From: a virus
Virus record (IMG/VR): IMGVR_UViG_3300024999_000083
Length of the DNA: 64,000 nucleotides
Direction: 5' to 3' (one strand)
This document shows, one piece after another, positions 1 through 64,000 of this stretch (the stretch's first letter is position 1; each line of letters begins with the position of its first letter). The notes below the pieces were generated by a model. It was not told the DNA's origin. It was given only the letters and a program-made list of their open reading frames with translations, and ran no database searches. The position numbers were made by a program, and so were the translations under genes.

Positions 1-129
1 GAAATGAGTTGGTTTGAAGATGAGGTTTTGGATCTTGATGATTTGGGTGAAAGTAAGCATAAGAAAGTCAAATCTAAGACATCTACAAGCACTTCTAATG
101 TGACAAAACCATCTGTTGGTATTAAATAA
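1..129 (+). CDS. 3' end of an upstream gene (partial), hypothetical protein
   Basis: Open frame 1 from the window edge to TAA at 127-129; Ser/Thr/Lys-rich tail. Confidence 0.3.
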   Translation, partial: EMSWFEDEVLDLDDLGESKHKKVKSKTSTSTSNVTKPSVGIK

Positions 130-320
130 ATCACCTACAGTTAAATCTAAGCCTAGTACAAGCAAAAAGAAGAGTTGAGGAGGGAATAATTGTGAAGTGG
201 ATTATACTTTATTTTGTGGTTATGACTATTATATTGATGTTTAATCACGGAGCACATGCGAAGAGTTAAATATAATTTATTTAGATTAAAATATTTCTTT
301 TAAGGGGAATAGGAAGGAGG

Positions 321-533
321 TTGAATATGAAAGGTTATCTAATAGATGATATGGTAGTTAAAGAACTTGCTGAAGAATATAAAATGACATTAGAAGAAGC
401 ACAAAAATACATGAATGATACATTAAAATATAATGAAGTAAGTTTAATAACATGCAAGGATTGTAAAATAATTAATTGTGAAGAGTGTTGTGATAAATGG
501 GATGTAAATTTTAATAGTTTTATTTTAGAATAG
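321..533 (+). CDS. hypothetical small protein (Cys-rich C-terminus)
   Basis: ORF preceded by GGAAGGAGG RBS at 312-320. Confidence 0.45.
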   Translation: MNMKGYLIDDMVVKELAEEYKMTLEEAQKYMNDTLKYNEVSLITCKDCKIINCEECCDKWDVNFNSFILE

Positions 534-556
534 GAAAGAGATTGGTGAGAACACAT

Positions 557-721
557 ATGAAATTAATTTGTGTTTGCTCAAATTGTGGAGCATACGATGA
601 TTGGTCAGAAACAGGGACAAAAGGAATTTATCGTTGTCAATATTGTCATAAGGCATCGAGTCTTGTTGGTATGAAAATTGAAAATGAATTCTATGGAGTT
701 ATGCAAAGAGATATTGAATAG
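557..721 (+). CDS. small zinc-ribbon protein (CxxC...CxxC)
   Basis: 54-aa ORF with two CxxC pairs; ATG at 557. Confidence 0.35.
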   Translation: MKLICVCSNCGAYDDWSETGTKGIYRCQYCHKASSLVGMKIENEFYGVMQRDIE

Positions 722-735
722 GAGGATAAATACAT

Positions 736-1191
736 ATGAAATACAGAGAAGGGGATAAAGTTGAAATCATTGATCAGTCTTCAGAATTCTTTAAAAAGAA
801 AGGTTATGTAATGACAACAAAAATCAATGATAAAATATGGGTTGTTTTCCCACCATCTAAATCAACCGGAAATGGTTTTACACCAGAACAAATTAAACTT
901 ATAAAAAGTGCTATCAAAGGACAAGAAATTGAACCTGCTAGTTGTTGTGTATCAAATGTTGGTGGAATATCGGCTAGTGTCTATCTAGATGAATGTCCTA
1001 TAAAAAGAGAAATTGGACAACAAGAACAATTCGCTAATATGAATATTAAAGAAAAGGTTAAAGTATGCAACTGTATAAATTCTCATTATATTTGGGGTGT
1101 GCCTACTTGTGAACACTATAAAGGACTTAAAGAAGTAACTCGTGGTGGACGAAAAGTATGGAGAGTGTCTTGTGATGCTGTAGAGGTTTAA
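736..1191 (+). CDS. hypothetical protein, Cys-rich
   Basis: 151-aa ORF; RBS GGAGG at 720-724. Confidence 0.5.
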   Translation: MKYREGDKVEIIDQSSEFFKKKGYVMTTKINDKIWVVFPPSKSTGNGFTPEQIKLIKSAIKGQEIEPASCCVSNVGGISASVYLDECPIKREIGQQEQFANMNIKEKVKVCNCINSHYIWGVPTCEHYKGLKEVTRGGRKVWRVSCDAVEV

Positions 1192-1225
1192 AATAATTAA
1201 TAAGAGAAAGAGGAGATATATAACT

Positions 1226-1579
1226 ATGGAAGAAGTAAGAGTATTTAAACTCAAAAAATACATGGAATTTGCAGTTGGCGAAAGTTCAATAGAAAACAAA
1301 TTCGAGTTTATAAATATTCCTGAAGAAAGTATTTTAGGGTTGGATTTATCTTTAAATGCTGAACTGTTTTATGGATTAAAAGCAGGAAATATACTTTATG
1401 TGACTATTACCAACATAGATGAGTTTAAAAATTATGATGCTATTTTTAGATTGCTTAGTTGGAGTAGGATAGACGGAAAAGGTGAATATATTTTTAGAGT
1501 ATTAAAGAGCAATAATAATGAGCAAGTAGATTTCAAAGAAGAAAGAGAATACTTAAAAAGTTTTCGCAGAATCATATAA
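1226..1579 (+). CDS. hypothetical protein
   Basis: ORF with GAGGAG RBS upstream. Confidence 0.5.
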   Translation: MEEVRVFKLKKYMEFAVGESSIENKFEFINIPEESILGLDLSLNAELFYGLKAGNILYVTITNIDEFKNYDAIFRLLSWSRIDGKGEYIFRVLKSNNNEQVDFKEEREYLKSFRRII

Positions 1580-1615
1580 GTAGTCGATTTTAACTTAGAA
1601 AGGGAAGATTTAAAA

Positions 1616-1849
1616 ATGGAATCATATGAAAAACTAAAAGCGCAAAAAGATATATTAATTAACAAAAAGGAAAATTATATAGACACAGATTTAAGTACAG
1701 CATTACATAAATTCGCGTTAGGATATAAAATTGAATGTAGAATCAATTTTTCAACTTGGGAATTTGATTTCTCTAAAAATAATGCAACAGTAATATTGAA
1801 TCAAAGAATGATTGAACATGGTAAGTGGTCTGTATGTTCTAAGAAGTAA
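1616..1849 (+). CDS. hypothetical protein
   Basis: ORF with GGGAAG RBS. Confidence 0.4.
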   Translation: MESYEKLKAQKDILINKKENYIDTDLSTALHKFALGYKIECRINFSTWEFDFSKNNATVILNQRMIEHGKWSVCSKK

Positions 1850-1900
1850 TCCCTCGAAAAATTAGATTTATCGTATTTAAAATTGAAAGGATGATAAATA

Positions 1901-2422
1901 ATGGGGCAATTCAATATCAAAGAAAATATAAATAACTTCATCAAGGGTGATTTTGCTGTTAATTGCAGAACCGAAGAATTAGCAAATAGATTCCTAAATT
2001 ATTGTGACAAGTTAGGTATAAAATGGTGTTCAGATAAAGATTTACTAGATAATAATGAATGGGACGAATACAGAACAGAAACATCTTATCGTTGTTGTGG
2101 TAAAAGTGGAATGGAATTTGGCAATATAAAGGTTTTCAAAGAAACAATTGGTATTCCAGTTGTTGAATTTACAAATTCAGATACATATGAACATATTCAA
2201 AAACCTAAACCACCATTAGGAGTAATGCCAAAGAATATCTATGAATTGAAAAGAGTTCAAGATTTATGTAAAGCATTATATGAAAGAAGTATATTTGAAG
2301 AAACAGATTATGAGCTTATGATTAAGTGGAGTGATGAGTTAAATGATAGGTTGTATGGACTGAAAGGTGACAAATTAAATAAAGAAATTGAAGACGATGA
2401 TGAATCTTGGGATTTTGAATAG
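1901..2422 (+). CDS. hypothetical protein with acidic C-terminus
   Basis: 173-aa ORF; RBS AAGGATG. Confidence 0.5.
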   Translation: MGQFNIKENINNFIKGDFAVNCRTEELANRFLNYCDKLGIKWCSDKDLLDNNEWDEYRTETSYRCCGKSGMEFGNIKVFKETIGIPVVEFTNSDTYEHIQKPKPPLGVMPKNIYELKRVQDLCKALYERSIFEETDYELMIKWSDELNDRLYGLKGDKLNKEIEDDDESWDFE

Positions 2423-2464
2423 TATGAATGTTTCATTTTAATTGAGTAAAATAAGGAGGATAAA

Positions 2465-2596
2465 TATGAAGTATAAGATTTATGAATTGAATATCGAAGC
2501 AACATATATTGCTAGTTTAATTAAAATTCAATATAATTTATTCTTTAAAAATAAAGAAACCATAATCGAAAAAGAGTTTAGTGGTGATATATTTTG
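2465..2596 (+). CDS. small hypothetical protein (43 aa)
   Basis: AAGGAGG RBS 7 nt upstream of ATG 2465. Confidence 0.35.
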
Positions 2597-3083
2597 AATC
2601 CAAAACCTTCTTCGAAACTTCCTATGTAATGTATATCATCTTCTGAATGGATTCTAATTTTATCATCAATATTTCTGCCTATGTTTCCTAATTTATGTAT
2701 TGCAGGACTGTTGGCTTTAAGTATCATTATTTTATTCAATTGGCAGATTCCTCCTCTACAATCTCATAAGTAAAGGTGCTATCACTACTTCAAGGGTGAC
2801 TAATGTTGATATTCATGAGAATCAATATATAATTTATACTAATAATAGTGTTTATTATATTGAGGTAGTTTAATGGCTGAAAAGATCATTGCATATCTTA
2901 AACAAGAAGCAGATAAGGAAGTAGTAAGAAAAACTAAAGCAAAAGAACAAGATATAAGAGGATACATAATTGATTGTGTTTATAAGGCACAAAAGAGACG
3001 AAGAAAGTATATGGGGAAGTAGGAATGGATATATGTAGAATACTAACAAATGGCTCATTTATTGGGTTGGCAAGGAGATAAAA

Positions 3084-3320
3084 ATGAAAAAAATTCAATT
3101 GGTTATAATATTAGCAATCGGAATATTTATAGGAGGGTGTGGGACTCAACAAACTTCAAATACACAGATAAAAGAAAATACTAATCAGAGATTTGAAGCA
3201 ATATATGAACAAAGACATTTAACCATTTATAAAGACATCGAAACTAATAGAAAATATCTTATTATATCAGATAATACTGGAATTGGGATTTGTGAATTAA
3301 ATGAAAACAAAGCAAATTAA
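3084..3320 (+). CDS. putative lipoprotein
   Basis: Signal peptide plus lipobox-like FIGGCG; GGAG RBS. Confidence 0.5.
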   Translation: MKKIQLVIILAIGIFIGGCGTQQTSNTQIKENTNQRFEAIYEQRHLTIYKDIETNRKYLIISDNTGIGICELNENKAN

Positions 3321-3359
3321 GATTTGAAGTGAAACAAATTAAGGAAAGAAGGAATAAAG

Positions 3360-3623
3360 TTGAAAGAATATACTTTAAAAATTAATTCAGATCAAGCTAA
3401 AAGATTTACTGAACTGCCTCCTATGCCATTTGTGATTGAGGTTGTTTATGGAGGAAACGGAGATAAATATTTAATTGTAAAAAATACTAACTATAAATTA
3501 ATTTCATTAAGTGGTCATACTTTAGGAAGTATCGTTGATCGTGATTATACAGAAAGTGAAATATTAAATGCAATTAATGATAAGAAATGGACTTTAAAAA
3601 AGTCTGAAATAAATATTGTCTAA
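3360..3623 (+). CDS. hypothetical protein
   Basis: ORF. Confidence 0.4.
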   Translation: MKEYTLKINSDQAKRFTELPPMPFVIEVVYGGNGDKYLIVKNTNYKLISLSGHTLGSIVDRDYTESEILNAINDKKWTLKKSEINIV

Positions 3624-3659
3624 TAATTTATACTGTAAATAAAAAAGGAGTGTTTATTA

Positions 3660-4121
3660 ATGTTAATATCTACAATTGCAATATCAAGTATAATGGTTAT
3701 AGGCACAGGAGGGTTACTAATTTATTATAAAAACAAAAATAAGAAAGTTGAGAAAGAGATTGTCGTTCCACACACCAGACCTGCGCAAGAAAGAATTCAA
3801 TTTGCTAAAGTCAGTGCCAATGTTACAAAAGCACCAATCACTACATCAAATGTAAAGCAAAATTTAACGCATCCAAGAAGTTTAAATACTGTTCGTAGTC
3901 ATAATACATATGATGACGATTTAAGTCTGTTAAACACTGTAATAATGGTCGATGCAATAGATAGTATTGCTGATAGTCATACACATCGCAGTCACAGCTA
4001 TCATGACTCACATGACTATGGAAGTAGTTCTCATGGTAGTTCATATGATTCTAGTAGTTCTTATGACTCTGGTGGTAACTATGATTCTGGAAGTTGTGAT
4101 TGTAGCTGTGGGTGTGATTAG
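3660..4121 (+). CDS. membrane-anchored protein with His/Ser/Asp/Tyr-rich low-complexity tail ending CDCSCGCD
   Basis: N-terminal TM helix; repetitive H/S/D/Y tail; terminal Cys cluster; AAGGAG RBS. Confidence 0.5.
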   Translation: MLISTIAISSIMVIGTGGLLIYYKNKNKKVEKEIVVPHTRPAQERIQFAKVSANVTKAPITTSNVKQNLTHPRSLNTVRSHNTYDDDLSLLNTVIMVDAIDSIADSHTHRSHSYHDSHDYGSSSHGSSYDSSSSYDSGGNYDSGSCDCSCGCD

Positions 4122-4168
4122 CACCATAGCAAATGTAGTTTTTAAAGGGTTGGAAAGGAGGAATTTAA

Positions 4169-4324
4169 ATGTCATCAGTAATTATGTTATCATGCCCAAA
4201 CTGCTTTGGTTTAGAATGGAGTCAAATTAATTTAGAAGAATATAAATATCAGTGTAAAGAATGTGGAGAATGGACAAGTGAAGAAGAATTAACCGTTGAA
4301 ATTATGGAAAAGGAAGTAGAATAA
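4169..4324 (+). CDS. small zinc-ribbon protein
   Basis: CPNC...CKECGEW motifs; AAGGAGG RBS at 4155-4161. Confidence 0.4.
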   Translation: MSSVIMLSCPNCFGLEWSQINLEEYKYQCKECGEWTSEEELTVEIMEKEVE

Positions 4325-4497
4325 TCAAACCAAAAACAAGTTTTATGTTATTTGAAGGGAGGTGATGATATATATGTTTGTAATATTCATTCTTGCTATA
4401 GTGGTATTACTACTATTTTTAGCAATACCATTATACTCAAAAATAGGTCAGAAAGTTGAACAAGTAGAAAATAAAATTAAAGAGGAGATTAAAAATA

Positions 4498-5409
4498 ATG
4501 AGAAATAATATTAATATTGATATGAGTAATTTTAAAATGAATAAATTCACTAAAGGTTTAATTACAGTTGGAGTATCGGCAGTTGTTTTGCTTGCAGGAT
4601 TTGGGGCATCTACTACAAAAATTAATCCAGGACATGCAGGAATTGTATATAATGTATCTGGTGGTCTAGAAGATATTACATTAAGTCAAGGATGGCATAT
4701 TGTAGCACCTTGGAAGAGTGTAAGAGAATATCCAATTTCTACAGAAACAGTATGGTTGACACAAGCTAAAACAGAAGGCTCACCTAACGATGATTCCTAC
4801 AATACTTCTACAATGGAAGGTAAACCAGTTAATGTAGATGCTTATTTTACATATCATGTAAATGTAGAAAAATTACCTGCAATATTTAATCGTTTCAAAG
4901 GCGCAGACATCGAATCCATCCAATCAGGTTACCTTAAACAACAAGTGAAAACAGCTTCTCAATCAGTTACATCTAGTTATAGTGTTCTTGATTTGTACGG
5001 CAATAAGCGTTCAGAGATTCAAAATAAAATCCATGATATATTAATCAAAGAATTAACTCCATTTGGACTAGAAGTTGAGACATTTAGTTTTGGAGAAATT
5101 CGTCCTGATGCAGACACTATGAAAGCAATTCAAGCAAAAGTAGATGCCCAACAAAAACTTCAACAAATGGAAATTGAACTATCACAATCTACAGTTACAG
5201 CAAACAAAGCAAGAGTAGATGCTCAAGGGGTAGCTGATGCAGCAGTCATTAAGGCAAAAGGTGAAGCAGAAGCTAATAATCTATTACAAGCATCTTTAAC
5301 TGATACACTTGTTAAATATCAATCTGTATTGAAATGGAATGGAGCATATCCTCAAGTTGTAGGCGGCAATCAAATTATTAGTTTGCCAATGGCAGATGCA
5401 GGGAAATAA
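4498..5409 (+). CDS. SPFH/band-7 (prohibitin/HflC-like) membrane protein
   Basis: N-terminal TM segment, SPFH-like core, C-terminal Ala/Gln-rich coiled coil. Confidence 0.75.
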   Translation: MRNNINIDMSNFKMNKFTKGLITVGVSAVVLLAGFGASTTKINPGHAGIVYNVSGGLEDITLSQGWHIVAPWKSVREYPISTETVWLTQAKTEGSPNDDSYNTSTMEGKPVNVDAYFTYHVNVEKLPAIFNRFKGADIESIQSGYLKQQVKTASQSVTSSYSVLDLYGNKRSEIQNKIHDILIKELTPFGLEVETFSFGEIRPDADTMKAIQAKVDAQQKLQQMEIELSQSTVTANKARVDAQGVADAAVIKAKGEAEANNLLQASLTDTLVKYQSVLKWNGAYPQVVGGNQIISLPMADAGK

Positions 5410-5415
5410 TTAAAT

Positions 5416-5769
5416 ATGTATCAAAATAAATATAACATAAAAAGAAAGAAGGAATATATAATGTTTAATAAATTAATCGAAATGGTAATGTCAAATCCTA
5501 AATTAGCTAAACCAATGGTAAGTGAATTAGTAGATCAATACAAACCTTTATTATATGGAATTGCAGAAGAGTTATTTAATATCTATAAAGATTATGCGAA
5601 TAATACTGAATATTTTAGCACTACTGCAATTGCTAAAAAGAATCAATATGATGCTTATGTTAATGTAGGATTTTCAGATGAGCAATCTATGAGTTTAGTA
5701 TTAAATGATGCTAAGAAATTAGAAGAGAAATTGAATAAATTATCTTCTGGTGTTAAATCTAAAAAGTAA
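5416..5769 (+). CDS. hypothetical protein (true start possibly 5461)
   Basis: ORF following the SPFH gene; internal Met with AAGGA RBS. Confidence 0.45.
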   Translation: MYQNKYNIKRKKEYIMFNKLIEMVMSNPKLAKPMVSELVDQYKPLLYGIAEELFNIYKDYANNTEYFSTTAIAKKNQYDAYVNVGFSDEQSMSLVLNDAKKLEEKLNKLSSGVKSKK

Positions 5770-5824
5770 TAATAGGATATGGGGAGATAATTCTCCCCTT
5801 CCCACGAAAGGAAGTAGATAAAAA

Positions 5825-6076
5825 ATGTACGGAATTAACAAAATTAACACAGAAGATATGCAAATTGGAAACTATGCTTATAGTGATTATACAGGTCAGT
5901 GGTATATAGTTTCTGCATTGCCTAATTTTATTAATGTAGGTCATCATATTTATGTTTTAATAAGATTAGACGGACAAGGATATTTTTATAAAAGTGATTC
6001 ACTAGATGAACTGAAAAATAATATTTCTAAAGATGGTGGAGAAACAACTATTTTTAAGGATTTAATTTTTGAATAA
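5825..6076 (+). CDS. hypothetical protein
   Basis: ORF with GGAAG RBS. Confidence 0.45.
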   Translation: MYGINKINTEDMQIGNYAYSDYTGQWYIVSALPNFINVGHHIYVLIRLDGQGYFYKSDSLDELKNNISKDGGETTIFKDLIFE

Positions 6077-6255
6077 TTCATCTAAACATTCAATTGATAA
6101 AATACCTCAAATTGTTAAGGAAATTATAACAAATCCATAAAAGTAAAACCCTGTAACCCTTGCTACATAAGGGTTTCTAAAATCAAATAATCCAATAAAA
6201 GGATATTTTTATGTGGTTAGAAAAATGAATAATTTTATCAAATATAAAAATAAAT

Positions 6256-6284
6256 TTGACATATGGTTGTGAAAATGTTATACT
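6256..6284 (+). promoter_or_regulatory. sigma-A type promoter: TTGACA, 17 bp spacer, TATACT
   Basis: TTGACA 6256-6261, 17-nt spacer, TATACT 6279-6284; near-identical module at 8066. Confidence 0.6.
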
Positions 6285-6314
6285 AAGTATGTGGTTAGTT
6301 ATGTGAAATAAATA

Positions 6315-6587
6315 ATGAATCGAGGTGAGAGAATGGCAGATTTAGTAGTTGGTAGATCAGAGGGCGTTGCTTACTCAAATAATAACCTTACATATAGTCA
6401 GTTTAAACAACCTATTAAACCAATACTAAAACATCCTGAAAAACATTTTATTGATCTTATGGTTAATGAAATTAAAGAAGCAAAATGTGATACTGATATT
6501 AAAAATATTTTGTATCAAGTATATGTGACTACTCAAATTGATTCGATGATTAGGAATGAGTTTGATTGCTATATAAGTAATAAATAA
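6315..6587 (+). CDS. hypothetical protein (paralog of the small ORF at 23283)
   Basis: C-terminal ...NILYQVYVTTQIDSMIRNEFD resembles ...NILCDIYVSTQMDSSIREEFD. Confidence 0.5.
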   Translation: MNRGERMADLVVGRSEGVAYSNNNLTYSQFKQPIKPILKHPEKHFIDLMVNEIKEAKCDTDIKNILYQVYVTTQIDSMIRNEFDCYISNK

Positions 6588-6617
6588 AACTATAATTAAG
6601 AAAGAAGGGGATAATTA

Positions 6618-6821
6618 ATGGAAGTTGGAACCAAAGTTTTAATTGTTGATAATCTTGAAGAACTTAGAGGAGCAGAGCATGATATTGTTTGGGATATGGT
6701 AGAGCATGCAGGTAAAGAAGCAATAATTACAAAAATACTTATCGAAAATGAAAAATATGAATTAGATATTGATGGTGGAGCATGGGCTTGGTATTCAAAT
6801 TTAATCAATGTAGCAGAATAA
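6618..6821 (+). CDS. hypothetical protein
   Basis: ORF with AAGGGG RBS. Confidence 0.45.
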   Translation: MEVGTKVLIVDNLEELRGAEHDIVWDMVEHAGKEAIITKILIENEKYELDIDGGAWAWYSNLINVAE

Positions 6822-6834
6822 AAGTTTAGATTGA

Positions 6835-7035
6835 TTGGTGAACAAAAGGGAGGTGAAAACAATGAGTAAAACAATATCTAGTCTTAATGACAATGCAAGT
6901 AATGAAGAAATAATTTCTAAGATAAACGAAATGATTAATATTCTTAATACTTTAACAATTGATAATATTGAAAGACAAATTAAGAAAAGATTGAATGAGC
7001 AAATTAATATATGTGCTGAAGGTTTATATATTTAA
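6835..7035 (+). CDS. hypothetical protein (likely starts 6862)
   Basis: AAGGGAGGTG RBS precedes the internal ATG. Confidence 0.4.
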   Translation: MVNKREVKTMSKTISSLNDNASNEEIISKINEMINILNTLTIDNIERQIKKRLNEQINICAEGLYI

Positions 7036-7076
7036 TATAAATAATTTCAAACAGTTAATTAGTGTGATTTAAGGAG

Positions 7077-7262
7077 GTGATAAAAATAAGAAAAGTGAGA
7101 TTCTTAAAAGATTTTAAATTATTCAAGAAAGATACTTATAGAGTTATTATGGAAGAAACTGCATTACATTATCGTATTCAAGTTCATTTGGATGGTGATG
7201 AGTTATATTGGATTCATAAGGAAGATTGTGGAGATTTGTTTGTTGTAGCAGAGAGGAGTTAA
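7077..7262 (+). CDS. hypothetical protein
   Basis: AAGGAGGTG RBS. Confidence 0.4.
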   Translation: MIKIRKVRFLKDFKLFKKDTYRVIMEETALHYRIQVHLDGDELYWIHKEDCGDLFVVAERS

Positions 7263-7268
7263 TTAATA

Positions 7269-7625
7269 ATGAAAAGAGAAGATATTAGACTGGGAATGAT
7301 GGTTATTCCACATTCGAAAAGTTATTGTGGTGATTTATCAAGTAGTGTTAATTGGGAACATGCAAAAAAGATAAAGCAACCATATTTATTTGTATCAATA
7401 ATTCATCCTAATTATATTGTTTTAGATTCCATAGAAGGATCGAATGGTGGAGATTATTTCTTGCCAGAAGATTTTGAACCATACATAGAAGAAAATAATA
7501 ATGAAAGTAGGAAAGTTAAAATTAAAAAATCACAATTGAATAGTTCAATGCTTTTCAAAATGAGAGACGAAAAACTTTATATATTGTTGCCAGATCATGA
7601 AAACGACTTAGTTTTTACGATGTAG
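7269..7625 (+). CDS. hypothetical protein
   Basis: ORF. Confidence 0.45.
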   Translation: MKREDIRLGMMVIPHSKSYCGDLSSSVNWEHAKKIKQPYLFVSIIHPNYIVLDSIEGSNGGDYFLPEDFEPYIEENNNESRKVKIKKSQLNSSMLFKMRDEKLYILLPDHENDLVFTM

Positions 7626-7744
7626 AAGATATTAATGCAGGGTATACTGAAGGAACAGTATTTTTTAATGACACATGTAACGACTTAGAACATTGTGATG
7701 ATAGTAATTATGATATTATTGCTATTAAACAATATGCAAGTTAT

Positions 7745-7966
7745 GTGGAAGTTTTATCACAAGTGTTATGTAATAGAGAACCTAAAGAGTGGGATTGGGT
7801 TGAAGAGATTGAGAAAGAAGATTTAGAAGAAGAATCAAAGGTTGAAAATACTGTTCAAAATATCACAATTAATATCACAATTCACTCATCTAATAAAGAT
7901 TCGTCGCAATTTAGAGAATTGATTAATGGACTTAGCAAATATGCAACACAATGTTCAAAAGTATAA
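7745..7966 (+). CDS. hypothetical acidic protein
   Basis: ORF. Confidence 0.35.
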   Translation: MEVLSQVLCNREPKEWDWVEEIEKEDLEEESKVENTVQNITINITIHSSNKDSSQFRELINGLSKYATQCSKV

Positions 7967-8065
7967 AACTGAGAATAAAGCTATAGTAGGGTTTGATGGT
8001 TTGACAAAGGGAATGAAATCAAAATTTTAAGCCATAATTTAGTGATATAAATGTAAAAATAAAGT

Positions 8066-8094
8066 TTGACATGATTTGTGTATTATGTTATACT
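8066..8094 (+). promoter_or_regulatory. sigma-A type promoter: TTGACA, 17 bp spacer, TATACT (duplicate of the module at 6256)
   Basis: Same architecture and flanks (AAAnTTTGACAT...GTTATACT...GTGGTTA) as 6256-6300. Confidence 0.6.
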
Positions 8095-8270
8095 TATTAA
8101 GTGGTTAAGAAATAAATAATATTTTAGAGAAAGGACTGATTGGTTGAAGACAAAAGGAAAGCGAAGAATTCCCATAAAGATTTGTAAACCACCTCCTTCT
8201 TCAATATATTTTAATAGATCATGTGAATAGAATAATAAAATAAAAATATTGAAAGAAGGAATTAATACAT

Positions 8271-9317
8271 ATGGCAAAGATTAAACTTGGAGAACACGGC
8301 CTACCACTAACAGAAGGGCAATTTAAAGCTAGAGGATTAGTTACTGGAACTAAAAAAGGTGAGAGTTTTTTTAAACAAAAACCACAAAAAAATGGGTTTG
8401 AAAGAAATACAGTAAATTTTGGTCTTAAAACATCAGAAGATAATGAAGTTTATGTTCAAATTTCTGACTCAGAAAAAGAAGATGCGTGGTTTTATAAGAA
8501 ATCAGAAGTAAAAGGAGAACAAGGAACTAGTAAAAAGATTTCTTGGGGACAGCGCAAAAACTTTAAAGAAGAAGGTTTTGAACCAATTGGTGTAATTATT
8601 GGATTAGACAAAGATGAAAAAAATAAAAACATTAATAAGAGTGTATGGGACTATGATGCTGCTGAGTATCTTTCTAAAAAACTAACTGACGATATGCCTG
8701 TATTAGTAGTTGGTGATTTAGAATTTAGTTCAATGGAAGGAGAAAATGGTAAAAATAGATTCAAAAAATTAAACATTAAAAAGATTTATAATTCGGTTGT
8801 GGACTTTTCTAAAGATGACTTTAAAGAAGAAAATCATTTTAAACAAAAATGTTTATTTATGGAAATTGCTCAAGCAACTAAAGACAATAAACCTGACACA
8901 GACGACCCAAGATGGATGGTAAAAGCTAAAATTGTTACATACAAAACACTTGAAGACATTGAATTTGTAATTAGAAATAAAGTTTTAGCATCTAATTTTA
9001 GGAAACATCTAAAACCTTATAATAGAATTTCAATTCACGGAGTCATTAATAATAAACGCAATGCACAAGAGGTAGAAAATAATAATCCAGAAGATTGGGG
9101 TGGAGAAGCAGATCCATTTAATCAAGTTGGAAGCCCTCGTAAATTTGAGTTTGAAATTAGTGGAATTGACACAAAAGATATTGACACTAAAACTTATACT
9201 GAAGAAATTGTAATTAAGGCTTTCAAAGCACAGGACGAATTTGGTAGTGATAATCAAAGTTGGGGAGGAAATGAAGAAAGTAGTACAGATGGAGAAGATC
9301 CAGAAATGGAATGGTAA
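8271..9317 (+). CDS. hypothetical protein with acidic C-terminal tail; possibly a ssDNA-binding/replication accessory protein
   Basis: 348-aa ORF; tail EESSTDGEDPEMEW; sits before the recombinase-like ATPase and replisome genes. Confidence 0.45.
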   Translation: MAKIKLGEHGLPLTEGQFKARGLVTGTKKGESFFKQKPQKNGFERNTVNFGLKTSEDNEVYVQISDSEKEDAWFYKKSEVKGEQGTSKKISWGQRKNFKEEGFEPIGVIIGLDKDEKNKNINKSVWDYDAAEYLSKKLTDDMPVLVVGDLEFSSMEGENGKNRFKKLNIKKIYNSVVDFSKDDFKEENHFKQKCLFMEIAQATKDNKPDTDDPRWMVKAKIVTYKTLEDIEFVIRNKVLASNFRKHLKPYNRISIHGVINNKRNAQEVENNNPEDWGGEADPFNQVGSPRKFEFEISGIDTKDIDTKTYTEEIVIKAFKAQDEFGSDNQSWGGNEESSTDGEDPEMEW

Positions 9318-9421
9318 TATTCAATAAATAGATAATTGCAAGTAGTATAGAGAAGTATGGGTAGTAAAATAATGCTACCCATACAAAATAAATTAAAAAT
9401 TGAAGGGTTGGATTTAATAAT

Positions 9422-10600
9422 ATGGCAAGAGCAAGAACTGGAAGTAATGTGGAAAAAGGATTAAAGTATTTTGTTTATGGTAAACATGGTGTACGTAAAA
9501 GCAATTGTGTAGCAGACTTTGCGAAAATGAATAAAGATGGCAAACCTTTACGTGTACTATATATTGACTGTGAAACAGGAAGTATTGATGGTTTTGGATT
9601 AGATAGATTAGAAGAAGAGGGTGTAAACCTAGAAAATATTTATCTAGTTTACACATCTGCCCTTTCAGAGATTAGATATTATTGCGATAAAGTTATCAAT
9701 AATGAACCATTATATCATTTAGATGAAGATGGTATTGAAACTGAGGAAGTTGTATTAGATGGTGATGGTAATCAATTTATTGCTGATGCTATTGTAATTG
9801 ATGGTATTACTGTTGTAGCAGATAATGTTTCGGATGCAGCAATCAATCTTTCTGAAAAAAGAGCATCTATTAGAGCAGAATTACAAGGTAAAACTTCAGA
9901 TGAAAAAGAAGTTATGGTTGGTACTGCTGGTCTTGAATTTAAAGATCATAATAAGATTAAATCAAGTGGTAAATCGCTTGTTCGTAATCTTATCACAAAC
10001 ACAGATAAATATGTTGCTATTACAGGTAGAGCAAAAGACAAGAAAGAAATGGTTAAAAATAATAAAGGAGAAATGGTTCTTACATATATGGGATATGAAG
10101 TTCCAGAAGCATGGGACTTTATCCAGTATGAAGTATTTACAGTTATTCATAATATGGCAGATGCAGATGGTGAAATTTACGCTGTAATTGAGCAGAAAGA
10201 TAGAACAGGTAAATATAAACCTAATGAAATTGTTAAAAATCCATCAGTAGCATTATGGCAAGATGTGATTGATAGTAATAAAAATAGAGGTAAGAATGTA
10301 GGAATGTCTCAAGGCAAAGTTAGTGATACAGTTAAGAAGAATGAAGAAACTTATAAAGAAATTGCTGGATATGCCGATACTCCTAATAATACAAATCAAA
10401 ATACTACAGTCACAGATAATTCTAATGTCACAGTAGAGTCTTTAATTAAAACTATTGAGAAGCTTAAAGAATCTATGCCTCCTACAAAACGTAAAGCAAT
10501 GAAGCCATTATTAGAAAATGTGGGACTACCAATTCAATTTACTTCTGATTTGTCAATTGAGACACTTCAAAAAATATATGATATTATGACAAAGAATTAA
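9422..10600 (+). CDS. putative RecA-fold/AAA_24 (Sak4-like) ATPase
   Basis: P-loop-like YGKHGVRKS near the N-terminus; position in the replication/recombination module. Confidence 0.45.
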   Translation: MARARTGSNVEKGLKYFVYGKHGVRKSNCVADFAKMNKDGKPLRVLYIDCETGSIDGFGLDRLEEEGVNLENIYLVYTSALSEIRYYCDKVINNEPLYHLDEDGIETEEVVLDGDGNQFIADAIVIDGITVVADNVSDAAINLSEKRASIRAELQGKTSDEKEVMVGTAGLEFKDHNKIKSSGKSLVRNLITNTDKYVAITGRAKDKKEMVKNNKGEMVLTYMGYEVPEAWDFIQYEVFTVIHNMADADGEIYAVIEQKDRTGKYKPNEIVKNPSVALWQDVIDSNKNRGKNVGMSQGKVSDTVKKNEETYKEIAGYADTPNNTNQNTTVTDNSNVTVESLIKTIEKLKESMPPTKRKAMKPLLENVGLPIQFTSDLSIETLQKIYDIMTKN

Positions 10601-10615
10601 AGTTAAAATAGTAAA

Positions 10616-10648
10616 AATGAGGAATGGTTTTTGATCATTCCTCATTTG
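10616..10648 (+). terminator. hairpin terminator (AATGAGGAATG / CATTCCTCATT)
   Basis: 11-bp stem directly after the stop of the 9422-10600 gene, then a T-rich stretch. Confidence 0.5.
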
Positions 10649-10673
10649 AGTAAAATATTGGAGTGATATAATA

Positions 10674-11351
10674 TTGAAAGAGATATTGAGAAAATGCAAA
10701 ATATGCGATAAACCAAAAACTAAAACTATTAAATTAGAAACAGGAAAATTTATTTATTATCAACAATCATATTATCATTACGATTGTTTTGTTAAATTTC
10801 AAACAGAAAAGAAATCATTGGCATTCAATGAGGCAAAAGAACTTGCTGATGAGATGGTTATTAAAACTATTGAATCAGATTATGTAAATAGTTTAATTGA
10901 TAGAGATAGACTTACATATTGGATATATGATAATTATAACTTAACTGTACTCCCAGTATTATTTTTTCAGAAAATAAAACAGATTAATGATGGAACATTT
11001 GCTATGCGTATAAATGCACCTATCTCATATTACGATTTATTGCAAATTTTTAAGAAAATGAAAACATATCTTGATAAAGTCAATAATAATAACGAAAGGA
11101 AAGGTAAGAAAATAGATTTATTAAGGAGAATTGATTATGACCTTGCGATTGTAATTAATAATTATGATGAATATTTAAAATGGAAACAAAAGCAAAAGAC
11201 AGAAGAAATAGAGAAAAAGATAATTAAGGACGATATGATGTCTAAAAGCGATATTCAAATTAATACAATTTCTTCATTACAAAGAAAGAATAATCAAATT
11301 AATAGTAATGAAGAAATAAATATATCGGATATTTTAGATGAAGTCTTTTAG
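10674..11351 (+). CDS. hypothetical protein with N-terminal CxxC zinc finger
   Basis: CKICDK...HYDC. Confidence 0.45.
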   Translation: MKEILRKCKICDKPKTKTIKLETGKFIYYQQSYYHYDCFVKFQTEKKSLAFNEAKELADEMVIKTIESDYVNSLIDRDRLTYWIYDNYNLTVLPVLFFQKIKQINDGTFAMRINAPISYYDLLQIFKKMKTYLDKVNNNNERKGKKIDLLRRIDYDLAIVINNYDEYLKWKQKQKTEEIEKKIIKDDMMSKSDIQINTISSLQRKNNQINSNEEINISDILDEVF

Positions 11352-11369
11352 AGAGTTGGTGTTGCTTAA

Positions 11370-12920
11370 TTGGATGAAATAAAAAATAATAATATTCAAA
11401 ATGAAACGCTTTTAGTGGGAGCCATATACAAAAATCCTGATATTTATGTTGAGTATGGGCATGTAATGCGTCCTAAATATGATTTTTATGATAGTTCTTG
11501 TAAATTTTTCTATGATTGTTTCGATATGATGTTTCAATCTTTTTCACAAGAATTTACAGAAAATAATATTAATATCTATATGTCTCAGGATAAGAAAAGA
11601 AATGCTCAATACAAAGAGTATGGTGGATATAAAACAATAGAAAAAATGAAAGAACTATCAACTGTTGATGATTTTAAAAATTACTTCAATATTGTAAAGA
11701 AATTTTCTCTTGTAAGAGAGTACGAACGAGGCGGTTTTCCCGTTCAGAAAATCCTTGAACATAAAAACTTTGAAAAATTCTCTGCAAATGACATTTACAA
11801 GATGATTAAAGCAAAAGCTGATACTATTAATACTGTAATTAGTGGTGGAGAAGAAAGTATTATTCTAGGAAGACAGTCTGTAAAAAGAATTAAACAATGG
11901 ATTAAAAAACCTAGTTTTGGCATTACATTTCCTTGGAATTGTTGGAATTTATTCTTTAGGGGTTTCCGTAAAGGTAAATTAATTGTAGAGGGTATGTTGT
12001 CCAATGAAGGTAAATCAAGAAAAATGGTGGCACTTGCGACACATATATCCTTAGTGGAGAAAAAAGCTGTACTTATTATGACTAATGAGATGTCTGAAGA
12101 GGATATTGAAGCTTGTAAAATTGTCACTGTTATTAATGACCCAATACATAAATTACATTTTGATTTTGATCTGAATAAAACAGAAGAAGAAATTGTACTT
12201 GGAAGATATAGAAGTGACACAACTGGTCAATTTATAATCAGAGAAATTAATGAAAATGAAGAACCATTACTAACAGAGGATGAATTTGAACAGAAACTAT
12301 TTAATGAATCAACAGAATATAGAAATACCCTTATAGTTGCAGAATGGATTGAACAAAATACTAAGATATATTTTAAAGAAATGAGAGAGTATGCTGATTA
12401 TGATATAGAAATGGAAATTCGCAAACACGTATTATCTAAAAATGTAGAATATGTTATGTATGATACATTGAAAGGTTACAGAACAGACGCATGGGAAACT
12501 ATAAAACAAACTGCCACAAGACTTGAAGAATTAGCGAAAGAATTAATGATTGGAATTTATGCCAATTTTCAACTTACTGATGATTCAGTATATTTAGAAG
12601 TATTTGATTTAAACAGTATGAATTTAGCTAATTGTAAACAAATATTTCATGTATTAGACTATTTAGTATTAGGTAAGAGATTGTTTAGAGATGATTATGA
12701 CAAATATTCCATAATAGATGATTGGGGAGGAGAAATACCTTTAGACATAAACAAGACGTATTATGGTCATAGGTTTGCTAAAAGCAGAACTGGTGGGAAA
12801 GGAAAGGTTACGGTATGTGAGGTTGATTTAGATAGAAATACATGGATTGAAGTTGGATTATTAGTAAAAAAGGGGAATAGGAATAGTGATTCAAAACCTA
12901 AACAAAGACTAGGAGCATAA
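11370..12920 (+). CDS. DnaB-family replicative helicase (divergent Walker A)
   Basis: N-terminal ETLLVGAIYKNPDIYVEY...DFYDSSCKFFYDCF matches the DnaB N-domain pattern; RGFRKGKLIVEGMLSNEGKS aligns to the DnaB GGLxPGDLIIVAARPSMGKT segment. Confidence 0.55.
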   Translation: MDEIKNNNIQNETLLVGAIYKNPDIYVEYGHVMRPKYDFYDSSCKFFYDCFDMMFQSFSQEFTENNINIYMSQDKKRNAQYKEYGGYKTIEKMKELSTVDDFKNYFNIVKKFSLVREYERGGFPVQKILEHKNFEKFSANDIYKMIKAKADTINTVISGGEESIILGRQSVKRIKQWIKKPSFGITFPWNCWNLFFRGFRKGKLIVEGMLSNEGKSRKMVALATHISLVEKKAVLIMTNEMSEEDIEACKIVTVINDPIHKLHFDFDLNKTEEEIVLGRYRSDTTGQFIIREINENEEPLLTEDEFEQKLFNESTEYRNTLIVAEWIEQNTKIYFKEMREYADYDIEMEIRKHVLSKNVEYVMYDTLKGYRTDAWETIKQTATRLEELAKELMIGIYANFQLTDDSVYLEVFDLNSMNLANCKQIFHVLDYLVLGKRLFRDDYDKYSIIDDWGGEIPLDINKTYYGHRFAKSRTGGKGKVTVCEVDLDRNTWIEVGLLVKKGNRNSDSKPKQRLGA

Positions 12921-12924
12921 AGTT

Positions 12925-13980
12925 ATGGAGGTAAAAGAATTATTTAGTAAGATTATTGAAAATAATGATATAGAAAAGATACTTAAAAATCTTGGTATGC
13001 ACCATATTAATGATAAAGGAGAATATTTTACTTGTGGATTTCCAGATGGTGATAGTACCAAGAGTGCTGTAATTTACAAAGATAATCTTTGGGTAAATGC
13101 TTATACTAGAGATATATCAGACAAATATGGTTATACGAATATAATCTCACTTACTTCTTTTGTGAAAAAACTATATTTTTCACAAAGTATAAAATGGATA
13201 TGTGATATTTGTGCGTATAATTACTATGAAGAACCAAAAAATAAAACAGAAATGATTAAGTTTTTAGATTATATTTACGAACAAAAAAATGGTTTTAATA
13301 AGAGTGATGAAGATGAAGTAGTAAATTTAAAACCTATTAATGAAGATATTTTACGATATTATGGAAACTATGCTAATAAGTTATTCTTACAAGACAATAT
13401 AGACTTACAGACACAAATTGATTTTGGTTTTGGTTATGATTTAGAGACACATTCTATCACTATACCTATTCGGGATGAATTAAATACATTAGTTGGAGTA
13501 AAGGCAAGGTTATATAAGACATCAGAAGAATTAGAAGAATGGGAAAGTAAGTATTTTTATTTAGTTCCATGTGCTAAGTCTAAAATATTATACGGTTTAA
13601 ATAGGACTATGCCATACATAAAAAGAGAAGGTTTTGTAGTAATATGTGAATCAGAAAAAGCAACAACCCAACTATGGTCGTATGGGATAAGAAATGCTGT
13701 AAGTATTGGTTCACATACAATATCAAAATATCAAGCAAAGAAACTAACACATTTAGGGGTAGATTTGATTTTAGCTTACGATAAAGATGTTATGTTTAAG
13801 AATGGTAAATTTAATAAAGAACATTATGAAAAAGAATGTAATAAATTTATAGAAAATCAAATAATTTATTGTTTAATTGATGAGGATGAAATATTAGGAG
13901 AAAAAGAATCACCAACCGATAATAAAGAAAAATTCAGACAATTATATGAAAATAAAAGAATTCTGAGAGGATTGAAATAA
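12925..13980 (+). CDS. DNA primase (DnaG-like, Toprim domain)
   Basis: Toprim-like acidic segment VVICESEKATTQLWSYGIRNAVSIGSH...AYDKD; position between helicase and exonuclease. Confidence 0.5.
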   Translation: MEVKELFSKIIENNDIEKILKNLGMHHINDKGEYFTCGFPDGDSTKSAVIYKDNLWVNAYTRDISDKYGYTNIISLTSFVKKLYFSQSIKWICDICAYNYYEEPKNKTEMIKFLDYIYEQKNGFNKSDEDEVVNLKPINEDILRYYGNYANKLFLQDNIDLQTQIDFGFGYDLETHSITIPIRDELNTLVGVKARLYKTSEELEEWESKYFYLVPCAKSKILYGLNRTMPYIKREGFVVICESEKATTQLWSYGIRNAVSIGSHTISKYQAKKLTHLGVDLILAYDKDVMFKNGKFNKEHYEKECNKFIENQIIYCLIDEDEILGEKESPTDNKEKFRQLYENKRILRGLK

Positions 13981-15684
13981 ATGAAACATAAAATTATTGG
14001 AAAAAATAATTATAATGCGTCAAACTTATTGTGCGAAATACTTAACAATAGAGGGATAAAAGACATTGAAAAGTTTTTAAATATTGATGACAGTGTAGTT
14101 ACAAATCCGTTAGATTTTAAGAATATGGATATTGCAGTAAAATGTCTGTTAGAACACCTAGAAAAAGAATCTAATATATTAATTGTGGTCGATCAAGATA
14201 TGGATGGATGTACATCAGCATCTTTACTATACAATTACATAAAAAGTGTATACCCAAATGCTAATCTATTTTTCCAAAATCATATTAAAAAAACACATGG
14301 CATTATGTTGGATGATTTGAAAAATATACTCCCTACAATTCAATTATTAATTCTTCCAGATGCTTCAAGCGAACAGTTTAAAGAACACAAAATAGTTAAG
14401 GACATGGGGATTGATATTATCATCCTTGACCATCATAGTGTAAAAGATTATAGTGCAAATGCTATTGTTGTAAACAATCAATTATCTAAAATATCTACTA
14501 ACCTATCAGGTGTTGGAATGACATATAAGTTCTGCAAAGCACTCGATGAAGAATTATGGGAAGATAAAGCTGATAATTATTTAGATTTAGTCGCAACTGG
14601 TTTACTAGCAGATTATATGGACACGAAAGATTTAGAAGTACAATATTATGTTCGTAAAGGACTAAGTAATATAAAAAGTCCTGCATTAAAAGCATTAATA
14701 GAAGCACAGGATTTTTCGTTAAAAGGAGAAATAAATCCAATCTCTATAGCATTTTATATTGCACCACTTATTAATTCTGTTTATAGGTTGGGAAAAATAG
14801 AAGATAAAGATATGATGTTTAAATCATTTGCTAATATTGATACTGATAAAATCTATATATATAAACCTACTAGGGGTAGTAAAAAAGGAGAAGAAATTGA
14901 AGAATCAATCCACCAACAATCTGCTCGAATGTGTGTTAGTTATAATGGTAAAAGAAAGAGATTGTCAGAAAAACTAATTAAACCTGTTGAAGACCAAATT
15001 AACTTAGATAATAAAATAATATGTGTAAAAGTAAACAAAGAAGAATCGGAAGGCATGTCTGGGTTATTAGCAAATTCATTATTGGGAAAATATCAGAAAC
15101 CTTCAATCGTTTATTCTATTAATGAAAAGAATGAAATTCGAGGGAGTATGAGAGCAAATACTGGAGACTTTAAAGATAAATTACAAAAAACAGGATTATT
15201 TGTTTTTGTGGCAGGACATCAAGACGCAGCAGGAATACAAATTAAAGAACATTGTTTAGAGGATATAGATAATAAACTTAATGAATTCTTTAAAGATGAG
15301 ACATTTGAAAAGATTTATAGTGTAGATTTTAAAATTCCATTTGAAGAAATGTCATTTGAGTTTATAAAAGATATTTGTGACTTAAAATACATATATAGTA
15401 CAAATATCCAAGAACCATTAATTTATATAGAAAACGTAAAAGTAAGTACGCAAAATATTAAACTAATGGGAGAAGGTAAAAATACCATAAAGATTGAGAC
15501 AGATGAGGTTGATTTTATTAGATTTAAAAGCAATGAAGATATGTACAGTAATATGGTAGACTGGAAAGATGAGGTAATATTAAATATTGTTGGTAGAGCA
15601 AGTATTAATGAGTATAATGGGAAATTAACCGGACAAATTTTTGTTGATGAATGGGAAGTTTTAGAAGATATAAATAATAACTAG
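13981..15684 (+). CDS. DHH-family phosphoesterase (RecJ-like ssDNA exonuclease)
   Basis: Motifs VVDQDMDGCTSAS and IIILDHHS (DHH); DHHA1-like C-terminal part. Confidence 0.6.
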   Translation: MKHKIIGKNNYNASNLLCEILNNRGIKDIEKFLNIDDSVVTNPLDFKNMDIAVKCLLEHLEKESNILIVVDQDMDGCTSASLLYNYIKSVYPNANLFFQNHIKKTHGIMLDDLKNILPTIQLLILPDASSEQFKEHKIVKDMGIDIIILDHHSVKDYSANAIVVNNQLSKISTNLSGVGMTYKFCKALDEELWEDKADNYLDLVATGLLADYMDTKDLEVQYYVRKGLSNIKSPALKALIEAQDFSLKGEINPISIAFYIAPLINSVYRLGKIEDKDMMFKSFANIDTDKIYIYKPTRGSKKGEEIEESIHQQSARMCVSYNGKRKRLSEKLIKPVEDQINLDNKIICVKVNKEESEGMSGLLANSLLGKYQKPSIVYSINEKNEIRGSMRANTGDFKDKLQKTGLFVFVAGHQDAAGIQIKEHCLEDIDNKLNEFFKDETFEKIYSVDFKIPFEEMSFEFIKDICDLKYIYSTNIQEPLIYIENVKVSTQNIKLMGEGKNTIKIETDEVDFIRFKSNEDMYSNMVDWKDEVILNIVGRASINEYNGKLTGQIFVDEWEVLEDINNN

Positions 15685-15695
15685 GAAGTGATAAT

Positions 15696-18600
15696 TTGAC
15701 AAGACCAGAACATAGGACAGATTTACATGTTCATTCATATTATAGTTTACTTGATGGTTTACCAAGTCCTACAGATATTATTAAAAATGCGGTCAGTAAG
15801 GGTATGAAAAGCATAGCCCTTACTGACCACGGGTTTCTAGGTGGCATGGCAGAGTTTTTCTTACAAGCAAAGAAGAATAACATTAAACCTATTTACGGTG
15901 TAGAAGTATATGAAACTTCCGACACTTTAAATAAAGATAAGGACAATAGATACTACCACTTACTTGTATTATGTAAAAATAATAATGCTATGAAAGAACT
16001 CAATAAGGTGGTAAAAAGATCAACTCAAGAAGAAAACTTTTACTACAAACCAAGAATTGAAATTGATTGGTTAATACCGTTTGCAGACGATTTAATAATT
16101 GGCACAGCTTGTTTAAATGGAAGAATAAATAAAATAAACAGAGAAGAAAAAATTGAATTTATTAATAAAATGAAATCTATTTTTAAAAGTTTCTATATAG
16201 AGTTACAAAGTCATGAAACCGAAGACCAAATTACTTGTAATAAAGAATTATTAGAAATGTCAATACTAACAAATACTCCTATTATTATTACAACTGATGC
16301 TCATATGCTTAACGAAGAAGATTTAGAATTACATGGTAGATTTAAATCAATAGTTATGAATAGTAAAAAAACTCCTGATGAAATAGGTGAAGCATATAGA
16401 GATTGTTACATACAGACGGTTGATGATATTTATAAAAAAATGTCCTATCTTCCAGAAGAAGTTATTAATGAAGGTGTTATTAATAGTAACCTAATTGCTG
16501 ATATATGTAATGTTGAGATGGATTTTTATAATATAAAATTTCCAGAAATTGATATACCACCTCAATATAAAAATATTAGACAATTTATAGAATCAAGAGT
16601 TAATGAAGGTTGGAAAGAAAGAGAGTATTACTTAAAGTCACAAGAAAGGCAACAAGAGGCAAAGGAAAGAATTAAATACGAGTTAGATGTTATTGATGCA
16701 AAAGGATACTTGGATTACTTTGCAATTGTTGATGACTTTTTAATATATAATAAAGAACAAGGATATTTACCACCTAAAGGAAGGGGTTCTGCTGGAGGAA
16801 GTAGTGTAGCTTACTTTATGATGATTCATGATATTGACCCATTAGATTATGACTTATTATTTGAAAGATTTCTTAATCCAGATCCAAAAGATACTCACAT
16901 TCCTGATATCGATATAGATTTTTGCCATACTGTTAGACAAGATGTAGTTGATTATTGTATAAGAAAGTATGGAAATAGTCAGGTTTGTAATATTGGGCTT
17001 TACTCATATATGAAAGCAAAAACAGCAATTAAAGATGTTGGAAAGTCTTTAGAAGTGCCGTTTTTTGCTACCAATGAGATTTCTAAAACACTATCAGATG
17101 ACACAAAACTGTCGGAGTATATTGAAGAAGGTAAACATCAGAAATGGATTGATAAATATAGTAAATTTCAAATTAAAGAAATGTTTGAAATTGGTGCTAA
17201 ACTTCAAGGGATACCAAAAAGTTTTGGAAGTCATCCTTCTGGAAAAATAATATCAAATATGATACTTGAAGAAGCAATGGGTATGGCAGTTATTGATGGT
17301 GAAAATGTGTGTATGTATGATATGCATTACGTTGAAGACTTAGGTTTCATTAAATTTGACTTCCTTGGGCTAAAAACCAATACAACTATTTATGATACAT
17401 TAAAATTAATTGGCAAAGATTCTAAATTCATCGAGACAGCAAGATTGAATTTTAATGATGATAAAGTTTATGAACAATTTAGACTAGGTAATACTTCTGG
17501 GATATTTCAATTCAGTTCGTATAGTATGAGAGAAGTATTGTCTAAAATGAAAGTGGACTGCATAGAGGATCTAATCGCTGCAAATGCTTTATTTAGACCT
17601 GGAGCAATGGATTACATTGATGCATTTTGCCACAATAAACAACATCCAGAAGATATTAAATATGTAAACGATAGTCTTAGTGATATTCTTAAAGTTACAT
17701 ACGGGCAATTAGTGTATCAAGAACAAATGATGGCTGTTGGTAAAATGGCTAATGTTCCTTCTGTGGACGATTTACGCCGTGCGTGTGGTAAAAAGAAAAT
17801 TGATTTAATGAAAGAACAAGAAGTTTTCTTGAAAGAAGGGTTAATTAATAAAGGATGGCAACAGAAAGAAGTAGATATTATTTGGGATCAAATGGTAAAA
17901 TTTGGATCTTATGCCTTCAATAAATCGCATTCGGCTAGTTATGCCATAATTGCCTATATCACTATGTATTTAAAAGTATATTATCCTGCTGAATTTATGA
18001 CATCATTACTTAATGCGTATAGTAATGATAATCAACTAATTAGTAAATATATAGCAGAAGCACAGAGAATGGGTTTAAAAGTTAAAACTCCAAATATTAA
18101 TAAATCGGAAAAGAATTTTACAGTAGATGATGGTTCTATACTTTTTGGACTTAAAAATCTTAAAGATTGTGGAGAAGTTTTTGTAACTAAATTATTAGAA
18201 GAAAGAGGTAGAGATCCTTTTAAAAACTTCACAGATTTCTACACAAGATCAAAACCTGATAAACCATCTGTTGTTTCACTTATTAAAGCTGGAGCATTTG
18301 GTGTAAAAAACAGAGAGCAATTCTTATTGAAATTTATAGAATCTCTGTTTGAAACAAAAGAATACACTCCTGTAATATCGCCACCAACTAAAAAGGTTTT
18401 AAAAGAACAATGGGGAATAGAAGCAGATAATAAAGAAGATAGGTTGAAGTATTATAATGCTAAACGTAAAATATTATTTGACGAAGAACAAATTGTAAAG
18501 CATGAAAATCATGTTCAAGAACTAAAAGAAAAATATATGAGCAATCCAGAAATGTGGGAATATGATATTATGTCAATGTTTATTACATATAATCCATTGG

Positions 18601-18911
18601 AAAAATATAATAAATATATAACTCCTTTTGAAGATGTTGATGAAGGAAAAGAATCAGTCTTAGTTGGAGTAATCGCAAGTGTACAGAAAAAAATGGATAA
18701 ACACAAGAAACAATTTGCATTTTTAGATATTTACCAAAATGGAGATTTAATCGAAGTTATATGTTGGCACACACAATTTAAAGACTATGTAAATGAATTA
18801 GTAAGAGGGAGGGTTGTAGTTATTTTAGGTAAAAAGAGTGAAGGTAAGGTTGTTCTGAAGGAAGTAATTTCATTAGAACAGTGGAAGAATAGGAGAGAAA
18901 TTAAAGAATGA
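15696..18911 (+). CDS. dnaE: DNA polymerase III alpha subunit (DnaE-type, N-terminal PHP domain)
   Basis: PHP motif HVHSYYSLLDGL...ALTDHG; 1071 aa; polymerase core regions; stop overlaps the next start (ATGA). Confidence 0.85.
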   Translation: MTRPEHRTDLHVHSYYSLLDGLPSPTDIIKNAVSKGMKSIALTDHGFLGGMAEFFLQAKKNNIKPIYGVEVYETSDTLNKDKDNRYYHLLVLCKNNNAMKELNKVVKRSTQEENFYYKPRIEIDWLIPFADDLIIGTACLNGRINKINREEKIEFINKMKSIFKSFYIELQSHETEDQITCNKELLEMSILTNTPIIITTDAHMLNEEDLELHGRFKSIVMNSKKTPDEIGEAYRDCYIQTVDDIYKKMSYLPEEVINEGVINSNLIADICNVEMDFYNIKFPEIDIPPQYKNIRQFIESRVNEGWKEREYYLKSQERQQEAKERIKYELDVIDAKGYLDYFAIVDDFLIYNKEQGYLPPKGRGSAGGSSVAYFMMIHDIDPLDYDLLFERFLNPDPKDTHIPDIDIDFCHTVRQDVVDYCIRKYGNSQVCNIGLYSYMKAKTAIKDVGKSLEVPFFATNEISKTLSDDTKLSEYIEEGKHQKWIDKYSKFQIKEMFEIGAKLQGIPKSFGSHPSGKIISNMILEEAMGMAVIDGENVCMYDMHYVEDLGFIKFDFLGLKTNTTIYDTLKLIGKDSKFIETARLNFNDDKVYEQFRLGNTSGIFQFSSYSMREVLSKMKVDCIEDLIAANALFRPGAMDYIDAFCHNKQHPEDIKYVNDSLSDILKVTYGQLVYQEQMMAVGKMANVPSVDDLRRACGKKKIDLMKEQEVFLKEGLINKGWQQKEVDIIWDQMVKFGSYAFNKSHSASYAIIAYITMYLKVYYPAEFMTSLLNAYSNDNQLISKYIAEAQRMGLKVKTPNINKSEKNFTVDDGSILFGLKNLKDCGEVFVTKLLEERGRDPFKNFTDFYTRSKPDKPSVVSLIKAGAFGVKNREQFLLKFIESLFETKEYTPVISPPTKKVLKEQWGIEADNKEDRLKYYNAKRKILFDEEQIVKHENHVQELKEKYMSNPEMWEYDIMSMFITYNPLEKYNKYITPFEDVDEGKESVLVGVIASVQKKMDKHKKQFAFLDIYQNGDLIEVICWHTQFKDYVNELVRGRVVVILGKKSEGKVVLKEVISLEQWKNRREIKE

Positions 18912-21355
18912 TAGAATTGGAATCATCTAAAGAACTAGAAGAAAAGAAACCTGATTTAGACAAAATATATGAGTTTGTAGCAACTATTACATATTCAATA
19001 TATTACGATCAACAAAGAAATTTTGGTATATATGAGTTTACAACAGATAGTAAATTGCCATATACTAACGATTATATATACAGAGATAAAACTAGATACT
19101 TAGGTTGTTTAAGTGGAAATATGCAAGAATTATATTGTGAAACTGATTATAAGGTTGTCGCTAAACTAAAATATAATAAGAAATATAAAAAATATGATTA
19201 TTTTATTGAAAGTGTCTTTAGTGAGCAACCAAAAACACCAAATGAACAAAGAAAATTTCTAGAGGTTTTATGTACTAAAAGGCAAGCAGATATAATACTA
19301 GAATCTTATCCAAACATTATTGAAGACGTAATGACTGGAAAACATATTGATACTTCAAAATTTAAAGGAATAGGAGATAAAACATTTCAACCAATTAAAG
19401 ATAAAATATTAGAGAATTACATTATTCAAGATATTGTTGTTTTATTAAGACCTTTAGGTGTTACATTTAATACTATTAAAAAGATGTTAGGAGTTGAAGA
19501 TAATCCATCATTGCTTAAACAAAAAATAATGGAAAATCCTTATATACTGACATCTGTTCATGGGTTAGGGTTTAAAAAAGTAGATGAATTAGCCTTAAAA
19601 TTAAACCCTGATTTAAAATCAAGTTTACAAAGAACAAAGGCATTTCTATTCTATATATTTAAAGAAATTGCAAGTTCTGAAGGTCATACGTGGATTAGTA
19701 AAAGGGATTTGATTGGTTATGTGAGAAAGGATTTAAGAGAATGTATTGACATTTATAAAGACTTTATTGAACAAGAGACTGAAGATCCAATGTTGCTTTA
19801 TATTTATGATGAGAAGATTGGCCTATTAAAATACTACAATACAGCTAAAAATATTGTTGAAAGTTTATTTTGGTTAGATAGTTTAGAAAGTATGATAGAA
19901 CCTTTTACAGAAGACGAAATGGATGAATCTATAAAACAAACTGAAAAAGAATTGGGTTTTGAGTTCACTTTAGAACAGAAAAATGCTATTAAAAGTATTA
20001 ATGAACATAACGTAATAATAGTTACAGCTCCAGCAGGGGCCGGAAAATCAGTATCAATTAAAGGAATCTTCGACCTACTTACAAGAGCAAAAGTAAAAGA
20101 TAAATTTATAAGTAGCGAATATAATCAAATACATTCAGAAGATATAATGGGAAACGATGAATTTTCTACTAGTAATGAATTATGTCAAGGATTGTATGGA
20201 GATATATCTGTAATTGATGATCATTCAGTAATTAAGGTTGGTCAATCTGCTTTATCGGCAAAGGCAGCTAAAAGAATGAAAGAAGCATCAGGTGGACAAC
20301 AAGCGATGACAATGCATAGAATGCTAGGTTTTGGTGGAAATAATGGAGATGGTGGAAAGGGAGGATTTGCGTTTAAAAAGGATTTCCCAATGAAGTATCA
20401 TGTTAATGTACTTGACGAGGTTAGTTTAGTTAACAAGTCTTTAATTAATAGTTATATTAATGCAATACGACCACATAGTAAATTAGTATTAATATTTGAC
20501 TTTGCACAATTGCCACCCATCGGATCAGGAGATTTTACAAGAGATATTTTGAAAAGTAAATTATGTATTAATAAATTCACTAAAGTCCATAGGCAAGGCG
20601 AAAAAAGTGGTATATTAATGGACGCTAACAAAATAAGAGTTGGTATTAATCCAATAGAAAAATTAGAAAAGAAAATAGTTCATGGAGAATTAAGAGATAT
20701 GTTTTACAGATTTGAAACAGATAAAGAAAAAATGAGGGATATGGCGGTTGATGCCTATCTTAAATCTGTAGAAGATGTTGGTTTAGAGGAAGCAGTTATT
20801 ATCACTCCAAGAAAACGTAAATGTATTAATAGTGCTACTGAACTGAATAAGATCATACAAGATAAATTGATCCCTTATGGGGTAAAAAGTTTGACAAGGT
20901 GGAAAGATGGAGAACAATGTATTTTTAAACTTGGTGCAAAAGTTATGCAAAAGAAAAATAATTATGATAAGGATAAGATGGTTTTTAATGGCGATGAAGG
21001 TTATATAACCGATATTGATAAAAATGGTTTTACTATAAGTTTTACTCTTGAAAATGGTAAAAGAGAAGTTATTTATACTAATAGTGAATTAGACCAAATT
21101 GAATTATCATATGCTAACACAATTCATAGTGTTCAAGGATCTCAATTCCACTCAGTAATTTGTGTCTTTGATTCAAGTAGTTTTATAATGTTAAATCGCA
21201 AAATATTGTATACCGCAATTACTAGAGCAAGAAAGAAATGTATGCTTATTAGTGAACCAAGGGCTTTTAAAGTATGCTTAGACGATGAAAACAATAAACC
21301 ACGAAATACATTTTTAAGTGAAATGTTTGAGGTATATAATGAAGAAAGGAAGTAA
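18908..21355 (+). CDS. RecD-like SF1 DNA helicase (AAA_30/UvrD_C_2)
   Basis: Walker A VTAPAGAGKS; Walker B LDEVS; motif VI-like SVQGSQF...YTAITRARKKCML. Confidence 0.8.
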   Translation: MIELESSKELEEKKPDLDKIYEFVATITYSIYYDQQRNFGIYEFTTDSKLPYTNDYIYRDKTRYLGCLSGNMQELYCETDYKVVAKLKYNKKYKKYDYFIESVFSEQPKTPNEQRKFLEVLCTKRQADIILESYPNIIEDVMTGKHIDTSKFKGIGDKTFQPIKDKILENYIIQDIVVLLRPLGVTFNTIKKMLGVEDNPSLLKQKIMENPYILTSVHGLGFKKVDELALKLNPDLKSSLQRTKAFLFYIFKEIASSEGHTWISKRDLIGYVRKDLRECIDIYKDFIEQETEDPMLLYIYDEKIGLLKYYNTAKNIVESLFWLDSLESMIEPFTEDEMDESIKQTEKELGFEFTLEQKNAIKSINEHNVIIVTAPAGAGKSVSIKGIFDLLTRAKVKDKFISSEYNQIHSEDIMGNDEFSTSNELCQGLYGDISVIDDHSVIKVGQSALSAKAAKRMKEASGGQQAMTMHRMLGFGGNNGDGGKGGFAFKKDFPMKYHVNVLDEVSLVNKSLINSYINAIRPHSKLVLIFDFAQLPPIGSGDFTRDILKSKLCINKFTKVHRQGEKSGILMDANKIRVGINPIEKLEKKIVHGELRDMFYRFETDKEKMRDMAVDAYLKSVEDVGLEEAVIITPRKRKCINSATELNKIIQDKLIPYGVKSLTRWKDGEQCIFKLGAKVMQKKNNYDKDKMVFNGDEGYITDIDKNGFTISFTLENGKREVIYTNSELDQIELSYANTIHSVQGSQFHSVICVFDSSSFIMLNRKILYTAITRARKKCMLISEPRAFKVCLDDENNKPRNTFLSEMFEVYNEERK

Positions 21356-22100
21356 ATTACCATTTATTAATAGAGTGTGTGATGTTTGTGGAGAAGATAA
21401 GGAATCAGGATTTAAGATACATTTTTGTAAAGAAGTGAATATGTATCTATGTAATAAACATTATCAACAAATAAAATTATATGGAATGATAAAGCATAGA
21501 ACTAGAAAAGATTTAAATGAGATAATTATATACGATACATATGCTGAAATTATTTTGTATGACTTGGAAAATAAAGAAAAGTGCAGAGCAACTATTGACA
21601 TTGAGGAAATTGATAAAATTAAAGTTTATAAGTGGTCTGAGATGGGGAGTGGATATGTAACAGCAACGTATTACAAAGGAGATATGAAAACTGGAATATT
21701 ATTACATAGATTAATAATGGGACTAGATGATGAAAAAGATTTTGATCATATTGACGGAAATAGAAAAGATTGTCGAAAACAAAATTTAAGACCAGCGAGT
21801 AGTTTAGACAATGGCAAGAATAGATTGAAAACAAATACTAATACTTCTGGTTTCATAGGTGTATCTTGGAGTAAGGTAAAAGATATGTGGAGAAGTTATA
21901 TTCAAGTGGATTATAAACAAAAGCATTTAGGTTATTTCGATTCTATTAAGGAAGCAACATTTGAAAGAATTAAAGCAGAAATGAAATATTATAAGCAATA
22001 TAGAAACTTGTATAATGAAAATGAGTATATAAAAGTTTATGGGGAAGAAGATATAGTTAACCTAAAGCAAGAATTGTTACTATATAAAACCAATAAATAA
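21339..22100 (+). CDS. HNH homing endonuclease with AP2 DNA-binding domain
   Basis: HIDGNRKDCRKQNLR (HNH_3-like) then FIGVSW...WRSYI...KHLGYFDSIKEA (AP2-like); GAGGT RBS; start overlaps the helicase 3' end. Confidence 0.6.
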   Translation: MKKGSKLPFINRVCDVCGEDKESGFKIHFCKEVNMYLCNKHYQQIKLYGMIKHRTRKDLNEIIIYDTYAEIILYDLENKEKCRATIDIEEIDKIKVYKWSEMGSGYVTATYYKGDMKTGILLHRLIMGLDDEKDFDHIDGNRKDCRKQNLRPASSLDNGKNRLKTNTNTSGFIGVSWSKVKDMWRSYIQVDYKQKHLGYFDSIKEATFERIKAEMKYYKQYRNLYNENEYIKVYGEEDIVNLKQELLLYKTNK

Positions 22101-22107
22101 AATTCCT

Positions 22108-22136
22108 TGACATCAAATTCCCTACATGCTATAATA
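22108..22136 (+). promoter_or_regulatory. consensus sigma-A promoter TTGACA-17-TATAAT
   Basis: Perfect -35 and -10 with 17-nt spacer; followed by GAAAGGAGGTG RBS. Confidence 0.65.
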
Positions 22137-22164
22137 TAAACATAGAAAGGAGGTGAAACAAAAA

Positions 22165-22311
22165 ATGAATCCAACAAAAATCATCAATCGCATCGACGGA
22201 ATTTGGACTACTTGCACTTCACAAGAATACAATTCTCAAGACAAAGCAAACTTCATGTTCAGTACAAGTGATTTAACCAATATTACTACATATTACAAAA
22301 AGATTGGTTAA
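22165..22311 (+). CDS. small hypothetical protein (48 aa) behind the consensus promoter
   Basis: Strong RBS plus ATG at 22165. Confidence 0.35.
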   Translation: MNPTKIINRIDGIWTTCTSQEYNSQDKANFMFSTSDLTNITTYYKKIG

Positions 22312-22368
22312 TCTATCATAATTCCTAAACACAAATCATAAAATAATTATCATAATATTAGCAAGAGT

Positions 22369-22641
22369 TTGATCACATATCTTATCAACACTACTAATCA
22401 AATTCTTGCTAAATCAAAAGAGGTGATACATATTAAAATTTTAACAGATGCTATGGATAGTTCTGAGTGGTTAGAAATATCCAAAGAAGAATATGAAAAT
22501 CATTATACAGACAAAATTAATTATATGCATTGTTTTGAACAAGATACAGGTAAAGTTGGTTATTATAAAAGAGAATTGTTTATTGCTTTAGGTAGAGAGT
22601 GGTTTGAATCAGAAATTAAAAATGAGAGGATTGAAGATTAA
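22369..22641 (+). CDS. hypothetical protein
   Basis: ORF. Confidence 0.4.
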   Translation: MITYLINTTNQILAKSKEVIHIKILTDAMDSSEWLEISKEEYENHYTDKINYMHCFEQDTGKVGYYKRELFIALGREWFESEIKNERIED

Positions 22642-22644
22642 AAC

Positions 22645-22842
22645 TTGGTAACATTCGGTTTATGTTCTCATGATATTTGTGAAAAATCTAATGAATGCAA
22701 ACGTTACTTATATAAAGACTTACCTCATATAAATCCTATATTCTTTAGATTTAAAAATATTTGTGATGAAAGTAATGAATATCAGTGGATGATTAAAGTA
22801 GAAACTAGTGACTTAATTCCAAAAGAAGAAGGTGATGCATAA
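22645..22842 (+). CDS. hypothetical protein
   Basis: ORF. Confidence 0.35.
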   Translation: MVTFGLCSHDICEKSNECKRYLYKDLPHINPIFFRFKNICDESNEYQWMIKVETSDLIPKEEGDA

Positions 22843-23023
22843 TCAGAGAAATATATATTGTCGAACAACTGAAACCGTTACTCAATAATTATCCTATTCT
22901 GAACATTAAACAATTAGACGAGTTAAGGATATTATCTAATTTATTAAGTTCATCATTAGGTGAATATCTTTACAATAAAAGAATTAATGGTTATTTAAAA
23001 TAGAAAGAAGATGAATAAAACAT

Positions 23024-23263
23024 TTGAGTGTTAATTTAAGTGGTGCAGATTTTAATAAATACATTGTCATTAAACAAGAAGACATGGTTAAACATGCTTT
23101 AGAACAAGATAGAACTGATTTAGCTAGAATACTTAAAAATATTAGAATCAGCAGATATAAATTCAATAAGAACACAGGAAATAAATATCTTGTTATTAAT
23201 GTTGATGTTGATTATGCTGACGAGGTTGTTGATATTCTAAAGAAGAATAATCATTGGAAATAA
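23024..23263 (+). CDS. hypothetical protein
   Basis: ORF. Confidence 0.4.
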   Translation: MSVNLSGADFNKYIVIKQEDMVKHALEQDRTDLARILKNIRISRYKFNKNTGNKYLVINVDVDYADEVVDILKKNNHWK

Positions 23264-23282
23264 ATGAAGGGAGGTGATGTAA

Positions 23283-23435
23283 TTGGATTATATAGAGCAA
23301 ATAGTTTTAGAAATAAAGAATTCAAAAACAGACAATGAAATTAGGAATATCTTATGTGATATTTACGTTTCTACTCAAATGGATTCAAGTATTAGAGAAG
23401 AATTTGACAATCTATGTTTAGCGTTTTTATCTTAA
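23283..23435 (+). CDS. small protein, paralog of the 6315-6587 C-terminus (TTG start)
   Basis: AAGGGAGGTG RBS then TTG; the shared motif is noted under 6315. Confidence 0.35.
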   Translation: MDYIEQIVLEIKNSKTDNEIRNILCDIYVSTQMDSSIREEFDNLCLAFLS

Positions 23436-23517
23436 ATTCTTAGGATAAAAGAAGATATTGATGGGATAATGGGATGTAATAATAAATATTAAAATAATTA
23501 TATTGGAGGATACATAA

Positions 23518-25806
23518 TTGAAAGTACAAAAAAGAAATAGCACATTGGTTGACTTTGATAAAAATAGTATCATTCGAGCAATTGAAAAAGCTATGCTTGA
23601 AACAAAAGAAGGAATTGATACTAAACTAAGTCATGATATTGCAAATAAAATTGAGTCTATTGGATTAGAAGTATACTCAGTTGAAAATATTCAAGATTTT
23701 GTGGAAGATATTTTAATGGAAAGCAATAGAAAGGATGTAGCAAAGAGATATATTATCTATCGCAATCAAAGAGATAAGGTTCGCAAAAACAAAGTAAAAG
23801 GACTTCTTAGTGAAGAGTTTATAAGCAAATATAAACATTTACCTTCACCAATGAATCAATTAGGAAGTTTTGTTTATTATCGTACATATAGTAGATGGCT
23901 TCCAGATGAACAAAGAAGAGAATATTGGTGGGAAACTGTAAAAAGAGCAGTGGAATATAATTGCAGTTTAGTTCCAACTTCTAAAGAAGAAGCAGAAAAA
24001 CTATATGATAATATTTATAATCTTAGGCAGTTTTTATCAGGTAGAACATTTTGGGTAGGAGGAACACAAGTAGCTTATAAGTATCCCTGTTCCAACTTCA
24101 ATTGTGCCTTCATTATTATTAATAGTATTAAATCATTTGAAGAATTATTTTATTTGCTTATGGTAGGAACAGGTGTTGGAGTAAGAGTTTTAAAAGCAGA
24201 TGTAGATAAATTACCTAAAATTAAAAATAATATTGATATTATACATAAAGAATACAATCCTTTACCTAAAGATGGTAGAGAAGACTACACTTCTTTAAAA
24301 TTTAAAAAAGATATTGCTACTATAATTATGGGTGATTCTAAAGAAGGTTGGAGTAAGGCACTATATTATTATCTAGAATTACTAACCAACAGTTATTATG
24401 AAAATATTAAATTAATTGTTTTGGATTATGATAATGTTAGACCAAAAGGAGAGAGACTAAAAACATTTGGTGGAACTGCTTCTGGACACGAAAGTATAAA
24501 GAATATGTTTAAAAAAATACATACTATAGTTAAAGATTCAAATAAAAAATTAAGCACGTTAAATTGTTTAGATATTGCTAATATAATTGGTGAAAACGTG
24601 GTTGTTGGTGGAGTAAGAAGGACAGCGGAGAACGGTCTTATTGACCATGATGATGATGAATCAATAAATGCAAAAAATAACTTATATATACAATCAGAAG
24701 GACAATGGATCGAAAATAAAGAAATATCTCATAGGAAAATGAGTAATAATTCAATTTTTTATACTGAAAAACCAACTAGAGAAAAATTGCATTGGCAAAT
24801 AGAGAAAATGAGATATTCAGGAGAACCAGCATTTGCTAATGCAGAAGCAGCATCCAAACGAAGAGTTAATTTTGAAGGACTTAACCCTTGTTTTGAGGTT
24901 TTATTGCAATCAAAAGGACTATGTAATTTAATTACATCCAATGTAATGAGCTTTGTCTTTAATGGAAAATTAAATATAGAAATGCTTTTAGAAGCGCAAA
25001 AATTAGCCGTAAGAGCAGGATACAGAATGACTTGTGTAGATTTAGAGTTACATGAATGGGATTTAGTTCAAAAGGAAGATAGGTTGTTAGGTTGCTCATT
25101 AACTGGTTGGCAGGATATGGTTAACGCAACTAATATGTCTTTACAAGAACAAAAAGAGACATTGATAAAACTCAAAGATGTTGCCATAGAAGAATCAAAA
25201 AAATATTCATCTCAATTAAATATGAAAGAACCATTATTGGTTACTACCGTGAAACCAGAAGGAACTTTGAGTTTATTACCCGGAGTATCTAGTGGAGTAC
25301 ATTATTCTCACTCGCCATTCTACATTAGAAGAATTAGAATTAATTCAGATGATCCTTTAGTAAAAGTTTGTGAAGAATTAAGTTATCCAGTTTTTGATGA
25401 TGGTATAAATACAAAAGTAATTGAATTCCCTGTAAAGTCTCCTAAAGGAAAAACTAAATATGATGTATCTGCAATTGAACAATTAGGAATATATAAAATG
25501 TTTCAAGAATGTTATGTACAACATAATACTAGCATTACCATTCATGTTAGAGAGAATGAATGGGATGAAGTTGAACAATGGTTATGGGACAATTGGGATG
25601 ATGTGATTGGAGTGTCATTCTTATCTTTAAGTGATAGTTTTTATCATTTAATGCCATATGAAACAATTACAGAAGAAGAATATAATAAAAGAGTTAAGGA
25701 AATGAATCCATTTATTCCATCATTGCTTTCAAAATATGAAAAAGAAGAAGTTGAACTAGATATTGGTAATGATGGATGTTCTTCTGGTTTATGTCCCATA
25801 CGCTAA
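23518..25806 (+). CDS. ribonucleotide reductase large subunit with N-terminal ATP-cone (class I/II-like active site NPCFE; class not resolved)
   Basis: ATP-cone KVQKRNSTLVDFDKNSIIRAIEKA; active-site finger NPCFEV; C-terminal Cys pair GCSSGLC; no NrdB seen. Confidence 0.75.
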   Translation: MKVQKRNSTLVDFDKNSIIRAIEKAMLETKEGIDTKLSHDIANKIESIGLEVYSVENIQDFVEDILMESNRKDVAKRYIIYRNQRDKVRKNKVKGLLSEEFISKYKHLPSPMNQLGSFVYYRTYSRWLPDEQRREYWWETVKRAVEYNCSLVPTSKEEAEKLYDNIYNLRQFLSGRTFWVGGTQVAYKYPCSNFNCAFIIINSIKSFEELFYLLMVGTGVGVRVLKADVDKLPKIKNNIDIIHKEYNPLPKDGREDYTSLKFKKDIATIIMGDSKEGWSKALYYYLELLTNSYYENIKLIVLDYDNVRPKGERLKTFGGTASGHESIKNMFKKIHTIVKDSNKKLSTLNCLDIANIIGENVVVGGVRRTAENGLIDHDDDESINAKNNLYIQSEGQWIENKEISHRKMSNNSIFYTEKPTREKLHWQIEKMRYSGEPAFANAEAASKRRVNFEGLNPCFEVLLQSKGLCNLITSNVMSFVFNGKLNIEMLLEAQKLAVRAGYRMTCVDLELHEWDLVQKEDRLLGCSLTGWQDMVNATNMSLQEQKETLIKLKDVAIEESKKYSSQLNMKEPLLVTTVKPEGTLSLLPGVSSGVHYSHSPFYIRRIRINSDDPLVKVCEELSYPVFDDGINTKVIEFPVKSPKGKTKYDVSAIEQLGIYKMFQECYVQHNTSITIHVRENEWDEVEQWLWDNWDDVIGVSFLSLSDSFYHLMPYETITEEEYNKRVKEMNPFIPSLLSKYEKEEVELDIGNDGCSSGLCPIR

Positions 25807-25840
25807 GATAAAATAAATAATAAAGTGAGGTAATTAATAA

Positions 25841-26356
25841 ATGAAAATAAGAGGTTTTGAAAGAATTTCAAAAGAGCAGTACGACAAAGATATCAAAGAA
25901 GAAATATTAAATAAATATTCACTCGATAACTGCTACATACACGAAGAAATCAAATTACCAAAACGTGCAACTGCACTATCTGCTGGATATGATGTTTTTA
26001 GTACACTGGAATTTCAATTGCTACCTAATGATGAAATTAAACTACCTACAGGTATTAAATCATATATGCAAAATGATGAAGTTTTAAAAGCATATCCAAG
26101 AAGTAGTTTAGGGTTTAAGTATTATCTTAGATTTGCAAATACTATTCCAGTAATTGATGCTGATTATATCTTTAGTAAAAATGAAGGTCATATTTGGATT
26201 AAGTTAAGAAATGAAGGTGAAAAAGTTTTGTCAATTAAAAAAGGTGAAGCAATTTGTCAGTTCATTTTTGAGAAATGCTTATTGGCAGATAGAGATAGTT
26301 ATGAAGGAGAAAAGCGTGATGGAGGAATTGGTAGTACAAATAAAGGAAGGGCTTAA
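25841..26356 (+). CDS. dut: dUTP diphosphatase (dUTPase)
   Basis: All five dUTPase motifs: SAGYDVFS, YPRSSLG, VIDADY, ICQFIF, RDGGIGSTNKG. Confidence 0.85.
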   Translation: MKIRGFERISKEQYDKDIKEEILNKYSLDNCYIHEEIKLPKRATALSAGYDVFSTLEFQLLPNDEIKLPTGIKSYMQNDEVLKAYPRSSLGFKYYLRFANTIPVIDADYIFSKNEGHIWIKLRNEGEKVLSIKKGEAICQFIFEKCLLADRDSYEGEKRDGGIGSTNKGRA

Positions 26357-27299
26357 TTGCCTTTCCTACCTCAAACACAAAGGAGTGATACAATACTTGA
26401 AATTATTAGAAAAAATCCATTCCAAAACTGACAACACAATTAAATACATATTCATGACACAAGATAATCTAATTATCGAATTATCATACATAAATAAAAA
26501 TGATGGTAAAGATATTATCTGTGTTCCTTCACAAACTTCTTGTAAAATGAAATGTAAATTCTGCCACATTACTGATGCTACAGATAAATTAATTAATAGA
26601 AATCTTACAGCACAAGAAATTAAAGAAGCAGTAGATAATGTCTATAATAACTTAAATTTATCACTTAATCCCAAATCATTACTAATATCTTATATGGGAT
26701 GTGGTGAACCGCTACTAAACTACAAATATATAAAAGATAGTATGGTATTACTCAGAAATGAATATCAAACCACAAAAGTTCCATTAATTAGATTTGCTAT
26801 AGCAACATCATTACCTGAATTTGCATGGATTAACTTCTTTAACTTAACCAATGAAATACATAAAGAAAAACTACCAGTAAAAATACATCTATCTTTACAT
26901 TACACTATTGATTCTATACGAAAAGATTGGATGCCTAACTCCTTATCAATTTTACCATCATTGGTTGCATTAGAATATTATAAGAAAATTACTAATAATT
27001 CAGTTGAGATTCATTACACTTTAATTGATGGAGTCAACGACACTGAACGAGATGCAATTAGATTGAGTGAGTTTTTAAAATATCGAGATATTCCAGTTAA
27101 ATTCTTATTCTATAATGAAAAACCAAGTATTGAATTTCATGCGAGTTCAAAAGAAAAATTGAATTTATTTAAGAGATATTTTGATAAGTATGATATTGAA
27201 TATGAGTATTATATCCCTCCAGGTCTTGATGTGGGAGCTAGTTGTGGTCAATTTTTGATGGATTATTACTTAAAGTATAATCTTATTAGAGCAAAATAA
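26319..27299 (+). CDS. RlmN/Cfr-family radical SAM RNA methyltransferase
   Basis: CVPSQTSCKMKCKFCHIT (CxxxCxxC with the upstream Cys, as in RlmN CVSSQVGCALECKFC); MGCGEPLLN; C-terminal ASCGQF matching the RlmN ACGQL Cys; start 26319 has an AAGGAG RBS. Confidence 0.7.
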   Translation: MEELVVQIKEGLNCLSYLKHKGVIQYLKLLEKIHSKTDNTIKYIFMTQDNLIIELSYINKNDGKDIICVPSQTSCKMKCKFCHITDATDKLINRNLTAQEIKEAVDNVYNNLNLSLNPKSLLISYMGCGEPLLNYKYIKDSMVLLRNEYQTTKVPLIRFAIATSLPEFAWINFFNLTNEIHKEKLPVKIHLSLHYTIDSIRKDWMPNSLSILPSLVALEYYKKITNNSVEIHYTLIDGVNDTERDAIRLSEFLKYRDIPVKFLFYNEKPSIEFHASSKEKLNLFKRYFDKYDIEYEYYIPPGLDVGASCGQFLMDYYLKYNLIRAK

Positions 27300-27337
27300 A
27301 ATAAACATTTTCTCGTATTTTAAGAAAGGAATAAGCA

Positions 27338-27484
27338 TATGTATTTTATTTTAGAGGTTTATATAGATGTAGACTCTGAAGAAGATGCTAAAGACATAGC
27401 ACATGATATTCATGAAATATTAGGAGACAATGGAATAACCAATAGTGTTAATGTAATAAATGATGAAAACGACGAAGCAAAATA
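27338..27484 (+). CDS. small acidic hypothetical protein
   Basis: AAAGGA RBS, ATG 27338. Confidence 0.3.
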
Positions 27485-27501
27485 AAGAAGGAGAAAATAT
27501 A

Positions 27502-27729
27502 ATGAAAACATTAAACAGACAAAAATCAGAAGAGTTATTCAATGAAATAAGAAGCATCGAATTTTCGGTAAATCATCTTGGAGCATATGTTCAAAATCCA
27601 GACTTCGTAAATGAAGAAAATGTATATCAAGATTATAATAGTTTTGATAATAAGTTCTCAAAAGTTATTGAACGGTTAAAAAATGTAAGGACAGAATTAT
27701 ATAAGTTATATGCAGAAGTTTTAAATTAG
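27502..27729 (+). CDS. hypothetical protein
   Basis: AAGGAG RBS before ATG 27502. Confidence 0.45.
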   Translation: MKTLNRQKSEELFNEIRSIEFSVNHLGAYVQNPDFVNEENVYQDYNSFDNKFSKVIERLKNVRTELYKLYAEVLN

Positions 27730-27799
27730 AATAAAAATTGAGTTAGCTACTCGTTTCTTACCCTTCATGATATTTAGATTTAGAAAGGAGTAAATAAAA

Positions 27800-27961
27800 A
27801 TGGCATATTTAGCTTATGGAATGGCATGGGTATCTACAGCTATAGCAACTTCAGTTGGGATTTATTATACAAAAGATGCAGACTGTCTTTGGGCAATGTT
27901 AATTCCTGCAATGATTAGTATAAGTTTTGGTGGTAAAGACAAGACAAATAATAAAGCATAG
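27800..27961 (+). CDS. small membrane protein (53 aa)
   Basis: AAAGGAG RBS; two hydrophobic segments. Confidence 0.35.
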   Translation: MAYLAYGMAWVSTAIATSVGIYYTKDADCLWAMLIPAMISISFGGKDKTNNKA

Positions 27962-27983
27962 AAATAAAAAGGAGATATTAAAA

Positions 27984-28322
27984 ATGCAAACATCCTACTA
28001 TGCAAAATACAAAGGTGAAAATGCTGTATCAATTGCAGGTAAATGTCCAACTTGGTATAAAGGTAGAGAATATAAAAAGTTAGCCCCTAATTATTGGTTC
28101 TTTAAGAGATACAAAGAAGATGGTGATAAACAATTCTATACTGAACAATATCAAAAAGAAATTCTTGATAAATTAGATCCACAACAAGTATATGAAGAAC
28201 TTGGTAAAGATGCTGTATTGCTCTGTTGGGAGAAAAGTTCTGACTTCTGCCACAGACATATCGTTTCAAGTTGGTTAATGAAGGAATTAGGAATTGAAAT
28301 TAAAGAATATATTAAGGAGTGA
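27984..28322 (+). CDS. DUF488-like protein
   Basis: AAAGGAG RBS; C-terminal ...SDFCHRHIV... motif typical of DUF488. Confidence 0.4.
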   Translation: MQTSYYAKYKGENAVSIAGKCPTWYKGREYKKLAPNYWFFKRYKEDGDKQFYTEQYQKEILDKLDPQQVYEELGKDAVLLCWEKSSDFCHRHIVSSWLMKELGIEIKEYIKE

Positions 28323-28331
28323 ATCTAAACA

Positions 28332-28871
28332 ATGCATAAAACTATTGTTGTAAATATATTTGGTGGCCCATCGGCAGGTAAATCAACCACTTCAGCAGGA
28401 ATATTTTATGAATTAAAACGCCAAGGCATTCGCTGTGAACTTGTTACTGAATATGCAAAAAGTAAAGTTTGGGAAGAAAGTTTTAAAGTATTAGAAGATC
28501 AAATTTATATTTTTGGTAAACAAAATCATAAAATGTTTACAGTCAAAGGAAAAGTAGATGTTATTATTACAGATTCACCTCTTCTTCTATCTTTATATTA
28601 TGGAAAAGATTTGTCTTCTAGTTTTAAAGGTTTAATTGTTGAAACACATAATACTTATCATAATATGAATTATTTTATCAATAATCTTGGAGAATACGAT
28701 ACTGTTGGTAGAATGCAAACTGAAGAAGAATCTTTAATTATTAGTGGTCATATTTTAGATATTTTGAAAGATGGTGAATTTCCTCATACTGTATTAAATA
28801 AAACTAATCTCGTAGTAGATTTTATTATAGGAGATATTTATAAAGAACTTGCTAAAGTGAAAGGATGTTAA
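28332..28871 (+). CDS. P-loop NTPase (AAA/kinase-like)
   Basis: Walker A GGPSAGKST. Confidence 0.5.
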   Translation: MHKTIVVNIFGGPSAGKSTTSAGIFYELKRQGIRCELVTEYAKSKVWEESFKVLEDQIYIFGKQNHKMFTVKGKVDVIITDSPLLLSLYYGKDLSSSFKGLIVETHNTYHNMNYFINNLGEYDTVGRMQTEEESLIISGHILDILKDGEFPHTVLNKTNLVVDFIIGDIYKELAKVKGC

Positions 28872-28873
28872 AA

Positions 28874-29140
28874 ATGGCAGTTAATGATTCGGTAATGAAT
28901 GTTGCAACAAGAATAAACACAGAAAGAATGCAAACTCAACCAGTAGAAATCCCAATCAAAGTAAAATATAAAAACTATCAAGGAATTACATCAATCAGAA
29001 ATATTATTCCTCAAAATATCTATTATGGTAGCACAGATTACCATAAAGAAGACCAGTGGCTATTAGAAGTTTGGGATATTGAAAAAGATGCTCTGAGAAC
29101 TTATGCAGTAATGGATATTATTGAGTTTATCAGAGATTAA
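28874..29140 (+). CDS. hypothetical protein
   Basis: ORF with AAAGGA RBS. Confidence 0.4.
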   Translation: MAVNDSVMNVATRINTERMQTQPVEIPIKVKYKNYQGITSIRNIIPQNIYYGSTDYHKEDQWLLEVWDIEKDALRTYAVMDIIEFIRD

Positions 29141-29225
29141 TTATAAAACCATAAAATCAACATTGAACTAGCATAATAATTTTTAACAGAAAGGAGGTGA
29201 AATTAAAAGAAAGGAGAAACCATAA

Positions 29226-29390
29226 ATGAAAGAACTTAAACAATGGTTAATTAATCACATTAATAATTTTTCCAAAGAATATTATAATGAAAGCACTTAT
29301 ATTTGGTCAAAAGGCTATAAGAAAGCATGTATAGAAATTTTAGAAATCATTAATAAGATTGAGAGTAAAAGTGGAAAAGGGGAGAAATAA
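29226..29390 (+). CDS. small hypothetical protein
   Basis: AAAGGAG RBS. Confidence 0.3.
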   Translation: MKELKQWLINHINNFSKEYYNESTYIWSKGYKKACIEILEIINKIESKSGKGEK

Positions 29391-29491
29391 ACAAATCGAA
29401 AATCTACTACAATTCCAAGAAGAATTATCTTTGAAATATAAATATCGCAAACTTAATAAAATCTCTATCAGCAGAAGTTAGACAAAAATAT

Positions 29492-29836
29492 TTGGATAAT
29501 TTGCCTTTAAACATTAATGGTGATACTAATTTCAAAATATATAGTCTAAATAATACATTAATATCAAATGGTTATAATCGTATTGTAATTGGTGATTATG
29601 GAGCATTCATTGAATTTGATAAATCTCAAGTTGTTAAATCAAATCTTAAAGTTAAATCAGGGCAAGAATATAGGTTTAATAATCCTAAATATAGTGAAAA
29701 TGTAAAATATTATTGGTTAACCCCTAACGATGATAGTGATATGAAAGTTTATCTTCAGAAGAAAACTGTGAGTTATGCTGATTATATGGTTGATATGTTT
29801 TATGTGTCACCATATGAGATTTTGTTAGAGGAGTGA
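29492..29836 (+). CDS. hypothetical protein
   Basis: ORF. Confidence 0.4.
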   Translation: MDNLPLNINGDTNFKIYSLNNTLISNGYNRIVIGDYGAFIEFDKSQVVKSNLKVKSGQEYRFNNPKYSENVKYYWLTPNDDSDMKVYLQKKTVSYADYMVDMFYVSPYEILLEE

Positions 29837-29839
29837 AGT

Positions 29840-30073
29840 ATGAAAAATATAATTGTTTATGATTCAACAATAGAAAAAGCATTCAATAAGTTACAAGAGT
29901 TGCTTGATAATATGAATCCAAAAGACATCAGAAAAGTTACAAAAACATCTCCTAATACTGGTATATTTACTATTGAATTAAATACTGGAGATTATTATAA
30001 AGCAATAAGCGCAAGTGATAATGCTAGAGGGTATAAATGGCAGTATGCCTATGTAGATAAAGATATAAATTAA
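29840..30073 (+). CDS. hypothetical protein
   Basis: ORF with GGAG RBS. Confidence 0.4.
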   Translation: MKNIIVYDSTIEKAFNKLQELLDNMNPKDIRKVTKTSPNTGIFTIELNTGDYYKAISASDNARGYKWQYAYVDKDIN

Positions 30074-30199
30074 GAATCACTTGATCATTCTGTATTTTAT
30101 AATTTCACACCTGAGTATGGTACTGATGATTATTGGAATTATGACAGAAATTTTAAAGACTATTACGAATGGTATTAAATAATGAAAGGAGTTAAAATA

Positions 30200-30889
30200 A
30201 TGCTAAGAACTGAACAAGTTGATGTGTCATTCAACCTAAAACTTCAAAAAGACCTCCAAGAACATGAAATTATCTGCCCTCACTGCGGAGGTACAGGACT
30301 TCAAGTGGATGATAATCCATTTGGCCTTAAAGAAGAAAATAGTAAAATTCATTTTCCATATAAACAACAAACTATTGTTGGATGTAGATATTGTTATAAT
30401 GGAGTTCAAAGTAAATGTTTACATTGTGATAAAATATTATCTAGAGGAACTTCTAGATGTGATTGTAAACAGTCAAACTTAGAACGTATTCAAGAGCGAT
30501 ATGATAAAGATTTAGAGACATGGAATAAAGCAAAAAAGATTAGTTACGAACAAGCGTGTAACGACTTCACAATGATTTATATTGATAATTATGATAAATA
30601 TCTCATGGTTGAAGAATTAGAAGAATGGATAGAAGATAAAGAAAGCGAAGCAGACCAATCAATATGTCGCGAAGAATTAAGAGTTTATGGCACATATATT
30701 ATGGAATTATCTATAGATACATCTGATATTTTAGAAAATGCTTGTAGTGATTTACACGAAGATGCTAGAGATAATATTTCGGTACAAGATGAGGAAGAAC
30801 TTCAAGTGTTATTAAATAAATGGTGCGAAAATAATAAGCAAGGAACTACGAGTTATTATGTTGATTTCAATGTTGGAATTAATTTGTAA
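30200..30889 (+). CDS. hypothetical Cys-rich (multi zinc-ribbon) acidic protein
   Basis: CPHCGGTG, CRYCYNG, CLHCDK, CDC motifs; AAAGGAG RBS. Confidence 0.5.
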   Translation: MLRTEQVDVSFNLKLQKDLQEHEIICPHCGGTGLQVDDNPFGLKEENSKIHFPYKQQTIVGCRYCYNGVQSKCLHCDKILSRGTSRCDCKQSNLERIQERYDKDLETWNKAKKISYEQACNDFTMIYIDNYDKYLMVEELEEWIEDKESEADQSICREELRVYGTYIMELSIDTSDILENACSDLHEDARDNISVQDEEELQVLLNKWCENNKQGTTSYYVDFNVGINL

Positions 30890-30897
30890 ATTAGGAT

Positions 30898-31281
30898 GTG
30901 ATTAAAATAAAATTATGGGAATACGTTCTTACAAATGATAAAGAAGCAGAATTTATAAAATGGAAAAGTGGTAAAAGAATTTCAGAAGATAAATTATTAA
31001 TTTATGATTATTGCCCTATGTCATTTGAATGTTTGGTTGATACTGAGTATAATACAGCATATAAATTAAAAAATAAAAAAGGGGATTGTAAATATCAAGA
31101 AGTTGATCATAACGATATTCGTTTAGAATATTACGATAGCAAAGAACAATTCGAAAAAGATTTTCTTAAAGAATATAAAGTTTGTAGCGAATGTTGGAAT
31201 AGGGAAATAAAGAGTGAAGTTGATAAAGAATATGAGACATATTTAAAACTTAAAGAAAAATATGGAGACAAAAAGAAATAA
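30898..31281 (+). CDS. hypothetical protein
   Basis: ORF. Confidence 0.4.
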   Translation: MIKIKLWEYVLTNDKEAEFIKWKSGKRISEDKLLIYDYCPMSFECLVDTEYNTAYKLKNKKGDCKYQEVDHNDIRLEYYDSKEQFEKDFLKEYKVCSECWNREIKSEVDKEYETYLKLKEKYGDKKK

Positions 31282-31310
31282 TGATTTTGAAGAAAAGGAG
31301 AAGCAAAATT

Positions 31311-31535
31311 ATGAAATTACTCTGTATTGAATCAGTAATTATGGATGTTAGTGGCGAACAATCATTTACAAAAGACAAAGAATATAAGAGCTATAAATTA
31401 ACTTGTAAAATTGATTATGATATTGAAATGGTCATTTATGCTAAAAATGATCAAGGAGAAAGTCATATTATTAAAAATATAGACAACTCAAATTTAGATA
31501 ATTTTTATGATAGTCATTTTAAAGAAATAAAATAA
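31311..31535 (+). CDS. hypothetical protein
   Basis: AAGGAG RBS before ATG 31311. Confidence 0.4.
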   Translation: MKLLCIESVIMDVSGEQSFTKDKEYKSYKLTCKIDYDIEMVIYAKNDQGESHIIKNIDNSNLDNFYDSHFKEIK

Positions 31536-31809
31536 ATAAACTGTATTATCAATAAAAGGAGGAAATTATCATAGATATTCTACTCTACAATTCAAAAGAT
31601 GATGTAGTAATAGCATACACCTCTAATAATCAAAATTATCAAAACAATGATCAAATCAAGATCAAAGGAAGCAACAAAAACTATAAGATAGTTGACATCA
31701 ATAAATATCATGTTATGGGAAGAGAACAGTATGTGTCATTGGAATTAAAAGTTATTAAGTAAATCATAAATCATAAGTATAAAGTCACAAATAATATTAA
31801 ACAAAGGAT

Positions 31810-32016
31810 GTGAATATCATAAATAAAGATGAACGTGTTGTTTGTACAGATTGTGTTAATTGGGATAAATTAAAAAAGAAGTTAGAAAATTACTTTAGTT
31901 GTAATACTGCATTATGTTTCCGATGCGAGTGTAATAAATGCAGTTGTTACGATCCGACGAGTACCAGAAGGTTTGAAACTAGGCCACTATTTGTAAGAAA
32001 GATTGTTATTACATAG
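31810..32016 (+). CDS. small Cys-rich protein
   Basis: CTDC...CFRCECNKCSC. Confidence 0.35.
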   Translation: MNIINKDERVVCTDCVNWDKLKKKLENYFSCNTALCFRCECNKCSCYDPTSTRRFETRPLFVRKIVIT

Positions 32017-32024
32017 TCTAGTAA

Positions 32025-32069
32025 AGTGAAATAAGTAATAGAAAAATACAGTTCTTATTTCACTTTTCC
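32025..32069 (+). terminator. rho-independent terminator (11-bp stem AGTGAAATAAG/CTTATTTCACT then TTTTCC)
   Basis: Hairpin directly downstream of the 31810-32016 stop. Confidence 0.55.
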
Positions 32070-32101
32070 AATATTTATGAAATAAATAAATTTAAAGGAG
32101 A

Positions 32102-32305
32102 ATGATTAATATGAGAAATAATGTAAATATATCAAACAAAGAGATTTTAACCAAAGAGGAATTAGAATCAAAACATTATGAAAGAATGATGGGATTATTA
32201 ATTGCTGATTTTGAAGGAAGAGATTTTGAGGAATGTGATGTAATTCTTAGACAAATTATTAAGGTCGCACATGATTTGCTTAATGAACCTGATGTTATGA
32301 AGTAG
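32102..32305 (+). CDS. hypothetical protein
   Basis: ORF with AAGGAG RBS. Confidence 0.4.
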   Translation: MINMRNNVNISNKEILTKEELESKHYERMMGLLIADFEGRDFEECDVILRQIIKVAHDLLNEPDVMK

Positions 32306-32423
32306 ATTTGCTTTGTGAGAGACAGAATGGTGTATAGGTTCAGTTTAAAATTTATTAAGGTATGAATTGTTGAGGATTGATTTATGAAGTCTTATATATG
32401 GCAAATTAGAGGAGGAATTATAA

Positions 32424-32660
32424 ATGTCAAGTCTATTATTAAATATGAATATCAAAGTTACAGAAGTTGATGAGATTATGAATATTGCAAAATGTGCTTT
32501 TAATCTTGTTGATCAAATTGAATTAAGTGATTTCAGAGATGAATCTGGACACAAATTAAAAATGAATGATTCTTATATAAAATTAAAGGAATCTATTCAT
32601 TCATTTAATGATTTATTAGAGAAATGTAATAATTATGAATTTGTTGATATGAGCAAATAA
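32424..32660 (+). CDS. hypothetical protein
   Basis: ORF with GGAGG RBS. Confidence 0.4.
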   Translation: MSSLLLNMNIKVTEVDEIMNIAKCAFNLVDQIELSDFRDESGHKLKMNDSYIKLKESIHSFNDLLEKCNNYEFVDMSK

Positions 32661-32671
32661 AAAGAAATGGA

Positions 32672-32893
32672 GTGATTATTATGCTAGTAAAGATTGGAGA
32701 CAAAATTTATAACTCTACTCAAGTTCCTATTTTATTAATATTTGATGCAAAAGAAATTAAGGATATGCAAAATTTAGCAGACAATAATCATAAATATTGT
32801 TCATGTCCAGATGATACAGAGGAGAAAGATATTGAAGAATTTATGAGAACTGATGAAGTAGAAATTGAGATTACTGGTTATGTTAGATATTAA
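32672..32893 (+). CDS. hypothetical protein
   Basis: ORF. Confidence 0.35.
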   Translation: MIIMLVKIGDKIYNSTQVPILLIFDAKEIKDMQNLADNNHKYCSCPDDTEEKDIEEFMRTDEVEIEITGYVRY

Positions 32894-32937
32894 ATTTATT
32901 AGGTGATTAAATAGTAAGTAAATACATAAATAATTTT

Positions 32938-32966
32938 TTGACTTTGTTGGTTAATTAATATATAAT
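32938..32966 (+). promoter_or_regulatory. sigma-A promoter TTGACT-17-TATAAT
   Basis: TTGACT 32938-32943, 17-nt spacer, TATAAT 32961-32966; AAAGGTGGTG RBS follows. Confidence 0.55.
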
Positions 32967-32989
32967 ATTTATGAAAGGTGGTGAAAAGT

Positions 32990-33505
32990 ATGGCAAAAGG
33001 AAAAGGAATTAATCTTACTCCTAGAGAACCCAAAAAGAAGCAAGATAAATATTCTGAAACTCCAAATAAAACCAAAAGAGAATATTTGCACGAAATTAAT
33101 AGTCAAGTAATTTATTTAGGAATTATTGACATTTACAAAAATACATTAGCCACTATTATAAAAAGATCAAAGAAACACCTAAGCGAATATTATTCAATTA
33201 AATTTGCTATCGACGATGAGATTGTTAACGATATTGCAGGTGGAGTTTTGATTTCTATTGAGGAATATGAACTTAAATTAGCAAATGAAGAAGAAAAAGA
33301 ATTTAATCAAGATCAAGAGGATGATCAAAGTAATCTATCAGATGAAGAGATTAAAATTGTAGATTCAGGGTATACACCATATAAAAATCATTTATCCTGC
33401 TTCTCTCCTATTGATTTTTTAAACAAGAATTGTGGTGAAAAATGTACACATAAAAATCAATGCATTTATAGGTATAAAGGAAGATATGACAAGGTTAAAT
33501 TTTAG
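32990..33505 (+). CDS. hypothetical protein (basic N-terminus, acidic middle)
   Basis: ORF. Confidence 0.45.
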   Translation: MAKGKGINLTPREPKKKQDKYSETPNKTKREYLHEINSQVIYLGIIDIYKNTLATIIKRSKKHLSEYYSIKFAIDDEIVNDIAGGVLISIEEYELKLANEEEKEFNQDQEDDQSNLSDEEIKIVDSGYTPYKNHLSCFSPIDFLNKNCGEKCTHKNQCIYRYKGRYDKVKF

Positions 33506-33534
33506 ATAAGATCAGAAAGGAAGATAAAAACCAA

Positions 33535-34305
33535 TTGGCAAATAAGATAATTAAAAATTTACCATCAGAAAGAATTGGTGAAGAAAATGTAAATTCATAT
33601 GGATCAACTTTTAAAATCATAGAATATAACAGTTCCAATGATATTCTAGTACAATTTTATGATGGATACAAAAGAAAAGCAAGATATTATAGATTCTTAA
33701 GAGGGGAGGTGAGTAATCCATATGATAAAACTGTTTGTGGAGTAGGGTATTATGGTGAGGTAGACCATACTGAAATTTTTAAACGCAAACAACACCACAG
33801 GTGGATAAATATGATGCATAGATGTTATAACGCAAAAATATATGAAAAATGCCCTAGTTATAAAGGTTGTACTGTATGTAAAGAATGGCATAATTTTCAG
33901 GTGTTTGATAAGTGGTACGAAGAAAATTATTATGAAATTGATGGACAAACAATGGAAGTAGATAAAGACATATTGGTAAAAGGTAATAAAATATACTCAC
34001 CTGAAACTTGTGTATTTGTACCTCACAATATCAACACATTATTTTTAAAAAGCGATGGTAAGCGCGGTGAATTTCCAATTGGAGTAAGTTTGCATAAAAA
34101 ATCAAACACTTATATAGCATCATGCAAAAACAAATTTACAAAAAAAGTAACTATCGGCTATTACCCTACTATAGAATTAGCTTTCAATACATATAAAAAG
34201 TATAAGAAAACAATTATAAAAGAAGTTGCAGACGATTATAAAGATAAAATACCACAAAGATTATATGAAGCTATGTATAAATATGAAGTAGAAATTACTG
34301 ATTAA
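33535..34305 (+). CDS. HNH-type homing endonuclease-like protein
   Basis: Pattern W.NMMHRCYN...Y..C.VC.EW.NF..F..W...NY.E resembling phage HNH endonuclease families. Confidence 0.4.
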   Translation: MANKIIKNLPSERIGEENVNSYGSTFKIIEYNSSNDILVQFYDGYKRKARYYRFLRGEVSNPYDKTVCGVGYYGEVDHTEIFKRKQHHRWINMMHRCYNAKIYEKCPSYKGCTVCKEWHNFQVFDKWYEENYYEIDGQTMEVDKDILVKGNKIYSPETCVFVPHNINTLFLKSDGKRGEFPIGVSLHKKSNTYIASCKNKFTKKVTIGYYPTIELAFNTYKKYKKTIIKEVADDYKDKIPQRLYEAMYKYEVEITD

Positions 34306-34342
34306 ATACATAAATAATTTAATTAAAGCGAGGAAGATATAA

Positions 34343-35008
34343 ATGATTAAAGTAGAAAATATATCAGTTATGAATTTTGAAAATGCGATTAGAGGAATGA
34401 GAAATCCTCTAGAAAGTTGGGATCAATCAGATAGTTATTGGAAATATAACTCTGAGTTAAGAAGTGGAATGGAGTATATTATTGGCCCAAAAGATATGGA
34501 AGTTGCACTTAAACTTATTAAAGCTGGTTCAGATCACTCCAAATTCATTCGTCAAGTGTTTGTGTCAATGGATATAACTGCTCCTATGTCATGGTGGTGG
34601 GATTTTGATACATATAAGGTTTCAACAGTAAGAAATAGCACCAGTAGAATGCATAAACTAGGAACACGATTATTAACTATTGAAGATTTTAGTTATGATA
34701 GTCAAGATGGAGAAATAAATATTACTCCATTAAGACAATACGTAATGGACGATCTAAACAAACGAATAATAGAGTATCAAAAACTTAAAGAAACAGATAT
34801 TAAATCAGCATTAAAATTATGGAGAGAAATTGTATTTGATTCACCTCAAAATTATAATTTTTTATCCACTTGGACTGGAAATTATGAAAATCTTAGAAAT
34901 ATATATCATGGTAGAAAAAATCATAAGCAAAGAGAATTTCCTGATTTTTGTGATGTTATTGAGGATTTGCCATATAGTCAATTAATTACTATTGAGAGGA
35001 AGAGATAA
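34343..35008 (+). CDS. hypothetical protein (no ThyX RHR motif)
   Basis: 221-aa ORF between the HNH-like and kinase genes. Confidence 0.45.
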   Translation: MIKVENISVMNFENAIRGMRNPLESWDQSDSYWKYNSELRSGMEYIIGPKDMEVALKLIKAGSDHSKFIRQVFVSMDITAPMSWWWDFDTYKVSTVRNSTSRMHKLGTRLLTIEDFSYDSQDGEINITPLRQYVMDDLNKRIIEYQKLKETDIKSALKLWREIVFDSPQNYNFLSTWTGNYENLRNIYHGRKNHKQREFPDFCDVIEDLPYSQLITIERKR

Positions 35009-35011
35009 ACA

Positions 35012-35545
35012 ATGTCGAGTATAATCCTCGTAAGTGGAAAATCTAATTCTGGCAAAGGAGAAACATCAAAAAAACTAGAACAACTCTTTAAATCACAAAA
35101 TAAACATGTAATTAGATGTAGTTTATCAACTTATATAAGAGAATTAACTAAAAATGATTTTTATTGGAACGGAATAGACACACTAGAAAGTCGTAAATTT
35201 ATGGCTGAAGTTTATAGAGTTGGAACAGACTTTTATCCACATCATATGGCAAGAAGAGTTTGGGAAAGAGATATTGAACCGTATGCAAATAAAGATACAA
35301 TCGCAATTGTAGAAAGTTTTCGTGAAAAGGTTAATTATGATTATTTCAATTTTCTTTTACAATTTAAATATATTGATAAATTGACAACAATTAGAATAAT
35401 TAGACCAAATTTTAATGTTATTCAAAATGAAAAACTTGAAAATCATGTTTCTGAATCTGATTTAGATGATTTTGTGTTTGATTATGTTATTGAGAATAGT
35501 GGAACTGTTGAAGAATTAGATGAGAAGTTAAAGGAGTTGTTTTAA
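35012..35545 (+). CDS. P-loop (deoxy)nucleotide kinase-like protein
   Basis: Walker A-like LVSGKSNSGKGETS; small size; next to the NDT-like gene. Confidence 0.45.
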   Translation: MSSIILVSGKSNSGKGETSKKLEQLFKSQNKHVIRCSLSTYIRELTKNDFYWNGIDTLESRKFMAEVYRVGTDFYPHHMARRVWERDIEPYANKDTIAIVESFREKVNYDYFNFLLQFKYIDKLTTIRIIRPNFNVIQNEKLENHVSESDLDDFVFDYVIENSGTVEELDEKLKELF

Positions 35546-35980
35546 ATGTATGCTTATCTTGCAGGAGCACTTACCATACATCATAGAAATAATGAATTCT
35601 ATAAGGCTACAAATTGGAGAAATAAATTTAAGGATTGGGCTAAAAATAATTCAGTAAGTACATTTGATCCTTGTATTAATTTTCTTAGAGAAATTAATCA
35701 TACATATGATCCTAAGATTGTGGTTGACCAAAATAATTACTATATTAATAAATCAGATATTTGTATTGTTTGCCTAGATTCTATAGATTTCAGTCCAGGA
35801 ACTATATTTGAGTTAACTAGATTTAAAGAATTAGGAAAACCAGTTATAGCATTTGGAAGTGATAAACACTGGAGTCCTCATATCAATTCGTGTATCAGTA
35901 ATTATTGTGTAGAATTAGACGGTGCAATTGATGTTTTAGAAAATATGTTTGATCAATGGAGTTTCGGATTATATAAGTAA
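35546..35980 (+). CDS. nucleoside 2-deoxyribosyltransferase-family protein
   Basis: N-terminal YLAGAL (compare YLAGP) and GTIFELTRF (compare DxGTxFExG catalytic Glu motif). Confidence 0.5.
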   Translation: MYAYLAGALTIHHRNNEFYKATNWRNKFKDWAKNNSVSTFDPCINFLREINHTYDPKIVVDQNNYYINKSDICIVCLDSIDFSPGTIFELTRFKELGKPVIAFGSDKHWSPHINSCISNYCVELDGAIDVLENMFDQWSFGLYK

Positions 35981-35992
35981 AAGGAGAAATAA

Positions 35993-36394
35993 ATGAATTA
36001 TTGTGAAAACATAAAATGTAATCGAATTAGTCTGTGTGACTACCCATGCGAACCATATACCGATTACATAATAAATTTATCATTGAAGAAAGGAAACACA
36101 GAAAATAAAAAGGAGAATGAAATAATGGATTATAATATTGAAGAATTTATGGAATTCAGTGTAGGAGATCCAGAATACTTACAAATTTGTAATGGTTTAA
36201 TTTCACCAACTCAAGCAATAGACTTTAAGAAATTGCGTCAATATATGATTGAGAAAAATGAAGAATACTGCAAAGATTACGGATTGTGTGAAATTTGCCA
36301 TTCTCCATTTATAGATGAAAAGCAGGTAGAAGAATATTGGGGATACAGAATGGTTATAGGACTTAATAGAATATGTCCGAATGGTTGTAGTTAG
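35993..36394 (+). CDS. hypothetical Cys-rich protein
   Basis: ORF. Confidence 0.4.
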   Translation: MNYCENIKCNRISLCDYPCEPYTDYIINLSLKKGNTENKKENEIMDYNIEEFMEFSVGDPEYLQICNGLISPTQAIDFKKLRQYMIEKNEEYCKDYGLCEICHSPFIDEKQVEEYWGYRMVIGLNRICPNGCS

Positions 36395-36430
36395 GAAAAA
36401 TAATAAATTAAACGAAAGAAGGAATTAATA

Positions 36431-36919
36431 ATGGCAAAGATTAAACAAATTGGTGGAAATCCTAAAGAAATAGCTTATGATGCAAAGGATATCTTAATAT
36501 GGCTCAATTGTTTAGAAAATAAATCACATCCTGCTTACATGACTACGCCATATGATTTTACTCAGAATAATCAAAAATGTCCTATATGTGAAGGAAGAGA
36601 ACCTATTACTGCATATGTCATTAGATATTATGCAGGTAAAAAATTAAAAGAAGATCAAAATATAAAATTCAAAGTAATCAAAGGTGCTGTAACAACTATT
36701 GAAGAAGCAAAATCAGAAGTATTTAATATATTTTGGAATATTATCAAGAAGAACTGTAATAATGTTATTGCAGATGATTTAGTAATATTTGAGGATATTG
36801 CTCCAACTTGTCATTGTGGTTGTGGTATGGTAGCAACAGATGGAAATGTTGAGATAGTTGGTAGGAAACAGGGATTATTTGATAAAGGTGAGTTTATTAT
36901 TGATATTGTAAAAGCTTAA
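36431..36919 (+). CDS. hypothetical protein (CPICEG, CHCGCG motifs)
   Basis: ORF. Confidence 0.45.
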   Translation: MAKIKQIGGNPKEIAYDAKDILIWLNCLENKSHPAYMTTPYDFTQNNQKCPICEGREPITAYVIRYYAGKKLKEDQNIKFKVIKGAVTTIEEAKSEVFNIFWNIIKKNCNNVIADDLVIFEDIAPTCHCGCGMVATDGNVEIVGRKQGLFDKGEFIIDIVKA

Positions 36920-37647
36920 CTATAATGATAATTAAAATAGGCACTTTCTCCTGAAACAAAATCTCTAAGAACCTTTTTAACGAAACCAAATGGATTCTTA
37001 ATATGAAATTTAGCATTGAATAATGTATTTAAAGCACTTTTTAATTGATCTGCATTAGCATTGACCTCTCTTAATATTTTGGTTACAGTAATTGCAAAAT
37101 CTGAATCTGGGTCTATTTTAGAATCTCCAAGAGTTTTTATGATAGACCAATCATTTTCTTGATTCCAAAATTCTTCTTTTGCAGGTTCATTTTCTGATTT
37201 AACCATACATACATCTTTAGATATTGTTGTATTAGGTGTAATGATCAAGTCACTTTGTCTGTCTTCTTGGACATCTTGTCTTTTTTTATCCACAGGTTTA
37301 GATTCAATTGGTTTTTCCATTCCAATTAGTTTATACAATACATCTAAATCAATTCTATATGATTTTCCATGATACCAATCTTTAGATTCAAATTGTTTAG
37401 ATATTAAAACTTTCTTATCTTCTAAATCCTTAATTGCTCTTTGAATTGTCTTAGTAGATTTATTTAGTTCTAAGGCCCACTGATCTACAGTCTTATAAAC
37501 CCATAAAAAACCCTCCTTATATTTTGTTGCTCTATTTAACCAATATTTCAAACGAGACAATAGTTCAGCTTGGGTCTGACCAAAAATATTAACTACAGTA
37601 GGTTGAACAACAATAGGCATTTCATTAGGAATAATTAAATCTATCAT
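36916..37647 (-). CDS. HTH replication-initiator/replisome-organizer-like protein
   Basis: Winged-helix segment WVYKTVDQWALELNKSTKTIQRAIKDLEDKKVLI; sits next to the DnaA-box cluster. Confidence 0.45.
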   Translation of the reverse strand: MIDLIIPNEMPIVVQPTVVNIFGQTQAELLSRLKYWLNRATKYKEGFLWVYKTVDQWALELNKSTKTIQRAIKDLEDKKVLISKQFESKDWYHGKSYRIDLDVLYKLIGMEKPIESKPVDKKRQDVQEDRQSDLIITPNTTISKDVCMVKSENEPAKEEFWNQENDWSIIKTLGDSKIDPDSDFAITVTKILREVNANADQLKSALNTLFNAKFHIKNPFGFVKKVLRDFVSGESAYFNYHYS

Positions 37648-38125
37648 GATTAAAACCTTCTTTCAGCATTTTCCCATAGCAATGCTAAAGACTGTTTACA
37701 AATTTTTAAAATCATGATAAAATGACTTAAAGAATTTAATACAAGTCTTCAGGGGTCTTCTATGAAATGTTAAGTTTGGTCGCTCTGCATTTCATAGAAG
37801 ATTTTTTCATGTGCTATTTAAAGTTATTAAGATAATTTGATTAATCAAACTCAATAAAATAAAAAAGTTAGTAGCATGTACATTTCTGCACCAACTACTA
37901 ACTTTGAAATCCTTAATCTAATTTATTATCCAAAGACTTGATTTTCTTAATGTCTTTAGTTATAATAATCTCAAGAACTAAAAGCTTAATGTTGGTTCAG
38001 AACATTTTGCTAGAAAAAACTTGATCTCTTGCAAAGGTCAGGTTTTTTCGCATTTTATTGAGTTGTTAATTTATTAGAGTTATATATTCGACAAGTTGAT
38101 ACAATTCTCCTTCTAAGAATAAAAA

Positions 38126-38196
38126 TTATCCACAGGTAATAGTATATACCAGAATTTCCTTTGTGGATAGATAGTCCTCGACAAAATTTATCCACA
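38126..38196. promoter_or_regulatory. DnaA-box cluster (candidate origin/DnaA-regulated region)
   Basis: TTATCCACA at 38126-38134 and 38188-38196, CTATCCACA (reverse) at 38162-38170, in an AT-rich intergenic region; IR AAGCACTATCCA/TGGATAGTGCTT at 38238-38272. Confidence 0.55.
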
Positions 38197-38297
38197 TGTT
38201 GATAAGTGTTCGGGTCGGATAATAAAAGTGAAAAAATAAGCACTATCCAGTTAATTTTGGATAGTGCTTTTACATTTTAACTATTTCACCTTAACAT

Positions 38298-39119
38298 TCA
38301 CCTAACATTAACTGGCAACCATATTTTCTCCTTAACCTCTAATCTTTCATTTTCCTTTTTCATCTCATTAATCCTATTATCGCATTCATCTTTCATTTCT
38401 TGTCTCATTACCCTTAATTCCAATACATGACTTTCTCTCAATTCACTAATTTCCTTAATTCTATCTTGTTTTAACTCAACTAATTGTCCTTCTAAAAACA
38501 CCGATCTATTCTCTGATTCTTTTAATTGAAGTTGCAAATATTTATTAGAGTCTTCCATCTCGCCGATAGAAAGTTCCAATTCATCTACAGACCCAATTCT
38601 TTTCTTCATCTCATCATTTTCTAACCTTAATGTCTCAATTAAATAATTTGAATTATTCTGTGCGGCCTCTAATTCAATATTCCTTTTGGATAAAGTCTCC
38701 GACTTATCTTCTGCTTCTTTTTTAGCTTTATCAGAATCTTTTTTGTTGTTTTCAGCAATATCAATTCTTTCTCTTAAAGAATCTAAGGTTGTTTTAAAAT
38801 CATTAGTCAATGTTTGAACTGTTTCTTGGTGGAATTTCTTTTGGTCTGCCCTATCCCGTGTAAGTTCCAAGAAACTTTGAACTATGCGTTCGGTGTGCTC
38901 TTTTACTTTTAAAACTTCTGGCACAATCAATTCAGATATTCCACCTGATTCTGCTTCTAGTTGATCTTTCTTTAGTCTAATTACATCAAGCAATAAGTCT
39001 TTTGATGTTAATCCTGTGCGGGTTTGAAGTGAGGCCCATTCATTTTTACCATCTTCATTATCTAATCTGATTGAAAGGGAGGATGGAGATGGTTTTCTTG
39101 ATTCTTCTGATTCATTCAT
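38298..39119 (-). CDS. coiled-coil protein
   Basis: Highly charged heptad-rich 273-aa ORF. Confidence 0.5.
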   Translation of the reverse strand: MNESEESRKPSPSSLSIRLDNEDGKNEWASLQTRTGLTSKDLLLDVIRLKKDQLEAESGGISELIVPEVLKVKEHTERIVQSFLELTRDRADQKKFHQETVQTLTNDFKTTLDSLRERIDIAENNKKDSDKAKKEAEDKSETLSKRNIELEAAQNNSNYLIETLRLENDEMKKRIGSVDELELSIGEMEDSNKYLQLQLKESENRSVFLEGQLVELKQDRIKEISELRESHVLELRVMRQEMKDECDNRINEMKKENERLEVKEKIWLPVNVR

Positions 39120-39139
39120 GTTTATTACCTCCTAAGATA

Positions 39140-39335
39140 ATGTATACATTTTAAGGTGCAATAATGCTAGGTATACACATGTATACACGTAAACTTTTGT
39201 ATACATTGATTATAGCATAAAATGGTAAGGTGAGCAAGATGTATAAAAATGTGTTGCAAAGTATGGGGTATGACTATATAATATCCATAAAGGTAAATAC
39301 CCCATACTTTATAGTGGGGTATAATATGAAGGAGG
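39140..39335. promoter_or_regulatory. iteron/operator region (parC-like) upstream of parM
   Basis: Four GTATACA copies at 39143-39215; 13-bp perfect IR AAGTATGGGGTAT / ATACCCCATACTT at 39261-39315; third GGGGTATAAT overlapping a -10. Confidence 0.5.
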
Positions 39336-39342
39336 AATATTT

Positions 39343-40194
39343 ATGGCAATTCAGATCATTCCAATCGACTGTGGACGCAACACTGTAAAGTTATTAAACA
39401 ATCAATCATTTAGATCTGTGGTTGGAGATTGGCATCATAGGGAAATATCTGATAATGAAGAATATGAAGTAATTATCAACGACAAAGAAAAACATTTTGT
39501 AGGACAATTGGCACTCGATGAGTCGTTTGCCCCAATCGAGATGAGTACAGCATCAAAGATTCATGAACAGACAAGAGTGCTTTTTTTAACTGGGGTCGGC
39601 CTATCCTTAGAGGAAGATGACAGTGATTTATATATTTGCACAGGTGTACCAGTTGATCAGTTCAATGCCACAACAAAATCTGCATTGGAAAATTTATTAT
39701 TTGGCAAATACGATATTCAAATTAATGGAGAACATAAAAAATTCTGTATAAACAATCTAAATATTATACCTGAATCTGTTGCCAGCTTTCAGTATGCATT
39801 ATCGAAAGATGAAAATTTATCAATTGGTAAGAAAAGAATAATTGACTTAGGAAGTTTAACTGTAAATTATAGTTCTATGAATGGGAGTAAATTTGTAACA
39901 AGGGATTCTGGAACACTGGCTTTCGGTTCCATTAAACTAAAAGGAAATCAAATTGATAATTCTCAATATGTTGGAAAAATTGTAGCTGAACTTAGTCAAA
40001 GATTCACAGACTATGAAATCTCTGATCGAGTTTTATTAACTGGTGGAGGAGCATTGCAATTTGGTGATTTATTTAAGAAATATTATCCTAATTGCTCAGT
40101 TTTAGATAATTGTGTCTATGCTAATGTAGAAGGTTATCACAGGATGGGTGTGAAAAAATGGGCAAAAGCACAGGCGAACTCACAGGTAGAGTAA
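39343..40194 (+). CDS. parM: actin-like plasmid segregation ATPase (ParM/StbA family)
   Basis: N-terminal phosphate-1 motif IDCGRNTVK (DxGxxxxK); about 280 aa; followed by a small basic gene. Confidence 0.65.
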   Translation: MAIQIIPIDCGRNTVKLLNNQSFRSVVGDWHHREISDNEEYEVIINDKEKHFVGQLALDESFAPIEMSTASKIHEQTRVLFLTGVGLSLEEDDSDLYICTGVPVDQFNATTKSALENLLFGKYDIQINGEHKKFCINNLNIIPESVASFQYALSKDENLSIGKKRIIDLGSLTVNYSSMNGSKFVTRDSGTLAFGSIKLKGNQIDNSQYVGKIVAELSQRFTDYEISDRVLLTGGGALQFGDLFKKYYPNCSVLDNCVYANVEGYHRMGVKKWAKAQANSQVE

Positions 40195-40409
40195 AAAGAA
40201 AAGGTGTTTATTTTAATTTAGACGATGAAGATGAATTATTACTTTATGAAAAGGCAAATGAGATTAGAAATTTTAGCAAATGGGTTAAGAAGCAATTGAT
40301 TAATGATGGGGTCGTAGTTAAAGAGGGAATAAAAGAGACTGTAGTAGAACATATTAAGGTTGAAAGAAGGAAGATAGAAAAGGATGAACTTGACGATATG
40401 ATGATTTGA
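40158..40409 (+). CDS. ParR-like small DNA-binding adaptor
   Basis: 83-aa ORF overlapping the parM 3' end. Confidence 0.35.
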   Translation: MGKSTGELTGRVKRKGVYFNLDDEDELLLYEKANEIRNFSKWVKKQLINDGVVVKEGIKETVVEHIKVERRKIEKDELDDMMI

Positions 40410-40724
40410 GACGCAACTGTAATGTTGTGTCTTCTTTTTTATTGTGGATAGTATGTAGGAATATAAGGGGTATTATATGGGGTAAAGGGATGATGTCGAG
40501 TAAGTATAGAGGAATGTTTGTGGTATACCACATATTTATTAGATTAATGAATAAATCACCTTAAATATCACAAATTAAATCAAATTTAAGCATACAAAAA
40601 TAATGTTTAGTATGATTTTGTGAGTCTGATTAATTAACTTCATTTGAGACCAAAGATTTGGGATAAATTAACTAACATAATGGACAATTATAGGTTGATA
40701 TACATTGATATAGACTTTTAAAGA

Positions 40725-40997
40725 ATGAGAAGAGGTGGTCTAGATTTGAACAGAATGTTAAGTAAATTGGAGGTGGATATTCTAATACATCTCTCAGAAA
40801 ATGAACTATTAGATCCAATGAATTCTAGAACCATTAAGAATATTTCTAAAGCAGTTGATATTAATTATTTCAGAACTAGAACCAATGTAAATCATTTATT
40901 TAAGTTAGGGTATATTTCTATGGGATTTCGAGAAAGGGCATCGAATACCTATTATTTAAGTAAAAAAGGAGTTGAAATGATTAATGAGAAAACCTGA
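40725..40997 (+). CDS. winged-helix transcriptional regulator-like protein
   Basis: 90 aa with HTH-like segment. Confidence 0.35.
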   Translation: MRRGGLDLNRMLSKLEVDILIHLSENELLDPMNSRTIKNISKAVDINYFRTRTNVNHLFKLGYISMGFRERASNTYYLSKKGVEMINEKT

Positions 40998-41223
40998 AAT
41001 TGGATTAAAACTAAAATCAGAAATCATTAAACCATCTACTCTAAAACGATGCACTAAATGTAAATCTTTAAATGTAGTGGGTTATGGAACGATTATAGGT
41101 CATGGGTGGATTAATCTAGGGGATATGAGTGTAGAGGATACTTGTTGTGCTGATGAATTTGAAGTTTATGATGGTGAGAATCTGAGTTATGAATGTAGGG
41201 ATTGTGATCATGAGTGGGAGTAA
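40984..41223 (+). CDS. zinc-ribbon protein
   Basis: CTKC...CRDCDH. Confidence 0.4.
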   Translation: MRKPEIGLKLKSEIIKPSTLKRCTKCKSLNVVGYGTIIGHGWINLGDMSVEDTCCADEFEVYDGENLSYECRDCDHEWE

Positions 41224-41235
41224 GGAGGAATTATT

Positions 41236-41538
41236 ATGAATAAATTATACACAATTTTGCAATCAAACAACCCTCTTTACAATAAAACCCAAAAGCGTCT
41301 AAAAACCATAGTTTTCAATTGTGAAATTTGTGAAACCAAATGTGCAACTTTTAATGAAAATTCAATTATTACAAAAGATTCTAGTAATGGATTTATTCAT
41401 GTTTTAAATTATTGTCCTAAATGTTTACAGAGATTCCCCATTCAATTTAATTTAAATGATAATAGTGTTTCTATAGCATGGCCTAGTTGGGATGGTAAGG
41501 ATGAAGATGGAATTTATCCGAGGAGAAGAGTTGATTAA
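41236..41538 (+). CDS. zinc-ribbon protein
   Basis: CEICETKC...CPKC. Confidence 0.4.
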   Translation: MNKLYTILQSNNPLYNKTQKRLKTIVFNCEICETKCATFNENSIITKDSSNGFIHVLNYCPKCLQRFPIQFNLNDNSVSIAWPSWDGKDEDGIYPRRRVD

Positions 41539-41567
41539 GGTACTTTAATTTAAGGAGGTATTATTAA

Positions 41568-41780
41568 ATGAGAATTAAATTATCAATAATGGTTAATAAA
41601 GGTCGTAGAATCCATGACATTATTAATCATTTGGAATTTGATAGTGTTGATGATTTTGCTGATTATAAAAGAAAATTTTATGAGGATTTAATGGTTAGAG
41701 GTTGGAGAAAGGTTTATATGAGTGCTAATCAATGTTATAAAGGCAATTTGGTTTTGACTCCTTATTTTATAAGGGAGTGA
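41568..41780 (+). CDS. hypothetical protein
   Basis: ORF with AAGGAGG RBS. Confidence 0.4.
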   Translation: MRIKLSIMVNKGRRIHDIINHLEFDSVDDFADYKRKFYEDLMVRGWRKVYMSANQCYKGNLVLTPYFIRE

Positions 41781-41783
41781 TTT

Positions 41784-42377
41784 ATGAGAAAAACAAAGGG
41801 AAAATTAATTCCCAAACCAAGCAAAAAACTATTATTTTCACTTTTATTATTAATCCTGTTGTCAATACCTCATCCTGTCTCAGCTAAAGGAGAATTGACT
41901 ACAGAGGAAGCAAAAAGTATTTTAAACATTGTCATTAATAAAACTTATATATTGCTTACTTCTTCTTCCTCTAATTATATCTATCCAGTAGATGGAATAA
42001 TTTCAAGTTTTTATGGCCCAAGAGAGTCTTCATTAGATGGATTTCACTATGGTTTAGACATTGCAGTAGTAGAAAATAGTCAAATTCATGCTTCAAATTT
42101 TGGCATAGTAGTTAAAGCAGAATTTAATGAAATGATTGGAAATGTAATCTATATCAATCATTCCGATGGAAAACAAACTGTGTATGCACATAATAATCAA
42201 TTATTAGTCAATGTTGGAGATAAAGTAAATCAAAATGATGTAATTGCTTTTTCTGGAAATACAGGATTACTGTCCAGAGGACCACATGTACATTTTGAAA
42301 TTCGTACTAATAATGGAACTAATTCATTAAATCCAATGAATTATTTACCTGCAAAACAAAATAAACCCCTCAAATGA
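41784..42377 (+). CDS. secreted M23 family metallopeptidase (peptidoglycan hydrolase; conjugation-associated lysin candidate)
   Basis: Signal peptide; HYGLDIA and GPHVHFEIR motifs. Confidence 0.75.
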   Translation: MRKTKGKLIPKPSKKLLFSLLLLILLSIPHPVSAKGELTTEEAKSILNIVINKTYILLTSSSSNYIYPVDGIISSFYGPRESSLDGFHYGLDIAVVENSQIHASNFGIVVKAEFNEMIGNVIYINHSDGKQTVYAHNNQLLVNVGDKVNQNDVIAFSGNTGLLSRGPHVHFEIRTNNGTNSLNPMNYLPAKQNKPLK

Positions 42378-42381
42378 GGGG
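42364..42381 (-). terminator. hairpin CCCCTCA..TGAGGGG with T-run on the minus strand
   Basis: On the minus strand the hairpin is followed by TTTATTTTGTTTT; on the plus strand it overlaps the M23 stop codon. Confidence 0.5.
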
Positions 42382-42401
42382 ATGAAATGGAGCATATGAT
42401 T

Positions 42402-42503
42402 AATTATTGAACTAATTTTCCTAATTGCTGTACTATATCAACTAATTCGTATGCTCCATATCCCATTAATCCTACTCCAATTACTGTTCCAAATATTAAA
42501 AAC
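42402..42503 (-). CDS. 33-aa hydrophobic peptide (type I toxin-like)
   Basis: GGAGTG RBS then ATG; MFLIFGTVIGVGLMGYGAYELVDIVQQLGKLVQ; convergent with the M23 gene. Confidence 0.3.
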
Positions 42504-42750
42504 ATAAATTTTCACTCCTTTAAATCATATTTTAATGACTATATTGTTACCAAACTATATGTCGAATATACATGAATTAATGTAAATTTTAAGACAAGAA
42601 CCCTATATTAACCCCCTATGTTAAGTATAGTACACTATAAATCCTACAGCCCTTTAATACCAATGGTCTTAGAATTGAAAATGTGGGGTCTTCTTATATA
42701 AGGAGGCAAGATTTGCCGACTGTTTTAAATTTCAAAGGAGGTTGTTTACA

Positions 42751-43002
42751 TTGAATGAATTTTTAAGTTGGTCAACAAAGATTTGTTTGGCTATGACTGC
42801 TCTTGGTGGAGGATTGGCTATGCTCATGATAGTATGGTCTGGGATTATGGATATAATTGGAAATGGGCAATGGAAGGCACAAGCCAAGGAATTAAAGGAA
42901 TCGGTAATTAGAGGATGTATTACTATAATCGTTGGGCCTTGGGTTATAAAAATTCTTTGGACTATACTCAAAGGAATTTTTCCAACACTTCCTACATTTT
43001 AA
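42751..43002 (+). CDS. VirB2/TrbC-like conjugative pilin
   Basis: GGAGG RBS, TTG start; two TM helices with Gly-rich ALGGGLAML segment. Confidence 0.5.
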   Translation: MNEFLSWSTKICLAMTALGGGLAMLMIVWSGIMDIIGNGQWKAQAKELKESVIRGCITIIVGPWVIKILWTILKGIFPTLPTF

Positions 43003-43031
43003 TTATTGCAATTCTAAAGGGGATGATCATA

Positions 43032-44066
43032 ATGTTTACAGTTGGAGAAGTTGGAGACGCAATTATTGATTTATTTATTAAACCACCATCTCCTGAAACT
43101 GTTGATAAAGTAAATGGGGCATTATTTGATGTCCCTACTCCAGAAACGATAGAGAGTGTCAATAATGCTTTATTTAATGCGCCTACACCACATGATATTT
43201 CTACGGTTAATGGGAGATTAGAACATTTTATTACTGATTCATTAGTACAAAACTTTGCACAATTATTTCTTCATACACCTAATGTACTATTAGAAAATCC
43301 AACAATATTAGTTTTACACTCATTCTTTTTAAAAATAATTATTGCTTTTTCATTCGCAGGAATAGTATATTTTGGAATTATGCAAGTCATGAACAAAGGT
43401 AGTAAATATCAGACAAATGAATATATTGTAAAAATAGCTCAATCGATGGTAATTATAAATATAGTAATTATAGCACTACCAACACTAATAGAAACAACAA
43501 ACAAATTAACTATAGCAATTCTTTCAATAGGTGGAACAGAAGCAGAGATGATAAAGGCTCTAACCCCTCAGTACGGTTTAGGCTTAATCATATTCACACT
43601 AATATTTGCTTTAATACTAATCAATCTAATATGGTATTACTTTATGAGAATGATTTCTATTATGTTTTTAGTTGCTACAGCACCCATATTCTTTTTTCTA
43701 TGGTTATTTCCTAAACATCAAAATATGAGACAAATATGGATTGATGAGCTATTGGATAACTTACAAGCACCTATTATTCATGCGATTATTATGGTCATTT
43801 GGTTAGGTTTTGAGTCATCTATTTCAAAATCAAGTCACGGAGGACTTTATCACATTATGCTTTGTATAGCAGCAGGTTCATTTATGATTCAAGCACCTAG
43901 TTATGTGCAACAATGGATTAGTTATGGACACCAAGCACCTACTCCTATTCAAATGTTCAAAGAAATTAAGTATGGATTAAGTCCTAGAAAACTTATCGGT
44001 TATGGAGGATTTGGAAGAATGGGAGGAAACATGTTTAGAGGAAGAGGAACTACAAGAAGGAGGTAA
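43032..44066 (+). CDS. polytopic membrane protein (VirB6/TrbL-like)
   Basis: Multiple TM helices; position after the pilin. Confidence 0.5.
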   Translation: MFTVGEVGDAIIDLFIKPPSPETVDKVNGALFDVPTPETIESVNNALFNAPTPHDISTVNGRLEHFITDSLVQNFAQLFLHTPNVLLENPTILVLHSFFLKIIIAFSFAGIVYFGIMQVMNKGSKYQTNEYIVKIAQSMVIINIVIIALPTLIETTNKLTIAILSIGGTEAEMIKALTPQYGLGLIIFTLIFALILINLIWYYFMRMISIMFLVATAPIFFFLWLFPKHQNMRQIWIDELLDNLQAPIIHAIIMVIWLGFESSISKSSHGGLYHIMLCIAAGSFMIQAPSYVQQWISYGHQAPTPIQMFKEIKYGLSPRKLIGYGGFGRMGGNMFRGRGTTRRR

Positions 44067-44070
44067 TTTA

Positions 44071-44418
44071 ATGTTTAATAATGAGATGTTTGAAACTAAT
44101 CAAATCATTGAAATGAAGGATGAAATATTCTATGGACTTACAGGCAAACAAACAATTTATTTAATATCTGGGATAGTTTTAAGTTTATCTATATTTAATA
44201 CTGCATTACCTATTATTGCAAAACTATTCATTCTACCAAATATCGGTATTCCTACTGCAATTCTAGTTAAAACTGATATTGATCAAGGAATAGTTTCTTT
44301 CTTCAAATTTAAGTGGAGAGGGGTGACAAAACAAAATGTTACAATACAATCTTTACCCAAAAGTAAATTATCTTTTAGTAACAAAAGAAGAACAAACACT
44401 ACTCCGATCCAAGTTTAA
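44071..44418 (+). CDS. small membrane protein (VirB3-like)
   Basis: AGGAGG RBS; two TM helices; overlaps the next ATPase gene in another frame. Confidence 0.4.
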   Translation: MFNNEMFETNQIIEMKDEIFYGLTGKQTIYLISGIVLSLSIFNTALPIIAKLFILPNIGIPTAILVKTDIDQGIVSFFKFKWRGVTKQNVTIQSLPKSKLSFSNKRRTNTTPIQV

Positions 44419-45841
44419 ATATCTATTAAATTCTCTAAATGAACCGTCTAGAATCATTTGTAGAACTGACTCAAATAAATTGAATAAAGACACACAAATC
44501 AATGAATCAATTTATCATTTAATAACTAATGCTGATATTTATGAGAATTTAAGTAATTCTGAAATAGATTATACTCAAAATAAATGTCCTACATCAAATA
44601 TTCAAGTAAAAGAACATCGAAAATATATTGCTATTACTGAAAACAATGAAAAATATTTTGCTAAATCAATCAAGGTTATCCAATTTCCACAAATGCTTTC
44701 TACTGGATTCATAAACAACTTAATGATTTCTGACACTGAAATTGCCCTTACAATCTTTCCATTGCCACAAGAAGAGGCTGTGAAGGCAGTAAAAAAGAGA
44801 ATTGATACTAATGAAGCAAATGTAAATTGGAAGGTCGTAAAGAACCCTAATCAAGAGTTTTATGTAGAAGATGAAATTGTACTAAAACTTCAAAAGACTA
44901 TGGTTGATCTTATGGGTAATGAAGAAAAACTTTGTATGGTTGGATTATATATCTTAATTAAAGGACAAACACTTAAACAATTGGAAACAAAAGCAAAACA
45001 AATATCAATGCTTTTGGATGGAATGCAAATTAGGTTTAAATTCGCTAATTATGAACATTTTAATTGTTTTAAGAATTTTAGAGCATATAAAGAAATTGAT
45101 TATGTAAATGAGTTAAAAGTATTTTTGACAAGTGTAATTAGTAATTTTTATCCATTTGTTAGATATGTATCAGGGGATGGAGTTATTATCGGATATGATT
45201 ATCAAAATTATCAATTGATTAAAATTAATTTTTCAGAACTCTTCAATCTGTCATGGTTTATTTTCGGAATTTCAGGAAGTGGAAAGTCATTTGCTGTAAA
45301 GAGCATTGTAAAGAAAATATCTAGTCATAAGAAGATTTATATTCTTGATATTACTGGTGAATATGCCAAACTAAAATCAAAGAATATTATCATAATATCT
45401 AAAGATTTTGAGAAATTTCTATTATACACTGATTTTAAAGATTGCATGATTATAATTGATGAAGCATGGGATATTTTAAAAACTGATAAAGTTATTAAAA
45501 GAGTAGTAGCAATAGCGAAAGGATATAGAAAGAGGGGAGTAGGTGTTTTAGTCTGCACTCAAAACATTGCTGATACAAGTAAAGAGGATATTGAATTAAT
45601 TATTAAAAACTGTGCTAATACTTTAATTCTTCATTTGACTTCACTAGAACTTCAACATATTAGCGAATACATGAATATACCTCATCATATTATTGATTAT
45701 CTTTCTAGGATTGAAAAAGGACAAGGGTGGATGACCATAGGAACAAAGCAATATGCTTTTAGACCAATATTTAGTGATGAAGATTACTTGTTATTCAATA
45801 CTAATTATGAGGAAATGAAAGGGGTTGGTTATAATGGGTGA
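44336..45841 (+). CDS. VirB4/TraC-like conjugative ATPase
   Basis: Walker A GISGSGKS; Walker B MIIIDEAWD. Confidence 0.6.
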   Translation: MLQYNLYPKVNYLLVTKEEQTLLRSKFKYLLNSLNEPSRIICRTDSNKLNKDTQINESIYHLITNADIYENLSNSEIDYTQNKCPTSNIQVKEHRKYIAITENNEKYFAKSIKVIQFPQMLSTGFINNLMISDTEIALTIFPLPQEEAVKAVKKRIDTNEANVNWKVVKNPNQEFYVEDEIVLKLQKTMVDLMGNEEKLCMVGLYILIKGQTLKQLETKAKQISMLLDGMQIRFKFANYEHFNCFKNFRAYKEIDYVNELKVFLTSVISNFYPFVRYVSGDGVIIGYDYQNYQLIKINFSELFNLSWFIFGISGSGKSFAVKSIVKKISSHKKIYILDITGEYAKLKSKNIIIISKDFEKFLLYTDFKDCMIIIDEAWDILKTDKVIKRVVAIAKGYRKRGVGVLVCTQNIADTSKEDIELIIKNCANTLILHLTSLELQHISEYMNIPHHIIDYLSRIEKGQGWMTIGTKQYAFRPIFSDEDYLLFNTNYEEMKGVGYNG

Positions 45842-47531
45842 GAAACTTAGCAAGATTAAAGATTTGGCAATTAAATCAGGTAAATATTCTGCTTTATATA
45901 GTGGAAAATTTATTTTAGGTGGATTAGGTTATGCTGTTCAAATTGCTTCAAACGGAATATTAGGAATGAGTATTCCAGATTATAAATTGCCTAATTTGAA
46001 GTTTGGTGATGATAAAACTTCATTAGGAGATAGAGTAGTTTTAACTCCTAGCAAATTTCTCCTTAAAGGAAATGGTATAGTGGTTGGTAAGGATTTTAAT
46101 ACAAAGAATGTAATTAGTTATCCAATAGATCATTTTGACGATCTTTGTAAACATTCTATTTATGTTGGTGCTCCTGGAAGTGGCAAATCAAATTTAGCAG
46201 AAAATGTAGCCATTCAAATATCTAAAATTAATAATTTACAAAACTTTAATACAGCAGGATTTTGTGTTATAGATGTTGCAGATGGGGCCTTGATTGATAA
46301 TGTTTTATTGTCTATTCCAGAAAATAGATTAGATGATGTAGTTTTATTAGACTTCTCTAATAAAGACTTTCTACCAGGAATTAATCTCTTAGAATTTGAT
46401 GAAAAAGTAGAGAAACAATTTCCACACTTTATTCATGCTGAAATAATCTCATTCTTTAAAAAGCGATTTGGTGAACAAATTGGTTTTGCAAGTGAGGATC
46501 TTTTATCAAACTCACTCAATGCTATTCTGAAGCAAACAGATTATCCAAAAACACTTTTAGGAATTATTAAAATGTTAACTGAGGTAGATTATAGAGAACA
46601 AATATTAAAATCATTAAGAAAAAACAAAAGAAATGCTTCTGTTGTTAGATATTGGGATAGATTTGAAGCACAATCACCATCTGTAAAAAGAGATATCGTC
46701 AAACCTCTGTTAAACAAGGTTGGCAATCTTACTAATAACGATTATTTAAAATCTATTATATGTCAAAACAAATCTACCATTGACTTTAGAACAATAATGG
46801 ATGAAGGCAAAATTCTATTGATTAAAGCTCCTAAAGTTGCAGTTGGTAAAGTTAATATAGAAATATTAATACCACTAATCCTTTCAAAATTTTGGATATC
46901 TGCATTATCAAGATTTGATATTACTGACAAAAACCAAAGAAGACCTTTTATGCTTTTTCTTGACGAGCCACAAATGTATTTGTCAAATGAAGCAGGAATT
47001 GAAGAAATGCTAACAGAATCAAGAAAATACCGACTATGCTCACATTTTTTCTTTCAGTCTCCAGAACAAACTCAACTTCAATCTGTCATTAGAATGATGT
47101 TAGAAGTGCATCCTCAGATTATATCATTTGCTATAGGTAGGGGTGGCGCACAGACGTTGTTTAAAGAATTTGAAACAGGTGATGAAGAAAAAGATATGTC
47201 CATAAGATATACAATTCTTAATCTACCTAAATATCATGCTTTGTGTAGATTCTTATATAAGAATGAAAAGAGTGTATCTATTATTAAATGTGATCCTCCC
47301 ACTAAACCTTTGCGAAAAAAAGTACCCGATATTATTACTGAAAATAGTCAAATGTATTTACGTTCTGTTGATGAAATTATGGAAGAAATTCTTGAATCAG
47401 ATTATATCCCAGAACCAGATTTTAGTTTAATAGAGGTGAACAATAATGAACAGCAAAGATTTAATGTTGAAGAAGTTGACTTTAGGAACAAAGTTTCAAG
47501 ATTTAACAAACCGAGATTTAGAGATAATTAG
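45825..47531 (+). CDS. type IV coupling protein (VirD4/TcpA/FtsK-like ATPase)
   Basis: Walker A GAPGSGKSN; Walker B MLFLDEPQ. Confidence 0.65.
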   Translation: MVIMGEKLSKIKDLAIKSGKYSALYSGKFILGGLGYAVQIASNGILGMSIPDYKLPNLKFGDDKTSLGDRVVLTPSKFLLKGNGIVVGKDFNTKNVISYPIDHFDDLCKHSIYVGAPGSGKSNLAENVAIQISKINNLQNFNTAGFCVIDVADGALIDNVLLSIPENRLDDVVLLDFSNKDFLPGINLLEFDEKVEKQFPHFIHAEIISFFKKRFGEQIGFASEDLLSNSLNAILKQTDYPKTLLGIIKMLTEVDYREQILKSLRKNKRNASVVRYWDRFEAQSPSVKRDIVKPLLNKVGNLTNNDYLKSIICQNKSTIDFRTIMDEGKILLIKAPKVAVGKVNIEILIPLILSKFWISALSRFDITDKNQRRPFMLFLDEPQMYLSNEAGIEEMLTESRKYRLCSHFFFQSPEQTQLQSVIRMMLEVHPQIISFAIGRGGAQTLFKEFETGDEEKDMSIRYTILNLPKYHALCRFLYKNEKSVSIIKCDPPTKPLRKKVPDIITENSQMYLRSVDEIMEEILESDYIPEPDFSLIEVNNNEQQRFNVEEVDFRNKVSRFNKPRFRDN

Positions 47532-48210
47532 AGTTGTTAGAGATTTACAAATTGTTTCAAGGAGCCAACTTCAAATTATGTTCTTTCCTACAAAGCAAAG
47601 TTTAACTATCTGTAATAGAAGATTAGCCAAAATAGAGAAATTAGGATTTATTAATAGAACTCCTATTACTTTGAACGGTGAATCTTTAATTACTGCTGGA
47701 AAATTACTTTGTCTAGCAGGAGGTACTTATATGTCTAAATTGCCATCTGATTACACTCATCAGTTATTGATGAATGAAATTTATGCTTTGTTATTTAGAG
47801 AGCAGAATTTGAATCGAATTATCATTAAACAATACAAACCTGAATTTGTTTATAAATTTAGGGACAAGGATGAAGGTAAGCAATATATTTTAAGGTCTGA
47901 TATTTTAACTGTATTAGAGAAAAATGGAATGGATACAACTCTATTATTTGAGATAGATGCAGGAACAGAAACAAAGAAACAATTAAGAGAAAAGATTAAT
48001 ATTTATGAAAAAGTATCTATGAAAGTAAAGGGATTTCCTCAACTGTTTTGGTTGGCAAATGACAAGGGATTCAGAAAATTAATTAGTTTGGACAAGACTG
48101 TTAATATAGCAAAAGTAGAAGAATTGAGAGAAAATTTTTATTTATGGACAAGGTATCCTGATATGAAAAGGACAAGATTAATTCCTGATATTGTTGTTTG
48201 GAAAATTTAG
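47446..48210 (+). CDS. replication-relaxation family protein
   Basis: N-terminal LTNRDLEIIRVVRDLQIVSRSQLQ winged-helix typical of the PF13814-like family; downstream of the coupling protein. Confidence 0.45.
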   Translation: MNSKDLMLKKLTLGTKFQDLTNRDLEIIRVVRDLQIVSRSQLQIMFFPTKQSLTICNRRLAKIEKLGFINRTPITLNGESLITAGKLLCLAGGTYMSKLPSDYTHQLLMNEIYALLFREQNLNRIIIKQYKPEFVYKFRDKDEGKQYILRSDILTVLEKNGMDTTLLFEIDAGTETKKQLREKINIYEKVSMKVKGFPQLFWLANDKGFRKLISLDKTVNIAKVEELRENFYLWTRYPDMKRTRLIPDIVVWKI

Positions 48211-48524
48211 ATGAATGATTAGGAGGTATGATTATATGGGATTTTTATAATTTGTTAAGTAGTTTTACTAAACCTGAAATTGATATTGATGAATTAGTTG
48301 ATTTTATAGCTGAAGGGACACATATTGACAGAGGAATTATTGAAATTATTTTAGAGGCAGAAGATATTTATTTGAGAGAAAAAGGGATCATATATTAGAT
48401 TGGAGAGTGATGGATGTCACTCTTTTCTTTTTGAGGATTATTTTATTAAATTTATAAAAACTAGTGCTAAAAAGTTGCATTTGGAATAGATAATCAATAT
48501 AATGTGTGAAAGGGTTGATTTGAG

Positions 48525-50123
48525 ATGATTTTTAAATTTGATAAAGTTGGAAATATGGAAAATATAGATGTGGAAGGAGATATACAGGATATGGCAAGGA
48601 AAGGTAAGGATAAGGATAGGTTTAATCAAATGGATATGAATGTGGTTAATCAGGTAAAGGAAGAGGTTTTAAATACTATGACAGAAACACAAAGTCAAGT
48701 AGCTGCAGGATTTGAAAGTCTAGATGAAATTATTGGTGATGAGGATATGGTTCAACAACATGAAACAGAATTAGTTAAAGAAATGGATGCGGAAGTAGAC
48801 GATGAAAAATTAAAGCAACAAATGAGGGAATTAAATATGAGGAATATGCCTAGCTTGAGTAATTTGAGTAGAATGAAAGATGAAGGGGAGGGGAAGGAAA
48901 GTAGTGGAGATGGAGTAGGAAGTGATAAAGAGCAAATTCCGAAGGATCATTTTAATGAAGAATACAGCGATGCTCAAAGGAAGAAAGATGAATTAGCGAA
49001 GAAAAGGGAAGCGAATAAATTAAAGAAACAGATGAAAGAAAGATTAGAGCAATTAAATAGTGCAGTAGATAAGTCATTTGAGTTTGATAACGTACTTGTT
49101 ACTATGCGTGATGGTGTGCCGAAAAAGTTTCATTTATCATTGTCAGTGACGCAATTGGCTGAATTATACCTATCAGGACGCATATTCTATAAAAGTTCAG
49201 AGCAAAGGGGAGAAAAACACACAAGTAAAGGTGATGTTCCACTAATTAATGTGAAGCATACAAAGGATATATTAAACGCTCTATTATCTTCTTCATCTGT
49301 CAGTGGGGGATGTATCTACCTTAATTATGCAAAAGAAAATGAAGATGACTTATTTTTTGACTCTCAGAACAATACTTTATCAGGAAATTCTCCACTTTCA
49401 GTCTTAGATGGAGCCCACAGATTGGAGGCTATGGTGCTCTGGTATAGGGCGTTCTCTAAATTAAAAGATATTTCTACAATGAAAAATCCAAATGACTTTT
49501 ATTTTCCCGTAACAATAGAGAACGCTACGCACGAGGAGTCTAAGAATATTTTCGTCGAACTGAATAGTTTTAGTCTTCCAATTAGCAAGACTCGCATTGC
49601 CTTCCATGACGTATATAGCTTAAGTAACGTGATTGCGCAGAAGGTAATGAATGAATCCTCTCTTCGTAGCAAAATAGAGGTAATTTCTAATTCACTTCGT
49701 AAATCCAGTTCTAATGTAATGACGTTTAGTAGTTTATCAAAAGGATGTTCTTTATTTTCTCCTGACACTAAGAATCAAGCAAATGAAATTGGTTCTTATC
49801 TCTGTGACTTCTGGGATACCATCATAGAACTTTTCCCTAAAATATATGGTAATGTTACTCCTGAAGTAAAACAAATAGAGAAACTTAATACCTATATCGG
49901 AGAAGTTATGTTTATCCATGCGCTGTTCGGCATTTCTGTAGAATTACAATTTGTTAGTGATTGGAAAGATAAACTTAAAAAATTGACACAACCAAGTAGT
50001 TTTTTGAGTCGAGATAATGACTTATGGATAAGAAATATTACTCGTAATGAAGGGAAATTAATCAATACTAGTAAAACTCAAGATTTTGTGAAGGATCAGT
50101 TATTGGCGAAGGTATTAGGTTAA
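48525..50123 (+). CDS. DGQHR/DndB-like (ParB/Srx-fold) protein with acidic N-terminal extension
   Basis: DGAHRLEA motif in the central domain; 150-aa acidic low-complexity N-terminus. Confidence 0.45.
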   Translation: MIFKFDKVGNMENIDVEGDIQDMARKGKDKDRFNQMDMNVVNQVKEEVLNTMTETQSQVAAGFESLDEIIGDEDMVQQHETELVKEMDAEVDDEKLKQQMRELNMRNMPSLSNLSRMKDEGEGKESSGDGVGSDKEQIPKDHFNEEYSDAQRKKDELAKKREANKLKKQMKERLEQLNSAVDKSFEFDNVLVTMRDGVPKKFHLSLSVTQLAELYLSGRIFYKSSEQRGEKHTSKGDVPLINVKHTKDILNALLSSSSVSGGCIYLNYAKENEDDLFFDSQNNTLSGNSPLSVLDGAHRLEAMVLWYRAFSKLKDISTMKNPNDFYFPVTIENATHEESKNIFVELNSFSLPISKTRIAFHDVYSLSNVIAQKVMNESSLRSKIEVISNSLRKSSSNVMTFSSLSKGCSLFSPDTKNQANEIGSYLCDFWDTIIELFPKIYGNVTPEVKQIEKLNTYIGEVMFIHALFGISVELQFVSDWKDKLKKLTQPSSFLSRDNDLWIRNITRNEGKLINTSKTQDFVKDQLLAKVLG

Positions 50124-50149
50124 TGGTTTAACATTGAAACGTAAAAAAA

Positions 50150-50188
50150 ATAGAGAGTAATCACTTTTAATTTGTGATTACTCTCTAT
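50150..50188. terminator. bidirectional terminator (15-bp stem ATAGAGAGTAATCAC / GTGATTACTCTCTAT)
   Basis: Perfect stem, 9-nt loop, between convergent genes, with flanking A/T runs. Confidence 0.7.
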
Positions 50189-50192
50189 AATA

Positions 50193-51317
50193 TTATATTA
50201 CGATTAAACCAGACTCAATATTTTGTTTAAATTCCTCAAATTGCTCAGGAGTATTATCATCTCCATATAATTTATGATATAAAGTATGCACTTTCTTGCA
50301 TAGACATACCCCTAAAGGATACTTGTCGTGCATTTCAATTATTTTTATTTTTAATGTATGTAACTCATCTGAAGAATATTTACCAATTTCCGTATGGACA
50401 GGAAGTTCACATTCACTGACAACTTCTCTTAATATTTTATTAAAAGAATATAAGTGGTGAATCACATTAAAACCTTCACCTGTTATTACACATTTATAAT
50501 TACAATTGAACATACTTTTCTTTTTCCAATCTGTAATAAATTCTCTTAAATATACACCTAAACTAGAGTATCCTCCTTTCCAAGAATTAACGTTGCTGTG
50601 ACGATCACGATTACAAAGAAAACAACCTTCTCCTCCAAACAATAAACTATTTAACGATTTATATTGAATTATATCTGGATGATAAGGACAAATATACTTC
50701 AATGGAATCGCACAGCTTGTATATTCCTGTGGTGGTAAATAAAATCCATATTTTGCGAACTCTTCAAATGCTATTTCATATGTATATTTCCTATTTTTTA
50801 TTTTGCCTAACCCTAAATACTTAAGAAAATCATCATATGTTTTTATATTTTCCTTAGAATTTTCAATAAACCATTTAGCGGATGGCAAACCATAATCATG
50901 TCTTTTTAATTCTCTAAGTGTTATTGACCTTTTTATTTCACTATATATGAATTTAAAAATTAATATGTATTCGTGATATGTTTTTGTTGGTTTCCAACTT
51001 TCTCCTATTGTTTTTTCATATTTTTTAATAGGAATACTAACAGGAATACTTGGATTAAAAACCAATTTAACAAAATCAACATAATTATCAACAATTGATT
51101 CTGGATAATTTTTAACAAACCAATTTTGGGTCGGCAAATTATTCATCTTTAAATCTTCTTTATTTGGTATTTCAATTAATTTACCGCATAATTCTTTAAA
51201 CTTTTCCAAACATTCTTTATATTTTTTAGTATACTTTTTAGACATTTTTATACAACCTTCTTTCTTTTTATTAAACAGTAGTTTTATATTTAGATATCGC
51301 TTTTTGAAGCAATTCAC
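50193..51317 (-). CDS. HNH-like endonuclease family protein
   Basis: C-terminal CNYKCVITGEGFNVIHHLYSFNKI...HTLYH His/Cys motifs. Confidence 0.35.
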   Translation of the reverse strand: MNCFKKRYLNIKLLFNKKKEGCIKMSKKYTKKYKECLEKFKELCGKLIEIPNKEDLKMNNLPTQNWFVKNYPESIVDNYVDFVKLVFNPSIPVSIPIKKYEKTIGESWKPTKTYHEYILIFKFIYSEIKRSITLRELKRHDYGLPSAKWFIENSKENIKTYDDFLKYLGLGKIKNRKYTYEIAFEEFAKYGFYLPPQEYTSCAIPLKYICPYHPDIIQYKSLNSLLFGGEGCFLCNRDRHSNVNSWKGGYSSLGVYLREFITDWKKKSMFNCNYKCVITGEGFNVIHHLYSFNKILREVVSECELPVHTEIGKYSSDELHTLKIKIIEMHDKYPLGVCLCKKVHTLYHKLYGDDNTPEQFEEFKQNIESGLIVI

Positions 51318-51661
51318 TATTTTGGAACATGTAAATTGTTCTACCTGTATTTTTTAGATCAGATTTAATTCCTGTGATAGAGAACCCATTAATGAGAAGG
51401 TGTCCAGCTAACTTTTGTGAGAAACAATTATAAATATTCATTGTTAACACTCCTTTTTAGACATAGAAATAGAGAGGGTATTATATTTACCCTCTCTTAA
51501 AACACAATTAATCAATATAAATTTACTAGGAATACATACTTTTATTGGATAAATAAAAATTAATAATTTTATCCAAATTTGAACAAAAAACTAAATATGT
51601 TATAATAAACACCTATAAATATACACATACTATACACACAAATTAAGGAGGTATTAAATCA

Positions 51662-51934
51662 ATGTCTAAATATGTGTATACAACTGGAGACACAAGCATA
51701 AATTCTCAAAGGAATCCAAATATCCCAATAATTTGTCCAATATGTAAAAGTGAAAATGTTAAACCGTTTAACATGGTTGCTTGTATTCGTATGGAATCAC
51801 CAGGGCTTACAATAAATCATGCACCAACTATTACACAAATATGCAATGATTGTGGTTATCTTATGTTCTTTATGAGAATTAAAACTGAAGAAGAAAAATT
51901 AAAAGATGCCGAAGAAAATGAAAAGTGGAAATAG
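51662..51934 (+). CDS. zinc-ribbon protein
   Basis: CPICKSEN...CNDCGY; GGAGG RBS. Confidence 0.5.
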   Translation: MSKYVYTTGDTSINSQRNPNIPIICPICKSENVKPFNMVACIRMESPGLTINHAPTITQICNDCGYLMFFMRIKTEEEKLKDAEENEKWK

Positions 51935-51961
51935 AATAACTATTCTCTAATTCTTATATTG

Positions 51962-51998
51962 ATACTCCTAACTGCTAATCAAAAGCAGTTAGGAGTAT
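51962..51998. terminator. bidirectional rho-independent terminator (15-bp stem)
   Basis: ATACTCCTAACTGCT / AGCAGTTAGGAGTAT, 7-nt loop, then TTGTTTTACTTTT; between convergent genes. Confidence 0.7.
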
Positions 51999-52016
51999 TT
52001 GTTTTACTTTTATTAT

Positions 52017-52550
52017 CTACCTTCTACTAATACCTAATTCACAAACCTTTAAATCTCCAAATTCCATAAGATGATCATACAAACTCATTCCAAATCCTTG
52101 AGTATTAACGTACACCTCGTATCCTTTAGTGATAGCTATATTATGAATCATATTTGCATAACTCTTCATACTTATTGGTTCTTGATATTTTCTTGAATCC
52201 AAGGTAATTAATTTTTTATCAACATATATTAATACTTTATTATTATCTCTACCTGTACCGTTAGTCCAAATGCAATCAACATACATTGGTTCAGTACATT
52301 TAATTTGTGGTTTTAATCTTGTACTTTGACTAATTTTATGAATCATATCTAGAATATCCTTTTTAGTTTTTACATCTTCCTGTGGAGTTGTCATAAATTG
52401 ATATTCTAGTTCAAACATTGATCTTATCATAAATCCCATATCACATGGAATAAGATAAATATCATTCCATAGTTTACATTTTTCCTCAATATATTCTTCT
52501 TGTGTTTGTTGTTTATATAATACATCTCTCATTATTAATCCTTCTTTCAA
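52017..52550 (-). CDS. hypothetical protein
   Basis: ORF. Confidence 0.45.
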   Translation of the reverse strand: MKEGLIMRDVLYKQQTQEEYIEEKCKLWNDIYLIPCDMGFMIRSMFELEYQFMTTPQEDVKTKKDILDMIHKISQSTRLKPQIKCTEPMYVDCIWTNGTGRDNNKVLIYVDKKLITLDSRKYQEPISMKSYANMIHNIAITKGYEVYVNTQGFGMSLYDHLMEFGDLKVCELGISRR

Positions 52551-52572
52551 ATTTTATTTAGTAATTAATTTC

Positions 52573-53505
52573 CTAAATATTCTTTACACTCTTATACAAT
52601 TGTCCAATCATTTCTAACAAATTCTTTCTTGTCAAAACAGTATCCTTAGTTTTTGCAATATCATCATATTCTTCTTGGAGTCCAATTAATGAATCCATTA
52701 AGAATTTGTTTGCAGGAGTAACTTGGAAAGATTGATATAATTCATATTTTCTATTAATATCTTCCTCTGTGTCATCCTTCACACTTTTCTCTTCTGATGG
52801 CTTACTCATGATTGCATATTCTTCATACCACTTATTCTCTTTAATTTTATCCATTATACCTTGATTAAACATTCCAACATCCATGCCAGTTTTATAATCT
52901 TCATTTAATATATTAGTTGTACAATTTCCATATAATTTTTCTAAATGAAAATTATAATTATTAGTTGTAACAAATGAAATTGTTCTATTCCCAGTAATGT
53001 TTTTTAATGATGTTGGTAATATTCCATCAAAGAATATGTAATCAAAATTCATTACATTATGGTCAATAGGAATCGTATGCCAATTGATAATATTTATGGT
53101 TTTAAAATCATAAAATACAATTCTCATATCTTCTTTAGTCATATGAATATCCTTAATTAAGTTCTTTAAATCATTATTCATTCTAAGTATTTCATCTAAT
53201 TTATTCTTTAAGGAACTTAACCAATCATGTTTTCCTCTAAGATATAAAACATTTTCTGGCCTATTTTTAAGTATAGTTGCTAAAATAGTATAGGTTGCTC
53301 CTAGTCCTCTAGACCAATTGCAGATTAATGTATCTCTTCCTGATTTAATTTGAATTGCTTTTTGATAATCAAACATTGTAATATTAACATCTTCCCACTT
53401 TACTCCGTTATTTGAATTGTAATTATTAAATTTTGGCATTTTTAATTCCTTCTTTCTCTCACATTTCACACAAATTTTTGTTTTTGAGAAGACATATATT
53501 TTCAT
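52573..53505 (-). CDS. hypothetical protein
   Basis: 310-aa ORF. Confidence 0.45.
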   Translation of the reverse strand: MKIYVFSKTKICVKCERKKELKMPKFNNYNSNNGVKWEDVNITMFDYQKAIQIKSGRDTLICNWSRGLGATYTILATILKNRPENVLYLRGKHDWLSSLKNKLDEILRMNNDLKNLIKDIHMTKEDMRIVFYDFKTINIINWHTIPIDHNVMNFDYIFFDGILPTSLKNITGNRTISFVTTNNYNFHLEKLYGNCTTNILNEDYKTGMDVGMFNQGIMDKIKENKWYEEYAIMSKPSEEKSVKDDTEEDINRKYELYQSFQVTPANKFLMDSLIGLQEEYDDIAKTKDTVLTRKNLLEMIGQLYKSVKNI

Positions 53506-53585
53506 ATGTCTTCTCCATGTTTGTTCTTTTAATGACCAGAATTAACTGTTCTTTATAGAGCTATCCAAAGAGTATTGATTTGCTA

Positions 53586-54233
53586 TTATAAAGTTATATA
53601 AAGGCGATTACTTGGTTCATTGTTAGAAATATAAACTCCATGCAAATATTTAAATATATCTGGATATTTCTCACTCAAAATTTTTGCTTCAAAAACTGAA
53701 TCATCTGTGATTTCAACATAATATGTTTGTTGTTTTGAATCTAAAGACTTTAATTTCTCATTTATTTTGTCTTCTTCATATTCTATTGCTTTATCTAACT
53801 TTTTTAATTGTTCCTCCTGCTTATCTCTAGGTCTATCCCTCTCAATTCTATTTATTTTATCAGCTAATTTCACATAAGAATCACTTAAACATCTAAACTG
53901 ATTGTAATCACTTTTACATTTTTTCATTAATATGTGTAAATCTTTAGACTCAATAATCAATCTATTTAAAAATTCTTCCGCAAATTCTGAATCATACTTA
54001 AATAAACTATAATCGAACATTTTATTTAAGACATCATAACTCTTCAGGAGTGTGTCTACCATGCCTCTATATGGTCTAAAATCTTTAACATAATTAACGA
54101 AATCTGAAGATGCAGAGTCTATTCCTGCTAATTTTTGCTCTTCATTTCTAAAATCCTTCATCTCTTCTTTATTTTTTATAACCCATAATTCATCTAAAAT
54201 ATACTCAATATGGTTTTTAATTGTATCAATCAT
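53586..54233 (-). CDS. hypothetical protein
   Basis: ORF. Confidence 0.45.
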   Translation of the reverse strand: MIDTIKNHIEYILDELWVIKNKEEMKDFRNEEQKLAGIDSASSDFVNYVKDFRPYRGMVDTLLKSYDVLNKMFDYSLFKYDSEFAEEFLNRLIIESKDLHILMKKCKSDYNQFRCLSDSYVKLADKINRIERDRPRDKQEEQLKKLDKAIEYEEDKINEKLKSLDSKQQTYYVEITDDSVFEAKILSEKYPDIFKYLHGVYISNNEPSNRLYITL

Positions 54234-54284
54234 TTTTATTCCTTCTTTCTTGACGTTTAGTTCGTCACCTTTTTTATTTAAATT

Positions 54285-54530
54285 TTAACCTTCAAACTGA
54301 TTTATTTTGTTTCCAATCCTATTTAAATTAAGAGTAGTAATTTCCATTACTTTATTTGACAAGTCTTTCAAATCTAATTTCTCTTTTTGCAATTCTTTTA
54401 CCAATTGTTCTAAATAATTAATTCTAGTCTCCATATTAAATAATTGCTCCGCTAACTCTTTTGTAGAATTAACTTCTTTCCCAAATGTATCCCATACATG
54501 CTTCTCCAATTCAACTCTTGATTCAATCAT
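54285..54530 (-). CDS. hypothetical coiled-coil protein
   Basis: ORF. Confidence 0.4.
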   Translation of the reverse strand: MIESRVELEKHVWDTFGKEVNSTKELAEQLFNMETRINYLEQLVKELQKEKLDLKDLSNKVMEITTLNLNRIGNKINQFEG

Positions 54531-54567
54531 TTTGTCTCACCTCCTCTCATAAAATTACCCTTAACTC

Positions 54568-54771
54568 CTACTCATTCATCAAAGCCATAATTTCGCTCTT
54601 ACCTTTTAAACCACCAATCATCATTGCCCAATTATCTCTAGTTTTCTCTGAATAAGTTGACCATACTGATTTTAATTCGCTGTAGAGTTCTTCCATTTTG
54701 TATCCTTTTAACACTATAACATAGCCAATCTTTTCTGCTTCTTCCATAGTCATAGTTTTAATTTCTTCCAT
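54568..54771 (-). CDS. hypothetical protein
   Basis: GGAGGTG RBS. Confidence 0.4.
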   Translation of the reverse strand: MEEIKTMTMEEAEKIGYVIVLKGYKMEELYSELKSVWSTYSEKTRDNWAMMIGGLKGKSEIMALMNE

Positions 54772-54806
54772 TTTATCACCTCCTTTCGATAATTACCTTT
54801 TATATT

Positions 54807-55121
54807 TTACTCACTGACATTTAACTCTCTCATGTGAACAGATTTAATTTCTTTATATGGCTCACTATTTTTCTCCCAAATATTCTTTACATAATAAGTG
54901 TTTCCACCAATATTAATTATCTCATCTGCCCCAACTTTAATCTCTTTTAATATTTCATTATATTTTTGTTCTGCATCTTTTTTGGACGCAAATAATTTCT
55001 CAAAATTCAATCCATACTGAAGATCCCTTGTGGTTCCCTGATAGAATTTAGAATAGCTTTCTTCTTCCATAGGTTGATAATTAATAATATCTGTTTCTTG
55101 CATTACTTTATAGATTTTCAT
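54807..55121 (-). CDS. hypothetical protein
   Basis: ORF. Confidence 0.4.
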   Translation of the reverse strand: MKIYKVMQETDIINYQPMEEESYSKFYQGTTRDLQYGLNFEKLFASKKDAEQKYNEILKEIKVGADEIINIGGNTYYVKNIWEKNSEPYKEIKSVHMRELNVSE

Positions 55122-55155
55122 TTTTTATTCCTTCTTTCATTTAATTTCGAATAAC

Positions 55156-55548
55156 TTACCTATGATATACTCCCAACACATTACTCATAGGAATTATTGC
55201 AATTTTATAATTTCCTTTTTCATTTTTGTAGATTATTTCTGCAATTTCTGTACATTGCAATCCAATGTTTTCTGCAAACTGATCAGTTTTAACATTTAGA
55301 ACATAACCTTCAATTTCATTCTTGTTAGAATCTATGAATATTACTTGTTGATTTTGTAACATTTGCATTTCACCTCCTTTTATAATTTGATTATTGTTAA
55401 ATACACTTATAATAACTTTATAAGCTGTATCACAATCATATTCTATAATGCCATTTACTTCTTTCCTTAGACCATTATCATCTTCTAAGAATACAGGCAT
55501 ATCATCATCCATTACTTGCAATATTTCTATAAGTTCTTTTACTTTCAT
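55156..55548 (-). CDS. hypothetical protein
   Basis: GGAGGTG RBS. Confidence 0.45.
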   Translation of the reverse strand: MKVKELIEILQVMDDDMPVFLEDDNGLRKEVNGIIEYDCDTAYKVIISVFNNNQIIKGGEMQMLQNQQVIFIDSNKNEIEGYVLNVKTDQFAENIGLQCTEIAEIIYKNEKGNYKIAIIPMSNVLGVYHR

Positions 55549-55583
55549 TTATTTTCACCTCCTTAATTTAGTATAATATAATA

Positions 55584-56267
55584 CTAAACTCCAAGCATCC
55601 CAACACCTATTTTCATATAGAAGCACAATCCATTTTCTTTTTTAATTAAAATAAAACAATTATCAAATCCAATCTTAATTGGTTTTTCTTTAATCACATT
55701 AGCCATTAATGTATGTTCTTGTAGAGTTTCAATCTGGCTTTTTAGATATTTTTCAATATTATTTAAGATACAATTAACTAGTTCCTTTAAAGTAAGTTTG
55801 TTTTCCCTAAACCTACGTAGATTACTTTCTATATCAAAATATACTATTTTTGTTTCTAAAATAATATTATTGTCAATTATTTCTCTTTTGTAAACACTAC
55901 CATCCTTACTTAGAATATTTAGAGTGTATGGTTTTAAATTAGAGACACGGAAATTTAGATTATTGCCCCAAGATGAATTTCTGAATTCAACAATATTAGG
56001 AAGATATGAAAAGAATTTATCTGGAATAATTTTTTCTAATATTTCCTCTAATATTTCATGTATTGTATATTCATAATTCAAAATGTGTGGAATATTAATA
56101 TTATCCCAATTATTTATATTAGATTGCATTTCATCAATTAATAATTGTCCAACCATTTTTCTAAATTTCAATTCACTATAATTAGTATTACCATCACTTA
56201 AAATGTCTTCTGCTTCTTTGACTATATCGTTTAATTTATCAGACATGTTATACACTTCTCCATTCAT
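55584..56267 (-). CDS. hypothetical protein
   Basis: ORF. Confidence 0.45.
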   Translation of the reverse strand: MNGEVYNMSDKLNDIVKEAEDILSDGNTNYSELKFRKMVGQLLIDEMQSNINNWDNINIPHILNYEYTIHEILEEILEKIIPDKFFSYLPNIVEFRNSSWGNNLNFRVSNLKPYTLNILSKDGSVYKREIIDNNIILETKIVYFDIESNLRRFRENKLTLKELVNCILNNIEKYLKSQIETLQEHTLMANVIKEKPIKIGFDNCFILIKKENGLCFYMKIGVGMLGV

Positions 56268-56309
56268 TTTATAAATTTTGGTTTATTGAATAATTATTTA
56301 TGTATTTGA

Positions 56310-56924
56310 CTATATTGCGGTTAGGAGTTGATTTGATTTTATGTAATCATCGTAGTACATCCATTTGAGAGGTTCGTTGGTAATTGGGTGTTTCCCTGCG
56401 TATTCACTAATTCCTCTACAACATGAACATATGCCACTGCTGCTAAATATACCATATTTCTTACGAGCATCTGTTTGTGACTTAAATATCTCCCCTGTAT
56501 TTAAGCATATTACTTTTTTACTACGTCTCTCACTAGTTAAAGCATATTGTTTTTCTAATTCTACTTTAGCATCATAATCGCACCATTTTAATTCGACTCC
56601 CTGTTTTAAATATTTTCTAACGGATGTTGTGCTAATTTTTAATTGTTCGGCTATTAATAGTGTGTTTTTTAAACCATTTTCCCATAAATCACAAACTGTT
56701 TTAACCAAACTACTACAAGCATATTTGTGGCATTTTAACCAATCTATATCTGATTCCTTAAAATTAAATAATTGTGGTAATTCTGAATTCATAATGCTAT
56801 TCTTTATGTACTTCCATTCAGATTTTAAACTATCAATTCTTATAATTTTTACATTATTTTCTCTACACAGTCTATCTTTTTCATCATCAATATATTTAAC
56901 ATTTTCTTTAGTTTTATCAAACAT
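56310..56924 (-). CDS. homing-endonuclease-like protein (HTH plus NUMOD-like DNA-binding motif)
   Basis: ISTTSVRKYLKQG (HTH) and KVICLNTGEIFKSQTDARKKYGI (NUMOD-like) motifs. Confidence 0.35.
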   Translation of the reverse strand: MFDKTKENVKYIDDEKDRLCRENNVKIIRIDSLKSEWKYIKNSIMNSELPQLFNFKESDIDWLKCHKYACSSLVKTVCDLWENGLKNTLLIAEQLKISTTSVRKYLKQGVELKWCDYDAKVELEKQYALTSERRSKKVICLNTGEIFKSQTDARKKYGIFSSSGICSCCRGISEYAGKHPITNEPLKWMYYDDYIKSNQLLTAI

Positions 56925-57877
56925 TTTAATATTCTTTGTATGAAATCCCCATCCATTTCAACTCCATATTGTTTTGTGTTTATTTTAAAATATAAGTCTA
57001 TCCTGCCTTTATGCAATTCTTCTTTATATTCATATTTCAACCAACTAAAAGATTTCTCCGTTTTGAAATCTTTGATTATTTTTAATTTTCTTATTTGTTC
57101 CATAAAATTAAATCCAAATTTATTAGGATAACTAATTCCGTCACTACATTTATTACAACCAAAACCATGCCTTACTAATGTGTCAAATGACAATTCTTTT
57201 TCGTACCCACATTCTGGACATTTCGTAGGTATATTAATTCCAGAACCTTTTGAATATTTCTTTGAGTCGTCTTTATTTATTAAGAATATATCTAAATATG
57301 GATTGGTTACTGATACTGAATTACATAATTTACACTCAAGACTCCTCCTGCTATGTGTAAAACAACTTATACTTTTCAATTCAGATTCATGTTCTGGGTG
57401 ATCAAGGCACTTAAACCAATAACCTTGTTTTTCATACCCACCAGAACTATAACTAACGTCTTTAGGACTTAACATATTGCCTTTTCTATCAACATTTAAT
57501 TCATAATCCCATCTGCTTAATATGTAGTCTGCCAATTCTTTAAGTAGATTTTCATAACACCAATCGTAAAAAGATAGACTATTTTTTAATCTTGATTTTC
57601 TATAGTTTTCAGATCCATATAAAACTATAGCACAGTTATTACAATAATATGTTCCGTCTTCTTTTACGCATTTTTTATAATCTTTCCATTTTACTTTCTT
57701 TAACTTACCACATTTGTTACATTCAACTTCAACTGATATATTAGATCCATTTTGCAAATCTTCGATTTTAACTTCAAATTCATCTTTAAACTTTGTAAAT
57801 GCGTGACCCTTTCCTTCATACCATTTTTTATTGTTTGAATGCCATTTAACGTAAAACTCTTTTGTCAATAATCCCAT
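56849..57877 (-). CDS. multi zinc-ribbon protein
   Basis: At least five CxxC pairs (CNKCGK, CNNCA, CKLCNS, CPECG, CNKCSDG). Confidence 0.45.
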   Translation of the reverse strand: MGLLTKEFYVKWHSNNKKWYEGKGHAFTKFKDEFEVKIEDLQNGSNISVEVECNKCGKLKKVKWKDYKKCVKEDGTYYCNNCAIVLYGSENYRKSRLKNSLSFYDWCYENLLKELADYILSRWDYELNVDRKGNMLSPKDVSYSSGGYEKQGYWFKCLDHPEHESELKSISCFTHSRRSLECKLCNSVSVTNPYLDIFLINKDDSKKYSKGSGINIPTKCPECGYEKELSFDTLVRHGFGCNKCSDGISYPNKFGFNFMEQIRKLKIIKDFKTEKSFSWLKYEYKEELHKGRIDLYFKINTKQYGVEMDGDFIQRILKCLIKLKKMLNILMMKKIDCVEKIM

Positions 57878-57977
57878 TAATTTTCTCTCCTCCTGATCAG
57901 GGAGGGTAGCTACCCATACACTTGCAAGTTATATCCCGTATATATTTATTTTTTAATTTAAAAACCATTTTTGAACT

Positions 57978-58145
57978 TAATACTTAAAACTTTTCATAGT
58001 TTCATTATCTACAAGAAATCTGATTTGATGTCCACATTTTGAACAAGAAAATACTCCAATTGCATTTCCAGTAGTTGGATTATAACTGATATTTGATGGT
58101 TTATATAGTATTTGACACGTTTCACAAATTATTAAATTTCTCATA
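57978..58145 (-). CDS. small zinc-ribbon protein (about 55 aa)
   Basis: MRNLIICETCQ...CSKCGHQ; coordinates approximate. Confidence 0.3.
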
Positions 58146-58469
58146 ATACGCTCCTTTGCTTGTGCGTTTTGTAATTTATTTCGTGGTCGTTTGAAACGTC
58201 CTCGGATTATATATATGCGAAATATTATTTATTAACGTTTGTCTAATTATTTATTAACGTAAATTTACACTCACCTAAAACTAGACCAATTTCCACATCT
58301 AATATCTATTGGTTCAAACACATACATAAATCTTCTTCTCTTGTTAAATATAATTGATATTTCCTTTAATCCTTTGTGTTTCCCATGTTTATGAAACCAC
58401 ATTCCTTTATTTCTAATTTTTACGGCAGTTTTAGAATTCATAGAACACCACATCCTTTTATTAATTTAA

Positions 58470-58646
58470 TCAAATCCATCTGGTTCTCTCTTTCAAATAA
58501 ATCAATATCAATCCTACTCCTATATTGCATCCTGCCAATAAATATTTTCCATTTACAATATTGGCAATAGCATTAACTCCACCAAATATTATCCAAAAAG
58601 TTAATTCTTGTTTGTAAGTTAATTTTCTTAATTTCATATATTCCAT
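58470..58646 (-). CDS. small two-TM membrane protein just downstream of cas12f (coordinates approximate)
   Basis: MEYMKLRKLTYKQELTFWIIFGGVNAIANIVNGKYLLAGCNIGVGLILIYLKERTRWI, translated by hand from the minus strand. Confidence 0.3.
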   Translation of the reverse strand: MEYMKLRKLTYKQELTFWIIFGGVNAIANIVNGKYLLAGCNIGVGLILIYLKERTRWI

Positions 58647-58684
58647 CACTTTCTTCTAAAATTTTACTTATATGCAATTACAAT

Positions 58685-60013
58685 CTAACTAACCTTCTTA
58701 TCCTTAAACTTACTCATCATCTTCAGTTGCTCCACAATAATACTATCAATCATAGGAATGCTAATATTCTTGGCGGCATTTATATCTGCATTTTCTTCAT
58801 GTCCACATGTAACACACTTAAACTTTGCCTGATTACTCTTACAATCTCTATTAGCATCATCTATACATCCACAATGACTACATCGCTTGCTTGTGTACTT
58901 TGGGTCAATCAAAATAAATTTAATACCCTTTTCTTCACATTTATACTTAGTTTTATTTTGGAGATCAAAATATGACCAATTCTTTAAAAATTTCTCAGAT
59001 TGTTGTTCTGAAAATCCACTTAGATTTTCCATTTGAATAGTTCCACAATTGTATTTTAATGCAGTATCAACTATATTTTTGCTAACTTTATGATTATATG
59101 TATCTCTAAATTTTCCAACTTTGTCTCTCATTTTATCTACTGGTTTTAATCTAACTTTCCTACCATGTCCTATTCTTCCGTTGCCAACTATTTTACTAGC
59201 AATATACATTTGTTTATTTCTTGCTTCAATCTTTTGCCGATAATGTATTAATTCACTACCATTAATTTTGCATTCTTTCCATGATATTCTATCCCATTTT
59301 TCTGTAGAAATATCAAATACTTGCATTGTTGCAGTATTCACAATTCCTAAGTCAACTCCTAATACTTTATTCATATCCAATTGCCTTACGACTGGTTCAA
59401 AACTAAAACTAATTATAAGATACCATTTGCCTCTTTTATCTTCAATAATTTGTGCTGATCCTTGTTTATATATACCTAAGATTATCTTATTTAATATTGA
59501 TTTCCTACTATTGTCCAAACTATCAATAAGAAAACTTACTCGTTTTATATCATTTTCTTTTTGATATTTAAGATTAAATAAACTGCATTTTACTTCGAAC
59601 CCTTTATTTCCTTGAGTTATCGTATAATTCTTATTATGGACAATGAGTGGAATACTCTGTTTAAAATTTGATAATGATACCTGACCTTTAAATAGTCCTT
59701 TTTTAATATCGTCTTTAAATCTATTACTTACAAATTGTCTAGTTTGAGCTACATTGCCACTATTATGTATATTCATAACTTCATTCATTCTGTTCTCTAC
59801 CCAAGATCCATGACTCTTACCATATCTATCTTTTTCATTTATAGTAGTACCATTCATTTGTTTGTGTTCCATATTTTCTACAGCAAAAGTGTAACAATAT
59901 GTTATTGCTTTATTTGAAGCTAACCATGATTGATATCTCAAATCTTTCAGTGTTTGTTTATAATTGCTTATTTCATTACAATTTTTTATTGCGATTTTAA
60001 TACATTTATTCAT
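58685..60013 (-). CDS. cas12f: Cas12f-like (type V-F) miniature RNA-guided nuclease
   Basis: RuvC-I LGVDLGIVN; RuvC-II CGTIQMENLS; Zn finger CSHCG...CVTCG; RuvC-III ENADINAAKNIS; long collinear similarity to AsCas12f1 as I remember it (WYLNISYDFEP/WYLIISFSFEP; GTIQMEDL/GTIQMENL; IDPQYTSQRCSECG/IDPKYTSKRCSHCG); sits next to the CRISPR array. Confidence 0.9.
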   Translation of the reverse strand: MNKCIKIAIKNCNEISNYKQTLKDLRYQSWLASNKAITYCYTFAVENMEHKQMNGTTINEKDRYGKSHGSWVENRMNEVMNIHNSGNVAQTRQFVSNRFKDDIKKGLFKGQVSLSNFKQSIPLIVHNKNYTITQGNKGFEVKCSLFNLKYQKENDIKRVSFLIDSLDNSRKSILNKIILGIYKQGSAQIIEDKRGKWYLIISFSFEPVVRQLDMNKVLGVDLGIVNTATMQVFDISTEKWDRISWKECKINGSELIHYRQKIEARNKQMYIASKIVGNGRIGHGRKVRLKPVDKMRDKVGKFRDTYNHKVSKNIVDTALKYNCGTIQMENLSGFSEQQSEKFLKNWSYFDLQNKTKYKCEEKGIKFILIDPKYTSKRCSHCGCIDDANRDCKSNQAKFKCVTCGHEENADINAAKNISIPMIDSIIVEQLKMMSKFKDKKVS

Positions 60014-60080
60014 AATATCTCATCATCCTTTTATATGATTCGTTTTATATGAAAAATAATACTTCCACACCTAGTATAAG

Positions 60081-60622
60081 TCTCGTATCTTATTGTATAC
60101 ACAAGTTTTAACAATAAAGAATAATGCTTAAGTGTTTGCCGGACATCTTGCATCATATATGTATATACAAGTTGTAACGAGGAATTTGAATTATAACTGG
60201 CTCACGGTCTTTCTTACATTCTTATACATATATGCAAGTCGTAACAAACCATGGTCTTGCTGTTCAACTTCTTGATTCTTGCAAATTGTAACGATCACTC
60301 ACCAGTGATTCAAAATTATCCCCTAGTCTTACAACTTATATGTATATGCAAGTTGTAACTTGATATTTCACCTTTAAACGCTCCAATAAGTCTTACACAT
60401 TATACATATATACAAGTTGTAACTTGTTTAATAGAAGCAAAGTATAAATCCAAGCATCTTACATCTTATATACATATACAAGTTGTAACGTAATGGTAGA
60501 TTTTCAGCTTCTTTTATTCGATCTTCTTACATCTTATATACATATACAAGTTGTAACTCTCGGAGAATTCGGAACTGAAGAGATACAAATCTTACATCTT
60601 ATATACATATACAAGTTGTAAC
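60081..60622. CRISPR. CRISPR array of about 9 repeats, consensus CTTACATCTTATATACATATACAAGTTGTAAC (32 nt)
   Basis: Near-identical repeats at 60328, 60392, 60458, 60526 and 60591; degenerate copies at 60081, about 60145, 60213 and about 60261; unique 32-36 nt spacers (one 15 nt next to a degenerate repeat). Confidence 0.85.
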
Positions 60623-60639
60623 TGCACCCCTCTACAAAC

Positions 60640-60830
60640 CAATCACACCAACCATTACAACTCATAAAAATGCGAACATATTAAATTATTACAACTTGAA
60701 TATACATATAAGATGTGCTGACGGTATTTGTGCCAGCAGTTTCAATAGGTGCGAATGTACTAGTGTTCTTATGTATGCTTATCATTCGCATTATTCCCAT
60801 TACCTTATCGAGAGCAATTCAACCTTATAA
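60640..60830. ncRNA. tracrRNA-like element: anti-repeat plus three hairpins
   Basis: 60688-60717 ATTACAACTTGAATATACATATAAGATGTG approximates the reverse complement of the repeat; hairpins TGCTG..CAGCA, GCGAATG..CATTCGC and CCTTAT..ATAAGG follow. Confidence 0.5.
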
Positions 60831-61084
60831 ATAAGGATTTACAAACCCTTCTTCGATTCATAGGCCACTAAGTCTGCCTTTATTTGAATTGTGATTGTGA
60901 ACTTAATAATTTACTTATGTACAAACTAACTACATTCACTAATTTACAATTTTCATCTCACCACATCCTCTTGTTAAAATATTTATTTATTACTTCAACC
61001 TATAACCAGTTTACCATAAGTGGAAATGCTTGTCAAGTTTTAACTTTGTAAACTTTATTTATCAATTTAATTACCTCTAATCCT

Positions 61085-61294
61085 TTAAATTTTACAAATA
61101 GATTTCATTATTTCCTCCGACTTTTTCTTATCTTCTTCAATTTCCATTTTCCATTTGATAATCTCTTTTTCTGATTCAAACATCAGTTCTCGTTGTTTGT
61201 TTATTTCATTTAACATCTCTTGCTTACGATCTTTTAGATTTTTCCCATTAATGCGTATGCCTATGTATCTCACTCCCATAATCATTTCTCTCAC
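61085..61294 (-). CDS. hypothetical charged coiled-coil protein
   Basis: ORF. Confidence 0.35.
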   Translation of the reverse strand: MREMIMGVRYIGIRINGKNLKDRKQEMLNEINKQRELMFESEKEIIKWKMEIEEDKKKSEEIMKSICKI

Positions 61295-61392
61295 CTCACT
61301 TCCTCTTGTCTCTACTATACCACACCGACTACTTCAATGTCAAATATTTATTTTACAATTTATACAGAAGAAAGAGGAAAGGGAATTATTTA

Positions 61393-61857
61393 CTATTCCC
61401 TCGCATTGCCCATCTCTGCTTCAGACTCTTCCTTCATTCTCAAAGACATTTTAGAAATCATATCATCAGATATCTTTCTAATTTCAATCCATTTTTCTAA
61501 ATCTTCATTTGCTTTAATCATGTCTCCAATATCACCATTGGCAATAATTGAATAGAAGTTACAATATTCTTTGTATTGATCTTCAGTAAAGGAAAATTGA
61601 TTATCCCCTTTAGTTACTTTATGCTCTTGTATCGGCAACTTATATCCCAATACCTCATATTTAATTCCAATTTCAGTATTCTCATCCTTTACAAAATCAT
61701 AAGGTACATCAAGATATCCTTCAATTACATCCTTTATTGCATCTTCAATCATTGGTTGATTATCTTTTGGAAATTCATCAAGATCAAATACTTTAGCCGG
61801 ATCAATTTCAACCTCTAATATTGCAGTCATAATAAGCTTTACTCTTGCTTTTGTCAT
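61393..61857 (-). CDS. hypothetical acidic protein
   Basis: ORF. Confidence 0.5.
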   Translation of the reverse strand: MTKARVKLIMTAILEVEIDPAKVFDLDEFPKDNQPMIEDAIKDVIEGYLDVPYDFVKDENTEIGIKYEVLGYKLPIQEHKVTKGDNQFSFTEDQYKEYCNFYSIIANGDIGDMIKANEDLEKWIEIRKISDDMISKMSLRMKEESEAEMGNARE

Positions 61858-61875
61858 TTAAATCATTCTCCTTAA

Positions 61876-62133
61876 CTAATTTTTATGATCATAATTAATC
61901 ATTGGTGATTTTTCAATTACTTTAGTTATTTCGCCAACATTACCTTTACCATCATCTTCTATAATTACATATGAAATTTGAAATGTTGGGTCATTCTTTA
62001 AAAATTCGGTAGGATCATTTGTTATTAATTTGTTAAAATCCTCAATAATTTCAATAGTGTTTGAAGTTAAAGACTCTGGGATAATCATATCCATTGTTGA
62101 TGTTAGGGTATATCTTACTCTTTTCTGTTTCAT
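61876..62133 (-). CDS. hypothetical protein (short paralog of 62188-62676)
   Basis: RYTLTSTMDMIIPE...NTIEIIEDF...DGKGNVGEITK matches RYTLTATIDLVIPH...NVIEIVENF...DGKGNVSKMTK. Confidence 0.5.
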   Translation of the reverse strand: MKQKRVRYTLTSTMDMIIPESLTSNTIEIIEDFNKLITNDPTEFLKNDPTFQISYVIIEDDGKGNVGEITKVIEKSPMINYDHKN

Positions 62134-62187
62134 AATTAATTACCATCCAATCTGTTCTTTTATCATTAGAATATACTAAAAATATAA

Positions 62188-62676
62188 TCAATGTGTAATT
62201 TTACAGTCATTTTTCTCTGAATCCTTGGCAATCTTAGTCATTTTACTAACATTTCCCTTACCATCATTGTTCATTATCTCATATGTGATAGTAGGTTGCA
62301 CTTGTGATTGTTTACTAAGAAAAGATTCATTATCACTCTTTAAAAACTCCAGAAAGTTTTCAACAATTTCAATAACGTTAGGGGTAATCTCAGGATGAGG
62401 AATAACTAAATCTATTGTTGCTGTTAAGGTATATCTAGCGATTTTCTGTTTAAATCTATTATACCTTATTTCAATATCAAAATCTTTGCCATATTGTGGA
62501 ATCCACACATTTTCATAAACAAATAAACAAAATTTAGGAAATAAATCTTCATCTTGTTTTGTAGGAGGATTATTCGCACCTAAATTACAATTGTTTAAAT
62601 TATTAAATTGATCTAACAATTCTTGGTCAGTAATACATTCTCCACAGAAATCTTCAAAATTCATAATTGTATTCAC
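62188..62676 (-). CDS. hypothetical protein (paralog family)
   Basis: See the paralog 61876-62133. Confidence 0.5.
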   Translation of the reverse strand: MNTIMNFEDFCGECITDQELLDQFNNLNNCNLGANNPPTKQDEDLFPKFCLFVYENVWIPQYGKDFDIEIRYNRFKQKIARYTLTATIDLVIPHPEITPNVIEIVENFLEFLKSDNESFLSKQSQVQPTITYEIMNNDGKGNVSKMTKIAKDSEKNDCKITH

Positions 62677-62904
62677 TCCTAATTTTAGTTTATCATATTA
62701 TTATAGTGGACAAGCAACATAAAGTCAAAAGGTAATAAAGGTAAAAAATAGAGGAAATCCTACTAATAAGTAAGACTCCCTCTTAGGATGAAAGAAAGAG
62801 AGTGCAAATGATGGAAAATAGGAAATGAATCACTTGCAAATGTATTGTAACATTATTTTTATATTTGTGTCAAGTGTGATTTTTATTTATTGGTTTATAA
62901 AAAA

Positions 62905-63528
62905 TTACTCTAACTCCTCAAGCTTCTTTTTTAGTTCGGCAATTTGACTTTTAATATTCTTTCTCTGCTCCTCTAGTTGATATTTTTCTACCTCATCATT
63001 TTTATTTTGCTCATTTCTATTAAATTTATCTACATATTTCCAATAATCTCTTTCTTGACCTTTCCACACTCCACCACCTAGATTAATACTCTTTTCTAAA
63101 CTAAATGCAGGTGCAACCCAATCACAGCCACGACCACAACATCCATACTTTTCATTATACCCTGAATCGTTAGGAGTGCATTCACAATATCCAGAATATC
63201 GCTCATCATTGGTAAATTCAATATAATAGCAATAGTTATGTTGGTCATAATACTCTATATACTCATGATCTTTTTCACTATCATTTTTCTCAATAAAAAT
63301 TCTTATTCTTGGATGGGTAAAACCATTACTCTCTTCATATCCATTAATGTGATATGCATGATCAGTGATATCATCTAAAAACTCTTTGCAGTTTTCTAAC
63401 TGTTGGTCAATTACTGATATTACACGACAAACATCAATTAGATGTTTATTTTCGTATGTAATCCTATTTTCATTAATATCATTCAATTCAGAGATTAAAT
63501 CTCTAATAAATTTTTCTTTAACACTCAT
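62905..63528 (-). CDS. hypothetical Cys/Tyr-rich protein with C-terminal coiled coil
   Basis: ORF. Confidence 0.45.
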   Translation of the reverse strand: MSVKEKFIRDLISELNDINENRITYENKHLIDVCRVISVIDQQLENCKEFLDDITDHAYHINGYEESNGFTHPRIRIFIEKNDSEKDHEYIEYYDQHNYCYYIEFTNDERYSGYCECTPNDSGYNEKYGCCGRGCDWVAPAFSLEKSINLGGGVWKGQERDYWKYVDKFNRNEQNKNDEVEKYQLEEQRKNIKSQIAELKKKLEELE

Positions 63529-63693
63529 ATTCTATTTATCTCTCCTCTTTATTTATATAATTATTTTATTTTCATTTATCCCTTGTGCAATTAATAATTA
63601 TCCTATCCATCTCTCAAATTTATTTCACCTCACTTTGCAATAAGTATACATCGTGAGGCAAAATAAATCAAGGTAAATAGTTATTTATTAATT

Positions 63694-63984
63694 TTAAGGT
63701 TTCTCAATGATAATTTTAGGGTAACTTCTTGCAGAAACATTAATACTATACTTTTCTTTAATCTCCTTATTAGCGGTTACTTTAACCAACCCGTAACTAT
63801 CTAATATTTCCTGAATACTACGTCTCCACTGATTTTCAGTCATACCATTAACTTTTAAATCCTTTTCTAGGACATATCCTTGCACCTTAATTCCTTCTAA
63901 TATGTATGCTGACAATCTACTACTATTTTCATCTGATATTTCAGTTGTACCTAAATTATTTTCATATTCATATTGAGGGAACAC
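63694..63984 (-). CDS. hypothetical protein
   Basis: ORF near the window edge. Confidence 0.4.
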   Translation of the reverse strand: MFPQYEYENNLGTTEISDENSSRLSAYILEGIKVQGYVLEKDLKVNGMTENQWRRSIQEILDSYGLVKVTANKEIKEKYSINVSARSYPKIIIEKP

Positions 63985-64000
63985 TTTATTAGTAAATTCA

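Follow-up and report, generated by a model that had tools for sequence, protein, structure and literature searches.

Beside the CRISPR array of the virus record IMGVR_UViG_3300024999_000083 lies a stretch of DNA which is complementary to the repeats. This raises the question whether the stretch belongs to a tracrRNA and, if so, from which strand such an RNA is read. The window, i.e. the whole stretch of 64,000 nucleotides that was analysed, also contains a cas12f gene. A preliminary description had placed a putative tracrRNA at 60640-60830 and had left its polarity ambiguous. Read on the plus strand, an anti-repeat is followed by hairpins as in Cas9 systems; read on the minus strand, the hairpins come first as in Cas12b, Cas12e and Cas12f systems. 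In this study, we compare the locus with its relatives in metagenomes, genomes and viral contigs and with the experimentally characterised AsCas12f1 system of Acidibacillus sulfuroxidans (hereafter As). From this comparison we conclude that a phage-borne CRISPR-Cas system of type V-F1 (V-U3, AsCas12f-like) very probably has its tracrRNA encoded on the minus strand from ~60879 to 60689.

The cas12f gene, its array and the phage genome

The cas12f locus is carried by a phage genome; the remainder of the window encodes, among others, a DNA polymerase, an exonuclease V/Dda-like helicase, a ribonucleotide reductase and a large terminase. On the minus strand the order of the elements is tracrRNA, a 66-nt gap, nine repeats and the 442-aa Cas12f (Table 1). 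Adaptation genes were not seen within the 64-kb window. This is usual for V-U3 loci and is a likeness to As.

Table 1. Positions of the features of the locus in the window, all on the minus strand
Feature	Position	Strand	Description
Promoter-like candidate	61008-61036	-	TTGACA-17-TAAACT with TG; ~125 nt 5' of stem 1
Putative tracrRNA core	60689-60879	-	191 nt, stem 1 through anti-repeat, read 60879 to 60689
Stem 1	60862-60879	-	AGGCAG / UGGCCU plus loop; 4/6 pairs changed on both sides
Stem 2	60807-60857	-	basal AUCGA/UCGAU, middle GGUUUG/UGAAUU, distal CCUUA/UAAGG
Stem 3	60744-60801	-	outer AAUGGG/CCUAUU, 60796-60801 with 60744-60749
Stem 3, inserted hairpin	60750-60790	-	UGCGAAUG...CAUUCGCA; 60783-60790 pairs with 60750-60757
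Stem 4	60717-60737	-	GCUGGC-ACAAAUACC-GUCAGC, one G.U pair
Anti-repeat	60689-60716	-	28 nt; pairs with nt 2-29 of each 33-nt repeat (R:AR-1)
Pseudoknot (R:AR-2)	60869-60872 with repeat 3' end (in R1: 60591-60594)	-	stem-1 loop CUUA with UAAG
Gap	60623-60688	-	conserved 66 nt between anti-repeat and repeat 1
Gap motif TTCGCA	60671-60676	-	invariant or nearly so; 13 nt after anti-repeat
Gap U-run	60666-60670	-	directly after TTCGCA
Gap, repeat-3'-like	60654-60663	-	GAGTTGTAAT
Gap, further motif	60642-60651	-	TTGGTGTGAT; extended -10-like in relatives as TGGTATGAT
CRISPR array	60082-60622	-	nine 33-nt repeats GTTACAACTTGTATATGTATATAAGATGTAAGA, spacers 31-35 nt, period 64-68 nt
cas12f	58685-60013	-	442 aa, AsCas12f-like; directly after array

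The product of cas12f matches the AsCas12f structures (PDB 8j1j/7wju/8dzj) with E ~1e-88, residues 20-431 being aligned, and the Pfam family Cas12f1-like_TNB at 2.7e-21; the match to Un1Cas12f1 is far weaker than that to AsCas12f (E ~1e-25). The RuvC residues D221/E329/D410 and the zinc finger cysteines C378/C381/C400/C403 are invariant among the relatives of the protein. The miniature Cas12f effector with RuvC triad and CCCC zinc finger that goes with an AsCas12f-type tracrRNA is present. Among the NCBIfam models, only the generic 'guided_TnpB' cut-off was passed (171.6 vs 100 bits), the protein remaining below the cut-offs for Cas12f2 and Cas12e. Close relatives of the protein are found on IMG/VR contigs of 47-139 kb, and the total rose to 226 loci when metagenomes, genomes and viral contigs were scanned on the basis of an alignment. 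Genome contigs scanned with the single Cas12f protein gave no match, and the GenBank phage isolates are without a close relative of either the Cas12f protein or the tracrRNA. Databases label relatives of the 442-aa protein 'transposase'.

The three perfect repeats of the array (60457-60489, 60525-60557 and 60590-60622) adjoin the tracrRNA, and the copies are increasingly degenerate toward 60082, the cas12f side; R6 (60279-60294) is internally deleted. Inside the repeat, the imperfect palindrome TATATACATATA reported earlier was found again, together with a larger palindrome, TTACA(A/T)CTT...AAGTTGTAA. On the minus strand, the lone repeat is predicted to form a hairpin of -8.1 kcal/mol. The polarity of the tracrRNA (see below), the distal degeneration and the 3' end GUAAGA, which resembles GUGAAC of As, indicate that the array is read on the minus strand. 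The orientation of the crRNA agrees with As: on the minus strand of the window the repeat GUUACAA...GAUGUAAGA is followed by the spacer, as is the As repeat GUUUGCG...GUGUGAAC (Table S1 of PMC11662939; supplement of PMC8548392). No protospacer was found when the array was compared with GenBank phages, eight spacers with the window and the 226 loci, and three spacers as exact 20-mers with IMG/VR. The 56 spacers of related arrays were searched against all loci, and the sole matches came from a mis-parsed 'spacer' inside cas12f. PAM and targets therefore give no independent check of the orientation.

The RNA might be the omega RNA (reRNA) of a transposon-borne TnpB instead of a CRISPR tracrRNA. 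The NCBIfam result, i.e. the passed 'guided_TnpB' cut-off together with the failed Cas12f2 and Cas12e models, and the name 'transposase' given to the relatives agree with this, and the omega RNAs of IS200/IS605 elements share with the RNA of the window the ancestry of the scaffold, the protein family and a pseudoknot next to the guide. However, an omega RNA is one contiguous RNA, which overlaps the 3' end of tnpB and carries a single guide from the transposon end. In the window, scaffold and repeats are separate parts and do not form a contiguous scaffold-guide at the end of an element; the scaffold is found beyond the array, on the 5' side of the gene, and does not overlap the 3' end of the gene. 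Moreover, there is a nine-repeat array with unique spacers of 31-35 nt, and the nearest solved relatives of the protein are CRISPR-associated Cas12f1. We consider an omega RNA very unlikely.

Homology, covariation and extent of the putative tracrRNA

An nhmmer search with the minus strand of the window from 60900 to 60623 as query detected a homologous block in ~37 loci, always on the cas12f strand. It lies upstream of cas12f in all such loci, except for a second copy in locus L086, and where the match is full length, a gap of ~66 nt separates it from the repeats that come next. The sequences of the AsCas12f1 sgRNA, tracrRNA and crRNA are available from Table S1 of PMC11662939 and the supplement of PMC8548392. 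An nhmmer profile, built from the relatives of the window only, matches the sense strand of the AsCas12f1 sgRNA with 33.6 bits (E 6.9e-9 for a nominal 1-Mb search), whereby sgRNA nt 7-132 are aligned to profile positions 6-178. Sequence and structure are homologous to those of an experimentally validated member of this type, the shared helices being supported by covariation.

The structure derived from As, including the repeat:anti-repeat duplex and the pseudoknot, was transferred to a MAFFT alignment of 30 loci. Over the 73 modelled pairs, 86% of the cells were paired, as compared to 26-43% when the 3' partners were slid by 1-3 columns. Double changes were observed in 42 of the 73 pairs (20-29 when slid), and none of 500 column shuffles reached the observed values. 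A covariance model (CM) applied to 99 loci gave 96 hits at E <= 1e-3, all 96 on the cas12f strand. In the CM alignment of 82 distinct sequences, 91.8% of the cells were paired (27-38% when slid) and 575 cells showed double changes (48-82 when slid); stems 1, 2 and 4 were 77-99% paired and nearly every one of their pairs covaries. RNAalifold applied to the raw MAFFT alignment revealed almost no consensus on either strand because indels were misaligned, and transfer of the AsCas12f structure and counting of pairs were used instead. Single-sequence folding of the core yielded -40.6 kcal/mol for the minus strand (z = -0.76) and -33.2 kcal/mol for the plus strand (z = +0.13), neither of which is significant against shuffled sequences; the case for a tracrRNA therefore rests on comparative evidence and not on thermodynamics. 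An Rfam scan of 57500-62000 at E <= 10 returned chance-level matches only.

The conserved structured RNA consists of five helices: S1, S2 (in three segments), S3a, S3b and S4. Stem 1 reads AGGC-AGACUUAGUG-GCCU in the window and GUCG-GUUCAG-CGAC in As. The helices of stem 2 are 77-99% paired with many double changes. The middle segment contains four G.U pairs in the window, and at one basal position the subgroup of the window has an A.C mismatch, where a bulged-A register restores pairing. Within stem 2, CGA(A)GAAG...CUCUCGAUAAGGUAAU can be aligned to CCGAGAAG...CGCUCGGUAAGGUAGCC of As, the core being AUCGA(A)GAAG...CUCUCGAUAAGGUAAU in the window as compared to GCCGAGAAG...CGCUCGGUAAGGUAGCC in As. 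The outer helix of stem 3 covaries (G.U to G-C); the window shows AAUGGG...CCUAUU followed by GAAACU, As shows GUAGCC-AAAA-GGCUGAAACU. In the window, stems 3 and 4 each contain one G.U pair. Stem 4, the As equivalent of which is CCGUGC-ACAAAGACC-GCACGG, is paired in 99% of the cells of the 82 sequences, and all six of its pairs are changed on both sides. An AC linker connects stem 4 with the anti-repeat.

The covariance model, which covers stems 1-4, finds its sole significant match in the window at 60715-60881 on the minus strand (170 bits, E 4e-42). The conserved unit starts at ~60881-60884, since the sequence further upstream is unrelated between sub-lineages. By analogy with the RNP-bound As tracrRNA, which runs ~23 nt past its anti-repeat (PMC8548392 and its supplement), the mature RNA may start ~12 nt further 5' (~60891) and end ~23 nt further 3' (~60666). 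The preliminary description was right in proposing a tracrRNA, as the As sgRNA homology, the covariation and the 96 CM hits support, but 60640-60830 misses its limits on both sides. The conserved structured RNA extends from 60879 to 60689; an end at 60830 falls in the middle of stem 2, so that stem 1 and its pseudoknot loop are left out, and 60640-60688 is conserved gap or tail without hairpins. Stem-loops next to the anti-repeat, as noticed there, are present. The anti-repeat itself is real, its limits needing a correction from 60688-60717 to 60689-60716, and the distance of 66 nt which had been given between anti-repeat and nearest perfect repeat (60590-60622) is exact (60623-60688).

The anti-repeat is 89% complementary to the three perfect repeats (25 of 28 positions Watson-Crick) and 93% complementary to two older repeats. 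Of its three mismatches to the perfect repeats, two become G.U wobbles when read on the minus strand; the 27 modelled pairs of the duplex comprise 24 Watson-Crick pairs, two G.U pairs and one mismatch. For the repeat:anti-repeat duplex, energies of -31.1 kcal/mol (minus strand) and -27.0 kcal/mol (plus strand) are predicted. Shuffled anti-repeats give -7.1 +/- 2.6 kcal/mol, and the real duplex is thus far past chance. Across the loci, double-sided changes occur in 18 of the 27 pairs. As in AsCas12f-type tracrRNAs, the anti-repeat stands at the 3' end of the scaffold and matches the 5' part of the repeat (R:AR-1), and the array adjoins on the same (minus) strand, beginning 66 nt past the anti-repeat.

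Since the repeat itself is a quasi-palindrome, the anti-repeat also resembles it in the direct sense, with an identity of 75% (family D2). It could accordingly be regarded as a degenerate terminal repeat without any tracrRNA function, the crRNA folding on itself as in Cas12a or Cas12j. This direct identity, the minus-strand hairpin of -8.1 kcal/mol that the repeat can form on its own, and the position of the anti-repeat one array period (66 nt) from R1 would fit such a view. However, the inverted complementarity of 89-93% exceeds the direct identity, the 18 double-change pairs show that anti-repeat and repeats covary as a duplex, and the anti-repeat is joined to a conserved scaffold of 160 nt which is homologous to a validated tracrRNA. 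In addition, a duplex of -31 kcal/mol outcompetes a hairpin of -8 kcal/mol, and AsCas12f depends on its tracrRNA (10.1101/2023.07.03.547593). It is thus most improbable that the locus works without a tracrRNA.

A second contact between putative tracrRNA and repeat is a pseudoknot (R:AR-2). The last bases of each repeat, UAAG, precede the spacer and are complementary to the stem-1 loop CUUA, and the two sides covary: CUUA:UAAG is replaced by CUUG:CAAG in six sequences, by UUUCA:UGAAA in L168 and by CUCG:CGAG in L100. The pairing between loop and repeat end is a further feature of AsCas12f-type tracrRNAs found here. The equivalent in AsCas12f is GUUCA:UGAAC (PMC11662939), and pseudoknots that join a 5' tracr element to the repeat 3' end are general for Cas12 tracrRNAs (10.1101/2025.01.20.633832). 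The CUUA:UAAG pairing makes sense only if both RNAs are minus-strand RNAs and the spacer is 3' of the repeat.

Strand polarity and proposed mode of action

A G.U pair on one strand is a C.A mismatch on the opposite strand. Over the modelled pairs, G.U and A.C were counted at 207:69 in the MAFFT alignment and at 200:30 in the CM alignment, i.e. G.U is in excess by ~3:1 to 7:1 across both; the CM alignment leans toward the structure and its 200:30 is inflated, because it was fitted to a sense-strand model, and the MAFFT-based count is free of this bias. This excess, the sense homology to the As sgRNA, the covarying pseudoknot and the constant orientation of 96/96 hits are four lines of evidence by which the putative tracrRNA is read on the minus strand, the same strand as cas12f. 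This is the ordinary Cas12f layout, with the hairpins first and the anti-repeat at the 3' end, and it settles the polarity in favour of the Cas12b/e/f alternative of the preliminary description.

In the opposite, Cas9-like polarity, a plus-strand RNA would begin with a 5' anti-repeat followed by hairpins, and the pre-crRNA would be divergent from cas12f. An inverted repeat is complementary on both strands, and the co-folding of repeat and anti-repeat that had been proposed as a check in both polarities gave a stable duplex also on the plus strand (-27.0 kcal/mol). Several of the palindrome-like helices could form on both strands too, and the repeat end on the plus strand, GTTGTAAC, is superficially like type V repeat ends. 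Every strand-sensitive test nevertheless contradicts this polarity. The homology to the As sgRNA runs in the opposite sense, the G.U excess over A.C of ~3:1 to 7:1 is on the minus strand, and the pseudoknot requires the repeat 3' end of the minus strand. Furthermore, the effector is a Cas12f and not a Cas9, and degenerate repeats would be put at the leader end. Type II tracrRNAs are likewise trans-acting RNAs whose anti-repeat pairs with the CRISPR repeat, but they consist of a 5' anti-repeat, then nexus and terminator hairpins, and serve a Cas9 effector. None of these is found here: there is no Cas9, and no terminator-like site follows the hairpins on the plus strand. We regard a plus-strand tracrRNA as practically out of the question.

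The promoter search on both strands that had been suggested gave a candidate on the minus strand (61008-61036) and no promoter-like site on the plus strand near 60620-60690. The sequence of the minus-strand candidate, TTGACA-17-TAAACT, is kept in L001; in L002, L008 and L011, stem 1 is instead immediately preceded by another promoter-like site. Promoter-like sites are no more frequent in the region than expected by chance, and no position is conserved across all relatives. On the minus strand no terminator-like site was found from 61380 to 59800, and a single minus-strand transcript may therefore extend over tracrRNA, array and cas12f.

A minus-strand tracrRNA of ~190-215 nt would consist of stems 1 to 4, stem 2 being long and stem 3 carrying the inserted hairpin, and of an anti-repeat of 27-28 nt. 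The array (60622 to 60082) would be transcribed on the same strand as tracrRNA and cas12f. The first 29 nt of each repeat would pair with the anti-repeat (R:AR-1) and its final UAAG with the stem-1 loop CUUA (R:AR-2); from the two pairings together it follows that the spacer would come to lie 3' of the scaffold. In all type V guides the spacer is 3' of the scaffold. The long duplex would presumably be cut by a host RNase, RNase III being the usual candidate. Finally, a Cas12f dimer would presumably bind one tracr:crRNA pair and cleave PAM-flanked double-stranded DNA, as a dimer of AsCas12f1 does with its tracr:crRNA (PMC8548392, PMC7229846, 10.1101/2023.07.03.547593). The features of the sequence, their homology to a validated guide, the covariation and the strand asymmetry are observed here; from them we infer transcription, processing, RNP formation, nuclease activity and biological targets.

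The conserved gap and the relation to known systems

The 66-nt gap between anti-repeat and first repeat is read here as the 3' tail of the tracrRNA and/or the leader of the array. Its length is 64-69 nt in 30/30 loci, which corresponds to one repeat-spacer period. TTCGCA is a third copy of the 3' arm of the inserted hairpin (UGCGAA...UUCGCA); in L046 the three copies change together, to CGCGAA, TTCGCG and TTCGCG. No consensus secondary structure was found within the gap. Since the RNP-bound As tracrRNA runs ~23 nt past the anti-repeat, TTCGCA and the U-run may be the 3' tail of the tracrRNA. We also considered the gap as a degenerate repeat plus a fixed spacer, i.e. a built-in guide. The similarity to the 3' part of the repeat peaks 31 nt before R1, but at 0.44 vs a background of ~0.29 it is weak, and the fixed 'spacer' of the gap had no target when searched against the window; this candidate was rejected.

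TTCGCA and the U-run might also constitute a functional switch or processing signal and not a passive leader, a reading which we put forward as rather unlikely. TTCGCA would then pair alternatively with the 5' arm of the hairpin, or it would be recognised as sequence. In one outcome transcription would be stopped or the RNA cut, resulting in a discrete tracrRNA; in the other, read-through into the array would generate a natural cis-linked tracr-repeat-1 guide. If true, guide RNAs of Cas12f1 would possess a portable element for their biogenesis which is absent from published sgRNAs, portable because distant relatives carry this module on the 5' side of stem 1.

The best comparison is provided by AsCas12f1 (type V-F1 / V-U3) with its homologous effector (E ~1e-88). 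Both RNAs share the order of the elements, i.e. stem 1, the loop of which pairs with the repeat 3' end, stem 2, stem 3, stem 4, AC linker and anti-repeat. They also share the stem 2 core CGAGAAG...CUCGGUAAGGUA and the stem 4 pattern xxxxGC-ACAAAxACC-Gxxxx, and both tracrRNAs are long (169 nt in As, ~190-215 nt predicted here). They differ in that As stem 3 has an AAAA loop, whereas a conserved hairpin of 41 nt (60750-60790) is found here, in that the repeat:anti-repeat duplex of the window spans nearly the full length with hardly an interruption (27 pairs), and in the bases of the pseudoknot (CUUA:UAAG here, GUUCA:UGAAC in As). The host of the window locus is an AT-rich phage, whereas As is a thermoacidophilic bacterium.

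A further difference concerns the order of the locus. In published Cas12f loci including As the tracrRNA is located between gene and array (PMC8548392), whereas the order in the window and its clade is tracrRNA, array, cas12f. The position between gene and array is a feature of locus order and not a mechanistic one. The distant relatives L100 and L073 have the published order of gene, tracrRNA and array, and in L086 a tracr-array module stands on each side of cas12f, so that both arrangements occur in one locus. The six core pairs of the hairpin inserted in stem 3 never vary. A nearly identical hairpin, including the loop, is present in L100 and L073, the proteins of which are ~37% identical to the 442-aa protein; there it is located 5' of stem 1, just after the stop codon of cas12f.

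Un1Cas12f1 (Cas14a1) is alike in having the hairpins first, a 3' anti-repeat, a pseudoknot with the repeat 3' end and a dimeric effector. It differs by a much weaker protein similarity (E ~1e-25), by another organisation of the stems (10.1101/2023.07.03.547593) and by the presence of cas1, cas2 and cas4 in its locus. Judged from these comparisons, the RNA of the window is an AsCas12f-type tracrRNA, a kind already known, and is set apart by the permuted order of its locus and by two small conserved elements.

For a very small (442 aa) phage-encoded AsCas12f-like nuclease, the guide RNA is hereby defined with respect to strand, ends, helices, pseudoknot and repeat orientation, and a single-guide RNA can therefore be designed directly. 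The tracr-array module can stand on either side of cas12f. Regarding the method, a count of G.U versus A.C over covarying helices fixes the transcribed strand of a palindrome-rich RNA gene. Cas12f1 with its own tracrRNA and small arrays is carried by a lineage of large phages known from metagenomes only, which presumably use these systems against competitors or hosts. The result is an expected one for CRISPR biology; its use lies in guide design and in the natural history of CRISPR systems encoded by phages.

Stem-3 hairpin and the adjoining gap

Within the tracrRNA (tracr), the highest conservation is found in a hairpin inside stem 3, which is missing from the experimentally validated AsCas12f sgRNA. 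By sequence comparison this hairpin is near-identical, its loop included, to a counterpart in two related cas12f loci (L100 and L073), where Cas12f identity is only about 37%. The gap between the anti-repeat and the nearest perfect repeat (repeat 1) has an almost constant length of 64-69 nt in 30 loci, equal to one array period, and contains an invariant TTCGCA that repeats the sequence of the hairpin's 3' arm in stem 3. At another related locus, L046, the three copies have changed in step. No consensus fold was found in the gap of the window and its relatives.

Location of features in the window and in related cas12f loci
Feature	Location	Strand	Remark
Hairpin UGCGAAU..AAGCAUACAUAA..AUUCGCA	window 60750-60790		inside tracr stem 3
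Counterpart hairpin	L100 4291-4335		5' of stem 1, directly after cas12f stop codon
Counterpart hairpin	L073 4208-4251		5' of stem 1, directly after cas12f stop codon
Gap, anti-repeat to repeat 1	window 60623-60688		TTCGCA 60671-60676, U-run 60666-60670
Terminator-like hairpin	window 61400..61381	minus	first of the upstream elements in reading order
Near-consensus promoter-like site	window 61343..61314	minus	TTGACA-18-TATAGT with TG
69-aa ORF	window 61085-61294	minus	between the two promoter-like sites
Second promoter-like site	window 61036..61008	minus	
5-codon mini-ORF	window, ATG ~60955	minus	strong predicted ribosome-binding site
DNA polymerase	window 15696-18911		
Exonuclease V/Dda-like helicase	window 18908-21355		
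Ribonucleotide reductase	window 23518-25806		
Large terminase	window 44336-45841		
Homing-endonuclease-like ORF	window 56849-57877		
Tracr and short array, each side of one cas12f gene	L086 2419-2891 and 4381-4727		Bacillota MAG

Signals upstream of tracr and inside the array

Several elements precede tracr on the minus strand (60885-61400; see table). The relatives have mini-ORFs at the same place, which differ from the 5-codon mini-ORF of the window. Inside the array, repeat 6 (60279-60294) is shortened to 16 nt by an internal deletion (GTTACAATTTGCAAGA). This repeat and the spacer before it make up a promoter-like TTGAAT-17-TACAAT on the minus strand (60285-60313), a possible source of transcription for the distal repeats and cas12f. 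In the close relative L014 (~1265-1300) the TATATG/TATATA palindrome at the centre of the first repeat has grown into a long (TA)n run, which points to slippage at the palindromic repeat core or to an artefact of assembly there.

Phage setting and locus order

The window (1-64000) is a portion of a large phage genome. Within it no cas1, cas2 or cas4 was seen, and close relatives of its Cas12f or tracr were not found among GenBank phage isolates. In the distant loci L063, L065, L067 and L070, the strand of the gene carries two to three tracr-like scaffolds in the space of a few kb; the extra scaffolds may represent multiple modules or multiple gene copies. The related locus L086, with its two flanking modules, is the link between the published order (gene, tracr, array) and that of the window (tracr, array, gene).
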